From: an uncultured Nitrososphaeraceae archaeon
Lineage (GTDB): Archaea > Thermoproteota > Nitrososphaeria > Nitrososphaerales > Nitrososphaeraceae
Assembly (NCBI GenBank): GCA_963729045.1
Contig: CAVSMN010000012.1
Location: 32,001 to 96,000, forward strand
Reading direction: 5' to 3'
DNA length: 64,000 bases
How positions within the stretch are numbered: position 1 is the first letter of the stretch; every line of letters starts with the position of its first letter. The notes under the pieces are model-generated. The model made no database searches, was not told the DNA's origin, and saw only the letters and a program-made list of their open reading frames with translations. The position numbers and the translations under genes were made by a program. This document shows, one piece after another, positions 1 through 64,000 of this stretch.

Positions 1-312
1 ATATTTGTTGATTTATCTTACGATAATAATTTTTCATAAATATTTTAAGTTGAATTATTTTCGATTGAGAATCAAACGTGAATACAAATAAAGATTGTCA
101 TTGAATATTTCATATTTAAAATTGAGAACCTATTCGAAGACAACCAAATTTACTGAAAAATTCATGTATAATTTTTTTCAGAGTATCTAACACAGGATAA
201 CTGCAATATTAATAGATATGAAATAAAAAAAAGAAACTGATTTTTTGCTACAAGACTAGCAAAGATCAATCTTGACTATTGTAGGCTATGTTCGTATGAG
301 GATCCAAATCCT

Positions 313-636
313 CTATAACTGTGATAACAATTGCATCTTCATTTTTGAAAACTCTTCGTCAGTCAACAAACCTTTTTGATGAAGATCTCCAAGTTTTTGA
401 ATCTTTTCGGTCACGTCCACTTGGGAACTGGATGATTGTACATTTTGAGACTGTTGTGCTTGTTGTGCTCTCAATCTCTCGATTTCTTGTTGTTGTGCTT
501 GTGCTTGTTGTTGTGCTAGCTGTTGTTGTTGTTGCATTGCTTGATCTGCTTGATGTTGTTGTTGTTGCATTGCGGCGTTACTTCTACTATTAGCTGCAGC
601 TCTTCCGACTGCAAATGCTGCCCATCTTCCTCTCAT
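313..636 (-). CDS. Gln-rich coiled-coil protein with C-terminal SHOCT domain
   Basis: C-terminal EKIQKLGDLHQKGLLTDEEFSKMKMQLL matches the SHOCT pattern; poly-Q middle; probable start MRGRW at 636 (ORF track starts at 690). Confidence 0.75.
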   Translation of the reverse strand: MRGRWAAFAVGRAAANSRSNAAMQQQQHQADQAMQQQQQLAQQQAQAQQQEIERLRAQQAQQSQNVQSSSSQVDVTEKIQKLGDLHQKGLLTDEEFSKMKMQLLSQL

Positions 637-984
637 GTCTGTAGTAGTGTGTCCGTAACTAAAATAGTTATCTGGATAGTTCAATTCCATTAAAATTTGG
701 ATAATATTTTAAAAAATCTGAAGATGTCTATGAAGACTTTTTGAGTGAAATAATCCTTGATTAACATATGAAATTATTTGCTTATAGAGAATTTCTCGTT
801 TCTTGAACATATCGTGAAGTGACAAGAGTATTAGTGAACGATGAGATGGTATAAGTTTTCCAGATGGAAACGAAATAAAAAGGAGAATTATGGGCTGTTG
901 GGATGTATCACTGGTATTAGACGAATCCCATATCTCTATATACTAACAAATTTTTACCAGCTTGATTCTGATGTATTTATTGTT

Positions 985-1413
985 TCAGTGTTTTACTTCA
1001 TGTCTCCTATCGTGTACCCAAATCGAAATACCAATTATCATGGCTAGTATCCCATTAATCAAAAGTACTATACCTGCTACAATGGCAAAGAATAATATTC
1101 CTGCATCAATCATCAATTTTTGTTTAACTTTTTGTTTAGAAACATCTTCGGTATCATTAGATGTACTCAGGAAAACATTAACTCTATCAGTAATTTTGTC
1201 AGCTAATCTATCAGGAATTTTGGCTGAAGCATTAATTCTATCAGTAACTTTGTCAGCTAATTTATCAGTAACTTTGCCAGCTATATCTTTGGCTGATATA
1301 TCGGGAAAGTTCTCGATCATTAAAATAGCTTTGTAAGCCGATAATCCAAATATAATTATGCTTGTTACAAGAATAATTATACCTACTAACAATATTGTAT
1401 TGCCGCGTTGCAT
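985..1413 (-). CDS. Two-TM membrane protein with internal KVTD(K/R) repeats
   Basis: Hydrophobic N- and C-terminal helices around four imperfect K[VI][TP]D[KR] repeats. Confidence 0.65.
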   Translation of the reverse strand: MQRGNTILLVGIIILVTSIIIFGLSAYKAILMIENFPDISAKDIAGKVTDKLADKVTDRINASAKIPDRLADKITDRVNVFLSTSNDTEDVSKQKVKQKLMIDAGILFFAIVAGIVLLINGILAMIIGISIWVHDRRHEVKH

Positions 1414-1676
1414 TTACAATAGTTAGTATAAGATGTTAATAAACAATCAATATAAAATCTGAAATTTATTAATGTTGTAAGTTTAGGTTGAGGTTTTACA
1501 TAGTAACTAGACGGGTGAACTCTAAAAATAAAATAGGTCAAATTAGATAGTCAATCATTAAAAATACCAAAAAATGGGTTTGATTTCATTGCAACTTGCA
1601 ACATCCTTCCGTTCATGCAGGTCCTGAGGTTTTCTAAAGTGTAGTTAACACTCAAGCCCTAAATCCGGCTTGATTT

Positions 1677-1702
1677 CGATGCTGGAATATATTCCAGCAT
1701 CG
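1677..1702. repeat. Perfect 26-bp palindrome CGATGCTGGAATATATTCCAGCATCG
   Basis: Sequence equals its own reverse complement; lies about 22 nt downstream of the stop of 1725..2153(-). Confidence 0.9.
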
Positions 1703-1724
1703 TCTATATCTGAACTTTTAAAAT

Positions 1725-2153
1725 TTACCTGGTTAAATTTTGCCTCAGTTCATTGAACTTTTGTACTAGCATAGGTAGGTCACCAGCATATTTTTCCTTC
1801 AGTCCTTCGGTTGTATTTGCAACGCCAGCTTGTTCAAGGGCTTGATTGTATGCATCTGATACTGCTGCAACAACTTTGGCTGCAATTATCTTTTGCAAGT
1901 GTTCGGAGATATCCAAGTTCTTAGCTACGGTTAAAGATGTTGCGTTAATACCATTTTGTCCAAGTATTTCTTTAAATTTTGCTATAATTTGATCCATTTT
2001 GTCAACAGGTTCTTGAACTGCAGTTGAGTTTACACCTTGGGCTAATACTTTATTAACATATAATCCGTCACTATTCAATAGAACCATTGAAACTGCAAAA
2101 ACAAGTATACCAAGAGCAATTCCGATTCCTTCTTTTTTATAAATGATTTTCAT
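1725..2153 (-). CDS. Hypothetical secreted protein
   Basis: Signal-peptide-like N-terminus ending VLAQ; helical body; NxS/T sequons. Confidence 0.7.
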   Translation of the reverse strand: MKIIYKKEGIGIALGILVFAVSMVLLNSDGLYVNKVLAQGVNSTAVQEPVDKMDQIIAKFKEILGQNGINATSLTVAKNLDISEHLQKIIAAKVVAAVSDAYNQALEQAGVANTTEGLKEKYAGDLPMLVQKFNELRQNLTR

Positions 2154-2410
2154 GATTTGACTTATAGAAACAAGTATAAAGGTTTAATTCCTTTTCCAAC
2201 AAAATAATTAATCAATATTATTATTTTGAATATATTTACAGACTCGACATGTCAGTTACAATGAGTATCGAGATTGAATCCAGAAATGTATAATCTATCA
2301 AGAATTATTACTTTCGATGGTAAATTGTCTATCTATATCAAGCGAAACTAATATACAAAAACTCAAATATTCTTCTATCTTTATATATTAGATCTATTTA
2401 ATAAAGCGTA

Positions 2411-2848
2411 ATGTTATCTCTAAAAATATCTATCGTTTTTACATCATTGATTGTGTTATTAGGCTCGGTATTTGTCTCTAATGCGTACAGTCAGGTCACT
2501 GACTCAAGTGGCATAATTGTTGGGCGCGAGGGAAGTGTCTTTGGACTAGTTGATATTGATTCTGATGGTCACAAGTTAAACATTGCTGGGGTTGTAAATT
2601 ATATTCCACCAACAGACAAAGTATTTGAGGTTTGGCTATATGATGGAAACTACCGTGCATCTGGATATCCATTAAGTGTAGGGATGGTTAAGGCTGATGG
2701 ATCTTTTAGTATGGAATCAACCCAGGTTTCTGCATACACATACAGCGATATGTTTGTGACCTTGGAACCAAAAGATGATAAGGATCCAAAACCAGCATAT
2801 TCCAACCAGGTAGGTATTTACGTCTTGCCTGCACCATTTGGACAATAA
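2411..2848 (+). CDS. Secreted protein with anti-sigma RskA C-terminal-like domain
   Basis: Signal peptide; FEVWL...PLSVG...VTLEPxDxxDPxP resembles RskA_C motifs; T-tract follows the stop. Confidence 0.6.
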   Translation: MLSLKISIVFTSLIVLLGSVFVSNAYSQVTDSSGIIVGREGSVFGLVDIDSDGHKLNIAGVVNYIPPTDKVFEVWLYDGNYRASGYPLSVGMVKADGSFSMESTQVSAYTYSDMFVTLEPKDDKDPKPAYSNQVGIYVLPAPFGQ

Positions 2849-3059
2849 TTCCTTTCTAATTTTTTATTTTTTTGATTAGACAATTTCTTTCGATTTATTA
2901 CGTTTAATGTACTCTTTTAGAATTCTAGTAATCACAGCTTGCCTTAGAGCAAATGGTTAATAATAAAAAATCTTCTTGACTGGAAATACTGCCAAAAACA
3001 AAACTGTAAAAATATTCTTACATAACTTATGATAAAAAACGGAGTAACTTTTTATTCAT

Positions 3060-3081
3060 ATTTTTTCGACGTCGAAAAAAT
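3060..3081. promoter_or_regulatory. 22-bp palindrome ATTTTTTCGACGTCGAAAAAAT, candidate parS-like site or bidirectional terminator
   Basis: Perfect dyad 10 nt beyond the parB stop codon. Confidence 0.55.
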
Positions 3082-3091
3082 TTAGTCATTT

Positions 3092-3985
3092 TTAGGACAT
3101 TTTATATTTCATTTTTTGATTAAATCTTTTTTTCTCTCTTATTATGATATCTATCTCATTATTTATCACATTTTTATGATGCATTAACGTCTCATAGATG
3201 ATCCAGTTATCGTCGACTTCCTCTATAATTGTTCCAATTCTACTTTGAGTTATCTTAAGAGTTGTAAGAATTTTATCAAAGGATCGGTTTATTTTTAAAT
3301 CTCTATTTTCTTTTAAATCTACTAATGTATGATATTCTAGGCTTTCAGTAGCATCAGAGATAGATAATGCATTTGCAAGTTTCCTAACCTCTTTTACTGT
3401 CAAGTCTTTGTTTACTATTTCCATTGCCATTTCGTGTCTCGTTGCCTGATTTTTGACATAAATTAATTCTTCTGCCACACTCGGGCTTATTTCAGATTTT
3501 GAAATTTCATCCACTATTTCCGTTGGTAAATCTAACAGCGATAGCCTTTTCGACACATAAGATGGGCTTTTTGAGATCTTTTGGGCTAGCTCAGATATGC
3601 CTCCCCATCCAAAATCAGTGGTATAAACTTTGAAGGCTCTTGCTTCCTCTATAGGATTGAGATTCTTTCTTTGAATATTTTCAACCAATGATATTTCAAA
3701 ACTGTCTTTATCATTTACCTCTATCACATGACAGGGTATTTTTTTCCATCTTAATTTTTTGCAAGCTAGGTATCGACGGATTCCAGAAATGATTTCAAAA
3801 TGGCTTTCTCTGATTCTTATGACAATTGGATGCAACAAACCATATTGTAGGATCGATAGGGCTAATTCATCTACAGTCTCGGTACCCCTTTCATGAATTG
3901 TATAATTCGGTAATTTTAACTCACTTATCTCGACTTCCTCTACTATTCCTTTCATTAATGGGCTAGCAGAGAAATTTTTCATCAT
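3092..3985 (-). CDS. parB: ParB/RepB/Spo0J family protein
   Basis: GLLHPIVIR, GIRRYLA (GxxRxxA), ENIQRKNLNPIEEA and HTH ISELAQKISKSPSYVSKRLSLL. Confidence 0.92.
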   Translation of the reverse strand: MMKNFSASPLMKGIVEEVEISELKLPNYTIHERGTETVDELALSILQYGLLHPIVIRIRESHFEIISGIRRYLACKKLRWKKIPCHVIEVNDKDSFEISLVENIQRKNLNPIEEARAFKVYTTDFGWGGISELAQKISKSPSYVSKRLSLLDLPTEIVDEISKSEISPSVAEELIYVKNQATRHEMAMEIVNKDLTVKEVRKLANALSISDATESLEYHTLVDLKENRDLKINRSFDKILTTLKITQSRIGTIIEEVDDNWIIYETLMHHKNVINNEIDIIIREKKRFNQKMKYKMS

Positions 3986-5277
3986 ATTTTATCCAATCAT
4001 ATGAAGTATTTAATCTTTAATAAAATTTTCACAATTAGATGCGGTATGATATAAATTTTCCACATAATTTCAAATTAGATTAAATATGTGGATATTATTT
4101 CTGTAGGCATATTCTGACTGCAACTTCTAATTAATGACTTTATTTAGGATTTATTGGGTTAAATCATCCGGTAACTTGCCAAGAAACAAAACAGTGGAAT
4201 TTCTGTATATCATTAAAAATGAAAAGAAGAACATGTAATTGGTCAAAGGTGAACTAACCCTTGCATTCTTAGCTGATTTATTTTTCGGACTCGGATTAAT
4301 TAAGAAAACAACTATTACTAGTATTAAGAATTTAGTATCGATACCTCATACTGGTGGCTTACTACTGAGCTAGTAACTTATATTTTCCGGTTCTATACCT
4401 AATTTTTTTCTGAACTCTTTTATTGTATCTACTAAATATGAGTAATATTTGAGACATATGAGGGGTTTATCAAAATCCTATTTAGATATGATAAGGACAT
4501 GTTTTTCAATAATACCCTTATCTAATTCTGATAATAACGATCCTATTTTAAGTACTTCGTTTCAAATATGGGTATAGTACTTATCTTACATCGGATAAGT
4601 ATTGTCAACATAATTAAAGAATCTGATTTACAGTCACATGAACCAAATGATATAGGTGAATATGGACAATGACCTTTATATTTGGTATCGCGTAAATCTA
4701 GCACCCAGATGATACAATATCTTGTAGGCTTTCTGAAGATATCTATGTCATGGGGAGTTCTGAATTATCTAATCTTATCATATCTTTATGGATAATGAGA
4801 ATTTACAAATGATGTTAAAAGTATAATTAAGAGTAATATTTGCAGAAAACTGCTACACCATCAGGATAACCCAAATCATACTTATAGGTACCCCAAAACG
4901 CATAGCAGAAGATAAAGACGATGGTGATTCTGATTCTTTGAGTTTAGGATGGGTCCTCCTGTGACCCACTCTCGGAAATCATAACTTAATTTATCATCGT
5001 TTAACAAATTTGAGAAGAATTGCCTAAGTGGGGATTCCAAATACCTCATCTAGAAACCTGGTGTTATCGATTGTTACTAAATTTGTAAAGAATCCATGTA
5101 GTTTATGGAAAAGAATTGGTGATTAGGAGAATCATTGATTTTAATTAATTAATGCATTTTTATATGCTAACTGTGTTAATGTTAGTCTTACAAAGTGTGC
5201 TTTATTGAATCATATTTCCAATGCAAATAATAGTCTAAGGATAAACTCATTTTTTAGGTATGCGTGTTACCACCTTG

Positions 5278-7392
5278 CTACTCGTTTGCTAACTTCGATA
5301 AAATCTTGTTGACCCCTTTACTCTTGCCTAATTTTTCTTGAGCCAAATGTTTGTTATGTTTTGCCTGAACGTTTTTAGGATCTATTTTTAATGTCTTGTC
5401 ATACCACTCTATAGCTTCGCCGTATCTACCTAGGTTAAATAGAGATGCACCTTTATTGAATGTGGCATTAACATGTTCTGGATGTATTTTTAGAGCCTTG
5501 TCATACCACTCTATAGCCTCACTATATTTACCTAATTCGTCAAGTGCTGAGCCCTTGTTGTTTAAAGCGTTTACGTGTTTAGGATCTATCTTTAAAGCCT
5601 TGTCATACCACTCTATAGCCTCACTATATTTACCTAATTCGTCAAGTGCTACCCCTTTGTTGTTTAAAACGTTAGCATTATGCGGTTTTAGCTTTAGCGC
5701 CTGGTCAAAGTATTCTATAGCCTTACTGTATCTTCCGAGAGTATAGTACACCCAACCTTTGTTGTTTAAAGCGTTTACGTGTTTAGGATCTATTTTTAGC
5801 GCCTTGTCATACCACTCTATAGCCTCGATATATCTTCCGAGACTATGTAGAGCCCTGCCCTTATTGTTTAGAGAATCAGCATCATTTGGTGCTAGCTTTA
5901 GCGCCTTGTCATACCACTCTATAGCCTCACTGTACCTTCCGAGGCTGTAGAATGCTGCGCCTTTGTTATTTAGAGATATTGTATATGTTGATTTTATCTC
6001 CAAAGCCTTGTCATACCACTCTATAGCCTCGATGTATCTTCCTAATTCATCAAATGCCGCGCCTTTGTTGTTTAAAGCGTTTACGTGTTTAGGATCTATT
6101 TTAAGCGCCTTGTCATACCACTCTATAGCCTCATTATATCTTCCGAGACTATGTAGAGCCCTGCCCTTGTTGTTTAAAGCGTTTACGTTTTTAGGATCTA
6201 CCTCCAAAGCCTTGTCATACCACTCTATAGCCTCGATGAACCTCCCTAATTTATCAAATGCTGAGCCCTTGTTGTTTAAAGCGTTTACGTTTTTAGGATC
6301 TACCTCCAAAGCCTTGTCATACCACTCTATAGCCTCGTAATATCTTCCGAGACTGTATCGCGCCTTGCCCTGGTTGTTTAAAGAAATCGCATCTTCGGGC
6401 TCTATTTTTAGCGCCTCATTAAACCACTCTATAGCCTCGTCATATCTTCCTAGAGTATAGTACACCCAACCCTTGTTGTTTAAAGCATTTGCGTGATTAG
6501 GATATATTTTTAGAGTCCTGTCAAAGTATTCTATAGCATCACTGTATCTTTCATGCTTATAAAGCCCAGTACCTTTGTTGTTTAAAGCGTTTACGTAATT
6601 GGGATTTATCTGCAGAGCCCGGTCAAAGTATTCTATAGCATCACCATATCTTTCAAGCTTATACAAGATTTCACCTTTGTTGTTTAGAGCGTTTACATGG
6701 GTAGGATGTATTTTTAGAGCCTTGTCATACCAGTCTATAGCCTCACTGTATCTACCTACCTTATTCAATGTAAATGCTTTATTGAGAATCGCCTCAAAAT
6801 AACGTGCATCCATTTGTAGAATCTTGTCATAGCATTCAAGGGCGTAATCATACCTGCCCAAATAGAAAAATTGGTTACCCATCAATATTAGATTCTTTAG
6901 CTCCAAGTCATGTTTAGAAAATTGTAATTCTCCTATCTTTATATCGATTATTCTGGTTTTGCATTCTGTCTCAATTTTTTCTACTTCAGTTAATACTTTT
7001 TGACATAGTTTGGCTAGTGCAATAGAAGAGTCCTGTAATTCTTGAGCCTTGCTTTCATTCTTTTGAAAGTTATCCGCTAATAATTGGTACAATAGGTTAG
7101 ATTTATGAGATAATCTTTGAAATAAATCTGAAATCTGGACTGACGCATCTGCTTTATCATCAAATATAATTGTGTTTTCAATTATCGTATAATTTAGTAA
7201 TTGATCATCGAAAATTGCTGTCCCAGAAGTAGAAGTATCATTTGTATCCCTATTAGATTCAGCGGAGGAGATATTACCAGTTTCATTTGTATTGTTCTGA
7301 TCATTAGGTGGTCTCAGATCGATTCCACAGCCGGGACAAATAGTCTCAGCATCCGATTCAAGAGAATAACCACATTGATGACAGGATGACAT
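5278..7392 (-). CDS. Zinc-ribbon plus tetratricopeptide repeat protein (about 15 TPRs)
   Basis: N-terminal CHQCG...CPGCG; tandem 34-aa repeats ALNNKG...LGRYxEAIEWYDKALxIDP. Confidence 0.95.
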   Translation of the reverse strand: MSSCHQCGYSLESDAETICPGCGIDLRPPNDQNNTNETGNISSAESNRDTNDTSTSGTAIFDDQLLNYTIIENTIIFDDKADASVQISDLFQRLSHKSNLLYQLLADNFQKNESKAQELQDSSIALAKLCQKVLTEVEKIETECKTRIIDIKIGELQFSKHDLELKNLILMGNQFFYLGRYDYALECYDKILQMDARYFEAILNKAFTLNKVGRYSEAIDWYDKALKIHPTHVNALNNKGEILYKLERYGDAIEYFDRALQINPNYVNALNNKGTGLYKHERYSDAIEYFDRTLKIYPNHANALNNKGWVYYTLGRYDEAIEWFNEALKIEPEDAISLNNQGKARYSLGRYYEAIEWYDKALEVDPKNVNALNNKGSAFDKLGRFIEAIEWYDKALEVDPKNVNALNNKGRALHSLGRYNEAIEWYDKALKIDPKHVNALNNKGAAFDELGRYIEAIEWYDKALEIKSTYTISLNNKGAAFYSLGRYSEAIEWYDKALKLAPNDADSLNNKGRALHSLGRYIEAIEWYDKALKIDPKHVNALNNKGWVYYTLGRYSKAIEYFDQALKLKPHNANVLNNKGVALDELGKYSEAIEWYDKALKIDPKHVNALNNKGSALDELGKYSEAIEWYDKALKIHPEHVNATFNKGASLFNLGRYGEAIEWYDKTLKIDPKNVQAKHNKHLAQEKLGKSKGVNKILSKLANE

Positions 7393-7881
7393 TAATATCC
7401 TTATGGTCTCTATGTATAAAAGATAATTGCAAAAGTTTACTATTAAAAATTCAGAATTAGAGCGCCTAAGAATGAAAAAACAAGAAAAAAGTTTCTAAAT
7501 TAGTTACTCCAAGTGGACATAGCATCTGCAAAATCAGACCGCATTACAATAACCAAAAATCCATTTAATTCGCAATCATTGCCCCATTATCCACGCTAAA
7601 GTATATTTGAGTACAACTTTTGAAATAGAAATCCTTGTCAATCTGTTTCATTACAAGAAACTAGATTACCCTGTTCACAAATACGCTATCAAGAAAAATC
7701 ATTATTTGAAATAACTATGTACATCAGATAAATGACAATAATGGTTTCGATTTAAGAGTCTTTAAAAAGAATTCTAATACAATCAAATGAATATTAGTCA
7801 ATAATTACAAAAAACTAAAGGTAACCAAAATTCAAAATCATTTAGGTCAATTTTAATAATAATCCAATAGAAAGCAAAGTA

Positions 7882-8886
7882 ATGGCAGGGGGAGGTGAAT
7901 CAAAGAAGGCAATCTATGCTGCATTATTTGGTAATTTGGCAATTGCCATATCAAAGCTCTTTGCAGCGTTATTTACAGGGAGTACATCTATGTGGGCTGA
8001 AACATACCATTCATTCTCGGATACTTTCAATCAGGTGCTACTTTTGGTGGGTGTGAAGACAAGCAAGAAGGAAGCAAATGAAAAGTATCCATTTGGATTT
8101 GGCAAGGAACAATACTTTTGGTCGTTTGTTGTAGCAATACTTATTTTTGGTATATCAGGAGTTTTATCTCTAGAACATGGCATAAGTTATTTTTTAAGTG
8201 AGAATGATACTCATGAAATAAAAAATACATTAATAAATTATGTGATTTTGGCAATAGCCTTTGTATTTGAAGCATATTCACTTAGAGTAGCCTATGGAAT
8301 ATTTAGAAAGAGGATAGAAGAAAGGGGTGATAAATTAACTTTACAAGTTTTTTTTACCGATCTAAAAGAAAATAAAGATACTGTTATTATAACGGTACTT
8401 GTAGAAGATTCCGCTGCTCTTTTAGGAATATTAATTGCAGCAGTAGCGTTGGCCCTTGCTGATCTTACTGGAAATCCTGCATACGACGCTATAGGCTCCC
8501 TCTTAATTGGGATATTATTAATGAGTTTTGCAATATTTTTGGCCAAGGAGAACCGAGGTATGCTTATTGGTGAAGCAATGTCCAAACGAGATTTAAAAAA
8601 GATATACGATGCAGTATCTAATATCTCAGAAGTAGAAAAAATAAAATCAATTCGTACTATGCATCTTGCACCCGAAGATGTTCTGATTGCAATTGAAGTA
8701 TATTTGATTGAGAATTTGAATACTGTCACAATCGAGTCCGTTATTGACAATATTGAAAACAAAATCAGGGAGGCCATACCTTACGCTAACCAATCAAAAA
8801 TATACGTAGAGATAGCACAAGAGAATAAGTTAAAAACCGGTAACTACAATTTGGATCAGGATGTATTCTCATATCTTTACATCTAA
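7882..8886 (+). CDS. Cation diffusion facilitator family transporter
   Basis: AETYHSFSD, YPFGFGKE, EDSAAL and DAIGS motifs; about 6 TM helices plus C-terminal dimerisation domain. Confidence 0.92.
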   Translation: MAGGGESKKAIYAALFGNLAIAISKLFAALFTGSTSMWAETYHSFSDTFNQVLLLVGVKTSKKEANEKYPFGFGKEQYFWSFVVAILIFGISGVLSLEHGISYFLSENDTHEIKNTLINYVILAIAFVFEAYSLRVAYGIFRKRIEERGDKLTLQVFFTDLKENKDTVIITVLVEDSAALLGILIAAVALALADLTGNPAYDAIGSLLIGILLMSFAIFLAKENRGMLIGEAMSKRDLKKIYDAVSNISEVEKIKSIRTMHLAPEDVLIAIEVYLIENLNTVTIESVIDNIENKIREAIPYANQSKIYVEIAQENKLKTGNYNLDQDVFSYLYI

Positions 8887-9502
8887 CAGACATTTTCGAT
8901 GAAATTGAACACCATCCAGCGATATAAAATTTGAATCAATTATACCATTGCATTAATTCGTTGGTAACAGAAACTTTATATGAAATCTGTATATTTTAGT
9001 TACTCAATAACCAATATAGAATTTTACAACATGATTTAAAACCTAATCAAGCAAATAATGATGTTTTTGTCGATTCCAATGTCTAAGTAGTTGGAAATTG
9101 ATTAAGATTATTGATTAGGAAAATATTTGTTATTTGGCATAAACAGGTAATCTAGGTTTCCTTTTTCTTCGATCATATAAAATTCAATATTGATGTGATC
9201 TTGAGCTAGAAACCTATTTTTGTAATTGTAATCAATTTAGATCTTATTACTTTTTCATTTTTCATATGTTTCTGATCCTGATGAAACTAATTAGATAGTG
9301 TATCAAAAGAAAGAGGTTATTATTATTGTACCCTGCGCTGTGTTATCTCATTCATTTTCTTGGTTTCAGAATTTCAAGTTATTTCCCAAACCTCATGAGA
9401 CGTTGCCGGATATTATCTGAAAGTTCTTCCCTATGAATATAATCGATTAATTACTTGAGAAAAATCAGCGACCGTCTTATTAATATAATAGTTCTACGTA
9501 TA

Positions 9503-10048
9503 ATGAGTATTCAGCAACATATGAGTATGAAATTGCAAGATTTTATATGCTTTCTTTACAATAATAAAATGATAAATATACACAATCTTTTGAAAGATGA
9601 TGAAAATGGATATATAAATCGATTAAAATTACAGAAATATGTATTTTTAGCACAAACCTCTTTACAAAATGACTTTGGCTATGAGTATAATATTTATAGA
9701 AATGGTCCATATTCGCCAGACCTAGCAAATTATTGTTATGAAGGATTAGATCTTAGTAGAATATCTTCTGACATCAACGAGAAGAGGTGGACAGATAACT
9801 CGGCTTTTACCGACAGATTTTTGACTCTGTTTAAAGACAAGGAGCCTGAGTGGTTAGAGGTAGCGGCTACTCTGATAGATAGTACTAATTATTGTGAAAA
9901 TGAACAAGAGTCTCTGAATAAAGTTTACGCTATTAAATCAATGTTTAGTAGAGATTACATTGATAATATTTGGAATGAATTGAAAGATAAAAGTCTACTT
10001 CATTACGAATCCGATCTCAAATCAAAAAACTTTCTCTCCATATTCTAA
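9503..10048 (+). CDS. YwgA/SocA(Panacea)-like protein, possible antitoxin
   Basis: RLKLQKYVFLAQ...YEYNIYRNGPYSPDL...WLEVAATL motif; start uncertain (9455, 9503 or later). Confidence 0.65.
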   Translation: MSIQQHMSMKLQDFICFLYNNKMINIHNLLKDDENGYINRLKLQKYVFLAQTSLQNDFGYEYNIYRNGPYSPDLANYCYEGLDLSRISSDINEKRWTDNSAFTDRFLTLFKDKEPEWLEVAATLIDSTNYCENEQESLNKVYAIKSMFSRDYIDNIWNELKDKSLLHYESDLKSKNFLSIF

Positions 10049-10433
10049 TTATTTTAATTCAAAATAGCGGGTTTATTACTACAAAGTTTTAGATTAATTA
10101 AAGAAGTGATTACAGAATTCCAAGATATTGACTTTTTTCTTCTGCATACTAATGATGACTAACGTAGATAGCCTGTTAATTGGATTTCACTTTCCTCCTA
10201 AACATTCTACAATTCCTATTTTTCCAAGCTAGTGCCCATCTTTGGGACCTGATTTATCATATTCGTAAAATACAACCACATTTGTTAATCCCAAATCTAA
10301 TATGTAGACTGGTATTCTTTTGATTGTCAATTGCTGGAAATGAAACCCTTGAGTAAAATGTAACGTTGAGCTCTGTAATTATGACGCTAAGAGCATCTAG
10401 AGCATATAGGTGTGCATATGTGATACCTGTCCA

Positions 10434-10649
10434 TTAGACAATCTTATTTGTGCGTATGAATTCTCTTAAAGCAGATGACTCTTCCTTATATGCCTTAATC
10501 GTGTAAACTTTCCCATCTGGACATTTTAGTGATACCCTTACTATGGTGGTCTCTATATCTGAAGCATACACTGGTGGTTCTATCTTTTCTATTTTGCAAT
10601 CAGCAGCAAGTAATTTCTTTAATTCGGAAATACTCTTAAATTCTGACAA
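10434..10649 (-). CDS. Small hypothetical protein
   Basis: 71-aa ORF with TTG start and globular composition. Confidence 0.6.
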   Translation of the reverse strand: MSEFKSISELKKLLAADCKIEKIEPPVYASDIETTIVRVSLKCPDGKVYTIKAYKEESSALREFIRTNKIV

Positions 10650-10759
10650 GAAAAATCACATACTATTATTAATTACTAATTTATAAAAAGTGTTTTGGAT
10701 GCGTTGATTCAATCTACAAGAACAGGTAAATTGTAATCGTATTATTTTTTATAGTGGTA

Positions 10760-11341
10760 CTAGAAGGAATCAAATCCCCCAGTATCCATTCCACCAACGT
10801 CCATATCGCTGTAATCACCTGTATCGCCTGTATCAGATGCCGATCCTGAATCATCAGCTCCCGATCCTCCTGATTCGGCTGCTTGTGCATCACTCTGAGT
10901 ACTTTCAGATGGATTCATTGACATTCCCATAAAAGACATCATAGAGGTAAACATTACTGCGTTTAATAGCCCAGAAAATAGCATCATCGGCATCCACATT
11001 CTGTTATCATTCATATAACTTTGCATTTGACCCTTATTGCCGGTTTCATAGAGTTGTTGGAGATATTTGGATTTATTGACCAGTTCTTGTTTTTTTGATT
11101 CCAGTATTTTGAATCCTGTTTCGGTAACATAAACTTCAATTTTCTTGTTACCAAAAAAGCCTTTTTTTGTCTGCTTGATGATTAGTTTTTGGGTTTGTAA
11201 ATCATTTACAATCAATTCTACTTCATCTTTGGATAACTTTGTAAGCTTGGCTATGTCGTCTATCTTTTTCATACCCCTAGAGATTGCGTCTAATACCATG
11301 AAATGATTCGGACTTTGACTAAATCCATTATCTGGAGACAT
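10760..11341 (-). CDS. Winged-helix protein with Met-rich hydrophobic segment and acidic Gly/Asp tail (copy 1)
   Basis: MarR-like wHTH N-terminus; paralog at 13635..14234. Confidence 0.85.
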   Translation of the reverse strand: MSPDNGFSQSPNHFMVLDAISRGMKKIDDIAKLTKLSKDEVELIVNDLQTQKLIIKQTKKGFFGNKKIEVYVTETGFKILESKKQELVNKSKYLQQLYETGNKGQMQSYMNDNRMWMPMMLFSGLLNAVMFTSMMSFMGMSMNPSESTQSDAQAAESGGSGADDSGSASDTGDTGDYSDMDVGGMDTGGFDSF

Positions 11342-12279
11342 GTATGTGTATAATGAAGAAATTATTTAAGTCTTAAATGGCTGATAACTATTTTCTAATG
11401 ATAAAGACGAATCAAGTCATTGAATGAACTAAATTATACGAACAAAAACATTATCTTCGAGCATTTATACTTTAAATACTCGGCGCTTTTGTAATTTTGT
11501 AACCTCAACAAGAATCATTCAAATCCTGTAATATAATTTTAAAAAGCCAAAGCCTAATTTGACAAGCCTAGTAAGAAAGCATACTCGGTTACTTCTATCT
11601 GAATAAATTCATTGTAAAGCCATCATGCATTGACTTTGCCTCTTTTCTATATTTATTCCCTTTTTTTACCCATTTTCTATGAGATTGAAAAAACAGAAAG
11701 TTGAGAAATGTGTAGCCTCTTCTCAAATCTAATCATTTTAGTCCTATCATTTGTTTCCAATTATTATAGTTATTAAATACAATTTTTCTTCAATTAAAAA
11801 TAGTAATGATATATATTCAACTGTAAAAAGAATTTCAAACTCAAATTTATTTTTGTGATACCTTACAAGAGATAGAGATTGGAATATGCTTCTGGTAACG
11901 ATGATTCCTTTATTCAATGGTTTTGCACCATAAGATTTTTTTTGAGATGGGTCTTATGATCAATTTTCAACTGCTTCCCAACAAAGTATAGCTCTTTGCA
12001 AAACTCAAAATGTTAAACACGATGAGGAACGATCATGAATTCATTTAATTATGAGAATTCGTGGGTAGTAATGGTAGTAACCACACTGTCATAGAGACAG
12101 CTAAAAAATTCATTCTTTGTAATACTATCTTAATAAAATATCAATTATTGTTAGATAAAGTAATTTGTAAATTTTTGACTATAATAAAAAAGCGTAGTCT
12201 TGTTATTTAATATTATTCTGGCAAATAAATTTAGTATCAAGTATCTAAGCTATAATATAGTTAATTTTAACTAAATAGA

Positions 12280-12561
12280 ATGATTATATTGAGTAACATA
12301 ACAAGAATACATAAGATAAGAATTATTTTTGCAACGCTACTTGGGGTTTCTATGATTGCATCACTTGCTACATTTGATTACATGATGGTTCAAGCATCTA
12401 GTGGGAAAAATGACAATGCAGGGCAGCAAGTTGATAAGCAAGGCCAATGGGTTAGCCAGGGAGCACAATGTGTATCTGGAGAGGATGTTCGGTTTGCATG
12501 TAATAACGTTGGAATTCAATCACAAGAACAACGAGGCCATTTGGCAGCAGGTCAGCAGTGA
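12280..12561 (+). CDS. Secreted Q/N-rich CVSG-x5-ACNN repeat protein (single repeat)
   Basis: Signal peptide; QGQWVSQGAQCVSGEDVRFACNNVGIQSQ motif shared with 15994 and 34167. Confidence 0.8.
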   Translation: MIILSNITRIHKIRIIFATLLGVSMIASLATFDYMMVQASSGKNDNAGQQVDKQGQWVSQGAQCVSGEDVRFACNNVGIQSQEQRGHLAAGQQ

Positions 12562-12912
12562 CCTTTTTTTGATATACTAATCAAGCGTTCATAAAATGTG
12601 CTTTCCTTATGATAGTTTCTTGGTTCTAATTACAAGTTATTTGCAATTCAACTTTTTGAATTATTTTAGATTATATTAAATGAAGTTCCTCAAAGGCAAA
12701 AATATGACTAGGCCAGGGTTCTTTCAGAAGGATAAGTTTGGGACGAGTAATCTCGTATTAATATATTGATAATATTACAACTTATAGAACTAAAAGAATA
12801 GATATGCTTTATATCCATAAAATCATTTAGGTGTAGATTTGTACCAAAATAAATCTATCAAATGTTTAGGATCAACAATAAATAGCCGAGTGTTAACTAC
12901 CAGAATGTAAAT

Positions 12913-13324
12913 ATGATAAGAATGGTTTTGCTATTCATATTTTTTTCGCTCCTTCTTCTCAGTTATTATGGGGTAGTATGGAGTATTCAAGACAGCAATT
13001 CTACAATCACAATAAATCCTGGAGCTACAAATAGCGCTAGTCAAAATCCAATAGCTCCTAGAAATACAACTGTGTCAGAGGGATCAACTATTATTTGGCT
13101 TAATAATGATTCCACTCCACATCTAATAGTATCTGGAACGCCAGATCAAGGTCCATCAAACATATTTTATGGAGATTATATTCGGTGCCGGTGAATCATA
13201 CAATATAACCTTCGATAATGCTGGAGTTTACAACTATTACGATCCCACTTGGAGTCATATTAAAGGTCAAATAACTGTAGTACCAAACAACGAAACAGAT
13301 GTGGAAAATAATGATGGGGGCTAA
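12913..13324 (+). CDS. Secreted cupredoxin-fold protein, frameshifted near 13180
   Basis: TVSEGSTIIWLNNDSTPH, then in the shifted frame FGAGESYNITFDNAGVYNYYDPTWSHIKGQITV; stop at 13324. Confidence 0.8.
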
Positions 13325-13634
13325 GCAAGCAATTATTGGTCATGGTACTACCAAGTAGTACCAATTAATCATCATTTGAATTATTTCCATAACATATTCG
13401 ATCAAGCCAGTGAATTGATAATTTATCTCGATTCTAAGAGCAAATAACATATCATCGGCAATAGGGTAAATCATCTAACTCGTTTATCTTCTATAGTGAT
13501 TCAAAGTGGATGAGGAATCACTCATGTCAAATCAAAAATTCCTCTGCTGACAGGATGTAGTAACAGCCGATTATTCATAAAAATCGATTTTGGCTGTGAT
13601 CTAAAAAAAATAATCGTTATTGAATTATCTCATT

Positions 13635-14234
13635 CTAGAATGAATCAAATCCTCCGGTATCCATTCCGCTATCAGCACCCATATCGCTAAAACCACCTGT
13701 GTCACCTGTATCTGATGCACCTGTATCCGATGCGGCTCCTGAATCTTCAGCCCCAGCTCCTCCTGAATCATCTACTTGCCCTTCAGTTTGAGCACTTTCC
13801 GCTGGGTTCATTGCCATTCCCATAAAGGCCATCATAGATCCAAACATTACCATACTCATTAGCCCAGAAAATAACATCATCGGCATCCAGCTCCTATTAT
13901 CGTCCATCATGCTCTGCATTTGACCCCTATTACCGGTTTCATAGAGTTGTTGAAGCCTTTGAGATGTATGTGACAGTTCCTGTTTTTTTGAATCTAGCAG
14001 TTTCATGCCTGTTTCTGAAATATGAAACTCAGTTTTCTTGTTGCCAAAAAAACCCTTCTTAACTACTGCGTTAATCAATTTCTGATTTCTTAGGTCATTT
14101 ACTATCAATTCTACTTCATCTTTGGATAACTTTGTAACTTTGGCAATGCTGTCTATCTTTTTCATACCCCTAGAGATTGCGTCTAATACCATGAAATGAT
14201 TCGGACTTTGACTAAAATTATTATTTGAAGACAT
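13635..14234 (-). CDS. Winged-helix protein with Met-rich hydrophobic segment and acidic tail (copy 2)
   Basis: Close paralog of 10760..11341 with the same GGFDSF C-terminus. Confidence 0.85.
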   Translation of the reverse strand: MSSNNNFSQSPNHFMVLDAISRGMKKIDSIAKVTKLSKDEVELIVNDLRNQKLINAVVKKGFFGNKKTEFHISETGMKLLDSKKQELSHTSQRLQQLYETGNRGQMQSMMDDNRSWMPMMLFSGLMSMVMFGSMMAFMGMAMNPAESAQTEGQVDDSGGAGAEDSGAASDTGASDTGDTGGFSDMGADSGMDTGGFDSF

Positions 14235-14337
14235 AATTATTTATGAACAAATAATTATTTAAACTATAGATGTTTTCATGTTTGAATTTTATATCTATCT
14301 TGAGAAACGATGTATAAGAACCAAGTTCATGTTTATA

Positions 14338-14544
14338 TTATCTATATTCAGCTGGAGCAGTCGCATTAGACATGTTAGTACCTAAATTCGATGTCAAATT
14401 GCCAGTTAGGCCTGGTTCGATTGCTGTTCCTGTTTGATTATTGTCAATTGGCTGTTCTATTGCTAATGCAGGGACCAGAATTCCGCCAAACGTAGTGATG
14501 GATACAATAACTCCTATCAATGCAAAAACATTCAAAATCCTCAT
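14338..14544 (-). CDS. Small secreted protein
   Basis: Signal peptide ending ALA; several NxT/S sequons. Confidence 0.65.
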   Translation of the reverse strand: MRILNVFALIGVIVSITTFGGILVPALAIEQPIDNNQTGTAIEPGLTGNLTSNLGTNMSNATAPAEYR

Positions 14545-14803
14545 AGAATTATAGGATCAGCATATTATATAACATACATACTCCTATTATCTTCATTTTT
14601 CGTAAACCCCTCCTATGATATGATCTGAGGATTTCATATGATAAATTCTAGTGCTTTGGGATGTCTCCTGCGCTCCTCTAATAATTATTGTCCATAACTG
14701 TACATTTTTTATTTCGTCTGTACTCATACGACCTAGAATATTGTTTGCAAATAATTGCAATTGAAACTTAATGTTTAATTCTCTTCAACTAAACCTGCTT
14801 ATA

Positions 14804-14971
14804 TTGGGTTGTAAAGGACTGTGCGTAAGATACGATAGAGTAGGCGGAGGAAAAGAATCTGTTTATGCTTTGGGATATAAACGGTGCTCAGGATGCAGTT
14901 TATACATTAAATTTAGCGGTACCCGCTGTCCATGTTGTAATTATCCTCTGCGAACTAAAAAGAGAAATTAA
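14804..14971 (+). CDS. Small Cys-rich zinc-finger protein
   Basis: CKGLC...RCSGC...RCPCC...LRTK; TTG start inferred. Confidence 0.7.
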   Translation: MGCKGLCVRYDRVGGGKESVYALGYKRCSGCSLYIKFSGTRCPCCNYPLRTKKRN

Positions 14972-15035
14972 TAAGTCAAGTGCTAGATCTAAACAAACAA
15001 AGGATATTATTATATTACTGGGAAAATTCTTTTGG

Positions 15036-15587
15036 ATGCATGACATTGGTAATTCGAGTTCGGGCGAATCCAAAAAAACTGCTACCATGACGTTTAGGAT
15101 CGACGAAAATGTATTAAATGTCTTGAGGGCCGAATCGGATAGAAGTCAAATTACCTTAAACAGTCTAGTAAACCAGCTCCTCAAACGCTATGTTGACTGG
15201 GATATGTTCGAACCAAAAGTTGGTATGATTCCAATAGCAAAGCCAATAGTGGTTGAATTATTTAAAAAGATGAGTAAGGAGGAGATATCGAATATGGCTG
15301 TGAATATCGGTAAGGATGTCGTTCATGACATCGCACTTTTTATGAAGAACCGTATGGACCTTGAATCATTTCTTTCATGGTTTGAAACAAGAATGGCTAG
15401 TTCATTGACTGAAACTAATCACACGGTGCAAGATGGTTATAATGTCTACGTTTTAAAGCATGAACTTGGGGAAAATTGGTCATTATATCATAAAATTATA
15501 TTAGAATTAATGTTCAATGAAATATTCAATATGAAAGTAGATATTACGATAAGCAGTACAACAATTAGATTCAAGTTTAGAAGTTAA
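15036..15587 (+). CDS. Ribbon-helix-helix-type regulator-like protein
   Basis: TMTFRIDENVLNVLRAES...LNSLVNQLLKRY RHH pattern plus C-terminal domain; start MHDIG preferred over 14865. Confidence 0.75.
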   Translation: MHDIGNSSSGESKKTATMTFRIDENVLNVLRAESDRSQITLNSLVNQLLKRYVDWDMFEPKVGMIPIAKPIVVELFKKMSKEEISNMAVNIGKDVVHDIALFMKNRMDLESFLSWFETRMASSLTETNHTVQDGYNVYVLKHELGENWSLYHKIILELMFNEIFNMKVDITISSTTIRFKFRS

Positions 15588-15993
15588 ATAGCCAAAACCG
15601 CCAACCATTTTAATGTTTTCTGATAATCAACTTTATGATATCTGTAGTTTATATAATTACTGACAGTATCGTTGATCATCCCATCTTAATTAACTATTTC
15701 AAAGAATTTATAGAAAACAAGCAAATAATGAATCAATCTCAGAATCCAGATCCAGTAATGTCATACTGACATTTTGAAATTGAATCTAATATGCGATGTT
15801 CACAATAAGTATACTTTAAGGTGGAGTATGTGTTTTTATGAAGCTTGGAATTCGCTTCCAATCATCTTATTGTTTTACAAATCCTCATTTCTTACAAAAA
15901 GTACGTTACCAAATTATACAATAATATTCTATAACTTTTTTACTAATAAATATTCTATAAATCTCTATATAGTTTTTTACATAGAATAATTAG

Positions 15994-16446
15994 ATGAATA
16001 ACAAATCGTTTGCAAATAAAGCTATAATTACGACAACCGCACTGGCAATCTCATTCATACTTTTGATGGGACCTACATCGATGACACTAGATGTTTTTGC
16101 TCAAGGCAACTCACTTAACCAAGGAATCGGCCAATCACAGGCTTCAACCCAATTAGGAATTTGTGTATCAGGCGACGGAACTCTAATTTCATGTAACAAC
16201 CTTAGCTTACAAAACCAAGAAAATGAAGGAAACAATGTAGCAGCACAAAGCGGAGGAAATGGTAATGGTAATGACCACGATGACGATAACGGCGGCAACA
16301 GCGCCAACCAAGGAATCGGCCAATCACAAGACTCTGATCAAAGAAGTGGAGTAGTCTCTGGTGACGATTCAGATAGGATCAGTAACAACGTAAACGTACA
16401 AAACCAAGAAAATGAAGGAAACAATGTAGCAGGACAACAAGATTAA
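15994..16446 (+). CDS. Secreted Q/N/G-rich protein with two VSG-x5-NN repeats
   Basis: Signal peptide ending VFAQ; 63-aa internal duplication with identical DNA blocks 16117-16139/16306-16328 and 16208-16243/16397-16432. Confidence 0.85.
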   Translation: MNNKSFANKAIITTTALAISFILLMGPTSMTLDVFAQGNSLNQGIGQSQASTQLGICVSGDGTLISCNNLSLQNQENEGNNVAAQSGGNGNGNDHDDDNGGNSANQGIGQSQDSDQRSGVVSGDDSDRISNNVNVQNQENEGNNVAGQQD

Positions 16447-16897
16447 CCACTAAAATAACCCTACATTTTTTATTTTTTTCTGAAATATTAATTTAAAGTA
16501 TACAATATCATATATCCATGCCATTTCTAATGGAATGTAAAGGTTGTCGGTAACAATTAGATGGAAATCTGATAAAATATTATTAATTAATAAACAATTA
16601 TTTCCCTCATAAAAAAGATGCTACTAATTGATCTGAAGTCATTGTACCTTATTTAAAAGACTTAATCATTGTCAAATGGGAAGAAAGTTTTGATATCAAA
16701 ATGCTCAATATGATTGGTTGTTTGATGTGCGCGTTCAATTCGTTTGAACAATTCTGATTTCTGGCTCTAGTTTCCGAAAAAGTCTGTTACTTCAGAAAAA
16801 AGGGTTGTTCTTTTGTTTTTCGCCTACTCAACGAAATGTTCATCCTTTATTGTGAAGCATTTGTATATGATGGTTTAGATATCATATTTAAGGAAAT

Positions 16898-18316
16898 TTG
16901 AATTACAAATGGTTAGCATTAAGTAATACAACTATTGGTACCCTCATGGCATCTCTTGATAGGAATATAATAATAATAGCTCTTCCATCAATTGCCAGCG
17001 AATTACACACCTCTCTTATTACACTCGTCTGGATAGCAATTGGGTATTGGGTAGTAACGGCTTCAATGTTATTGACCTTTGGTAGACTTGCTGATATGTT
17101 TGGGAGAGTCAAATTGTATAATCTAGGATTTGCATTGTTTACAATTGGCTCCGGACTTTGTTGTGTGTCTCAAACAGGAGAACAATTGATTGTTTTTCGG
17201 ATTATCCAAGCATTTGGAGCCGCTTTTATTTTTTCAAACAGCTCCGCCATTCTGTCGGACGCATTCCCAGAGTCTGAGAGGGGAAAAGCTTTGGGAATAA
17301 ATCAAATATCTATTGTAGTAGGGTCAATCATGGGCTTAGTCATCGGTGGGGCTTTAACGTCATATTTTGGATGGAGATCTATATTCTGGGTAAATATTCC
17401 TATAGGAATATTTGCTACGTTATGGGCATTCTCAAAACTAAAAGAATTAGGAACAATAAAAAAGGAAAAAATTGACTGGCTGGGAAATTTGTTGTTTGCT
17501 GGGGGATTGGTAGTCCTGTTAGTTGGAATCACTTTCGGCTCTTTTCATCTTTTAAACATATTTGAAATTACCTTGTTTATATCGGGTGGGATCTCTTTGT
17601 TAGTACTATTTTATATGAATGAGAAAAAAGTGAGTTTCCCAATGATGGACCTCACCTTATTTAGGCTTAGACTCTTTACCAGTAGTAATATTGCGATTTT
17701 CTTTAATTCCCTTGCTCGTGGAGCCTTCACTTTCGTGATGGTGTTTTACCTTCAGGGACCAACGATGCTCCTAAACCCATTAGATTCGGGCATTTATCTG
17801 ATTCCAGTCTCCCTTTCATTGGCGATAGTTGCTCCAATAACTGGTTGGTTTTTTGATAAATATAGGTCTCAAATTATCTCTCAGACAGGATTGATAATTT
17901 CTGCAATAGGTTTTATTTTGTTGACTGCTATGGGATCAAGGATTTCATACGTAGATGCTATACTGCCACTTGCACTCATAGGAGCAGGAATGGGTATATT
18001 TACGTCACCTAATCGAGCCACCATAATGAACTCAGTACCTCCAAATAGAAGAGGAGTAGCAGCCGGTATCAGCACTACACTGGTCATGACTGGAAGTGCA
18101 TTTAGTATCGGATTGGTTTTTTTGATATTTTCCGCTTTGCTACCCTCGGAGTCTGTCGATGTCATCTTTTCAGGTTCTACTGACTACGCAAGTCATAATT
18201 CAATTCAATTCAATGACACCAACATAGACAAATTTATTTTATCTATTCACGTAATATTCATAGTTTCTGCTCTATTGATGATATCTTCAGTATTGATTCA
18301 GCGTAAAATGAAATGA
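16898..18316 (+). CDS. MFS transporter, DHA2 (EmrB/QacA-like)
   Basis: GRLADMFGR motif A, WRSIFWVNIPIG, about 14 TM helices. Confidence 0.93.
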   Translation: MNYKWLALSNTTIGTLMASLDRNIIIIALPSIASELHTSLITLVWIAIGYWVVTASMLLTFGRLADMFGRVKLYNLGFALFTIGSGLCCVSQTGEQLIVFRIIQAFGAAFIFSNSSAILSDAFPESERGKALGINQISIVVGSIMGLVIGGALTSYFGWRSIFWVNIPIGIFATLWAFSKLKELGTIKKEKIDWLGNLLFAGGLVVLLVGITFGSFHLLNIFEITLFISGGISLLVLFYMNEKKVSFPMMDLTLFRLRLFTSSNIAIFFNSLARGAFTFVMVFYLQGPTMLLNPLDSGIYLIPVSLSLAIVAPITGWFFDKYRSQIISQTGLIISAIGFILLTAMGSRISYVDAILPLALIGAGMGIFTSPNRATIMNSVPPNRRGVAAGISTTLVMTGSAFSIGLVFLIFSALLPSESVDVIFSGSTDYASHNSIQFNDTNIDKFILSIHVIFIVSALLMISSVLIQRKMK

Positions 18317-18592
18317 GCGAATCTGGAGCAAAACTTGTTTCTTTTTCATTTATTTTAAGATGGATACGGCCTAGTGCGCTCTTATTTTCTAGATTAACGA
18401 TTATTAGTAACCTATTCTAATTAGATCTAACTATACTATTTATATTAGACGACATCCATTAATCTACCTAGTGATAAAAAAATTATCATCAAAAACAAAT
18501 GAGAATTCGCAGATCTATTTGTTAAAACCTTTTTGCTTTTCTGATGCACCGGTTATTTCCCACTGGTTATCATTAAAGGAGGGGTTTTCTAA

Positions 18593-19552
18593 ATAATACC
18601 GTTTGATTATGAGAATGAAAACATAATCATAAATGCAGTTGAAAAAGTCAACAAAGATGTAGTAAATATAGCCAGCGTAAGAATGGTCAAAGATCAATTA
18701 TTACGAATATTTCCTGTAGAAGGGGTAGGTTCGGGAGTAATAATAGATAAGAAAGGTTACATATTGACAAATAATCATGTCATTGAGAAGGCAAACAAGT
18801 TAAAAGTTACAACCACCGACGGAAACATTTATGACGGAATGGTAGTTGGAACAGACCCTATTACTGATTTAGCTATAATCAAGATCGAATCCAAAGATGC
18901 GTTATCTTACGCGGAATTAGGCAATTCAGATGAATTGAAAATAGGACAAATAGTAATTGCGATCGGGAATCCTTTTGGTTTGGATGGGGGTCCATCCGTT
19001 ACCGCAGGAATTATTAGCTCTTTAAGCAGAAAATTGCAGTTTGAGCGAGGTATTATGGAGCTTGTTCAAACTGATGCATCGATCAATCCTGGTAATTCAG
19101 GGGGTCCACTCATAAATACCAAAGGGCAAGTGATTGGAATAAATACTGCGAAAATGCCCTATGCACAAGGTATAGGATTTGCAGTGCCGATAAATGTTGC
19201 AAAGTTGATAATAAATGATTTAATAATGAATGGACGCGTTACCAATAGGCCATGGATAGGTATTTCCACAATAAAGATTACAAGTGAATTGGCAAATTCT
19301 TATGGACTACCAACCAACCAGGGATCTTTAATCGCAGAGGTACAAAGAGATGGTCCCGCTTACATTGCCGATTTGCGTAAAGGAGATATTATTGAATCAG
19401 TAGATGGGATAAAAATAATTGATCCATATCAGATTTCTAACCATATCCGAAAAAGGAACATTAAAGACCGAATAATTATTCAAATCAATAGATATGGAAA
19501 AAAAATGGATAAGGAAATCCAATTAATGCCTCATCCCACAAATCTTAATTAA
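18593..19552 (+). CDS. HtrA/DegP-family serine protease with PDZ domain
   Basis: TNNHV, DLAIIK and GNSGGPL catalytic triad motifs; C-terminal PDZ; frame open upstream of ATG 18683 to ATA 18593. Confidence 0.93.
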   Translation: MIPFDYENENIIINAVEKVNKDVVNIASVRMVKDQLLRIFPVEGVGSGVIIDKKGYILTNNHVIEKANKLKVTTTDGNIYDGMVVGTDPITDLAIIKIESKDALSYAELGNSDELKIGQIVIAIGNPFGLDGGPSVTAGIISSLSRKLQFERGIMELVQTDASINPGNSGGPLINTKGQVIGINTAKMPYAQGIGFAVPINVAKLIINDLIMNGRVTNRPWIGISTIKITSELANSYGLPTNQGSLIAEVQRDGPAYIADLRKGDIIESVDGIKIIDPYQISNHIRKRNIKDRIIIQINRYGKKMDKEIQLMPHPTNLN

Positions 19553-19787
19553 ATAGTTCCTAGAGTAACGTTTTCTGGCTTAGCTGCAGCAAGACCATAC
19601 CAGACCAATTCTATTTTAGATACACATATGCCCATATCCATATTTTTGATATATTCTTCAGATGAATTTGTTCGATACTAGTAGGAGGTTCTTATTCACA
19701 TAGAGTTACTAGATTGCTGTTGACCAATACTAAATATACTTCAAAATAAAACACAAGAATTTGTCTTGTCTATTCCTCATTTATCAT

Positions 19788-20393
19788 CTATTGTAAACCG
19801 TGCTCCAAGTCTTCAAAGAATGCTATTTTAGATAGTGGTTTTCTCTCCCTGGGTTTTGTATTTTTGACTTTGAATTTTTCTGGTAAGCTATCATTCGTAC
19901 CTTGATATCCTATGGCTATCATAATTCCCACTTCATAATCGTCAGGTATCTTGAATACCTCTTTTGCTAATGTTATGTTAAATCCGCCCATCTCATGCAT
20001 AATCAAACCTTGATTAAAACTTTCCAAGAACATATTCTCATTTGCAGCTCCTAGGTCATGAAAATAAAGTCTATTTGGATCTTGACTTTCTGTATAGGTT
20101 TTTTTTGTGATGGCGCAAATCAATATAGGTGCTTGTTTTGCAAATGAATTTGATTCAAGTAGCACAGATTGAGCCTCAAATAATTTACTGGGATTGTCAC
20201 TAGTAAAAACAATGTAACGCCAGGGTTGTTCGTTTCTAGAAGATGGTGTCCACCTTGCTGCCTCTAGGATCGAAAAAAGTTTTGTTTTCTCCACCTTTCT
20301 TGTCGAAAATGCACGAGCACTCCATCTTTTTCTTAATAGATCATGAATAGGATAATCAGTTATCGCATGATTATCTATAATGCCCTTTTCCAA
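19788..20393 (-). CDS. Nitroreductase family protein
   Basis: RWSARAF, AARWTPSSRNEQPW and IAIGY motifs. Confidence 0.92.
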   Translation of the reverse strand: MEKGIIDNHAITDYPIHDLLRKRWSARAFSTRKVEKTKLFSILEAARWTPSSRNEQPWRYIVFTSDNPSKLFEAQSVLLESNSFAKQAPILICAITKKTYTESQDPNRLYFHDLGAANENMFLESFNQGLIMHEMGGFNITLAKEVFKIPDDYEVGIMIAIGYQGTNDSLPEKFKVKNTKPRERKPLSKIAFFEDLEHGLQ

Positions 20394-20540
20394 ATTCGAT
20401 CAATAAATAAATCCATAATTCACTAATTAAAGTTCTTAACTGGTCCTACTGTTTGAAGGGTACTGTGAATAGACCATGATAAATCTCATGACCTAATTCT
20501 TCATTATTACTTTCTGGAAATTGTGGTTTTCCTTCTTTTA

Positions 20541-20978
20541 TTATTTGTTAATTTTCTTACTTGTTACTCCATCTTCTTCAATTTCTTGATCAGCTTGTTG
20601 GTTTCTTATGTTCAATTTTGCAACCCGGGGGGTGGCCATGGCAAATTGAACATGAAAACAAGTAGATGACTGACAGAGCGAACAACGTAATTTTTCCTCA
20701 TTAAAATGGATTTCCGTAACCTTATTTTCTTTAGAGTCTTTAATGTAAAGAGTGTCCCTAGTGCACCCCTCCTCTGACAAGAAAGGGGCATAGTGTCTCA
20801 AAAATTCATCCTTTTCTAGTATCTCATGTAGTAACTCGTTTACAAATCCTCCAAAGTGTTCATTAATATAGGGATTTCTTTCTCTTTCCCTCTTCCATTT
20901 ACTTCTTAACTCTTTTACAATGTTAACTCTTAAAGTAATCAATTCAGCAGAATTTGATCTAGGCATCTTTCTAGTCAT
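20541..20978 (-). CDS. Hypothetical protein with RHH-like N-terminus and SWIM-like Zn finger
   Basis: CSLCQSSTCFHV (CxxC-x4-CxH). Confidence 0.65.
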   Translation of the reverse strand: MTRKMPRSNSAELITLRVNIVKELRSKWKRERERNPYINEHFGGFVNELLHEILEKDEFLRHYAPFLSEEGCTRDTLYIKDSKENKVTEIHFNEEKLRCSLCQSSTCFHVQFAMATPRVAKLNIRNQQADQEIEEDGVTSKKINK

Positions 20979-21124
20979 GATACACGCAAGCGATATATAA
21001 CTTTAATAATCAATGAAGTACAGTAAATACAGTATATTATGCAGTGTAAGATGAGTTAGTTTCCATACCTTTTTCTTTATATCCTGGTGTCTAAACAGAT
21101 GAAATTAAATACCTAAAGATTTCT

Positions 21125-21754
21125 TTGTTAATAATGCATACTAAGCTTGTTATTTTTGGTATCCTTCCTTTATCATTATTGCTATTATTGATGGGAACAA
21201 TGAACTTTCAACAAGCATATGTCGAAGCACAATCAAATTCGACCCAAACATTCACTTCCCCCAACAATACATTTAATCTCAATTATCCATTAGACTGGGA
21301 AATAGCTCCAAGAAATTCTAGTTTCCCATATTATGGAGAAACTACAGCATTAGTCCTTCGACCAATAATGGACGAGCCTGTCACTCCATTAAATGAAACA
21401 TTTTTTAGTATTTCTGTTAGCGATGTAAAGAGGTTGCTAGAAGATAATAAGTCATTACCAGCAGAGTTCCTAGACAAATTAGTCGCTGATAAGATAAATT
21501 CTTTTGAAGATCCATCTTCAATATATGGAAACTTGAATGTAAAACTGCTTGGAAATAACTACACCAGACTTGGTGATCAGCCTGCCAAAGAGTTGACCTT
21601 CCTTACCCAAAATCTCGGAACCTTCGAAGTCGATACATATGCTATCTATAATGACCAATTGTATCATGTCAATTTCATGGGTCCACAGTCAAAAGTGTCC
21701 GAAATGTATAAAGAGTTTCAACAAATTAAAGATTCATTTAGATTCTTACCATAG
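21125..21754 (+). CDS. Secreted PsbP-like protein
   Basis: Signal peptide; FNLNYPLDW and FQQIKDSFRF terminal motifs. Confidence 0.75.
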   Translation: MLIMHTKLVIFGILPLSLLLLLMGTMNFQQAYVEAQSNSTQTFTSPNNTFNLNYPLDWEIAPRNSSFPYYGETTALVLRPIMDEPVTPLNETFFSISVSDVKRLLEDNKSLPAEFLDKLVADKINSFEDPSSIYGNLNVKLLGNNYTRLGDQPAKELTFLTQNLGTFEVDTYAIYNDQLYHVNFMGPQSKVSEMYKEFQQIKDSFRFLP

Positions 21755-21789
21755 GATTCTATCTATGAGTCTCGCTAAGACCACCTTAA

Positions 21790-22627
21790 TTAGCTGCTCA
21801 TATTTTTTATCATATTGTGAAAATCTTCATCTGATACTTTGTTTTTTATTTCCATTATATGTTCTACATCTTTGCCTGCAAGATATCTCAACTTTGGATT
21901 ACTGTCGTTTATGGCATCCAGTACAACCTTAGCAACATATTCAGGGCATTCGCCACTCTCAATTAATTTTTTCATCCCATCTTCCATATTATTCATAAAT
22001 TGAAAGTAAGGTGAATTAGGGTCTTTAGATTTTTCTGCTAATACTGCAGCTTTAATGAAGTTAGTTTTGATTATCCCCGGCTCTACAAGTATAGTTCTAA
22101 TCCCAAATGGTTCAAGTTCATAGGAAATGGATTCAGTTAATCCTTCTATAGCAAATTTTGAACTTGCATAGGCTGAGCTTGTTGCGATGCCAAAACGGCC
22201 AAGTCCTGAACTTATATTGACAATTATTCCAGCACCTCTGATTTCTCATTATGGGTAACACTGCCTGTGTAGCCCGTATCAATCCAAAATAATTTGTGTC
22301 AAATTGTAACTTTATTTCATTTATTAAAAGATCTTCGAAAGCTCCACTCAAACCATATCCTGCATTATTGACAAGAATGTCTATTTTATTAGCCTCATTT
22401 ACTATAGTTTCAATGGCCTGTTTAACTGACATATCGTTTGTAACGTCAAGTTGAACACATCTTAAGGGAATTTTTTCTTTATCTGCAATAGATCTCAGAG
22501 TTGAACTTTTCTGTAAATCCCTCATCGTTGCATATGTTATGAATCCATGTCTTGCAAGCATCAAAGATATTTCAAAACCTATTCCGCTTGAACTTCCAGT
22601 CACAATCGCAACTCTACTTTCACTCAT
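21790..22627 (-). CDS. Short-chain dehydrogenase/reductase, frameshifted near 22230
   Basis: TGSSSGIG and NNAG; YxxSK and EPG motifs continue in the shifted frame into ORF 21790..21996. Confidence 0.88.
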
Positions 22628-23205
22628 GAATGTATGTAAAAATTTCAAATTAATAAGTTATTCAAAAGCAAATAAGTTGACTCAACAACGTATTTAATAT
22701 CTTGGTCAACCCACGTCAAGTGTTCTAGTTGCTCATCTTGATGGAAATACCTAGCAGTAAGAACAAGTTTTTATCAATATTCCACGTGGAGTAGCCCTGT
22801 GTGCATCACTGATTATCAACAAATCTCTCTGAAACCTGAGCTAATTTGTTCATAGGTTTTGTACCAAAATTTACTCAACAGATATGTGTGTTTTCAAACT
22901 TCACTTCGGCTCTACCTTGGTATCAATTGATCAAAGGAAGAGGTTTTAAATCATCCAAAGGAGATGGATTCTTTCGAACATATCTAATTAAAGGTGATGA
23001 TCTAAAAAAAATATTATCTGAGTCATAGATTATTGATCCATCAATTGCAGAATCTATTAAATTAAAAATTCGATCAATTTTGTAACTATTGTAAGGGACT
23101 ATTATGATGACCGACAACAGTGTCTTCTTTGATAATGATACAACAATGACAACGAGAATCTAGACAACTCTTTGATTTCTTATGATTACAGATAGAACAC
23201 ATACA

Positions 23206-23259
23206 TACCTTAGATAGATCTGTATTTGTTCTTACCTTAGATAGATCTGTATTTGTTCT
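23206..23259. repeat. Exact 27-bp tandem duplication TACCTTAGATAGATCTGTATTTGTTCT x2
   Basis: Copies at 23206-23232 and 23233-23259. Confidence 0.9.
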
Positions 23260-23451
23260 CATATTTATTGATTAAAGGGTGGTACCGACTATACAACGAG
23301 ATTATAATTCCTAATATAATAATGACTGTGCCAGGGAGAAAGGTTCTACCTATCATAAGAAAAATGCCTAACGCCATCATGATTATGCTTCCAATCATCA
23401 ATATGTTCATGAATTTCTCAGGCTCCCATCTGTTCTATCGTAAAGTTATTC

Positions 23452-23643
23452 TTAATTGGTAATCTCATTCTCTGGATTCACTTTCTTTTTTCTAATTTTC
23501 CTAACTTTTTCAAGGATCTGTGCTAACTGATCTTCAGAAATTTTCGAAATCCTTGAATCACACTCAATACCTTCTGCGTCCAAAACCTGTTCAGTAATTT
23601 CAACAATTTCGTTCTTATGGGTTATTTCCTCTTCTGTTAACAT
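23452..23643 (-). CDS. Small charged hypothetical protein
   Basis: MLTEEEITHK ORF with acidic/basic helical composition. Confidence 0.55.
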   Translation of the reverse strand: MLTEEEITHKNEIVEITEQVLDAEGIECDSRISKISEDQLAQILEKVRKIRKKKVNPENEITN

Positions 23644-24151
23644 GTTCAAACTTGCAAATCTGAAAAAGGCGAAATCGCTCATGAAATAATACTATGTGTA
23701 GTACTAGTTATATTTATGGACTCAACAATGTCTGGTTCGCTGTCCTCGGTATTTGATATTTTACGCTCTAGTCCATATTACCCAGAAACCTCTTGGGCCT
23801 AAATTCTGTTGTATACTTTTAGCAGGTTAGTTGCTAGTGAAGGATTTTTTTGCAGAAAAATGGCCTTAAAGGAACAATGCTGATAATGAACGAAATAATC
23901 CACATTGCTATATTCACCGCATTATATTATCAGATCTTCTTTGAAAGCCTTTAAATCAATCTATACTACCATTTTGGTTATCCCAGAATAAGGATCATGT
24001 TGTGATTTAATTTCATGGTAGAAAATCCATTTATATTCTAATTATTACTTTGGACCCGAAAAGTTAAACTAGAAATCGGTTATTAGTTTCCTGCTGTTTC
24101 ATAATGTTTATTTATTGCGAGAATTTCAATTTAGATGGTGAATGAGATAAG

Positions 24152-24433
24152 ATGGCTGATAAAATTAAATGTTATCATATTTTAGTAAAGAAACAAAGTG
24201 AAGCATTATTGATATTAGAAAAATTGAAAAAAGGGGAAGGCTTTTCAAATCTGGCTAAGGAGTTTTCTATTGACAAAGGGAGTGGCAAAAAAGGAGGCGA
24301 CCTGGGTTTCTTTGGGAAAGGGATGATGGTCAAACCATTTGAAGAAGCAGCATTCAAGTTAAAAAAGGGAGAGGTTACAGCTGAGCCTGTAAAGACAGAA
24401 TTTGGATATCATATAATAAAACGGTCTGGATAA
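24152..24433 (+). CDS. Parvulin-type peptidyl-prolyl isomerase
   Basis: HILVK, GGDLGFF, MVKPFEEAAF and TEFGYHII motifs. Confidence 0.95.
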   Translation: MADKIKCYHILVKKQSEALLILEKLKKGEGFSNLAKEFSIDKGSGKKGGDLGFFGKGMMVKPFEEAAFKLKKGEVTAEPVKTEFGYHIIKRSG

Positions 24434-25355
24434 TGGTAAAAAAAATTTTATGGTTTATATCCAGATGGATAAGAATTAAATAATTTTGCACTAACTAATG
24501 AGTCTTTGAAATCATAAATATCTAATCAAATGATATTGTTTTCCGGAATGCAAGTGAAATTGACTAACTATCAAGCATGGTTTGCCAATTTAATTTCTTT
24601 TTTTGATCATTTTTCTTCAATGGCAAAAAAATAGTTACAAGGTTTTCTTTTATCTCATTGATTGTTGGATCCTAAATGATTCAAGGGGGTTTATCATCAT
24701 AGGGTTTAATTATATATTGGATTTAAACCTCGGGTATTGTGCATTTTCATTGTTATCCAATTCAAACATGAACCTTATAGACTAGACCAAGGCTTTAATT
24801 TCAAATTAATAGAGAATGAAAAAAACCAACAAAAATTTGGTTTAGTCATACATAGAAACATCGGTGTGTTTGGATAATATGATTTGGGTGTGTAGAAAGG
24901 AGATTATTAAAATAAATTTGGTCCTTGAGTATCGTCTAATGCTAAAAAGATAGTTGACCACATCTAGTAATTCTGCTTTATCTCATCCAGAATTAATTAA
25001 ATTTTGATTTGGTTTGGAGATACGGTTGTTACCATGCAAGATAAGTTAATACTTTGATTTCCACCCTATGTTAGCAAGCATATGCACATGTTGTAATTTC
25101 AATTTTTATTAAAAAGGTATTATTTGCATTATGACAGCAGTCCCACTTTGATAGCAATTTTACACGGGAACACGAGTACACTTGCTATCTAGCAGGGATC
25201 ATAATGCAAACACGGTTTATAGCACCTCAGGTAATATAAACTGAAATATTGTTTAATAATTATCAGTAATCTTTGTCATATTAGTGATGATTAAAATATA
25301 AAAAAGATCGCTTTAATATGGGCATATCTTAACAATATTAACATTAGCAAAAGAA

Positions 25356-26234
25356 ATGCCAATCATAATATCAAAGGATTATCGATTTTTACAACTTTTA
25401 CGTACTAATCTTAAGGTTTTGTATAGCTCTAGGAAAAGAAAGCCCCAAGACAAGATTCATGTTTCTGATATAATCTCTGGTTCCTGCCTACGTAAGGCAT
25501 TTTATGCTCGCACCGTTAAAGACTATGAACTAACTGTAGAAGATATTGACAATTTTGTGAGAGGTGAATCCTCTGAATATATTCTTGTAGGGCTTGCAGA
25601 CATCGGTATAAGTCAAATGGAATTGTTATTTGAAGATAATCTGATAGCAAGGCCTGATCTGATGACAGGAAGCCAATCTCACAGGACAGAATCTAAAGAC
25701 ATGATTTCCACAAAAAAGGATAAAGAGGCTGAAATCATCGTTGAATTTAAAGATACAAAGAGCTTTGAGAGGTTAAAACCAGATAATAAGCGGTTCAAAT
25801 CCTATCTTCGTCAATTATTATATTATTTGGTCATTTCTGGATATGATACAGGGATACTTTGTATTCGTTACGCAAATAATCGAAAAATGGTTTGGATAAA
25901 GCGAGACAGTCAAGGAGATTATTATTTTTCTCCCAAAACAAAAAATCAAAATGATGAAGGAAATTTGGCTGAGATCGAGTCGTGGACAGTAATACTAGAA
26001 AAAGGATCTCCTATCCGGGATGTTTTGAAAGAAGAAATTCGAACGAGGGTTTCTTTACTAAAATCAGCGCTTGATGATAATGCCGATGCTCAATTGCCCA
26101 AGGTGGCTGAAGAATGGAAATGTATAAAATGCCCATTTAAGCAGACTTGTAATCCCGCTAGTGTAATCAAGCAGGATTCTGAAATAGATATTTTAGATGA
26201 AAAGGGATTGATAGTAACAATAGAATCCAATTAG
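25356..26234 (+). CDS. Solo Cas4-like PD-(D/E)xK nuclease with 4Fe-4S Cys motif
   Basis: IHVSD...CLRKAFY, RPD, IVEFK, QLLYY and C-terminal CIKCPFKQTC. Confidence 0.82.
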   Translation: MPIIISKDYRFLQLLRTNLKVLYSSRKRKPQDKIHVSDIISGSCLRKAFYARTVKDYELTVEDIDNFVRGESSEYILVGLADIGISQMELLFEDNLIARPDLMTGSQSHRTESKDMISTKKDKEAEIIVEFKDTKSFERLKPDNKRFKSYLRQLLYYLVISGYDTGILCIRYANNRKMVWIKRDSQGDYYFSPKTKNQNDEGNLAEIESWTVILEKGSPIRDVLKEEIRTRVSLLKSALDDNADAQLPKVAEEWKCIKCPFKQTCNPASVIKQDSEIDILDEKGLIVTIESN

Positions 26235-26415
26235 TTTAGTCAAAATTAAAGAGTAATATCCGTCAACAATTTACTTGTCCGTCAGTTTAAGTGCACTGAG
26301 CAGATTGCGAATATGGAATGTCATTCACGCTCGAAAATTCAGAGACTTGCCGAATTTAAATATTTACTAAATTAAATTAATTTGCTTTGGCAACTAACAT
26401 ACCTCCAATTCAAAT

Positions 26416-26967
26416 CTAACACATCCTCTTAAATGCCCATACCAATTTCCCGCTTGGACCTGTAAAGTTAAATTGATATTTTGGGAAATAAATTTTCTCG
26501 GCCAACGATTTCGTTGTCTTAAATATGACTAGCTTGATTTGCATATCCTTGTTTATTGCTTGGACCAGGCCGCTACAAAATAGCATTATGTATTTTCCAA
26601 TCCCATAACACCTGTATCGTTGATCAATACCTATTTTCTTTATTAAAAGTGCGCAGGTTGGTTCTTGGTAAAATTTCTCTCTCTTACCATTTTCTTCGTA
26701 CTGAGGAAGTAAATCAGATTGTTTCGTATGCAACCTTGTCAGATCAATAGAAAAAAAACCAATCCAATCATCAAAGTACTTTATGACATATTTTACTTCA
26801 TTAGTATTAGATTTACCGTTAAGGATGTAATTCTCATAATACTCTTGAACTGATAACGGGTCCTCACCGTTTGTTTGCCTGAAATCTATCTTTGGTAGTT
26901 GATGTTTCTTTGGATTAAAAATCTTAAATTTTAATCCGTTTGGATCAAATTGAGTCGTCTGAGTCAT
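26416..26967 (-). CDS. GNAT acetyltransferase, TacT/AtaT toxin-like
   Basis: ALLIKKIGIDQRYRCYGIGK acetyl-CoA-binding motif; overlaps the small upstream ORF. Confidence 0.7.
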   Translation of the reverse strand: MTQTTQFDPNGLKFKIFNPKKHQLPKIDFRQTNGEDPLSVQEYYENYILNGKSNTNEVKYVIKYFDDWIGFFSIDLTRLHTKQSDLLPQYEENGKREKFYQEPTCALLIKKIGIDQRYRCYGIGKYIMLFCSGLVQAINKDMQIKLVIFKTTKSLAEKIYFPKYQFNFTGPSGKLVWAFKRMC

Positions 26968-27112
26968 GTCTATGTTTTTCATAAAAGGCAATAGCTTCAG
27001 TTAAGAATTCTTGTTCTGTGGGATTATTCTTACCATTTAAATATTCAGAAATTTGGTGATATTCATCATCTTCCAGGAAAATATCAGAATATAGAGTAAA
27101 CAATTTTGACAT
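26945..27112 (-). CDS. Small acidic protein, putative antitoxin
   Basis: 55 aa; IFLEDDEYHQISEYLNGKNNP...FLTEAIAFYEKH resembles the C-terminal half of DUF1778/TacA antitoxins; overlaps the GNAT start. Confidence 0.55.
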   Translation of the reverse strand: MSKLFTLYSDIFLEDDEYHQISEYLNGKNNPTEQEFLTEAIAFYEKHRHDSDDSI

Positions 27113-27726
27113 GATTATATATCGAAAGAGCACTATTAAAATATCGTTAAAAGAATCTATTCTCTTTATTTTTATCATATCAGCGACTGCATTCGAATTA
27201 AAAGTAAAAGCTTAAGACTCGGTCAACTTTGATAGATACAAAGGTGTGATCCATCCGATGGATACCTAACCCATAATGGACTCAACCATTTGAACAATCA
27301 AATACACTATCTGTTGTTTCTAGTGATATTACCATAACTAAGGGTCATGTAAACACGTTGAAACTTTCTGTTTGTAAACCAATCATGCTTGTTTTACCTG
27401 CATGTTTTTATAGTAGTCAAATGTCCAGTCATAAGCTGTTTACCTACCCGATGTTCATTTTCAAAGCTAGATTCGTGAACTGGAATGACTATCTAAAGAT
27501 ATTCTGCTATCCAAATGAGCCTTATTTTACAAAATTATAGACTATCTTTTAGAGAACCCTAAACTAATGTCAATTACATTTGAAAAAGCATAGTTACAAT
27601 GCCCTCGGGTTTCATACATTTTATTCCTAAATCATTTTGTTTTGTCTTGGTTTAGACTTTATTCTAAGAACGATCCTAAAGCGTTGGGTTTAAAAACCAT
27701 GGTGAAAAATAATCCATGTATTAACA

Positions 27727-28137
27727 ATGAGTCAACACCATACCGACATTACCGAACCTCTTATCAAAAATCTTTTAGAAGACAAGAACTTGGCGTTTGT
27801 TGCTACCCTAATGAAAGACGGATCTCCTCAGATAACTCCTACATGGATCGATATACAAGGTAATGAGATTTTTATCAATACAGCGCTAGGTAGGGTAAAA
27901 CAGAAGAATGTAACGAGAGATCCAAGGATAGCGGTATCTATTGCAGATCGTAATAATCCTTACCATATGGTAACATTGAGAGGAGAAGTCATTGACCAGA
28001 TTACAGGCGAACTGGCTGACAGTCACATAGATAAATTAGCAAAAAAGTATCTAAACAAAGATAAATATCCTTTCAGAGCTCCAGGTGAAAAAAGAGTCAT
28101 TTTAAAGGTAAAACCTACACGAGTGGCATACATATAA
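27727..28137 (+). CDS. PPOX-class F420-dependent oxidoreductase
   Basis: ATLMKDGSPQITPTW, KQKNVTRDPRIAVS and HIDKLAKKY motifs. Confidence 0.9.
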   Translation: MSQHHTDITEPLIKNLLEDKNLAFVATLMKDGSPQITPTWIDIQGNEIFINTALGRVKQKNVTRDPRIAVSIADRNNPYHMVTLRGEVIDQITGELADSHIDKLAKKYLNKDKYPFRAPGEKRVILKVKPTRVAYI

Positions 28138-28496
28138 AATCCATTGAATATCTGCTCAACTATGAATAGAATGTAATATCTCCGAATAAGGGAGGAACAG
28201 TTGAGTTTGAATTTTATTATACCAAATTCAAATCTTAAAAAAAGTATTAGACACACAAATCAATAGCATTTATAGTATTTACTAAGGGTTTAGAAATGCT
28301 GGCAGTGAGTGCCATGACACCCAACCCATCTGAATAAACAAGGGTATTTCAGGAGTATCTCACTTTCTGTCAATATTTAATATCACTTTGTAAGTCCTAA
28401 TTGCTAAATATTTTATTATTTATTACTTTCGACTTACTTGTTGCTCATGTTCATTATTTTTGTTAGAATTTCAAATATGCTAGATTGGGAAAAAAT

Positions 28497-29943
28497 CTAT
28501 AGCATATAGATTATGTCTGAAGAATGGGTTGGATATGCATACAGGATGGGATTATTGAGATCTTTGGCAGTAAGTCCTAATCTTATAGCCATCGAAAATA
28601 TGTTTATGACTTCCTCTGCGTGAGGTCCCAGCAGATGAGCGCCTAAAATTCTGTCACTGCCTTGCTCAATTAATATCTTAAATCCAGAATGAGTTTCACC
28701 TTCACGTCTAGAAGAATTCCATTCAGAGGTATTCATATGATTAATTCTAAATTGAAATCCTTGTTCTATTGCATCTTTTTCCACTTAATCCTACCGACGC
28801 AAGAGGCGGAATGGTAAAGACTACGCTTGGCAGACCAGCATAATTTACTTTACTGCTATTTCCATTTAAAATATTAGTTGATACAATATTCCCTTCATAA
28901 CTTGCTACCGGAGTTAAGGGTGCACCTCCACTTGAGGCAACATCGCCTGCTGCATATACAATAGGGTTTGAAATACTCTGAAGATATTCATTCACTTTTA
29001 TCCCTCTGGGGGTATATTCAATACCACCAGCCATTAGATCGAGTTCTTCAATATTTGGCACTCTGCCTGCGCCATGTACTACCATATCAGATTCTAGTGT
29101 TTTTGTCAATTTGTGCTCTCCTGGGGAATCTACTATAGAAGAATAGTGTACGAGTAATTTGCCATCACTTTCTAATGATGAAGAAGAAGAAATTTTATCA
29201 ATTTTCTCGACCTTTGTTTCTAATCGGACATCTATTCCAATATTTTTACTCTTCTGCACTAGTTGATTAACGAGGTCTGGGTCAAAATGTTCTAAGGCTT
29301 GTTTCCCACGATGAAAAATTGTGATCTTTTTGACACCAGAGCGGGCAGCAATATGCGCAAATTCAAATGATATGTATCCGCCACCAATGAATGCGATATT
29401 GTCAGGTAGTTGATAACTTTCAATATCCAAAAACTGATCACTTGTGATTACATTCTCTAAACCTGGAATACCTAAATTTACAGGTCTTGCTCCAGTTGCT
29501 AAAAAGATGTATTTTCCCTTTATAATATCATTATCTGTGTCTTCATTCGTATTGTTGAATTTCACTTTAATTGTGTCATTACCAATAAATTTGGCTTTTC
29601 CATGAATGGGAATAATTCCAGCCTTGATATAACTGTCTTCTCTTTGTTTTGGAAAAGGCTCTGTAAAGGTTTTCTTAAAGTTTATCAAGTCATGCCAATT
29701 TAGATGAACTTTGTCAACTTCGCTTATGCTCTTATTTTCAAGTCTATGGTTTGCATCAATTGCTTTTGCTGCTTCAACAAGAATTTTTTTTGGTTCGCAG
29801 CCGCGTAAAGCACAAGTACCCCCAAAAGGTAGTGAATCTATAATGGCAACTCTTAGTCCCTTAGAGCGGCAACTTGATGCAACGGTAGTGCCTGCCGTTC
29901 CTGTACCTATTACAATTAAATCATATACGCTTTCATTGTCCAA
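28497..29943 (-). CDS. Pyridine nucleotide-disulfide oxidoreductase (glutathione reductase/dihydrolipoamide dehydrogenase-like), frameshifted near 28785
   Basis: GxGxxG, redox-active GGTCALRGCEPKK, GGGYI, YAAGD; dimerisation domain with YPTHS in the second ORF. Confidence 0.9.
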
Positions 29944-30345
29944 CTAGTACTCAATCCTAAATTAATCAAAAAAAGCAGACTCCTTTAAAGTTTTGAGTTT
30001 TGACCGATGTTACCCCTTATATAACCAATTTAAATCAACATCATCTATATTCACCTACTCTTGTGGATGCAGCAGAACCACTTTGTAACCTATGAATCTT
30101 TACCGAATTTTTCAAGCGATATGGCTTCACTTGACTGATATATATTAATAGAATTTTATCGTGGTATTAATCCTAAACAGATTAACGAGAATGGTGAAAG
30201 TGTTTCTGTCCCTTCCTTCTAAGATTCGACTAAAGTTGCAATACAAATACTACCTGATATGGATAGCAAGCATGTCCAATTGCACTTGGAATTTGGGAAG
30301 TATTCTGCAAAAGTTTTTATCTACTTAAAATAAGGTTATTTTATT

Positions 30346-31584
30346 ATACAATTCCATACCTTCTTTACGCACTTATCAAAGAAAATTATCAGTTTCAATT
30401 TATCTATAATCGTATTTTTTTTATTTTTAATCTTCCTTGCATTTGCGTGCCCAACAACCTTTATTTACCAAACTGCTAATGCCGTATCTTCACCTTCATT
30501 TAAATTACAGGAAATGATCAACGAAAATCGTGATTGGTTTCAAACTTATGGTAATAGCGACCTTAATTTAAAAAACAACTATACTGACATATTGGCTGTA
30601 AATTATCTTAGCGATGGTGAAAACCTAAATGCCACACTTTGGTTGAACGCTGGCATTAGTAATTATACGGACTTTAGTTACAAAAAGCCCTTAAACAAAA
30701 TAAATTATGGAATGCTTATAGATGCTGATTCTAATTCCGAAACAGGATATAGAGGAGCAGATTATGATTTATATTATGAATTAAGGGGTGGCAATCTAAG
30801 TGCCTATCTATATCAACTTTCATCAACAGGAGGCTACAAGTTGATAGGTTCAAACACAAACTTCACGGAATCTTATGATGACTCTGGTGCATTCCTGGGA
30901 TCTGTGGACTTTGGTCTAAATTTGGATTCAATAAATAATCCAAGCCAATACAATCTATTATTCTATTCTGCAGAGTCATTCGGGTCTAACGAAGTGAGGC
31001 AATTTACATCTTGGGTTAGTATTCCGCCACCTACATTACAGGTAACAACATCTCCAGAGGATATCTCAATAAGACAGGGCGAAAGTCTGATGGTTCCAGC
31101 AAGAATAAAATCCACCACAGGATTTTCAAACGATGTAGTTAACATTACACTATCAGGAGATAAAAATAGTGAGTATGCCATAGCCTCTGGTTTCAACTCG
31201 AGTGAACTAATTGTAAATGTGGAAAGAAATCAACCTCCATTATTTAAAATTGACGTTCCCAAAGAAACTCCTTTGGGTATTTACTCAATTCCCTTGATTG
31301 TTTCCATAAGAGAGCCTTCTGAAGCCGTAATAACAAAACCAATAAATGTGAATTCGGTGGGGGGAAAAGTGGACCCAGAATTTGAAATCTCTAAGGAGTA
31401 TCCAACTGAAGGTTATTTGACTAAACCAATAAACTTGACCGTTACTGTAATTGCCCCAATGACCCCTAGTGATCTGTTTAAGGAGTTTTGGGGAACTTAT
31501 GGGTCCTTTATAGGGATTTTTGCCGGCGCTTTTATAGGTGCTTTTGCAAAGGTGTTATTTGATAAAAGAAAGAAAGAAAATTAG
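30346..31584 (+). CDS. Secreted surface protein with C-terminal TM anchor
   Basis: Frame open upstream of ATG 30514 through a hydrophobic signal peptide back to a stop at 30331-30333; C-terminal TM plus basic tail; start codon uncertain. Confidence 0.75.
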   Translation: MQFHTFFTHLSKKIISFNLSIIVFFLFLIFLAFACPTTFIYQTANAVSSPSFKLQEMINENRDWFQTYGNSDLNLKNNYTDILAVNYLSDGENLNATLWLNAGISNYTDFSYKKPLNKINYGMLIDADSNSETGYRGADYDLYYELRGGNLSAYLYQLSSTGGYKLIGSNTNFTESYDDSGAFLGSVDFGLNLDSINNPSQYNLLFYSAESFGSNEVRQFTSWVSIPPPTLQVTTSPEDISIRQGESLMVPARIKSTTGFSNDVVNITLSGDKNSEYAIASGFNSSELIVNVERNQPPLFKIDVPKETPLGIYSIPLIVSIREPSEAVITKPINVNSVGGKVDPEFEISKEYPTEGYLTKPINLTVTVIAPMTPSDLFKEFWGTYGSFIGIFAGAFIGAFAKVLFDKRKKEN

Positions 31585-32362
31585 ATTATTATAAAAATAA
31601 ATATCTATTTCTTTTTTCTTCTAAATGTAGGCAGAAAGTTACAGGTTTTGCCTATTGTTATTTTTCCAAAATAAGTTTGAAATCAGAGGAGCAGGATAAA
31701 AACCATCTAATACTTATTCTTACAAATTACAACATGATTATTAGGAAATTCTGGATCTATAGTCAATCTATAATATCCTCTTAATAATGCTATTTCATTT
31801 GCAGATTTTTGATTACCAATTAGTTAACATTTAATATAGATTTCTTGAATGTTTAACTAAATGATATGTTGTTGTTTTAAATGAGTTTCTTAGTTTAGTA
31901 TAGACTATGAATTAGAGAATCTTACTTTAGTCTTTGAATAAGTGAATTTATTTCATAAATTACTAGACATAATGCATAACTGGTAATGACGATTTATGAC
32001 TATTTGTATCTAATTATTAAGAAATGGTATTCAAATTTTAAAGGAGACTACTATAATAAATGGCACCAATTCCTGGATTTACTTCTATGTATAAGAATAT
32101 TGACTGTAATTGTTATTTATATTAGTAACTGAGTCATAATGACTGTCAGAATCCTATACCTGGTTATATCTTAACTTCTGATGGCAGTCTTTGACTGTCT
32201 TTTAATGATCAAACTAAAAAATATGATTCATATCTTAATAAATTATATTGATTAGTCCATAAATTAAATATGTCAAAGTATAATGATATTTCAATAATCT
32301 TAGCCATGATAATTTTTCTAAATCTCAGATAGAATGATATTCTGATTCAGATGGAATCAATC

Positions 32363-32950
32363 CTAACTTAGCTTCTGAGTTTGTCTGACAAATTCATCCT
32401 TAACTGTAGGCCATTCTTCTCTAATAATACTATAGCAAGCAGTATCTCTTATCCTCCCGTTTCGCATTATTTTGTGATTTCGCAAAATTCCATCCTGCTT
32501 TCCTCCTATTCTTTCAATTGCTTTTCTTGATACTTGATTTAAGACATCAGTTCTAATCTCTACTGCTATGCAGTTTAGCTTTTCAAATGCGTATTGTAAC
32601 ATCAAAAGTTTGGCCTCAGTATTTACAGGAGACCTGCGATAAGATTTTGCTATCCAGGTGTGGCCTATCTCTAGCCTATAATTTTGGTGATCAATATTAA
32701 AAAATCTAGTTGTCCCAACTATGATTTTCAATTGCTTGTCTACTATAATGAAAGGTAAACTAGTATTATCATGTTTTATCATATTCTGCAAATAAATGGA
32801 CATTTCTTCAATGCTCGGGAATGATGTGAATGGGTTTTTCCAGATTTCGCCGTCAGCAGCTGCGCTACATAAACCATTCAAATCATCAGATATGGGCGGA
32901 CGAAGTACTACGTGACTGTGCTCCATAGTTATATCATGGACGTCTAGCAT
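32363..32950 (-). CDS. GNAT N-acetyltransferase, RimJ/RimL family
   Basis: LEIGHTW, NTEAKLLMLQYAFE and NQVSRKAIERIG motifs. Confidence 0.9.
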   Translation of the reverse strand: MLDVHDITMEHSHVVLRPPISDDLNGLCSAAADGEIWKNPFTSFPSIEEMSIYLQNMIKHDNTSLPFIIVDKQLKIIVGTTRFFNIDHQNYRLEIGHTWIAKSYRRSPVNTEAKLLMLQYAFEKLNCIAVEIRTDVLNQVSRKAIERIGGKQDGILRNHKIMRNGRIRDTACYSIIREEWPTVKDEFVRQTQKLS

Positions 32951-33765
32951 ATACCTAACAAGATCAATAATTCATCCTTGCTTTATTAAATACAGTGCTA
33001 TTTCATATGATGATTAATTTTGTCGATCTGTAAACTCTATGGGTTTCACAATCAAATTCAACGATCTATTTTTTAAAATGGCATTATAAATAGACTATCA
33101 ACTAGAATATCAGTCTGTGGGTGGTCTGTTAGGCTGAATTTTGTCAGACAATGGATCTCATAGTACTTAAAAAACACCATTATTATAGCATTTTTATGAT
33201 TTTTAATAATATTGGGATAAAAAGATGTAAATTATGCTGATTATTATATCCTTTTTAGAAATATTTATACAATGATAATATTCCAAATATCTAAAAAGAT
33301 ACTTGAGACGTACGAGGTTTGTTTTGTGCCGTTCATCCATATACGCGAAGGGAGGTGAACTAATGTTATATAAGCAGATACTTATCATGTACACATATAT
33401 AAATGGATAATTCATTATGTTTTGGTATGCCATAGTGTCGCTTTTATATATCCGTAGAACAAATTGACTGGTGATTCTATACTTGGAATATATTCATAAC
33501 TACTTAAAAGTAAACTTTTGCTCTGACTAACGTGCTTTGATTATATACACTTGTGCTTGATATACAATATTAATTATCCATATCGGGTCAAAATAACATA
33601 GTATCATTGTTTTCTTTCAATCAGATAGTCTCTAGACAGCAATGATGAATGTCACGCTTTAGTTTTAGGACAGATTCGAGGATGCAATATTCCGCTTCAA
33701 TCTGTTGATCTTAAGAATTTTCGACGAGCCTCGGTAAGAACTGGAATTAATTATTGTGATTGGAG

Positions 33766-33790
33766 AATATTTCATAGAAACAGTATTATA
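33766..33790 (+). repeat. Left att site AATATTTCATAGAAACAGTATTATA
   Basis: Identical to 41546-41570. Confidence 0.88.
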
Positions 33791-34166
33791 AAAAGGATAA
33801 GATGTATATAAACTTCTAAATATCTAGGATACACATTTTTTCTTTAACCTTAGATGAATAGTTCGTGATTATTACCTTTTCAATATGACCGTGAAATTTT
33901 TATACAAATCTCTTCAACTGCTTTTTGAGAAACATCCATCTTTGGGGTTCTTTTATCATAATAAAGTAAGTTAGTGATATGATTTATAATAACAATACCC
34001 TTTTAAATACATAAATTTACATAGAATCGTATTTGTCTATTAAATCATAAAAATTTGACGAGTTAGATATAATTTCCTTAAAACTTTTGTATATTTGTTT
34101 AGCATAATAGTCTAGTAATATCTAGTTGAAAACCCGTTTTATATATAAAATGATATTAGAATTCTA

Positions 34167-34731
34167 ATGATTAAGTTTACTATCATGATGGCCATCCTTT
34201 TGGCATCAGTAAGCCTCTATGGCGCAAACGTGGGATCAATATATGCCCAGAACAACGCCTTGAGTCAAAGTGGAAATTCAGAAGCAGAACAGACAATTGA
34301 ACAGTCACAAGCATCCGAACAAGATTCACAATGTGTATCAGGCGACATTACCGCTCTTATCATGTAACAATCTTGGTTTCCAAGTGCAAAGAAATGGTGA
34401 TGATGACGGCATGGAGGAGAAACCACCGGTACCACCAGGTGATAGATGTCCAGATGACTACGTATGGGACATAACAATACGCGGGACAGCAGATCGAGGT
34501 GGTGTTCCAGTTGGAACTGTAATATGTCTGACCCAAGGACTTGGCAATCATCTAGCAACCGTAGTTGAACCGAACGAACAACCGTACCAAACTAATGTAA
34601 ATACAAACCAGCCAGATGTAGCCAATTGTAATGCTCCAGGACAGCAGCGTGCTGAAGTAACATCAGGAGATCCTCCTACTCCACTAGAGATGGGTGACCC
34701 AGTCTGTGCAACTGTGTCCTCTCCCGCCTGA
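34167..34731 (+). CDS. Secreted CVSG-x5-SCNN repeat protein with Cys-containing C-terminal domain, frameshifted near 34360
   Basis: QSQASEQDSQCVSGDITAL/SCNNLGFQVQ restored by removing one base; joins ORFs 34167 and 34270. Confidence 0.8.
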
Positions 34732-35360
34732 GGATTAATTAGAATAAATTAATCAAAAAATCAATTTTTCTTTTTTTTTAATATTAACCAGCAAGCAATT
34801 TCTATCAGTCATTTCCAATTTTAGTCATGTTGAGTCAAGATAAGTCAAAATTATCTTAGATAATATCTGATAAACTCTAGATTTTCATGGAGATAGGGCG
34901 GCCAAGATGCTGATCGACTCAGAATCTTCCATGTCTTTTCTTTTTCTTTTTGTCTTGTTTTGCAGAATCAAAAACTGATAGGTAGGATCAAGAAGTACCC
35001 TGGGAAGATTTCTAAAACTAATATTGATTTATTATACTTCATCGAGTGAGCATATCGGAAACAGTTCCAGTTCCATTAATATTGTTGCGGCCGCATCTCT
35101 CAAACTCAACTTCAATATTTCTAATTTGTGAATATGTAGATCCTCAAAAGTGATAGTTGAGATGTGCCGTCGCCAAATTATTCATAAAATCGTTCGAATA
35201 TTTTTGATATTCTTAATCCCCAAAATCTTGTCATTAATCTCTTCAAATATAGGTTGAATTTGCAAATGAATCTTGAAAATATTACACGTTATTCATAAAG
35301 TTAAAGTTAAAGTATAACATACTAATGGAACTTAAATAGTAGAAAGTTCTATGGAAATTA

Positions 35361-35607
35361 ATGAATTCACAAACATTCGCAATCGGGATGATTGCAATAA
35401 CGGCTTTTATGCTGGTAGTAAGTAGTTTCGTTTCATCAGAGGCCATGGCTGTTAAGAACGGCGAAGGCGTAACCACAGAATCATGCGTACACAATGGAAA
35501 TGGAGACAGTTCTGATGGAGGCATGCGAAGGCAAAGGTAAGAGCTCACAGACAATAGAAGAGACAGTTTATAAGTGTAAAGGAAAATTCCAGAGCGATCC
35601 CTGTTAA
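35361..35607 (+). CDS. Small secreted four-Cys peptide (not in ORF track), frameshifted near 35520
   Basis: MNSQTFAIGMIAITAFMLVVSSFVSSEAMA-VKNGEGVTTESCVHNGNGDSSD/ACEGKGKSSQTIEETVYKCKGKFQSDPC*; T-tract after the stop. Confidence 0.6.
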
Positions 35608-36202
35608 TATAAATTAGACCCACAATTTTTTTTTATCAAAAATGATAACAATCCTATAAATTGGATAATTGATTGATGTTTTATATTACCAACTAGAATC
35701 CTAAAAACCATTCTAAGGTAAGAAAGACCTGGAGGTAGATAACCGTCCTTTGAGATACTATAATGAGAAGGCAGGTAAATAATTTCTAATAATATAAAAA
35801 GTATTCTATAGTGGATAATATGTATATAAAATTTTCAGGATGAGTCTCCCTCGCTTATCCTTTGCATTTTAGCCGTCGCCAAACTTTTCACAACAGTATT
35901 CAAATGCCAATTTGTTGATTTTTAAATCGGATAGGTGAAAATATTTGATCACTACTCTTTAAGAAGATGATTTCATACATATTATACAGTTGATAGGTTT
36001 CATATTGTTTTTGTGTATAAATGGATGTCATTATCAATAGCATACCTTTCAAATACAGGACTCTAGATGTCTGGGCGGCCGCTTCAAAGAGTCTAGGCAT
36101 CTCAAGTTGTTTTCGGGATACGAATATATTTGATAAAACGGGAGAAATAGGCACAAATATTGATTTCGGTCTATATAGGCTGATTTAAACGAACTGAAGA
36201 AG

Positions 36203-37209
36203 ATGGCAGCATCAAGGAAAAATAATACTATAAAGCATGGAGGGGTTTTAAAGACACAAATCATACCCAAACCGATAGAAGCTTTTCAAACCCCAGAAGA
36301 CATGGTAACAGACCTATTAAAACAGAACTCTAACGGAATTCTTAACAAAAGAATACAAGAGTTTTGTGGAATACATTGCGAAAGAAAATCTATCTAACCA
36401 TTATCCTACCTCTAAAGATATTAAACTCCACTTTAAACTTGGAAAAGACTATACTAAACATGTAATTGCTGAACTTAGGAGGTATGCCTACCTAGATTCA
36501 CATAGCGAAAAAGAAGCGAAGACTCGACCAACTAATTTTATCTAATCTTTTGGTCGATTCATCAAAAGGATCCACAAAAAATATCGTTTCGCCAGAACAA
36601 ATGGCTTTTCAATTGCAAATAATAAAGGATTTCATTGAGGAAGGTAATTACTTACTCCATAACATTAGGCTTGACACAGAACTTAAAGACCGAAAATATT
36701 ATCATAACTTTCAATGGCCGATTAGAAGTATGAAGAATAGAGCAAAAGTCAAAGAAATGAACATCTCGCCCGCCGTTCATGCATTTATGTCGATAAATCC
36801 TACTGGGACTGTAAACATAATACTAGCCTGTTCAAGAAATCCTTTTGATTTGACGACGCCTGAAGGAGTCACCAATTTTCAAGCAGCATGCGGAGAAGTA
36901 CATTCAATATTGAAAGCTGATTTATGTATGAATGAACCATTGATAAGCGCACCGTCCGACTGGGAACTCTCACACTGTGATATTTCAGTTGATATTCCAA
37001 TAAAGTTACTACAAAAGGAGATTAATGGCTCAATAAAAACCGATGGAGCCAGCCAAGTTCACTGGAATTTTGGAGGAGGGATGCAACTAAAGCATTTATC
37101 TTATATATACCAATTTTATGACAAAACTACATTTAACGGTAATGTATTTCGATTAGAAGAAAAGATATCTTTTTCTCCTTCCAATAGATTAAAGCTTAAG
37201 AGAACTTGA
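36203..37209 (+). CDS. wHTH plus putative Rep_trans-like replication initiator, with several frameshifts
   Basis: Shifted-frame wHTH-like segment PTSKDIKLHFKLGKDYTKHVIAELRR; C-terminal SHCDISVD, FYDK and FRLEE motifs. Confidence 0.5.
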
Positions 37210-37374
37210 AAAGAAATTCGTTTCGAAGGGTATCCAGGATGAGATAGAATCGACTCGGAATTAAAGACCTCGAGGAGGAAACGTGAATGTAAAATTCCTG
37301 CGTGGCCAACAGACTCCTGATGTGAAATACACAACAGATGTTAGACCTTTATCCAATAAAGTTAAATGATTCAA

Positions 37375-37715
37375 CGACAGGAAACGCTCGACTTTCATAA
37401 GCGATGGCGCCCCCAACTTTCACATAACCTACAAAAAAGAATTTCAAACTCATACATTGCCAAGAACAAGACATATCCGATACATACTAGTGACAGGCTG
37501 ACCACAACAAAATGGAAAGAATGGAAAAATTAGAGACAGGGAAAAAACCATGCGAGGGTTAAAGAAACCTGACACACCGATACTCAAAGGGTTAAGAATT
37601 TATCATAACTTCATTAGGGGTCATGAAGCCTTAGGAAAACGCCTGCTTAAAACTGCGGTATAAGGATAGAAGGACAGAACAAATGTAAGACTTTAAGTTG
37701 AGAATGCTTCAAACG
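37375..37715 (+). pseudogene. IS6/DDE-type transposase C-terminal remnant
   Basis: FISDGAPNFH, HIRYI, KMER, IRDREKTMRGLKKPDTPILKG, IYHNFIR and GIRIEGQNK fragments with stops and shifts. Confidence 0.75.
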
Positions 37716-37725
37716 AAAATATTCA

Positions 37726-38040
37726 TTAAAATTTGATATGGTTCACTCCGAAAATTAGAACGAAAGCAAGAAGAATACTGATTGAGGCGATAGAAAAAAG
37801 CAAGAATTTCTGACCCCATTTAATTCCATTTGCTTTTTCCAAGTTTTTATCATCAATATCTTTTAAACTTAACAAATACATATCTATCATTCTTTTGGCG
37901 AAATTGTCTTTTGAAGCATTAATGAAGTTATCAACAACATTTTTTACAATAGTAGATTGACCGGGTTGGAAGAAAACACCATGAGTAAGCGGATATTGAT
38001 GATATGCTTGATCGTCTGGGAGTACAAGATATAGAGGAAA
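37726..38040 (-). pseudogene. 5'-truncated membrane protein fragment
   Basis: Open frame of about 104 codons with no start at its 5' end, ending KNLEKANGIKWGQKFLLFSIASISILLAFVLIFG. Confidence 0.45.
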
Positions 38041-38496
38041 ATTAGTTAAATACTACTATAAAGTGATGAATCTTATATTCCTTATAGTATGAGAAAAGAT
38101 TATCTCAAATCATTCCAATGGTAAAGTAGATTCTATCATACAGGGACTTTATGAATCAAAGGACCGAGACCATAAGATGGTTTATAATGGTATTTTATAC
38201 CAATTCAAGGTTTTGGATAAGTATGTATAGGACAAACGGGGGAAAATTTCTTATAGGATCGCCACACGGAACAACAGAAAAGCTGCAAGAACAAACACTC
38301 CTAATAGTTATCATCAAAAAATCAAAACTATGGAAAAATATGAATATGAATAATTGGTACGCATATTCAACCACGATAAAGAGATTATATAAGTATTCTA
38401 TAATATTCAATAAATGTCAATCATTTCTATTAATACGCAATAAAACGACCCATCAATGGTAAAAGCGTAAATATTAGGAGAATGTATCCGGGTTAA

Positions 38497-39737
38497 ATGT
38501 TAGAAAACGTTTTCAATCAAAATTCTTTTAAAGTTAGACTAAAAAATCTATTCCCTAATAGAGAAGGTAATACGCTCTTTCTGACCAAAATGGTACTAGG
38601 AGCAGTCCTATTGTCTGGACTAATAAGCATTTCATCGTACGCTTCTTTCGCAAATGCAACTACGAATGCAACTACAATTGACACGAACAAGATAATCACT
38701 GGTGACACAGAGGAATATAGGATATTTGAAGGTCAGGAACCTACGCTTCAACCATCAGATGTGGGCATTGCAAACCAATCCAATGCCAGGTACCTTTGAG
38801 TGGTGGTACTTTCAGGGAAAATTAGATGATAATTCAACAACCCAAATTACATTACTTGTAAAGCCTTGGGTTGACAACAATGGGCCGCTTCAGCCCTACG
38901 CCACTATAGCCATTACAACTCCTAATGGTACGCATTTAGGGGGAGAGACGAAGGTAGATGCTACCCAATTCAGGGCTGCACACAATACATTAAACGTAAC
39001 GATGGGTGATATCTGGGCTCGTGGTGATTTGAACACCGTTAATTTGCACTTTCCACCGACGGAGAATGGAGTTGGGGCTGACCTAGTTTTTAAAAGTGCC
39101 GCTCCAGCCACAAATTTTGGCAGTGGTATATGGTATTTCGACCAATCGCTGACACGATTCAGCGCTACGAATAATCCAATGCCCTTTGCTAAAGTTCAGG
39201 GTAACTTGACCTACGGCGGCGAGTCTCACCCAGTAAATGGAACAGGGTATATAGACAAGCAGTGGGGGACAGTCAACTGGAACCAGGACTATGACGGCTG
39301 GTACTGGTCAACTGGTCATTATGGAAACTACACTATAGACCTGTTTGAACTGACCACTTCAGCGCCATTTAACCATCAGAAAACCGTGGATGCCTATTTG
39401 GCCAAAGGAAATGGGCCAAGTGAGGTCTTAGTCGAAACTATGCAGGGCGTTACTGCACACACATCAGGGAAAAACTTTACTTCTCCTTCAGGGGTACATA
39501 CATACCCAGAAGTACTAACATTACAATGGAAGAACGGCTCAAATTCAGCAACTCTGACTCTTACTAATCCTACAATCATTGCACACCCACCCACCATTGT
39601 TAATACTAATGCAACCATATACGGAACCCCTGAATATATGCGGATAGCAGGGTAAAGGTACACTTAATGTGCAGTGGAATGGGACCAACGAAACAGCAAG
39701 CGCCCCTGCAATCTGGGAGGTCAGTTATCTGCACTAA
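38497..39737 (+). CDS. Secreted AttH/CrtC (lipocalin-like) family protein, two frameshifts (about 38763 and 39652)
   Basis: FEWWYF and GTGYIDKQWG...WYW motifs; tail GKGTLNVQWNG...IWEVSYLH in the shifted frame. Confidence 0.75.
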
Positions 39738-40219
39738 GAACCTATCCTATCCTATTCCAAAATTATCTTTCTATAGATTTTATACAACAAGCGAAGAGAT
39801 CTGTACCTACCCAGGATAGTATGACTGGAGTGTTCTCAATCGTTCAAGCCTGTTGATATGCTTTCAAGCAATAACGGTATTTGCTCCGATAAAATTTATG
39901 GATGACCGAATTACTGAACCACATTTAACTAAATATGGTCTAGTTACAAATTTGCTACTCGACTCGGAAGATGTGTAACAACCAACCACAAAATAATGTA
40001 ATGAGTTGTTAGAAAGATAGCTACTATACTCATATTTCACTATAGTTCCTAGTGTCGAATATGATAGGATTGTGAAATGCGCCAACTAAGGTTTATATCC
40101 CATAGCATTTGCTCAAATAATAATTAAAAATAGATCTCTACGTCACCTTTTAAGAGGCCGTGATGGTATTTATCATTATGAAATAGTATTTGATCCTAGT
40201 AGAATTTCCACCTAATTGG

Positions 40220-41499
40220 CTATTCATCCATACCCCAAAGCATTCTGAAAGTTTTCTGCTGCTCAGGTTCAAGTAACTTTAAGAATTTCTCTCTATCATG
40301 TTGTGCTCGTTCAAATTTTGCATCAAGATTCTCGAGTCTATTAGCTAGTCTCTCAAACATGGTGTTATATCGTGAAAGTTTACTAGTCAAGCGAAATTCG
40401 TTACTAATAGTTAGATTGTCAATGGCCTTCAAATACTCTTGTAGAATCTCTGCCATCTGAAGGCTTGTAATATGCTGAGTCTAATCCTACACTATGACCG
40501 ACTAACATTTCCCTAATTGTTTTATCGATTTTTGACCTTTGCATGTTTGTGATAGCAAAGATTCTAAAGGAATGACATGGATGTAACTCATTCTTATGGG
40601 AGGCTCTGTAAACAGAAGAATTTTCAGTAAGAATCCATTCCTTTCTTAGATTCAATTTCTTGAGCTTTTTTACAATGTAAACGCACGGAGCCCCACTGCT
40701 GACATAGGCTCCTTGTGTAACTCACTATTTGAAGGCAATATTGGATTCATCTATATCAAATAATTTTGTAAAGAGATAAGTACTCATCAGGTCCCCAGTT
40801 TCCTGTATTCAAATCCTGAACTAAGGATTTATCAACTTTTTTTCTATAAGAGAGATAATTGTCAATGGCTTTAGCACATTCAGGGGTACAAAATGTAAAG
40901 TAACTATCTTTTCTTGATGTCGCATAGACTTGAATTCTATACACATACTTTCCATCCTCCAAATCATATCTCTGTGAGGTGCCTCAGTTTTATCGAAGGA
41001 AGCGCCCCCACTCTCATCCCTGTTGAAGCCATCAACAACACAATTGCTTTTCCTCTCTCATCACACAACGAAGCAAAGATGAAATTTCATCATGAGTATA
41101 AGATTGATATTCATACTTGTTCTCCTGCTCTCCAAGGAAATTTGAAAGCTTTTTTCTATTGAAATTATGTCATTGATGTGAAAAAAAGTGATACAGGGCG
41201 GCCAAATGGACAGAAACTGTGGAATAGGATGACCCCGCATTTTTCATTTCAATTAATTGTTGGGTTATCTCCGATTCAATGACCTTGGGATTCTTTTCCA
41301 GAATTTCGTCCAGTGATTCTAGTGACTTATTAATGGGAAGCCGCAGATATTTCTGTAAACAGCCTTCATACTTTATCTGGGTATGTTTGGACCTTAGGGC
41401 GGAAATGAAGAGAGAATATGCTGGATGAGTTTTATAATTGGCTAAAAGCGGATTGATTGAGGCTGTCGAAACTGTTGAATTATCTAAACTTGTTGTCAA
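40220..41499 (-). CDS. Tyrosine recombinase/integrase, fragmented by multiple indels
   Basis: ASTGMRVGALP (R), HSFR (HxxR) and MLVGHSVGLDSAYY (H...Y) across ORFs 41170, 40756, 40419 and 40220. Confidence 0.9.
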
Positions 41500-41545
41500 A
41501 GTCTGTTCTCCTTTTGAAAAGACGAGTCAGTTATTATATAGACGA

Positions 41546-41570
41546 AATATTTCATAGAAACAGTATTATA
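41546..41570 (+). repeat. Right att site AATATTTCATAGAAACAGTATTATA
   Basis: Identical to 33766-33790; 47 nt from the integrase start. Confidence 0.88.
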
Positions 41571-41609
41571 TTTATTACTTTACAATCTACGTAATTAGGA
41601 TAGAGAAGA

Positions 41610-42036
41610 GTGACGATAGAGCTATCAGTGGGTGCAATAATAAGATATCAATCTATTGAATTCAATAGAGAATCATTCTGAATTTCTCCTTTTGAGAAAT
41701 AAACGTGGATTTTGGGGATTTCCCCAAGGCCATAAAGAAAGAGGGGAAAATGAAATTCAGACATTGCAGAGAGAGGTGCAGGAAGAAACTGGAATAGTTG
41801 ATCTAGATATACACCAATACATAGGCAAGATTCAATACAAATACTTTAGAGCTGATGGAATTCGATCAGAGAAGGAAGTGAAATTTTATTTTGCAACTAC
41901 TCCAGTTAGAGAAGTCACTATATCAAATGAGCACGAAGGATTCAAATGGACAACTTATCAAGATGCGCTTTCGCTTCTCGACCACCGTCAACTGAAATCA
42001 ATAATCCTAAAAGGTAGAAGAAGAGGCCTTTATTAA
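41610..42036 (+). CDS. NUDIX hydrolase (Ap4A hydrolase-like), frameshifted near 41650
   Basis: Nudix box GHKERGENEIQTLQREVQEETG; N-terminal MTIELSVGAII from GTG 41610 in another frame. Confidence 0.88.
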
Positions 42037-42139
42037 TACACATATTTCGAAAGTTACTGTCCTACTCCGCATACTCTAAATGCTATGAAAATAATTTTAT
42101 ACCTACGTTTTATTAATAGAAGCGGATATAGATTAAAAA

Positions 42140-43714
42140 ATGGTTGCTGGTAAAAGAATTGTGCTAACTGCCGATCGTAGTTTGATGACCAACTATAGAG
42201 GTAATTTTCTTTATGGGTTCATAGCATGTGGCCCATATGAACTTGTTCCTGAATTTGTATTTGATAAACTTTTTTGTCCAAGTGTTGAAACTGATAAGAA
42301 TACTGGAGAAATAAAAGTTGCCCAATGTGGTCTGCGTCGTATTGAAAGTGCATTGATTCGAGAGTACGATAAAAGCGAAGTATTTCTAGCTCATCCAGAA
42401 ATGTTGGAAAAATGTATTGGACCACAAACCAAGGTTGTAGGAATAAATGTCATGGATCCGTTGGGAATGGCTCCGGTAACAACCACCATGTCACCTGAAA
42501 AATTATCTTATGTGGCAATGAAATTTAAAAAAATGTGTGCTTCTATCATTCAATTAAAAAAGAAATATGATTTTAAAGTCGTCGTTGGGGGTAATGGCTC
42601 TTGGGAATTAGCCAAACCTGAAAGGATGAAGATTCACGGAATTGATACCGTGGTGATAGGTGAAGCAGATGAGTTAGCATTGGATTTGTTTCATGATCTA
42701 GAAGCTGGGGATGCACCAGAACTTCTTCATACGTTTGTACGCAATATAGAGAATATTCCTGTTATACGTGGTCCAACAATCAACTCATTAATTGAAGCCA
42801 TGAGAGGTTGCGGACGGGGTTGTGATTTTTGTGATGTGAATAAGAGATCTAAGAAAGATATTCCTTTAGATAGATTACAGGAAGAAGCTAAAATAAATAT
42901 AAAATATGGCTTTGATTCCATCTGGCTACAGTCAGATGAAATGTTACTTTATGGCTGTGATAATAAAGACTTTATACCAAATCAGGAAGCAATTTTAGAC
43001 GTTTGGAAGGGGCTAAAGTCGGTAGGAGCTAACTTCATAGGTACTACTCACATGACTTTGTCAGCTGTTGCTTCATCTCCTGATTTGATAAAAAATATTT
43101 CTCAGGTAAATGATATGGAAAACAATGGTCGCTGGCTTGCGACTAACTTAGGAGTTGAAACTGTCGCCCCGCGGATGGTAAAAAAACACCTTGGGGTAAA
43201 AACGAGGCCTTTCCAACCAGAGGAATGGGGATCAGTTGTAAGAGAGGGATGCAAAATACTAAATCAAAATCATTGGTTTCCAGCATTAACATTGATAATT
43301 GGATGGCCTGATGAAACACCTGATGAGACCCAATATACTATTGATTTGATCCAGGATTTCAGACAAATGAATATGAGGGGATTAGTCGCTCCATTATTAT
43401 ATCAGGATTTCTCTGAGAAAAATTCAATGCATTTTGGAAATTTGAATGAATCACAATTTGCGCTCTTTTGGACATGTTGGCAACATAATCTTAGGGTAAT
43501 AAGTGACATTATACCTATAATTATTCGTAACAAATCTTACGGGCCTGCGATGAAGGTATTTATGGCAATGTTAATAAAATTTGGAACCTGGGCCATAATG
43601 AGATATTTACGTGGCCTGTCCAAAGGCTTGTTTGAAGGTAAACCTGCTGAAGATATTGTTGCAAAGTATGTGCGACCGCGTTCTGTGACCGCACCAATGC
43701 CTCCAAAATTATAA
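42140..43714 (+). CDS. B12-binding-domain radical SAM protein
   Basis: RGCGRGCDFC (CxxxCxxC); VVVGG and VIGEAD motifs. Confidence 0.9.
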   Translation: MVAGKRIVLTADRSLMTNYRGNFLYGFIACGPYELVPEFVFDKLFCPSVETDKNTGEIKVAQCGLRRIESALIREYDKSEVFLAHPEMLEKCIGPQTKVVGINVMDPLGMAPVTTTMSPEKLSYVAMKFKKMCASIIQLKKKYDFKVVVGGNGSWELAKPERMKIHGIDTVVIGEADELALDLFHDLEAGDAPELLHTFVRNIENIPVIRGPTINSLIEAMRGCGRGCDFCDVNKRSKKDIPLDRLQEEAKINIKYGFDSIWLQSDEMLLYGCDNKDFIPNQEAILDVWKGLKSVGANFIGTTHMTLSAVASSPDLIKNISQVNDMENNGRWLATNLGVETVAPRMVKKHLGVKTRPFQPEEWGSVVREGCKILNQNHWFPALTLIIGWPDETPDETQYTIDLIQDFRQMNMRGLVAPLLYQDFSEKNSMHFGNLNESQFALFWTCWQHNLRVISDIIPIIIRNKSYGPAMKVFMAMLIKFGTWAIMRYLRGLSKGLFEGKPAEDIVAKYVRPRSVTAPMPPKL

Positions 43715-43826
43715 AAAAGTAAGAGTTTATTTTAAAACTCTATTTTATGTCTGGTTTATATTCTAGGTTTGAACGAAAAAATAGGAATAGGTATTCCTAA
43801 AATTAGACCGTGGAGAGGTAAAAAAT

Positions 43827-44162
43827 CTAGTGTGTTGAGCTAATCTGGCTCAATGCTGCATCAGCAATGGTGTCCCTCTTAGGTGTAATGACAATAAAAT
43901 AATTCTTATCAGCTCTTTCCATGACATTGACTAGTTTGTGTTTTTTTGCTGAGATATCGAATTCGTACATTCCATGCTCAAGATTCCCCTTTGTATAAAT
44001 CATGAGTAATGTTTCCCCTGATAACGGGGTAATTGGGACCATTGAAAAAACATATCCCTTGTAAGAACTAATGGGTAGGATTTGTTTCATATAGGGTGCC
44101 ACTGAAACCAAATAAATCAAAACATCTTCGATGGTTTCGAATTCTTCAAATTCAAATTTCAT
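43827..44162 (-). CDS. Hypothetical protein
   Basis: 111-aa ORF co-oriented with FNR. Confidence 0.7.
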   Translation of the reverse strand: MKFEFEEFETIEDVLIYLVSVAPYMKQILPISSYKGYVFSMVPITPLSGETLLMIYTKGNLEHGMYEFDISAKKHKLVNVMERADKNYFIVITPKRDTIADAALSQISSTH

Positions 44163-44210
44163 TTAAATTAACTATTTGAAAGTAGGTTAAATAAACTTTA
44201 TAAAAAAAGT

Positions 44211-45055
44211 TTATCCGTACGATTCAAATTTAACGTCAAAAGTACCATCTTTTCTCTTGTTCCTTTCAGTTACAAAACCCTTTGGTACTAGAGAATCTAG
44301 AACCCCATCTACGGTGCCCTGCCATCCACACACATAAAAAGACGTATTTTGCGGTGTAATTTTCTCACCCACTAGTTCCTCCAAGGGTGATTTATCCTTG
44401 CCTGGCTTTGGACGTAGAAAGGTTTCTACTCTCCCCTTATGTCCATTCCATGATCTATTGAACCATTCCTGGGGTCTGCTGATACTTGCTCGATATCTAA
44501 AGTTCCATTCACTACCACCCTTCTCCAAACTTTCAGCCTCCAGCTCGGTTAACAATTCTCTATAACTCAATTCATCGACATAGCTTGCGCCGTGAAGCAC
44601 TACGATTTGTCTTTTAGTCCCCTTTGATTTTAGGTGTAACGAATATGATATAAAGGGGGCTAAACCTGTTCCACCTCCAATCAAGTACTAATCTCCTATT
44701 ATCTGGACTACCATCAGGCATTTTTTCATTAATTGTAAAAATACCAGTGGGCCTCACCCAATTAATTTCGTCTCCTTCCCTCTTATCAAATAATTGAGTT
44801 GTAAGCCTTCCGGGCAGTGGTTTCTTAACCCATCGTACCTACAAGCTCAAAGTGTTTTTTTTGTTCTGGAGGTGAAGCAATCGAATATGCTCTCCTTATT
44901 ACCTTACCTTCATTAGGAACATTTAAACCCAAGGTAACAAACTGACCCGGTTTAAAGTCTGGGACTTGGCCCTCGTTTGGTTTAACATGAAAAATCGCAA
45001 GGTCTTCTTTTAGAACCCTGATATATGAAACTGTTGCCTTATTGTCTACTACCAT
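44211..45055 (-). CDS. Ferredoxin-NADP+ reductase, two frameshifts (about 44838 and 44685)
   Basis: FKPGQF, RAYSIAS, GGGTGLAPF, YVCG and terminal FESYG motifs. Confidence 0.9.
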
Positions 45056-45608
45056 AATATTCTCTGTTTTAAGCCAAGTTAGTTAAATATTTTGTTCTTA
45101 TTATTTTTAAAGTAACATTTACTTTCATTTTTGTATCAGGGATTACGATACTCAGAATGATTTTGCAAGGCAACTCATGAATTAATCTGAATTTTATAAG
45201 GTCATGAGGATTAGAAACTACGCATAGTATATATAAAAGTCGGTTTAGTTAAACTTTTTGATTATATTATAGTAAGGGGACCCCTTGTGTCTTTCAATAC
45301 ATTTTTGACAAATTGATTTATCGCCGTATTTTTTATGACAGGGGCAATCGCAATTCAAATTCATATTGGATCCCAAATAATACTCTATGAGAATTTGATG
45401 AAACATATAAATCGTTTTATACAGTCTTTACGAAAATACAGAAATTAAAAATGATGGAAGACCCACAGTCACTACCGGTTTCTAATTTTCTTAAGGTCAA
45501 GTTTTATGCACAAATGATATCAATGTTAGAATTTACTCGATGATCTACTCGATTTTTTTGTTAAAAAGCAGATCAGAATTACTATATAGTATAAGGTACT
45601 GTCTGAAT

Positions 45609-46217
45609 ATGACTGAAAGTTTGACTGAATCGATGCATTCGTTTATTTCTAAATCTGTTATCTCTTCTACAACCTGTAAAAAATATCTGGCTTCTGATGG
45701 TATTTCATCTAATAATTTGTTGTTGAAGGATCAAACAGGAAAAGTATTGCTTAATTGCAAGAATGTTAATGTTTTAAAAGGTAAAATAGACGGGATAGGT
45801 GTTTCTTTTGCTATAACTAAAAATCTAGATGAGTATCAGTTTCTTATATGTAAATACATTCCCGCCTTACCTGATCACGATATGTTCAAGTTAAAATTTC
45901 AAAAGATGCGGTTGCTTATTACTATGTTTATAAATAAAATGGTCGATGTGTTACTTCAATCTAAAATAAACTCCAAAGCCTTGGCTGACTTGAATAAACA
46001 CGGCAATGCTATATTGTTAGAGGTTTCTGAATTAACGCATGAATTTCGTGAAAGAGACAAAGATGACAGAGTCAAATACCTTCTAAATGAGGAAAATATG
46101 GATATGCTAAATCTCAAAATGGATTATTTTATCCAATTTGGTGCTACTGAAATCCAAATTAATAGGATCCTGTTGTCCATTTATGGATATGATATAGCTG
46201 ATTCAGCAATTGAATGA
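45609..46217 (+). CDS. Hypothetical protein
   Basis: Long ORF; start at MTESL preferred. Confidence 0.65.
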   Translation: MTESLTESMHSFISKSVISSTTCKKYLASDGISSNNLLLKDQTGKVLLNCKNVNVLKGKIDGIGVSFAITKNLDEYQFLICKYIPALPDHDMFKLKFQKMRLLITMFINKMVDVLLQSKINSKALADLNKHGNAILLEVSELTHEFRERDKDDRVKYLLNEENMDMLNLKMDYFIQFGATEIQINRILLSIYGYDIADSAIE

Positions 46218-46222
46218 AGGTG

Positions 46223-46768
46223 TCATCCATCTTTAAAGAATTCAAGCACTTCTTTGCTGTGACCCCTTGGTTTGACACTTGAATATATTTTAGCAATGCT
46301 TCCAGTTTGATCAACTAAAAATGTTGACCTCGTAACGCCAAGGTATTCCTTACCCATAAATTTTTTGAGCCCATAGACCCCATATTCCTTTGAAATTTCA
46401 TTGTTCGGATCGGATGCAAGCATATAGGGGATATTCATCTTCTCTCTGAATTTTGTATGAGAATCGTTAGAATCCGGGCTGATTCCAATTATTTCGATCC
46501 CCTGTTGTTCAAATAGAGCATAGTCTTTAGTAAATTCCTCAGCCTCGGTGGTACAACCAGGAGTAAAATCTTTTGGATAAAAGTAAATAACTATCTTTTT
46601 GTGTTTTAACAGGTTTGACAATTTGAATTCATTGTTCTTTGGGTCTCTGTATTCAAAATCGAAAGGCTTGTCGCCCTCTTTAATTTTCATCATATTATGA
46701 TCTTTTTGGTTTGACATACTGTTAATTGTTAGGACACCAAAAAATACATGTTTGTTTTCATGCTCCAA
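46223..46768 (-). CDS. bcp: Peroxiredoxin, BCP/PrxQ family
   Basis: YFYPKDFTPGCTTEA and RSTFLVD motifs; true start probably downstream. Confidence 0.92.
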   Translation of the reverse strand: MEHENKHVFFGVLTINSMSNQKDHNMMKIKEGDKPFDFEYRDPKNNEFKLSNLLKHKKIVIYFYPKDFTPGCTTEAEEFTKDYALFEQQGIEIIGISPDSNDSHTKFREKMNIPYMLASDPNNEISKEYGVYGLKKFMGKEYLGVTRSTFLVDQTGSIAKIYSSVKPRGHSKEVLEFFKDG

Positions 46769-46815
46769 TCCTGCTCATCATATATCTTAATTTAATGTCT
46801 GCCATTGTTCAAGTA

Positions 46816-47880
46816 TTAACCAAATACAAACGTGTAAAAATAGAAATTATCTGTCTTTGGTAATATTTCAAGCACATGAATTTCAGGACTTGGCGTTTTG
46901 ACTATGTTCATAATATGTGGCCATGTGATTTCGATATAACTCGAATTACTATCCTTTTTTCCATGATATCCTAATTGTTCATCAGTTAAAAATTCACCAT
47001 CCAGCTTAACATTTGCTATTGCAGGCTCGTCGTCGGTACTACCAACTATTACGTTTACATTTGATGCCATATTGTATTTGAAGACTATTGCGGGATCTTT
47101 TTCCTTATGGTCAAATGATGCCTTTATGCCCTCTTTATCCCATCTCCATTTTCCCCTTAAATATACGGTATTATCCAACACGGTTTGAGGCGCAGTGAAC
47201 ACATTGTATTCATTAATTTTGGCTTTTTGATTATTTCCAAACCTTCTGATCCGTGAGTAACCTACGCAGATCTCAGGGGCCATGCCGTTAAAATGCATTC
47301 CGTATATCTTAGTCACCTCATTTTGGTTGCTGTTGATCTCTTGTTCCTTTTCTTTTTGGTTGTTTAAATCAGTACTTAATTCTGATTTACCATCTTGCTT
47401 TTCTTGAGGCGATTCTCTATTGGAGAATGGGAGATCAAGCAAATCGGCTAAAGCTTCTTCAAAATCATCAAATGTTCCGTATCCCGGATGTTCGTACCTA
47501 ACAAACCCATCAGTATCAATCAATATGTGCTTGGGCCAGTATGAATTCCCATATACTTCCCAAGTTTTATTATTGGTATCATATCCCGTCACATCTCCAT
47601 CCAATCCAAACTCCTTTAATGCCTTTTCGATATTAGCGATATTTTTGGCAAATTCATATTCGGCTGAATGAATCCCAAATACAACCAAACCTTTATCGGC
47701 ATATTTCTCTTTAATCTTTTTTATTGTAGGAATGGTTCTTAAGCAAAAAATGCATGTATATGTCCAAAAATCTAAAAGCACTACCTTACCCTTTAGTTCC
47801 TTTATACTATGCGTGGCGTTGTCGCTCCAATTCTTGATATCTTTGAAATCTGGTGCTGATACGGCAGGTATAATGTTCAT
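46816..47880 (-). CDS. Redoxin-domain protein with DipZ-like C-terminal domain
   Basis: GKVVLLDFWTYTCIFC, GIHSAEYEF, YWP and terminal YTFVFG motifs. Confidence 0.85.
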   Translation of the reverse strand: MNIIPAVSAPDFKDIKNWSDNATHSIKELKGKVVLLDFWTYTCIFCLRTIPTIKKIKEKYADKGLVVFGIHSAEYEFAKNIANIEKALKEFGLDGDVTGYDTNNKTWEVYGNSYWPKHILIDTDGFVRYEHPGYGTFDDFEEALADLLDLPFSNRESPQEKQDGKSELSTDLNNQKEKEQEINSNQNEVTKIYGMHFNGMAPEICVGYSRIRRFGNNQKAKINEYNVFTAPQTVLDNTVYLRGKWRWDKEGIKASFDHKEKDPAIVFKYNMASNVNVIVGSTDDEPAIANVKLDGEFLTDEQLGYHGKKDSNSSYIEITWPHIMNIVKTPSPEIHVLEILPKTDNFYFYTFVFG

Positions 47881-47955
47881 TTAATGACTATTTTCATCAT
47901 GTAATTTATGTCTGTTTTCTGTAGTATTCTATTTATTTGAAAATGTCAAATCAGA

Positions 47956-48040
47956 TGCGGGAGATGGGATTTGAACCCACGAACCCCTAAGGGATAAGGC
48001 CCTCAACCTTACGCCTTTGGCCAAGCTGGGCGACTCCCGC
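47956..48040 (-). tRNA. tRNA-Leu (anticodon GAG), intronless
   Basis: GCGGGAG acceptor stem, TAAGG-TTGAGGG-CCTTA anticodon arm, long variable arm, GGTTCAAATCC T-loop. Confidence 0.96.
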
Positions 48041-48137
48041 TTTGACATTTTATTATTGGAGGGATAATTTGAATATTCCCACTAATATCATAATGGCATT
48101 TGAATGATTTTTATTATGGAGTTCATTTTTTTATAGC

Positions 48138-48374
48138 ATGCTTGTTCCAGTAAGATGCTTTACATGTGGAAAACTGATAGCTAATATCTATAATGAATAT
48201 TTAACCCAGTTAAAACAAGGAGAAGAACCAAATAAAATTATGGATTCTTTGAAAATTACACGTTATTGTTGTAGAAGGATGTTCGTTTCAAGCGTAGAGA
48301 CCATATATCAGGTCATTCCCTATTATGAAGCTTTGAGGAAACGACGGGCGGAGATTCAATCTGAGATGGAATGA
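48138..48374 (+). CDS. rpoN: DNA-directed RNA polymerase subunit N (Rpo10)
   Basis: MLVPVRCFTCGK...RYCCRRM. Confidence 0.97.
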   Translation: MLVPVRCFTCGKLIANIYNEYLTQLKQGEEPNKIMDSLKITRYCCRRMFVSSVETIYQVIPYYEALRKRRAEIQSEME

Positions 48375-48380
48375 TAAACA

Positions 48381-49636
48381 TTGCCTGAAATCACTTCTAT
48401 TGAGGAAAGGCTAGTTTTCAATAGCCGAGGAGATAAAACTATCGAAATTGATGTACAGTCTGACAACAAGTACCAAGGTAGGGCCTGTGCACCATCAGGC
48501 GCCAGCGTCGGGATGTATGAGGCACAAAGCTTTATTCAAAACGATCCCAGAATTAACCATTAGAAATTTTAACAGTATAAAGAATAAATTTATTGGGATT
48601 GACAGCGCAGACCTCAAAAATCTGCACAATGTGATTAAAACAGTGGATCCTTCGGATAATTATTCAAATATTGGGGGTTCTGTGGCTTACGCCCTTTCTA
48701 TAGCGAGCGTAGATTCAGCTGCAAAGGCCATGAACATTCCATTCTATAAAGTTTTGAACCCTAAATTGGAAAAGATTAGTTTCCCGTACCCTCTTGGAAA
48801 TGTGTTGGGTGGAGGTGCTCATGCTGGTCCAGGAACCCCTGACTTGCAAGAATTTTTGATTTGTCCTGTAAAATCACTATCGATCTCCGAAGCAATCTCT
48901 TTGAATTCACAAATTCATAAGGAGGTAAAAAAAAGTATCGAAAAAATCGACAGTAAATTTACATATGGAAAGGGAGACGAAGGAGGATGGGCCCCTGCTA
49001 TTGTAAATGATCTCGCCATTGAGTTAGTTGAAAATGCAATTATTCAGTGTGGATATGATCCAAAGAAAGAGATCAGAATGGGTATAGACTTTGCAAGCTC
49101 CTCAATGTGGGATACTGACAAGAAGGTATATGATTACCAAGCGGGAGGGAATTTTTAGAACAACAGAGCAGCAAATAGAGTACGTTAACAAATTGATCCG
49201 TGACTACAACCTCATATATGCTGAAGATCCATTGCATGAAGAGGATTTTGAGAATATGTCGATTATCACTAAAGATAACCCTACGTGCCTTGTTACGGGT
49301 GATGATTTGCTAGTAACAAATACAAATAGAGCCACCCTGGCTGCTAAAAAAAAGGCCTGTTCTGGAGCAATTTTGAAGGTAAATCAAGCAGGCACTTTAT
49401 ACGACGCGATGTTATTTGCAGAAGAATGCACCAAGAATAACATCAAAATCATTACTTCTCATAGATCGGGTGAGTCAGTTGACAGTCATATTTCTCATAT
49501 TTCTATCGCTACAAATTCAATAATGATAAAAACTGGTATCGTAGGCGGAGAAAGAATTTCCAAATTAAATGAATTATTAAGAGTTTCAGAGTATGGTTTA
49601 ATAGAAGGAATGGCTAAATGGAGCAATATATCATGA
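48381..49636 (+). CDS. eno: Enolase, two frameshifts (about 48547 and 49137)
   Basis: NSRG, APSGASVG, GDEGG, EDP, GDDL, LKVNQ and SHRSGE motifs. Confidence 0.95.
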
Positions 49637-50475
49637 ATATGAATACTGAGGAAATGGATTCTCTTAATAATTCTAATAATGAAAACATAGATAAAACTGT
49701 TAACGATGATGCTTCCACAACTGAGGGAGAAGATTCAAAAAATACAACTAGCAACTCAGAAGAATCTCCTGAAAACTATGGGGAATCTGATGAAACTGAA
49801 CAAACAAGTATTGGCGATGAGGAATCGAACAGTTCGTCTGATATCGTAGAACAATCAGAATCATTGGAAGATCCTAATAACCTAGAGAAAATGATATTGT
49901 CAACTGGAATCAGGGTAGGAACTCCGATCAAAACTAAATTTATGACATCATTCATAACTCGTGCTAATCCCGAAGGCTTGTATATCCTTGATATTAGTAA
50001 AACTCTTGCAAGAATTGACGTTGCCGCCAAATTTATTGGTAGAACGAATATTGCAAATGTTGCGGTAACATCTGCTAGGGAGTACGGAAAAACACCAATC
50101 GAAAAATTTTGTGAACTAACAGGCGCTCGTGGTATTTTTGGAAGATTTATGCCAGGTACATTTACTAATCCTTCATTACCCAAATATTTGGAGCCCGAAA
50201 TAGTTATAGTCACAGATCCGCAGGCCGATGAACAGGCCGTATTGGAAGCAACAAGAGCTGGGGTCCCTGTAATCGCATTATCAAATAGTGACAATATTAC
50301 TTCTAAAGTTGATTTGGTAATTCCATCAAATAACAGAGGCAGAAAAGCCCTTGCTACGGTTTATTGGCTCTTGACAAAAGAAGTCCTCAAAAAACAAGGA
50401 AAGATAAAATCTGATTCTGAGATGCCATTGACAATAGATGATTTCGAAGCAAAACTAGTTGAAGAATTGATTTAA
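49633..50475 (+). CDS. rps2: 30S ribosomal protein S2 with acidic N-terminal extension
   Basis: GIRVGT, GRFMPGTFTNP and IPSNNRGRKAL motifs; ATGA overlap with the eno stop. Confidence 0.95.
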   Translation: MNMNTEEMDSLNNSNNENIDKTVNDDASTTEGEDSKNTTSNSEESPENYGESDETEQTSIGDEESNSSSDIVEQSESLEDPNNLEKMILSTGIRVGTPIKTKFMTSFITRANPEGLYILDISKTLARIDVAAKFIGRTNIANVAVTSAREYGKTPIEKFCELTGARGIFGRFMPGTFTNPSLPKYLEPEIVIVTDPQADEQAVLEATRAGVPVIALSNSDNITSKVDLVIPSNNRGRKALATVYWLLTKEVLKKQGKIKSDSEMPLTIDDFEAKLVEELI

Positions 50476-50482
50476 TTAAATA

Positions 50483-51346
50483 TTGACACGTGAACATAAC
50501 TTTAGTGGAGTTTTTTATCCTAAAGATTATGGGAAATTGAATGCTTCAATTCAAAGCTTTTTTTCACTCTTGAATTCCTCTTCTGAAGATAGCAAATTCC
50601 TACAAATGGTAAATGAATATATTCAAGATAAAAAGATTCTGAGTTTTATAGTTCCTCATGGTTCATACGATTACTCTGGTTATGTGTCATCATTCACTTA
50701 TTACCTAATAGACAAGATAGAATGTCAGAATTTCATAATATTATCTTCCGATCATCGTGGAACTAGTCCTGGCATTTCGGTGTTGGATCATGGTACCTGG
50801 AATACCCCCTTGGGTCCAGCACAAATCAACGAGACAATGGCACATGATTTGATAAAGAAAAGTAATGATGGCTTTTTAGAGATAGATTCATTTTCTTTTG
50901 AAATTGATTACACAATTGAAACACAGTTGCCATTTATTCAAGTATTAAAGAAGAATAATTTCAGATTTTTACCTATACTTCAAAGAAAACAGGACAAAAA
51001 GACTTGTATACAACTAGCAAAGTTATTAGCAAGTATAGTACCTCAAAATGAAAAAGTTATACTAATATCTACCACTAATTTTACTCACTATCTAGATTAT
51101 GAAGAATGCTATGCCATCGATAAAAAACTGATATCAGCAATTTCAAAGATGGATATCGATTCATTTTATGATACTTTGAAAAACTATTTTCAATATATCT
51201 GCGGATACGGTTGTGTAGGTACTGCAATAGAATTTTCTAAATTATTAGGAAACTTTGACGTAATTTTATTAAAGCATCTTACAAGTGGCGATATTGATGG
51301 CAAAAAGTCTTCGGTCGTGGGTTATTCATCGATTCTAATGCTTTAG
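50483..51346 (+). CDS. MEMO1 family protein (AmmeMemoRadiSam protein B-like)
   Basis: GVFYP, VPHGSYDYSG, WNTPLG, ETQLPF, CGYG and SVVGY motifs. Confidence 0.88.
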   Translation: MTREHNFSGVFYPKDYGKLNASIQSFFSLLNSSSEDSKFLQMVNEYIQDKKILSFIVPHGSYDYSGYVSSFTYYLIDKIECQNFIILSSDHRGTSPGISVLDHGTWNTPLGPAQINETMAHDLIKKSNDGFLEIDSFSFEIDYTIETQLPFIQVLKKNNFRFLPILQRKQDKKTCIQLAKLLASIVPQNEKVILISTTNFTHYLDYEECYAIDKKLISAISKMDIDSFYDTLKNYFQYICGYGCVGTAIEFSKLLGNFDVILLKHLTSGDIDGKKSSVVGYSSILML

Positions 51347-51397
51347 AGGGCTTGAGGATGAGGAGGAGTACTAATAGTAGTAGGAATGGGAGTTTGA

Positions 51398-52439
51398 TTG
51401 TATTCAAATACTAACACTTTTGAACGCCAAATAGAAGCAGTAGCTCCAGGAAAGGTAATTCTTTTTGGGGAGCACTTTGTGGTTTATGGATATCCATCGT
51501 TAATCGCATCAATAGATAAATTCTTTAAGGTAAAAGTAGATATCTCGCCATCTACAGCCGATGAAATCAAAATTGAATCAAATCTAGGTTTTAGAGCCAC
51601 TTTACAAAACTCGGTGCTTTCCTTCCCAGTGGGACAGGATAACACATATCATGAAATTATCAAGAAGCTGTACAGCGTTATCCAATATCTGGTGACTCAT
51701 GTCAGCATTGATGTTAGATCAAAGTATAGTATTTTGATTCGTTTGGACTCTGAAATCCCGTTAGGCGGAGGACTTGGATCCTCTTCAGCTTTTTGTGTTG
51801 CATTAACAGCTGCTCTTTACCATTTCATAGATAAGATGCTAAATAAGGACAAGATTTGTTATGAATCTATTCAACGCGGAGAAGATACTCAATAGAGATA
51901 CTTCGGGAGCAGATTGTAGTATTTGCACATTTGGGGGGTTGGGACAATTCGACAGATTGAATGGTTTTAAGAGGATCTCAGCAGATTTTAGTGATTATCG
52001 GTTCTTGATAATAAATAGCGGAATTACACATGATACCTTTTCTATGATAGAGAAGGTAGCCAAAATTAAAAATAATTATCCCAATGATTTTAACAATCTA
52101 TGTAACCAGTATGGAGATATCTATAATCAAGTTTTCAGCTACCTTGAGCATAACGATATTGGAAACATTGGTGAACTTTTAAATAGGAATCACGAATTGT
52201 TAGTCAGCCTTTCTTTGTCTAATCCCATAATAGATAAGATAATTAATATTTGTAATTCTGAGGGTTCGTTGGGAACAAAAATTACCGGGGCTGGGGGTGG
52301 GGGTTCAGTTTTGTCTTTCCTGCATAAGGATGATCTTTCAGTAATCAAGAATATTCTAAAAAGATTAGATTTATTAAATTTAAAATATTTCTTTGCAAAG
52401 ATTGATCCAGAAGGCCTGAGGATAGGTCGCAATAACTAG
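51398..52439 (+). CDS. mvk: Mevalonate kinase, frameshifted near 51870
   Basis: APGKVILFGEHFVVYG, PLGGGLGSSSA, SGAD and KITGAGGGG motifs. Confidence 0.93.
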
Positions 52440-52539
52440 ATACCTCAGCGCCTTTGGCCATAGTACCAAGATCCCAAAAAATTTTAATAAATCACACAAT
52501 TAATAATGTCTTGATATTTCACTAGTCTAGTACGTCTTC

Positions 52540-53352
52540 ATGGCTAGCAATTTAATAATCATAAAGTTAGGCGGATCGGTAGTTACATTCAAAGACAAAC
52601 CTTTATCTCCAAACTACGAGGGGATCGATAAAATATTAAAAGTGTTAGGTGAAATCAAGAAAAATTTTAAGATTATCATTGTTCATGGTGGAGGTTCTTT
52701 TGGTCACTATTGGTCTGTAAAATATGATATGCATACCAAGCCATACCCATATTCGGATCTAGGTGTATCTGTAGTCCATGAATCCATGATCAAACTAAAT
52801 CACATAATTATCAATAAATTTATAGAGTCCAAATTAAAACCTTATTCGATTCAACCATCTGCATTCGTATTTAACAGCGCCGCGGATCCTGCGAGAATAC
52901 ATGATATCCTTGCCATGACCACTGGGAATGATTTGATACCTATTACGTTTGGAGATGTAATACATACCTCTGAAAATAAATTTTCAATTCTTTCTGGAGA
53001 TACTATAATGTCTATGTTATGCACAGAATTACATCCAGATTTCTCCATTTTTACCACAAATGTAGATGGATTATACAATGATATGAATAAAGGGGAAATA
53101 GTCCGGGAAATTCGAGTAGACAAGACAGATAATAACAATATTTTTCTAAAAGGTGAGATGCAAAAGGATAACCCTGACTCTTCTTTTGATGTTACAGGAG
53201 GAATGAAACGGAAAATAACTGAATCTATTCAAATTGCAAAATCAGGAACACCAGCATATTTGATTAATGGTTTCCATCCAGAAAGGATATTAGATATAAT
53301 TCACGATCGTGAATATATTGGCACATGTATAAGAAAGGGCTCTGGGAGTTAG
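52540..53352 (+). CDS. Isopentenyl phosphate kinase
   Basis: KLGGSVVT, HGGGSFGH, SGD and DVTGGM motifs; isoprenoid cluster context. Confidence 0.92.
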   Translation: MASNLIIIKLGGSVVTFKDKPLSPNYEGIDKILKVLGEIKKNFKIIIVHGGGSFGHYWSVKYDMHTKPYPYSDLGVSVVHESMIKLNHIIINKFIESKLKPYSIQPSAFVFNSAADPARIHDILAMTTGNDLIPITFGDVIHTSENKFSILSGDTIMSMLCTELHPDFSIFTTNVDGLYNDMNKGEIVREIRVDKTDNNNIFLKGEMQKDNPDSSFDVTGGMKRKITESIQIAKSGTPAYLINGFHPERILDIIHDREYIGTCIRKGSGS

Positions 53353-53393
53353 GACGGAAATGAAATATTCAGATTTCTGGGAGGGAGTTAGAT

Positions 53394-54512
53394 ATGGATA
53401 GCGAAGACCATTCAATCTCCGAAAAACAAATTGAAATGATAAAGAGGAGAAAAAAAGAAGGAATAGACATTCCTCTGAAACAAAAGGTTCAGGGCAAAGA
53501 AACTACAACTCTTTTGGAGGATGTATATTTGATCCACAATGCGTTGCCCGAAATCAATATAGAAGATATAAAATTGAATACAGTTTTCCTTGGCAGGAAC
53601 TTTTCTGCTCCCATTATCATTGACTCGATGACTGGCGGTACTGATGAAGCACTAGTTATAAACAAAAGATTGGGTCAAATAGCTGAGAAGTATGGATTAG
53701 CAATGGGACTTGGAAGTCAAAGGGCTGGACTAAAAAGTGACAAGCTGGTTCAGAGTTATGCTGTTGCTCGCAGCGTTGCCCCAAATGCTTTTTTGATTGC
53801 AAATATAGGTGGGGCCCAACTTGCTGAAGGATTATCAAAAGATGATGTGAAAAAAATCATAAAAATGATTGATGCTGACGCATTAGCCATACATTTGAAC
53901 CCACTTCAAGAACTGATTCAACCCGAAGGGGAACCAAATTTTAAGGGAATTCTACAAAAAATAACCTCTCTAGTAAATGAAATAGAGATTCCTGTCATAG
54001 TAAAAGAAGTGGGCTCTGGAATTTCGCCTGAGGTTGCTCTCAAACTCCAAAGTGCTGGAATTGGGGCTATTAACGTGGCAGGATCGGGAGGTACCAGCTG
54101 GGCCGGAATTGAAAAAATAAGAGCGGATAATGCCAACAGTGATATAAAATCTAATTTGGGCACCCTTTTTTGGGATTGGGGCATTCCAACTGCTCTGTGC
54201 GTATTGTTGACTTCAAGATCAGTAAAAATCCCTGTGATTGCTTCGGGTGGACTCCGCAACGGCCTAGAAATAGCCAAGTGTTTGATGCTTGGAGCTAAAA
54301 TGTGTGCAATGGCCTTTCCTTTCTTAAGAAAGGCTGCAGAATCCGAATATGAGTTAGACAAGTTTACACAGTTGATTTTAGCGCAGCTGAGAGGTACGAT
54401 GTTTTTGTTAGGTTCATCTGATATTGATTCCTTGGTGAATACAAGATATATATTGAAAGATAAATTAGCAAGTATGTTGAATAGTTATGAGTTCAGAAGA
54501 CATAAAAACTGA
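53394..54512 (+). CDS. fni: Type 2 isopentenyl-diphosphate delta-isomerase
   Basis: SMTGG, GSQR, HLNPLQELIQPEG, KEVGSG and GGTSW motifs. Confidence 0.95.
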   Translation: MDSEDHSISEKQIEMIKRRKKEGIDIPLKQKVQGKETTTLLEDVYLIHNALPEINIEDIKLNTVFLGRNFSAPIIIDSMTGGTDEALVINKRLGQIAEKYGLAMGLGSQRAGLKSDKLVQSYAVARSVAPNAFLIANIGGAQLAEGLSKDDVKKIIKMIDADALAIHLNPLQELIQPEGEPNFKGILQKITSLVNEIEIPVIVKEVGSGISPEVALKLQSAGIGAINVAGSGGTSWAGIEKIRADNANSDIKSNLGTLFWDWGIPTALCVLLTSRSVKIPVIASGGLRNGLEIAKCLMLGAKMCAMAFPFLRKAAESEYELDKFTQLILAQLRGTMFLLGSSDIDSLVNTRYILKDKLASMLNSYEFRRHKN

Positions 54513-55494
54513 AATCAATCTTGTTGCTTCTAAAATAAATCAATTTATTCTCAATAATATTTCCGGCGAGCCTTTTGGCTTGTATACGGCTTCTTTGCAC
54601 TATATTAATAGTGGGGGTAAGAGGCTGAGACCTTTTATGACTATAAAATCCAGCGAACTTCTTAATGGGAATTTACAATCTTCGCTTCCGGCCGCTGCTT
54701 CTGTAGAATTAATTCATAATTTTACATTGGTTCACGACGACATAATGGATAATGATAACGTTAGGCATAACGTAACTACAGTACATCAGCAATTTGGAAT
54801 TCCTTTGGCAATTCTAGCTGGAGATGTCCTCTTTTCAAAAGCATTCCAAGTGATATCTATTCATGGAAAGAAGGTTGGACTTGATCAATCCGTTCTGTTG
54901 AGGATGGTGGACTTGTTATCCACTTCTTGTATTGATGTCTGCGAGGGACAAGCCTTGGATATACAAATGGCTCAGGACGACGAGTTTTCATCAACAGGAT
55001 CATATATTAAAATGATTGAAAAAAAAACGGCCGCCCTGTTTAGGGTTTCCTGCGAATTGGGCACTCTTTCATCACCTGATTTTACCGAAAATGATTTAGG
55101 AAATATGTCTAGATACGGAGAAAAAATCGGCATTGCATTCCAACTAATTGATGATTTGATAGGAATTCATGGAGATTCAAAACTAACTGGCAAATTTGTA
55201 GGAAATGATATACGAGAAGGTAAAAAAACTCTGCCTATTTTATTAGCTTTTCAGAATCTAAATTCTACAGATAAGGATTTATTAAGACAACTGTTTGGCA
55301 GTAAGAATGCGAAAGATTCTGAGATTGCAGAAATGGTGAAAAAAATTGCTGAAATTAGAGTCGATATGGAAGTCCGTGATATTGCAAACAGTTATGCTGA
55401 GGAGGCATTTAAGACATTAAAAAGTTATGATCGGTCTCCTGCCTTAATTTCATTAGAAAATTCTGCAAAATACATTGTAGAACGGAGTTTGTAA
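54487..55494 (+). CDS. Polyprenyl (geranylgeranyl) diphosphate synthase
   Basis: GGKRLRP, HDDIMD, GQALD, KTA and FQLIDD motifs. Confidence 0.93.
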   Translation: MSSEDIKTEINLVASKINQFILNNISGEPFGLYTASLHYINSGGKRLRPFMTIKSSELLNGNLQSSLPAAASVELIHNFTLVHDDIMDNDNVRHNVTTVHQQFGIPLAILAGDVLFSKAFQVISIHGKKVGLDQSVLLRMVDLLSTSCIDVCEGQALDIQMAQDDEFSSTGSYIKMIEKKTAALFRVSCELGTLSSPDFTENDLGNMSRYGEKIGIAFQLIDDLIGIHGDSKLTGKFVGNDIREGKKTLPILLAFQNLNSTDKDLLRQLFGSKNAKDSEIAEMVKKIAEIRVDMEVRDIANSYAEEAFKTLKSYDRSPALISLENSAKYIVERSL

Positions 55495-55500
55495 TTTTAA

Positions 55501-57345
55501 ATGATTGCTGATCAGAAATTTGTCAATACTGTTAAGTTGATAGCATTGAAGAATGCTCTGGAGTTTAACAACACAATAAAAATTGACGTTGTTATTTCAA
55601 AGACTTTTTCAATTTCTAAGGACATGGGAGCGAATATTAATATAAAAGAATTGATTCCAGAAATTAAAGAAATTACTAGTGAATTAAGAGATCTTTCAGT
55701 TCATGAAAAAAAGACACTTTATGACTCTATTATCTTGGAAAATAATCATTATTTAAAACATGTCAAAAGTGAAATGGGGGCAACCGATAATATCCAAAAG
55801 GATTCAGAAAATAAAAAGACCAAAACCTCAACTGGAAAGGATATCGAATTTGAACTCCCAAATCTGGAAGGGGCAGTTCAAGGTAAAGTAGTAACAAGAT
55901 TTCCTCCCGAACCCAATGGCTATCCTCATATCGGTCATGCTAAAGCTGCGGTAATTGACGAAGAATATGCTAGGAAATATGGAGGAAAGTTGATCTTGCG
56001 ATATGATGATACTAATCCTCAAAAAGAAAAAATTGAATATTATAGTGCTATAAAAGATGGTCTTGACTGGCTTCAAGTAAGACCAGACGAGATTAAGAAT
56101 ACTTCTGATGATATTGTTAAAATTTATGAATATGGGAAGGAGTTAATCCGGAGAAATTTTGCTTACGTTTGTTCTTGTTCACCAGAAGACATAAAGAGTA
56201 ACCGCCTAAATGCGATTGCGTGTGAATGTACTAATAAATCGATTGAAAATAACTTGTCTGAATTTGAAAGTATGATCGCAGGAAATTACGACCAGAATCA
56301 AGCAATCCTGAGGTACAGGGGTAATATGGCCAGTCTAAACACGGCAATGCGGGATCCAACCCTTTTTAGGGTCATAAAAGGTGGTCAACACCCTAAGGTT
56401 GGATCAAAATATTCATTATGGCCTACTTATGATTTTGCTGCACCTATAGAGGATAGCCTCGACGGCGTCACTCATGCCTTTAGGACAAAAGAATACGAAT
56501 TACGAAATGAACTGTATTTTTCCATCTTAGATAATTTGTCTTTAACAAAACCAAAACTGATTGAATTCTCTAGGTTGGAATTTGAAGGCATTCCAGTTTC
56601 TAAGAGGAAAATTACGCCCTTGATTGAAAAGGGAATAATAAAGAATTGGGATGATCCCAGATTGCCTACCCTCTTGGGATTGAGAAGACGTGGGATCCTG
56701 CCTGAAGCTATAAGGAAATTTGTTCTTTCCCTCAGTATTACACTATCAGAAACAAAACCCTCAATGGAAATATTGGAATCATTTAATAGGAAATTGCTGG
56801 ACTCCAAAGCACAAAGACTCTTTTTTGTCAAGTGTCCAGTCAGAGTGAAAATAGACACGCTTGATATCGATACAGTTGAGATAAGAAATCATCCTACTCT
56901 TGACATGGGCAAGAGGAAGGTGCGGGTAGGAAATATAATTTATATATCTAACGATGATGCAATTAAACTAAAAATCGGAGATACATTAAGATTAATGGAC
57001 TTATGCAATATAGAAATTTTGTCAATTGAAAAAAATCTCAGCAAGGATGATAACGGCGAAAATGAGCCTAATATTGTTATTAATGCAAAAAATAAGGGAA
57101 ATGTAATTTCTCATAATATACCAAAGGTTCAGTGGGTATCAAAGTCCGACTCTCAAAATTATAGGATTTTAAGGCCATTACCTCTTTACGAAGGAGACAA
57201 ATACAATGAAAATAATTTAATAGTGGATTGTGGATTAGCTGAATCCTATATATCAAAACTTGACATTGGAACTGTGATTCAATTTGTTAGATATGGATTC
57301 TGTAAGATTGATGACAACTCTACTGCAATATTTACACATAGGTGA
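55501..57345 (+). CDS. gltX: Glutamate-tRNA ligase
   Basis: TRFPPEPNGYPHIGH, PTYDF, SKRK and WDDPRLPT motifs. Confidence 0.96.
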   Translation: MIADQKFVNTVKLIALKNALEFNNTIKIDVVISKTFSISKDMGANINIKELIPEIKEITSELRDLSVHEKKTLYDSIILENNHYLKHVKSEMGATDNIQKDSENKKTKTSTGKDIEFELPNLEGAVQGKVVTRFPPEPNGYPHIGHAKAAVIDEEYARKYGGKLILRYDDTNPQKEKIEYYSAIKDGLDWLQVRPDEIKNTSDDIVKIYEYGKELIRRNFAYVCSCSPEDIKSNRLNAIACECTNKSIENNLSEFESMIAGNYDQNQAILRYRGNMASLNTAMRDPTLFRVIKGGQHPKVGSKYSLWPTYDFAAPIEDSLDGVTHAFRTKEYELRNELYFSILDNLSLTKPKLIEFSRLEFEGIPVSKRKITPLIEKGIIKNWDDPRLPTLLGLRRRGILPEAIRKFVLSLSITLSETKPSMEILESFNRKLLDSKAQRLFFVKCPVRVKIDTLDIDTVEIRNHPTLDMGKRKVRVGNIIYISNDDAIKLKIGDTLRLMDLCNIEILSIEKNLSKDDNGENEPNIVINAKNKGNVISHNIPKVQWVSKSDSQNYRILRPLPLYEGDKYNENNLIVDCGLAESYISKLDIGTVIQFVRYGFCKIDDNSTAIFTHR

Positions 57346-57354
57346 TATTAAAAA

Positions 57355-58224
57355 ATGAAAATAGCAAGGATTAGATTGAAAAATTCAGTAGAATCATATG
57401 GAATTGTCTCTGAAGACGGGAAGAAAATAATTACTAAGGAACAAATACAGGAAAAGACTGGAGTTCCTATCCCACCTCGAATCAAGGAATTCTTGTTTGG
57501 TGGTTGGCTGGCAGAAGTAAATTCTGTTGGAGCTAAACTTACTTACGATTTACCAATAAATGAAGTTGATTTGTTGGCTCCACTTCCCAATCCGCCTAAA
57601 ATTATTTGTTTAGCTTTTAATTACTATGATCATGCTCGAGATGCAGGATTAACTCCTTCTGAAGAACCTGTAATATTCCTAAAACCCAGAACGGCGTTAA
57701 ATTCACCTCATGGAAATGTCATCTCCCCCTCTTATGTAAAGCGACTAGATTATGAAGCCGAAATAGCCGTCATTATCGGAAGACAAGTCAAAAAAATTTC
57801 TGAAGAAGATTCATTAGATGCCGTATTTGGTTACATGATATTCCATGATGTTTCTGCGCGAGATATCCAGTTTAGAGATAAGCAGTTCACACGAGGTAAA
57901 AGTATTGATACATTTGCTCCATGCGGCCCTTGGATAACGACTAAGGATGAGATTCAAGATCCTCAAAAACTACGCATTACGACCAAAGTAAATGGCGAAT
58001 TAAGACAAAATTCGTCAAGTAGCAACATGGTAATTCCGATTAGAAAAATAATATCTTCTTTGAGTGATCTCATCACAATCGAACCCGGAGATATCATATC
58101 TACTGGTACCCCTGCGGGAGTAGCTATGTCAATGAAAGAGCCTAGGTATTTGAAACATGATGATATAGTAGAGATTTCTATTGAGGGATTGGGAACGATC
58201 CGAAATCGGATCCTGTTTAGTTAA
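57355..58224 (+). CDS. Fumarylacetoacetate hydrolase family protein
   Basis: DYEAE, DVSARD, GKSIDTF and TGTPAGV motifs. Confidence 0.93.
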   Translation: MKIARIRLKNSVESYGIVSEDGKKIITKEQIQEKTGVPIPPRIKEFLFGGWLAEVNSVGAKLTYDLPINEVDLLAPLPNPPKIICLAFNYYDHARDAGLTPSEEPVIFLKPRTALNSPHGNVISPSYVKRLDYEAEIAVIIGRQVKKISEEDSLDAVFGYMIFHDVSARDIQFRDKQFTRGKSIDTFAPCGPWITTKDEIQDPQKLRITTKVNGELRQNSSSSNMVIPIRKIISSLSDLITIEPGDIISTGTPAGVAMSMKEPRYLKHDDIVEISIEGLGTIRNRILFS

Positions 58225-58306
58225 TTAGAGTATATTAAAAATCTAACCCGAAATATGATATTTGTCGTAATCTCTTGTGATTATTCCTATCCTATAGTTT
58301 CAGATT

Positions 58307-58618
58307 CTAAGGTTTTTCGTACAACGCCTTTTTTAACTCATTCTCTAATAGTAAACAATATTGTTTGTAAGTTTCTACCAATTGTTCCCTGATATTAGCT
58401 AACTGCATTGACTGGTTGAGAGTTTGTACGCAACTCTCAAGTGATCTCTCAGAGGCGAATAGTTCCATATTTAATTTAAATTTCTTTACCAGTTCTCTCT
58501 GCTCATCACTGATTTCTTCAATTGATTTAATAATTGACTCGATATTTTCATTTAATTGCCTCGTCTCCCTGCCGTCATCCACATTGAGGTGTTTTCGCAA
58601 AAATATCAAACTAAACAC
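58307..58618 (-). CDS. Hypothetical coiled-coil protein
   Basis: Helical charged ORF; start uncertain. Confidence 0.55.
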   Translation of the reverse strand: MFSLIFLRKHLNVDDGRETRQLNENIESIIKSIEEISDEQRELVKKFKLNMELFASERSLESCVQTLNQSMQLANIREQLVETYKQYCLLLENELKKALYEKP

Positions 58619-58913
58619 TGGTTGTGCGCATATTTAATTATTTATTTGTTAAGAAGTTCCATGATGCAATTTACCACAAATCTATGACATGTTTAATTCA
58701 CTAGTCTGCAAGTCACATTGTAACTAATATCGGCACAGAAATTCAATTGGTATGATGTATATTCTTGTCTCTTAATCGACATTGCTGTAGAGTCGCAAGG
58801 TGTAGGAAAGTAAAACATGGCATCCTAAACTCAACAGGAGGGTTTTCATATGATTTACAACATATAACAAAGAAATATGTATAATACCCTTTGGCGACTA
58901 AATAATTTAGTTA

Positions 58914-60111
58914 TTGAAATTTGATATAGCTATTGTAGGAGGAGGACCAGCGGGATTATCTGCTGCATATTCTGCATCTAAACAGGGTGCAAAGGTAATC
59001 CTTTTTGAAAAGGATCCTTCGTTTGGTCATAATATTAGGACCAGCGGCGTTACCTGGATCAAAGAAATTGAAAAATTCGATATTACGGAGGAATATTATA
59101 ATCCAATCAGAAATTATTCCTTCGTCTCTCCGACTAATCAAATTAAGATTTCTGGGACACTTAATTCTGCATGTGTCCTTGATGTCAGAAAGACCTATCA
59201 ATATTTAGCATCTAGCGCAGCTTCTGAAGGTAGTACTTTGATGGTTAAAAGCCAAGTCATTGATGTTAAAAAAAATTCACAAGGACATTCAAGCATTTTG
59301 AAAGTAAATTCTCCTAATGGACCATTGGATGTGGAGGCAACTTTAGTAATAGATGCATCTGGCTTTACAAGTTTTGTATCACAGGAAATTAGGATATGTT
59401 GGATCGTGGGGGCGATATGGCATAGGTGCGGAATATGAGTGTTATTGTGATGATGTGGACAAAGAAACTTTATGCCTTATGGTAGGGCAGATTTATTCTG
59501 ACGCCGGTTATGCATGGGTTTTTCCTCTGTCTAAAAATCGCATTAGAATAGGGGTGGGTATCGGGAAGCCAAATTCAGACACCGACCCATTATCCAAATT
59601 AAACCAAATCATCAAAAGTCGTTTGCCTCCACTGAATACACTTGGGAAAATTCAACCTTTGGAGCTTCATTACGGTATGATTCCAAATGAAGGATTGCGT
59701 ACAAATAGTGTCTTTGATGGCTTGATTATGGTTGGAGATACTGTGGGTCAGGCAAATCCCCTGGTTCTAGAAGGCATAAGATACGCCATAGAGTTTGGAC
59801 GTTTGGCTGGGAGGGTAGGAGCTGAATCATTGCAATACAATTCATCCAGAGATTCTTTAAGGCCCTACGAAGTAGCAAACAAGAATCTCCTTGAAAAAAA
59901 AATAAAGTCCGCTTTAAAGGTTCAGTCAAGATGGCTTGGTTTATCTGATTCAGAATGGGACAAAGAAATTGAAATAATAAAAGAATTATCAATAGATGAA
60001 TTTTTAGATTTCATAAAGTCAGATTTTACTTATACTAAAATGGCTAAATTAGCTCTTAATCATCCCAAAATGATGGTTAAGCAATTGTTTAATCTCGTAT
60101 TAAACAAATAG
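58914..60111 (+). CDS. Geranylgeranyl reductase-family flavoprotein, frameshifted near 59382
   Basis: VGGGPAG, IDASG, GYAWVFP and VGD...NPLVLEGI motifs. Confidence 0.88.
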
Positions 60112-60153
60112 TTTTTTTATGAACATCAAATAAGAAGATATAAATATCTTATA

Positions 60154-60546
60154 TTGTCAGCCACATTTAATTTGGCAGGAGAAACCGCTACACAATTTCT
60201 TCCAATATTATATTTATTTGGATTTGGGATTTTAGTTGGGGTACCCGCAATAATCATGTCGCGGTTGTTTATGACAAGAAGAAGGTATAATCCAGTAAAA
60301 TTCCTTCCAATGGAATGTGGTCAAGTACCTTCAGGCGAAGGACGATCTCATTTTATGATGCAGTATTATTCTTATATCCTAATGTTTGTCGTCTTTGATG
60401 TAATGTCAATTTTTCTGTATGCTTGGGGTGTTACCTTTTTTTCCATCCCTAAAGAAGCGACTTTGCCTATGATAGGATTTTTGGGAATTATGTTTGCTGC
60501 AATGGGGTATGCATTATTCTTGGCAGGGAGAAAAGGAATCTGGTAA
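60154..60546 (+). CDS. nuoA: NADH-quinone oxidoreductase subunit A
   Basis: MECG and FVVFDV motifs; 3 TM helices. Confidence 0.92.
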   Translation: MSATFNLAGETATQFLPILYLFGFGILVGVPAIIMSRLFMTRRRYNPVKFLPMECGQVPSGEGRSHFMMQYYSYILMFVVFDVMSIFLYAWGVTFFSIPKEATLPMIGFLGIMFAAMGYALFLAGRKGIW

Positions 60547-60607
60547 TCATGTTGAACCCAATAGATATTAATAACTTGAATTGTAATTATCTATCAAGTG
60601 TAGAGGT

Positions 60608-61123
60608 ATGATAAAGGATCTCGTTAACCCTACCCATTTTAATGTTTTAGTGTCAAAGCTAGGTGATGTTTTGGTCAAAGCTTTGGAGGAACCATTAGGC
60701 TACGCAATTAACTGGGGCCGTGTTTGGTCACTATGGCCCGTTCACTTGGAAACTGCTTGTTGTAGTGTAGAATTTGGTGCTGTTTCAAGTCCGCGCTATG
60801 ACGCTGAACGGTTTGGAATACTGGAAGCTTTTGGTTCATTAAGACAGTGCGATTTGATAGTAGTTCAAGGAACAGTAACCAGGAAAATGGCACCTAGGCT
60901 CAGGATGGTTTATGATCAAATGCCTGAGCCAAAATATGTTATTGCTATGGGAGCCTGTGCGATAACGGGGGGACTATATCTAGATTCATACAATGTTTTG
61001 CCTGGGATAGATAGCATTGTGCCCGTAGATGTTTATGTCCCAGGCTGTCCTCCTAGACCTGAAACTTTAATTCAAGGTACAATGTTGTTGCAAGAAAAAA
61101 TTAAAAGGTCGAAAATAAAATAA
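60608..61123 (+). CDS. nuoB: NADH-quinone oxidoreductase subunit B
   Basis: TACCSVE, MGACA and PGCPPRPE motifs. Confidence 0.96.
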   Translation: MIKDLVNPTHFNVLVSKLGDVLVKALEEPLGYAINWGRVWSLWPVHLETACCSVEFGAVSSPRYDAERFGILEAFGSLRQCDLIVVQGTVTRKMAPRLRMVYDQMPEPKYVIAMGACAITGGLYLDSYNVLPGIDSIVPVDVYVPGCPPRPETLIQGTMLLQEKIKRSKIK

Positions 61124-61653
61124 TGGAAAAAGACAATACTCAAAATAATCAAACGAACTTGATGGAAGTAAAAGAAGAAAAGAGTAATTTACTATCTAAT
61201 AGTCTCATTAATTCTATTACTACTAATTTTGGAGATCAAGTTAAACTCGTATATAAAAAGGAAAACCGATCCAAGATAATGGTGAGCCCAGAAAATCTTG
61301 TAGAAACGGCTCTATATTTAAGAAATAATCATGGATTTGATCATGCTGAATCAGCTTCAGGGACTGACTATCCCGCTGACAATCAAATTGAAATTAATTA
61401 TCATTTGGGTTCGTATAGTAATACAGATTATTATCCTTACATTGTAGTGTTATCAACGAGAGTCGATCGAACCGATCCCAAGTCGAATAGCTTGATAAAT
61501 ATATTTCCAAGTGTAGAATACCATGAACGGGAAACATATGAAATGCTGGGTGTATATTTTTTGGGACATCCACGTAATGAACGCTTTATATTGCCTGAAG
61601 ATTGGGCGGATATGCCACCTCTCAGAAAGGATTTCCGCATAAAGGGAAGATGA
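61123..61653 (+). CDS. nuoC: NADH-quinone oxidoreductase subunit C
   Basis: ERETYEMLG...GHP...PLRKDF. Confidence 0.94.
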   Translation: MEKDNTQNNQTNLMEVKEEKSNLLSNSLINSITTNFGDQVKLVYKKENRSKIMVSPENLVETALYLRNNHGFDHAESASGTDYPADNQIEINYHLGSYSNTDYYPYIVVLSTRVDRTDPKSNSLINIFPSVEYHERETYEMLGVYFLGHPRNERFILPEDWADMPPLRKDFRIKGR

Positions 61654-61660
61654 TAATGAA

Positions 61661-62821
61661 ATGAGCAGTCTGGAAGAAAAAATCGATGAGGCAAAGAAAT
61701 TATCACTTCAAATAACAAAGGAAACTGAAGATGATAAGTTAATGACTTTGAGTGTTGGTCCACAGCATCCAGGGTCCGGCCATTTTAGATTTACCATTAA
61801 AGTAGATGGAGACTATATTGTATTTGTAGATCCTGACCCCGGCTATGTTCATAGGGGGCATGAAAAAATGTGCGAATATAGAAATCACTTTCAAAACATA
61901 CCCCATTTAGAGCGCCCCGTGATTCATGATTCTTGTAACATTACATATTCATACAGTTTGGCTGTGGAGGATCTTGTGGGCATCACAGTTCCTAGAAGGG
62001 GTCAATTTATTAGAGCACTTGCATCGGAGCTTAGTAGACTTTCTTACACATTGTATTGGCTAGCAATATATGGAATATTCTTGGGACATTCAACAATGTT
62101 TATGTGGCCTGCAGGAGATAGAGAATTACTTATCGATTTATTAGAGCGATTGAGTGGGGCAAGAGTAACTAATGCTTTCAATATTCCAGGTGGAGTCAGA
62201 AATGATATTCCATACAATTTTAAAGAAAAATGTTTAGCCCAAGTCAATTATTTTGAAACACGGCTAAAAGAATATGATGATATTTTTTATAACAATCCTT
62301 TGCTAAGACAAAGAACTGAGGGTGTTGGAATATTAACCAAAGAAGATGCGATTAAACTAGGGGTAACAGGATCTGTTCTAAGGGCATCGGGAGTACCATT
62401 TGATGTCAGGAAAGTGGAGCCATATGACGTTTATGATGAAATCGATTTTAATGTTCAATACATGAAAACATGCGATTCTTTTGCAAGAGCATACGTTCCT
62501 GTACTGGATATGCGTGAGTCATGTCACATAATCAGACAATTATTAGATAAGATGCCAGAGTCAGGAGACGTAAGAGAAAAATTGCAATTTAATATTAAAA
62601 GCTCCCCTGGAGAAACATACAAGAGGGTGGAATCAGGACGAGGCGCGTTGGGATATCACGTAGTGAGTGATGGGAGTCCAAGGCCATATAGGGTAAAGGC
62701 ATCGGTAGGTTCATTTAGGAATTTGCTTGCTTTACCTTTCTTGTTAACTGGATCGAAATTAGGTGATATGCCTGCAATATATTGGTCTCTAAATTATTGG
62801 CCGGTGGAGGCTGACAGATAG
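61661..62821 (+). CDS. nuoD: NADH-quinone oxidoreductase subunit D
   Basis: GPQHP, GYVHRGHEK and GVTGSVLRASG motifs. Confidence 0.95.
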   Translation: MSSLEEKIDEAKKLSLQITKETEDDKLMTLSVGPQHPGSGHFRFTIKVDGDYIVFVDPDPGYVHRGHEKMCEYRNHFQNIPHLERPVIHDSCNITYSYSLAVEDLVGITVPRRGQFIRALASELSRLSYTLYWLAIYGIFLGHSTMFMWPAGDRELLIDLLERLSGARVTNAFNIPGGVRNDIPYNFKEKCLAQVNYFETRLKEYDDIFYNNPLLRQRTEGVGILTKEDAIKLGVTGSVLRASGVPFDVRKVEPYDVYDEIDFNVQYMKTCDSFARAYVPVLDMRESCHIIRQLLDKMPESGDVREKLQFNIKSSPGETYKRVESGRGALGYHVVSDGSPRPYRVKASVGSFRNLLALPFLLTGSKLGDMPAIYWSLNYWPVEADR

Positions 62822-64000
62822 TGGGTTCGCTGACTCCCGATTTTAGATTCGGGAATTTCGTAGCTAGTATTGTTTGGCTCTTATTTGTAGTGCTAGCATT
62901 AGTTACCGTACTCATTCTTCCGATAATCTTTTTTACGTTATTTTATGTTCCATTGCCCGTAGTTGAAGGAGAAGTTTTGACCCCCTATCTTTTCTTTTCA
63001 ATGATGGTTGATCCGTCTAGGACACTACCTATCCTTCAATTTTTCATGCATACCGACCTCTTTAGAGCAGCAGTTTTTCCTGGGTTTGTATTTGCGGCTC
63101 TGATAGCAGCAGTTACAATATTTGTCGAACGTAAATTGCTAGCTAAAATGCAATTGCGTGTAGGACCACTATACGCTGGTAAAGTTGAAGGTATTTTCCA
63201 ATTATTAGCGGATGGGCTAAAACTTCTTACAAAGGAGATTATAGTACCTTCGGGAGCTGATAAGCCCATATTCTGGTTGGCTCCAATAATGTTTGTGGCT
63301 ACTGCCGCGGCGGTAGTGGCGTTAATTCCAGTAGCCCCAGGTTGGGTAGTTGCTGATGTTGACGTAGGGTTAATAGCTGCCTTTGCAATACTTGGGTTCT
63401 TTCCATTAATCGCGTTGTTATTTTCATGGGCAAGTAACAGCAAATATCCATTCATAGGCGGATTAAGGGCCCTCCACCAGATGATCGCCTTTGAGATACC
63501 GTTTTTCTTATCCGCCTTGCCGGTTGTTCTTTTATCATCATCTCTTAATCTCACGGAGATTGCCAGGTCACAATATATGATCTGGAATATTTTTTTACTT
63601 CCGATTAACGCTTTTGTATTTTTCATATCTTCTTTGGCTGAATTAGAAAGGATCCCATTCGATTTGCCCGAAGCCGAAAGTGAAATAGTTGCAGGCTGGT
63701 TAACTGAGACTACTGGAATGATTTATGGATTAATACAGCTTGGTAGCTATTTGAAACTATACGCTCTTGCAGGATTGTTTGTAACCCTCTTTTTAGGTGG
63801 ATGGTATGGACCACAAATATTTCCTCCCGAATTAATTCCTGGGGCTCATGAATCTAATTTACCGTTGCTGCAAATGTTAGCCTTAGATGGGGTATACAAT
63901 GCGATTACAGTAAACGGCGTATTCTGGTTTTTGGTGAAAACAATTGTGATCATCTTTTTGATGTTGATAATTAGAGGTATCAATCCGAGAATTAGAATTG
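62821..64000 (+). CDS. nuoH: NADH-quinone oxidoreductase subunit H (runs off the window end)
   Basis: GTG at 62821; ERKLLAKMQLRVGP, ADGLKLLTKE and PFDLPEAESE motifs. Confidence 0.93.
   Translation, partial: MGSLTPDFRFGNFVASIVWLLFVVLALVTVLILPIIFFTLFYVPLPVVEGEVLTPYLFFSMMVDPSRTLPILQFFMHTDLFRAAVFPGFVFAALIAAVTIFVERKLLAKMQLRVGPLYAGKVEGIFQLLADGLKLLTKEIIVPSGADKPIFWLAPIMFVATAAAVVALIPVAPGWVVADVDVGLIAAFAILGFFPLIALLFSWASNSKYPFIGGLRALHQMIAFEIPFFLSALPVVLLSSSLNLTEIARSQYMIWNIFLLPINAFVFFISSLAELERIPFDLPEAESEIVAGWLTETTGMIYGLIQLGSYLKLYALAGLFVTLFLGGWYGPQIFPPELIPGAHESNLPLLQMLALDGVYNAITVNGVFWFLVKTIVIIFLMLIIRGINPRIRI

Follow-up and report, generated by a model that had tools for sequence, protein, structure and literature searches.

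A 7.8-kb interval of the window, the stretch of 64,000 nucleotides analysed here, can be read as what decay has left of a small, plasmid-like integrative element, and we put the probability of this reading at roughly 0.88. We identify it as an integrated element of the tyrosine-recombinase kind, lying at an intergenic att site that is conserved, because relatives carry empty sites, other elements occupy the same core, and an integrase of the same clade lies beside that core. By the naming in use for Thaumarchaeota, it is classed as a 'cryptic integrated element' (CIE).

A preliminary description of this DNA had placed identical 25-bp repeats at 33766-33790 and 41546-41570, and the exact 25-mer AATATTTCATAGAAACAGTATTATA was indeed present at both. 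With up to three mismatches allowed, these two repeats were the only copies in the window, and the result for shuffles was 0/100. A search of the whole genome (G000; 2,847,185 bases in 22 contigs, 87% complete) found the exact 25-mer at the two repeats only, and with two copies it is not a genome-wide promoter motif. As had been noted, no tRNA lies at either end of the element; the single tRNA found in the window by ARAGORN is at 47956-48040. An Rfam search of 32900-42200 gave nothing above chance. The right repeat ends in TATTATA at 41570, leaving 39 nt to the NUDIX GTG at 41610. Both halves of the dyad symmetry reported for it exist (AAATAT, 41544-41549, and ATATTT, 41567-41572), but the left half is derived from the element and is missing from empty sites.

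33766..33790, plus strand: attL, 25-bp direct repeat (conserved 18-bp core 33773-33790, set by junction alignment)
41546..41570, plus strand: attR, 25-bp direct repeat (conserved 18-bp core 41553-41570, set by junction alignment)

The direct repeats are thus att sites, as had been proposed, but the core common to relatives is the 18-bp sequence CATAGAAACAGTATTATA rather than the full 25 bp. Identity between attL and attR in G000 reaches 7 nt to the left of this core, an extension that a simple recombination model leaves unexplained.

A comparison with congeners had been suggested as a check, and the predicted empty site was found in five of them (G022, G013, G014, G002 and G008). Each has one 18-bp core 39 nt upstream of the NUDIX start, followed by the same NUDIX leader. 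The contig that carries the core in G022, G013 and G014 also has GNAT, 0.5-0.6 kb upstream; the G002 contig stops just past the core, and in G008 GNAT is on a separate contig. Three genomes had occupied sites, with two cores on the same strand; the spacing of these cores is 7.8 kb in G000, 8.7 kb in G020 and 26.3 kb in G004. The elements of G020 and G004 differ from that of the window, so that the region is not one conserved and syntenic in relatives, and the same core bounds all three. A 15-nt core pattern occurred in 25 of the 34 genus genomes, mostly as one copy each. An integrase of the same clade was found beside the NUDIX-site core in 10/34, comprising nine genomes with the integrase directly beside core and NUDIX on the loci examined, and G023 by coordinates. 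The proposal of a small integrative plasmid-like element inserting by the NUDIX gene is supported by these empty and occupied sites.

Transposition also gives flanking direct repeats, and an IS remnant is present inside the interval. We therefore considered whether the integrase has nothing to do with the repeats, which would then be the target-site duplication of a transposon, a product of chance, or regulatory sequence. Target duplications made by IS elements are far shorter than 18-25 bp, the IS fragment is internal and truncated, and no terminal inverted repeats abutting the cores were found. Moreover, the integrase gene abuts the NUDIX-side core copy in each of the three different elements bounded by this core, and the 25-mer is confined to two places in the genome. 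A core common to independent elements, together with the empty sites, refutes a transposon or chance-repeat origin, which we regard as next to impossible.

The flanks of the site belong to the host, a soil ammonia-oxidising archaeon.

32363..32950, minus strand: host GNAT acetyltransferase, left neighbour of the site (Pfam Acetyltransf_3, E 1.5e-17)
33180..33608, no strand assigned: insertion of a repeat family into the left host flank, not part of the element (76-82% identical copies in G000 at C11, C19 and C12)
41571..41609, plus strand: conserved NUDIX leader or promoter-proximal region, from conservation across genus loci
41610..42036, plus strand: host NUDIX hydrolase (Pfam NUDIX, E 4.4e-17)

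The repeat-family insertion is missing from the intergenic region of relatives' sites. In this assembly the NUDIX frame has a 1-base insertion at 41671, found in G000 alone of five aligned and absent from one contig of another run (X1). A comparison of 17 genus loci showed two stretches conserved throughout, one being the core with 6 further nt and the other the final ~19 nt ahead of the GTG; the sequence upstream of the core is unconserved among them. As attR retains the full core and everything downstream, this conservation favours the earlier proposal of an insertion into the NUDIX promoter region that preserves the promoter; judged from sequence, the core probably acts in that promoter.

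In the history that we propose, a circular element with a tyrosine recombinase would have recombined its attP with the chromosomal attB, the 18-bp core in the divergent GNAT/NUDIX intergenic region 39 nt before the NUDIX start codon. The core would thereby have been duplicated as attL and attR. With the attR core and the native leader retained, a presumed BRE/TATA-like part of the NUDIX promoter would have been rebuilt. An IS fragment and host-like secreted-protein genes have built up in this copy. Two genes form the core of the element family, that of the integrase and that of a protein combining a winged helix with a TBP-fold.

The preliminary description had listed an integrase, a Rep-like gene, an IS remnant and three secreted-protein genes between the repeats. 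All were recognized, including three secreted-type ORFs, but the integrase is a pseudogene and the Rep-like gene is broken.

40220..41499, minus strand: tyrosine integrase pseudogene, from three-frame reading and DNA alignment to the intact G020 orthologue
41531..41543, minus strand: TATA-like motif TTATTATATAGAC in the element right arm, ~38 nt upstream of the integrase start

The G020 orthologue, intact at 424 aa while integrated, passed the PF00589 cut-off (27.8 bits against 27.1) and matched a PHROG integrase (4.7e-10). Residues R163, K197, H308, R311, H334 and Y342 are invariant among nine intact integrase relatives. A distance of 53 nt separates the integrase start from the core, which is outside the gene. 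The TATA-like motif between the two is also conserved at other occupied sites, in their attR arms, and is a candidate integrase promoter. Aligned with the G020 orthologue, the G000 gene has eight frame-breaking indels, mostly outside homopolymer runs.

With these eight indels, a Rep-like gene spread over three frames and an IS remnant inside, the window copy is a dead, composite relic unable to move by itself. The G004 integrase is broken at positions other than those of G000, which indicates that decay is independent and recurrent. One could argue that the element is still functional and able to excise, and that assembly errors account for the frameshifts of its integrase and Rep-like genes: at 41671 and at 34356, contigs of other runs are one base shorter, so that assembly and environmental sequence differ, and the genome is only 87% complete and in 22 contigs. 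However, the indels are crowded into 1.27 kb of integrase, one of them is a 2-base insertion, and the flanking GNAT (195 aa) and radical-SAM (524 aa) ORFs are intact and free of such indels. The separate breaks in G004 and the truncated IS fragment also speak against a functional element. Neither an excised circle nor an empty allele of G000, and no joint skipping the element, was seen in the contigs of the sequencing runs searched; this is weak evidence, as only contigs were used and no run covered more than 0.31 of sampled words. Taken together, we consider a functional element highly improbable.

The left part of the relic comprises Segment A and an internal site.

33791..35791, plus strand: Segment A, probable second tandem remnant without integrase
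33791-33815: left arm of Segment A
34167-34731: secreted-protein gene of Segment A, broken near 34356
34888-35218: repeat-family fragment of Segment A
35361-35540: small signal-peptide ORF of Segment A
35792..35833, plus strand: internal degenerate att-like site with conserved left arm

The degenerate site at 35792 points to a tandem arrangement, with A (33791-35791) and B (35792-41545) as two elements or remnants. It shows 81% identity to attL plus arm (33774-33815). When attL plus arm of G020 was used for comparison, identity was 88.6% over 44 nt with the internal site and 80.6% over 67 nt with the true G000 attL, and the site stands exactly where a G020-like module (arm, Rep-like gene, integrase) would start. 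On the other hand, no integrase remnant, Rep-like gene or recognisable right arm was found in Segment A, the internal site matches only 14 of the 18 core positions, and the TATA-like GATGTATATAAA in its conserved part may be a promoter put to use again. These points would fit a single element, in which the site is a left-end duplication or a reused arm-type integrase-binding or promoter site. As tandem arrays of archaeal integrase elements at one att site are documented (PMC6563490), and the site is closer to the G020 attL plus arm than the G000 attL is, we regard a single element as rather unlikely and keep to the tandem reading.

Segment B holds the second core gene of the family.

36167..37221, plus strand: Rep-like pseudogene (winged-helix plus TBP-fold) in three reading frames (ORFs 36203-36397, 36366-36545 and 36550-37209)

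Against the intact 361-aa gene of G020, tblastx matched frames 2, 0 and 1, and the family profile matches the pseudogene with its internal TGA included. The family comprises 95 representative clusters and adjoins integrases across the genus; of its 28 strongest genus matches, 13 have an integrase match no more than 4 kb away. AF2 models of the protein (pLDDT 85.8 and 90.5) gave moderate fold matches (Z about 7, TM 0.3-0.46). The best whole-domain matches were TBPs (Z 6.3-7.1) and RepDE (4cwc; Z 6.2, 146 residues aligned), which at 16% leads the six best matches in identity. Foldseek E values were about 1e-4 for TBPs and about 1e-3 for Rep_trans 4cij/4cwe. H153, W256, Y307, R318 and E320 are invariant in the family, K309 is present in 36 of 37 members, and D262/D266 in 34 of 40. 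PF25227 (DUF7845) was found in 0/34 genus genomes, with the positive control responding, and neither PF25227 nor PF02486 in any of 40 family members scanned.

We read the Rep-like protein as the replication initiator, possibly of a rolling-circle, Rep_trans-like type. That it is instead a DNA-binding regulator or partition-type protein, neither replication initiator nor nuclease, is a distinct possibility, though a less than even one. TBPs, which only bind DNA, give the best fold matches, sequence matches to Rep_trans or DUF7845 are absent, and, as Krupovic et al. warn, a winged-helix protein in an element of this sort may have a regulatory role (PMC6563490). Against a pure regulator stand the polar, catalytic-type invariants on the sheet strands (H153, Y307, K309, R318, E320, D262/D266), which have the look of an active site, and the rank and identity of RepDE. 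The Foldseek list, moreover, matches that published for RepSNJ2, including the same Inoviridae Rep entry (PMC13107129), and no other replication gene was seen in the 8.7-kb G020 element.

Between the Rep-like gene and the integrase lie an IS remnant, cargo and a repeat fragment.

37391..37745, plus strand: 3' remnant of an IS6/IS240-type DDE transposase gene, ~110 codons interrupted by stops (six-frame reading)
38497..39655, plus strand: cargo of two overlapping ORFs, one a signal-peptide ORF (38497-38799), the other coding for a CrtC/AsqO-like lipocalin of 317 aa (38702-39655)
39751..39820, no strand assigned: ~66-bp fragment of a multi-copy repeat

The IS remnant corresponds to the C-terminus of ~360-390-aa ORFs that are multi-copy in other genus genomes; a full copy (L051:604-1695) matches PF13610 (E 3.4e-15). 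The lipocalin ORF matches Pfam CrtC (E 9.9e-9) and AsqO_C (E 4.8e-6), and the cargo has a raised G+C (0.41-0.46) and 92% identity to G004:C17, away from the NUDIX site. In relatives, copies of the multi-copy repeat are often located 50-130 bases away from a contig end, and the fragment here is possibly an IS end. Signal-peptide-like N-termini were recognized by eye in the translations of three ORFs (starts 34167, 35361 and 38497). Contigs of two runs have one base fewer at 34356, which would fuse the two ORFs of the broken secreted-protein gene. Since contigs of other runs disagree with this assembly on the single-base frameshifts at 41671 and 34356, some indels are possibly assembly errors or strain differences.

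The closest known systems include the CIEs of Thaumarchaeota. For example, the 2.6-kb NitUzo-E2 (integrase and winged-helix protein) is likewise small and integrase-bearing with short att repeats; the median att length in the survey is 17 bp, sites are reused in tandem, and a winged-helix protein is the sole candidate replication gene (PMC6563490). Intergenic att sites account for about a fifth of the integrated elements mapped there (15/68; Krupovic et al. 2019, PMC6563490). The NUDIX-upstream att site, however, is absent from that survey ('NUDIX' has 0 occurrences in text and supplementary tables), its single Nitrosocosmicus genome has two elements, both in tRNA genes, and the window copy is a pseudogenised relic. 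Elements and prophages that target tRNA genes also recombine attP with attB, duplicate the core and restore the target, but the target here is an intergenic, promoter-proximal sequence. SSV-type ('suicidal') integrases are likewise tyrosine recombinases of archaeal mobile elements; their att site is described as lying inside the integrase ORF, so that integration splits the gene (PMC7253208). Here the core is outside the gene and the G020 integrase is unsplit though integrated, and the element thus behaves like the non-splitting type. We take the class that it resembles to be the 'pNOB8-type'.

Rep-Arvir (DUF7845; SNJ2; Wang et al. 2026, PMC13107129) and Rep_trans (RepD/RepDE; 4cwc, 4cij) share with the Rep-like family the TBP-like fold with a MarR-like winged helix, integrase-bearing temperate elements as carriers, a conserved Tyr with acidic sheet residues, and a near-identical Foldseek match profile. 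The family, known here from sequence and models, differs in lacking sequence membership; its winged helix comes first, the reverse of the Rep-Arvir domain order, and its motif is Y-x-K, not YxxK or KHYYM. Thaumarchaeota and Nitrososphaeria have 0 mentions in PMC13107129.

As this class of integrated elements is known in Thaumarchaeota, the window element adds a new member to it, and the Rep-like family is one part of the system that may be new. For the genus, the core upstream of NUDIX is a hotspot, at which related integrases occur with different cargo across many sister species.

The 25-mer AATATTTCATAGAAACAGTATTATA is present at positions 33766-33790 and 41546-41570, and these two repeats, attL and attR, are unique. 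Allowing up to three mismatches, no further copy was found elsewhere in the window or in 100 shuffles, and the assembly of the window's own genome (G000; 2.85 Mb, 22 contigs, 87% complete) contained no match beyond the two repeats. The identical repeats reported in the preliminary description were thus confirmed, and they do not represent a genome-wide motif. Between the end of the right repeat and the GTG start of the NUDIX gene (41610) there are 39 nt. The sole tRNA gene in the window is located at 47956-48040, leaving none within 6 kb of either element end, and an Rfam search of 32900-42200 gave chance-level matches only, with none at the att sites. The att sites therefore do not overlap a tRNA gene, as they do in tRNA-targeting integrative elements, in agreement with the tRNA-free ends described earlier.

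Relatives were searched with both flanks (41 genomes each, including G000; 24 other genomes of the same genus). In G022, G013 and G014, one contig carries both the left-flanking GNAT acetyltransferase gene (32363-32950 in the window) and the NUDIX gene, with 0.5-0.6 kb between them, and the same host-type sequence was found at contig ends in G002 and G008. Junction alignment revealed a single copy of the core, CATAGAAACAGTATTATA, in each of these five empty sites, followed by a leader of the window type. The core includes the TATTATAT block and lies upstream of NUDIX. Its length was set at 18 bp because the empty-site junctions and the core pairs of two occupied relatives, G020 and G004, share only that; the additional 7 nt of repeat identity are peculiar to G000 and have no explanation under an 18-bp core. 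Direct repeats at both borders, one of which is adjoined by an integrase gene, and an uninterrupted one-copy site in relatives together correspond to an integrated element (iMGE/CIE, the latter a cryptic integrated element). Consequently, the empty site foreseen in the preliminary description exists in five relatives, and its main inference, an integrated plasmid-like element beside NUDIX, stands. Target-site duplication and chance were both considered as origins of the repeats, and both were rejected.

The same site is occupied repeatedly within the genus. A 15-nt core pattern was detected in 25 of 34 genus genomes, as a single copy in most. An integrase of the window clade is found beside the core in 10 of the 34; in nine of these (G000, G004, G020, G048, G042, G019, G046, G016 and G005) extracted loci show it abutting the core and NUDIX, and in G023 the arrangement was judged by coordinates. 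Integrase relatives with ~50% identity are located elsewhere in the extracted loci, without the core. Records with related integrases are labelled as MAGs of Candidatus Nitrosocosmicus or Nitrososphaeraceae, in agreement with the genus named in the preliminary description. The cargo at the site differs between genomes, with three or more kinds present. G020 harbours two cores on the same strand 8.7 kb apart, and G004 two that are 26.3 kb apart; apart from the integrase end, which both share with the window, the intervening DNA resembles the window solely in G020, through its Rep-like gene and left arm. For the G048 element, no attL was found within 8.5 kb.

Further features of the site were observed in individual genomes. 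Judged by ORF translations alone, the 26.3-kb element of G004 (contig C25, ~494.9-521.2 kb; loci L028 and L029) encodes a 1448-aa P-loop/repeat protein, a second, fragmented P-loop/repeat protein and a 561-aa uncharacterised ORF. The G002 bin holds both forms on a pair of contigs, C169 and C74 (loci L019 and L008): one contig end carries the GNAT-core arrangement of an empty site, and on the other contig an arm of the element type, TTATTATATTTAGGATA, stands before core and NUDIX. Either both alleles may occur in the population or the bin may be mixed. The complete genome G015 possesses a second 15-nt core copy (C1:1798015-1798029, against 2094232-2094246), 296 kb away on the same strand, which adjoins a distant integrase (27% identity, 1796242-1797381) in a geometry unlike that of the window.

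The sequences around the core were compared among 17 genus loci. Over the 40 nt preceding the core, identity to the window is 50-85%, with the highest values in occupied sites; over core plus spacer it is 80-98%, a level equal to or above that of the NUDIX coding region (79-95%). The most distant group retains only two blocks, CATAGAAACARTATTATATTTATT and ~19 nt ending at the GTG. A BRE/TATA element, a spacer and a start region constitute the general architecture of archaeal promoters, and the conserved blocks fit a putative BRE/TATA block and start region separated by a variable spacer. A second motif, TTATTATATRTAG, is common to the attR arms of occupied sites at ~10 nt from the core. The distance from this motif to the integrase start downstream is 38 nt, a GGAG comes after it, and we regard it as a putative promoter belonging to the integrase. 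A model in which circularisation is needed to restore the integrase promoter, as in SNJ2, was dropped because this conserved TATA-like motif is situated in the right arm, between integrase start and core.

The contents of the element are as follows.

33766-33790, left direct repeat (attL)
33791-35791, segment A
35792-41545, segment B, beginning at an internal att-like site
~36167-37221 (+), Rep-like pseudogene (winged-helix and TBP-fold protein)
37391-37745, IS6/IS240-type transposase remnant: last ~110 codons, with stops
38702-39655, CrtC/AsqO-like lipocalin ORF (Pfam), with raised G+C
39751-39820, piece of a multi-copy repeat whose copies in relatives are often near contig ends
40220-41499 (minus), integrase
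41546-41570, right direct repeat (attR)

The integrase has an orthologue in G020 that shares 89% DNA identity with the window copy and whose 424-aa ORF is intact while integrated. This orthologue matched PF00589 (Phage_integrase) at 27.8 bits, with a cut-off of 27.1 (E 2.6e-6), and a PHROG integrase (E 4.7e-10). The separate ORF fragments of the G000 integrase gave no Pfam match alone, and a PDB sequence search with the integrase gave only marginal matches, the best being XerA (E 0.39). Residues R163, K197, H308, R311, H334 and Y342 are invariant in nine intact genus integrases including that of G020 (chosen from 11 loci on two criteria, a minimum of 330 aa and the presence of an HxxR string), and correspond to the catalytic R-K-H-x-x-R-H/W-Y set. 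The DNA of the G000 gene keeps STGMR, HSFR and GH..AYY, in different frames. Thus, a tyrosine integrase is indeed present, as recognized through its orthologue, but the window copy differs from it by eight indels, including a 2-base insertion, has an in-frame stop between the first two and is not an intact ORF. The G004 integrase is broken at other positions. In SSV-type elements, the att sequence lies in the integrase ORF and the gene is split on integration; here, in contrast, the core is outside the ORF, beginning 53 nt beyond the integrase start codon, and the G020 gene is whole in the integrated state.

We regard the integrase lesions as true decay and not assembly error because the neighbouring host GNAT and radical-SAM ORFs are whole. 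Some of the indels may nevertheless be assembly errors, as contigs from other runs are without one base at 41671, where NUDIX is frameshifted, and at 34356, in a secreted-protein gene. The extra A at 41671 shifts the NUDIX frame (41610-42036) after codon 20; it occurs only in G000 among five aligned genomes and is missing from one soil-run contig, the alternatives being an assembly error and a pseudogene confined to this strain. In terms of coding content, the share occupied by ORFs of ≥120 aa is 27% in the element and 83% in the 22 kb on its right side. The corresponding value for window positions 1-33765 is 53%, and this left half may hold further islands or decayed genes. Contigs of four runs, which contained at most 0.31 of the sampled words and of which none spanned the whole stretch, showed no element-skipping joint, attP junction or transcription start and are uninformative on absence. 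Considering true decay as the preferred reading, the window element is a dead cryptic integrated element, ordinary of its class. A second decayed pair, an integrase fragment and a Rep-like gene with nine stops, is found at G000:C14:115101-119170.

The IS remnant of the preliminary description was recovered through a full-length relative. In alignment, region 37391-37745 corresponds to the C-terminal ~110 residues of a 363-aa ORF (604-1695 of extracted locus L051) that matched PF13610 (DDE_Tnp_IS240; E 3.4e-15), and the assignment rests on such relatives; Pfam searches of short ORFs in 37366-38462 and of a 42-aa IS fragment gave no match. The transposase is multi-copy in other genus genomes, and its only match in G000 is the 37391-37745 fragment. 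We consider this a remnant and not an IS because only a 3' fragment is present, with stops. The closest relative of the CrtC-like gene (92%) is located elsewhere in G004, on contig C17, and is broken too. Contigs carrying the CrtC/AsqO-like gene (38706-39656) reached summed depths of 72-150 in two soil/rhizosphere runs, indicating that close relatives are common in soils beyond the element; the gene was also present in an RNA run. Between GNAT and the att site, a ~430-bp repeat (33180-33608) has copies with 76-82% identity on G000 contigs C11, C19 and C12. It is absent from the relatives' sites, and a MITE-like insertion beside the element is one possible origin.

The element is probably a tandem, the simplest interpretation of its layout. 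Positions 35792-35833 display 81% identity to attL and its arm, and 88.6% over 44 nt to those of G020. To the right of this site lies a G020-like module of arm, Rep-like gene and integrase; to the left are 2 kb holding small secreted-protein ORFs only. Segment A would then be a remnant and segment B an element, joined at a decayed middle att. The resemblance to attL could also reflect an internal duplication. As for the tandem arrangement, arrays of this kind at att sites are documented in a survey of Thaumarchaeota (PMC6563490).

The Rep-like gene claimed for the element is present, but the window copy is distributed over three reading frames. The intact G020 protein comprises 361 aa and has 95 representative relatives at E ≤0.001. 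It displays weak similarity, below cut-off, to winged-helix and DnaD_N families of Pfam, and weak matches to replication initiators in PHROGs over the same winged-helix stretch. An AF2 model was built with 40 sequences (39 of the 95 matches, mostly picked for full length) and gave a pLDDT of 85.8; a domain-only model with 48 sequences gave 90.5. The predicted N-terminal part is a MarR/Fur-like winged helix (Z 8-9), and the C-terminal part has TBP topology (S1-H1-S2-5-H2 twice). The top six matches in an exhaustive structure search were five TBPs (Z 6.3-7.1) and RepDE (4cwc; Z 6.2, 146 residues aligned, rmsd 4.4, 16% identity). Foldseek also returned TBPs (~1e-4) together with 4cij and 4cwe (1e-3 to 4e-3), with probabilities of 0.89-1.0. 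The model therefore contains, at moderate scores, the TBP-like pseudo-dimeric fold that characterizes the catalytic domain in Rep_trans/Rep-Arvir, and scores of this order could reflect a common arrangement only. Matches in a viral library include an Inoviridae Rep_trans protein and a phycodnavirus TBP, the same as those given for RepSNJ2 by Wang et al. 2026 (PMC13107129).

In the Rep-like family, H153, W256, Y307, R318 and E320 are invariant, K309 is conserved in 36 of 37 sequences and D262/D266 in 34 of 40, all on predicted strands. Y307 and E320 (37/37 each) and D262/D266 are on strands of the predicted sheet and are only candidate counterparts of the catalytic Tyr and metal-binding acidic residues of RepDE (Y191, D46, D142 and E214). 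The 40 members scanned matched seven Pfam families at E ≤0.01, with neither PF02486 nor PF25227 among them. PF25227 was found in none of the 34 genus genomes, with a positive Haloferax control, and the family's sequence profile (A4) matched only winged-helix proteins among PDB sequences. The order of the two domains is the reverse of that in Rep-Arvir. With the A4 profile, 20 of the 34 genomes of the genus were found to encode a family member, and a manual comparison of two match tables placed 13 of the 28 strongest matches (E ≤1e-60) within 4 kb of an integrase match. We infer, with somewhat better than even odds, that replication is initiated by the Rep-like protein, possibly by a rolling-circle mechanism. 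The wider reading, to which we assign a probability of about 0.4, is that it represents a third, hitherto unrecognised Rep_trans/Rep-Arvir branch of rolling-circle initiators with permuted domain order, restricted to small integrative plasmids of Nitrososphaeraceae, a group of soil ammonia oxidisers; the integrases of these plasmids would be specialised, one lineage using the putative BRE/TATA of the conserved, housekeeping NUDIX promoter, not a tRNA gene, as attB.

Krupovic et al. 2019 (PMC6563490) described 74 integrated elements in Thaumarchaeota; in that survey, the 68 mapped sites comprise 39 tRNA genes, 15 intergenic regions and 14 gene 3' ends, the median att length is 17 bp, and most elements are CIEs, some with an integrase and a winged-helix protein alone. 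The single Nitrosocosmicus genome in its supplementary tables has two elements, both in tRNA genes, and these tables contain no mention of NUDIX. Our searches of the literature on Nitrosocosmicus integrases and mobile genetic elements and on Rep-Arvir/DUF7845 returned nothing on the NUDIX site or the Rep-like family in ammonia oxidisers, and neither Thaumarchaeota nor Nitrososphaer- occurs in the Rep-Arvir paper (PMC13107129). The window element itself adds one decayed CIE to a class already catalogued in Thaumarchaeota.

Specialist interest attaches mainly to the att hotspot, which is recurrent and promoter-proximal, and to the candidate Rep with a TBP fold in the intact relatives. Because empty, occupied and decayed states of the hotspot all occur in nature, they form a clean series in which to examine how archaeal integrases choose non-tRNA targets and how insertion affects a neighbouring promoter. 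The intact relatives in G020 and G048 carry a compact pair of integrase and Rep-like genes. If the Rep-like protein is truly a TBP-fold rolling-circle initiator, an archaeal mechanism recognized only recently would extend to ammonia oxidisers, and the pair could seed the plasmid vectors that are lacking in this hard-to-manipulate group.
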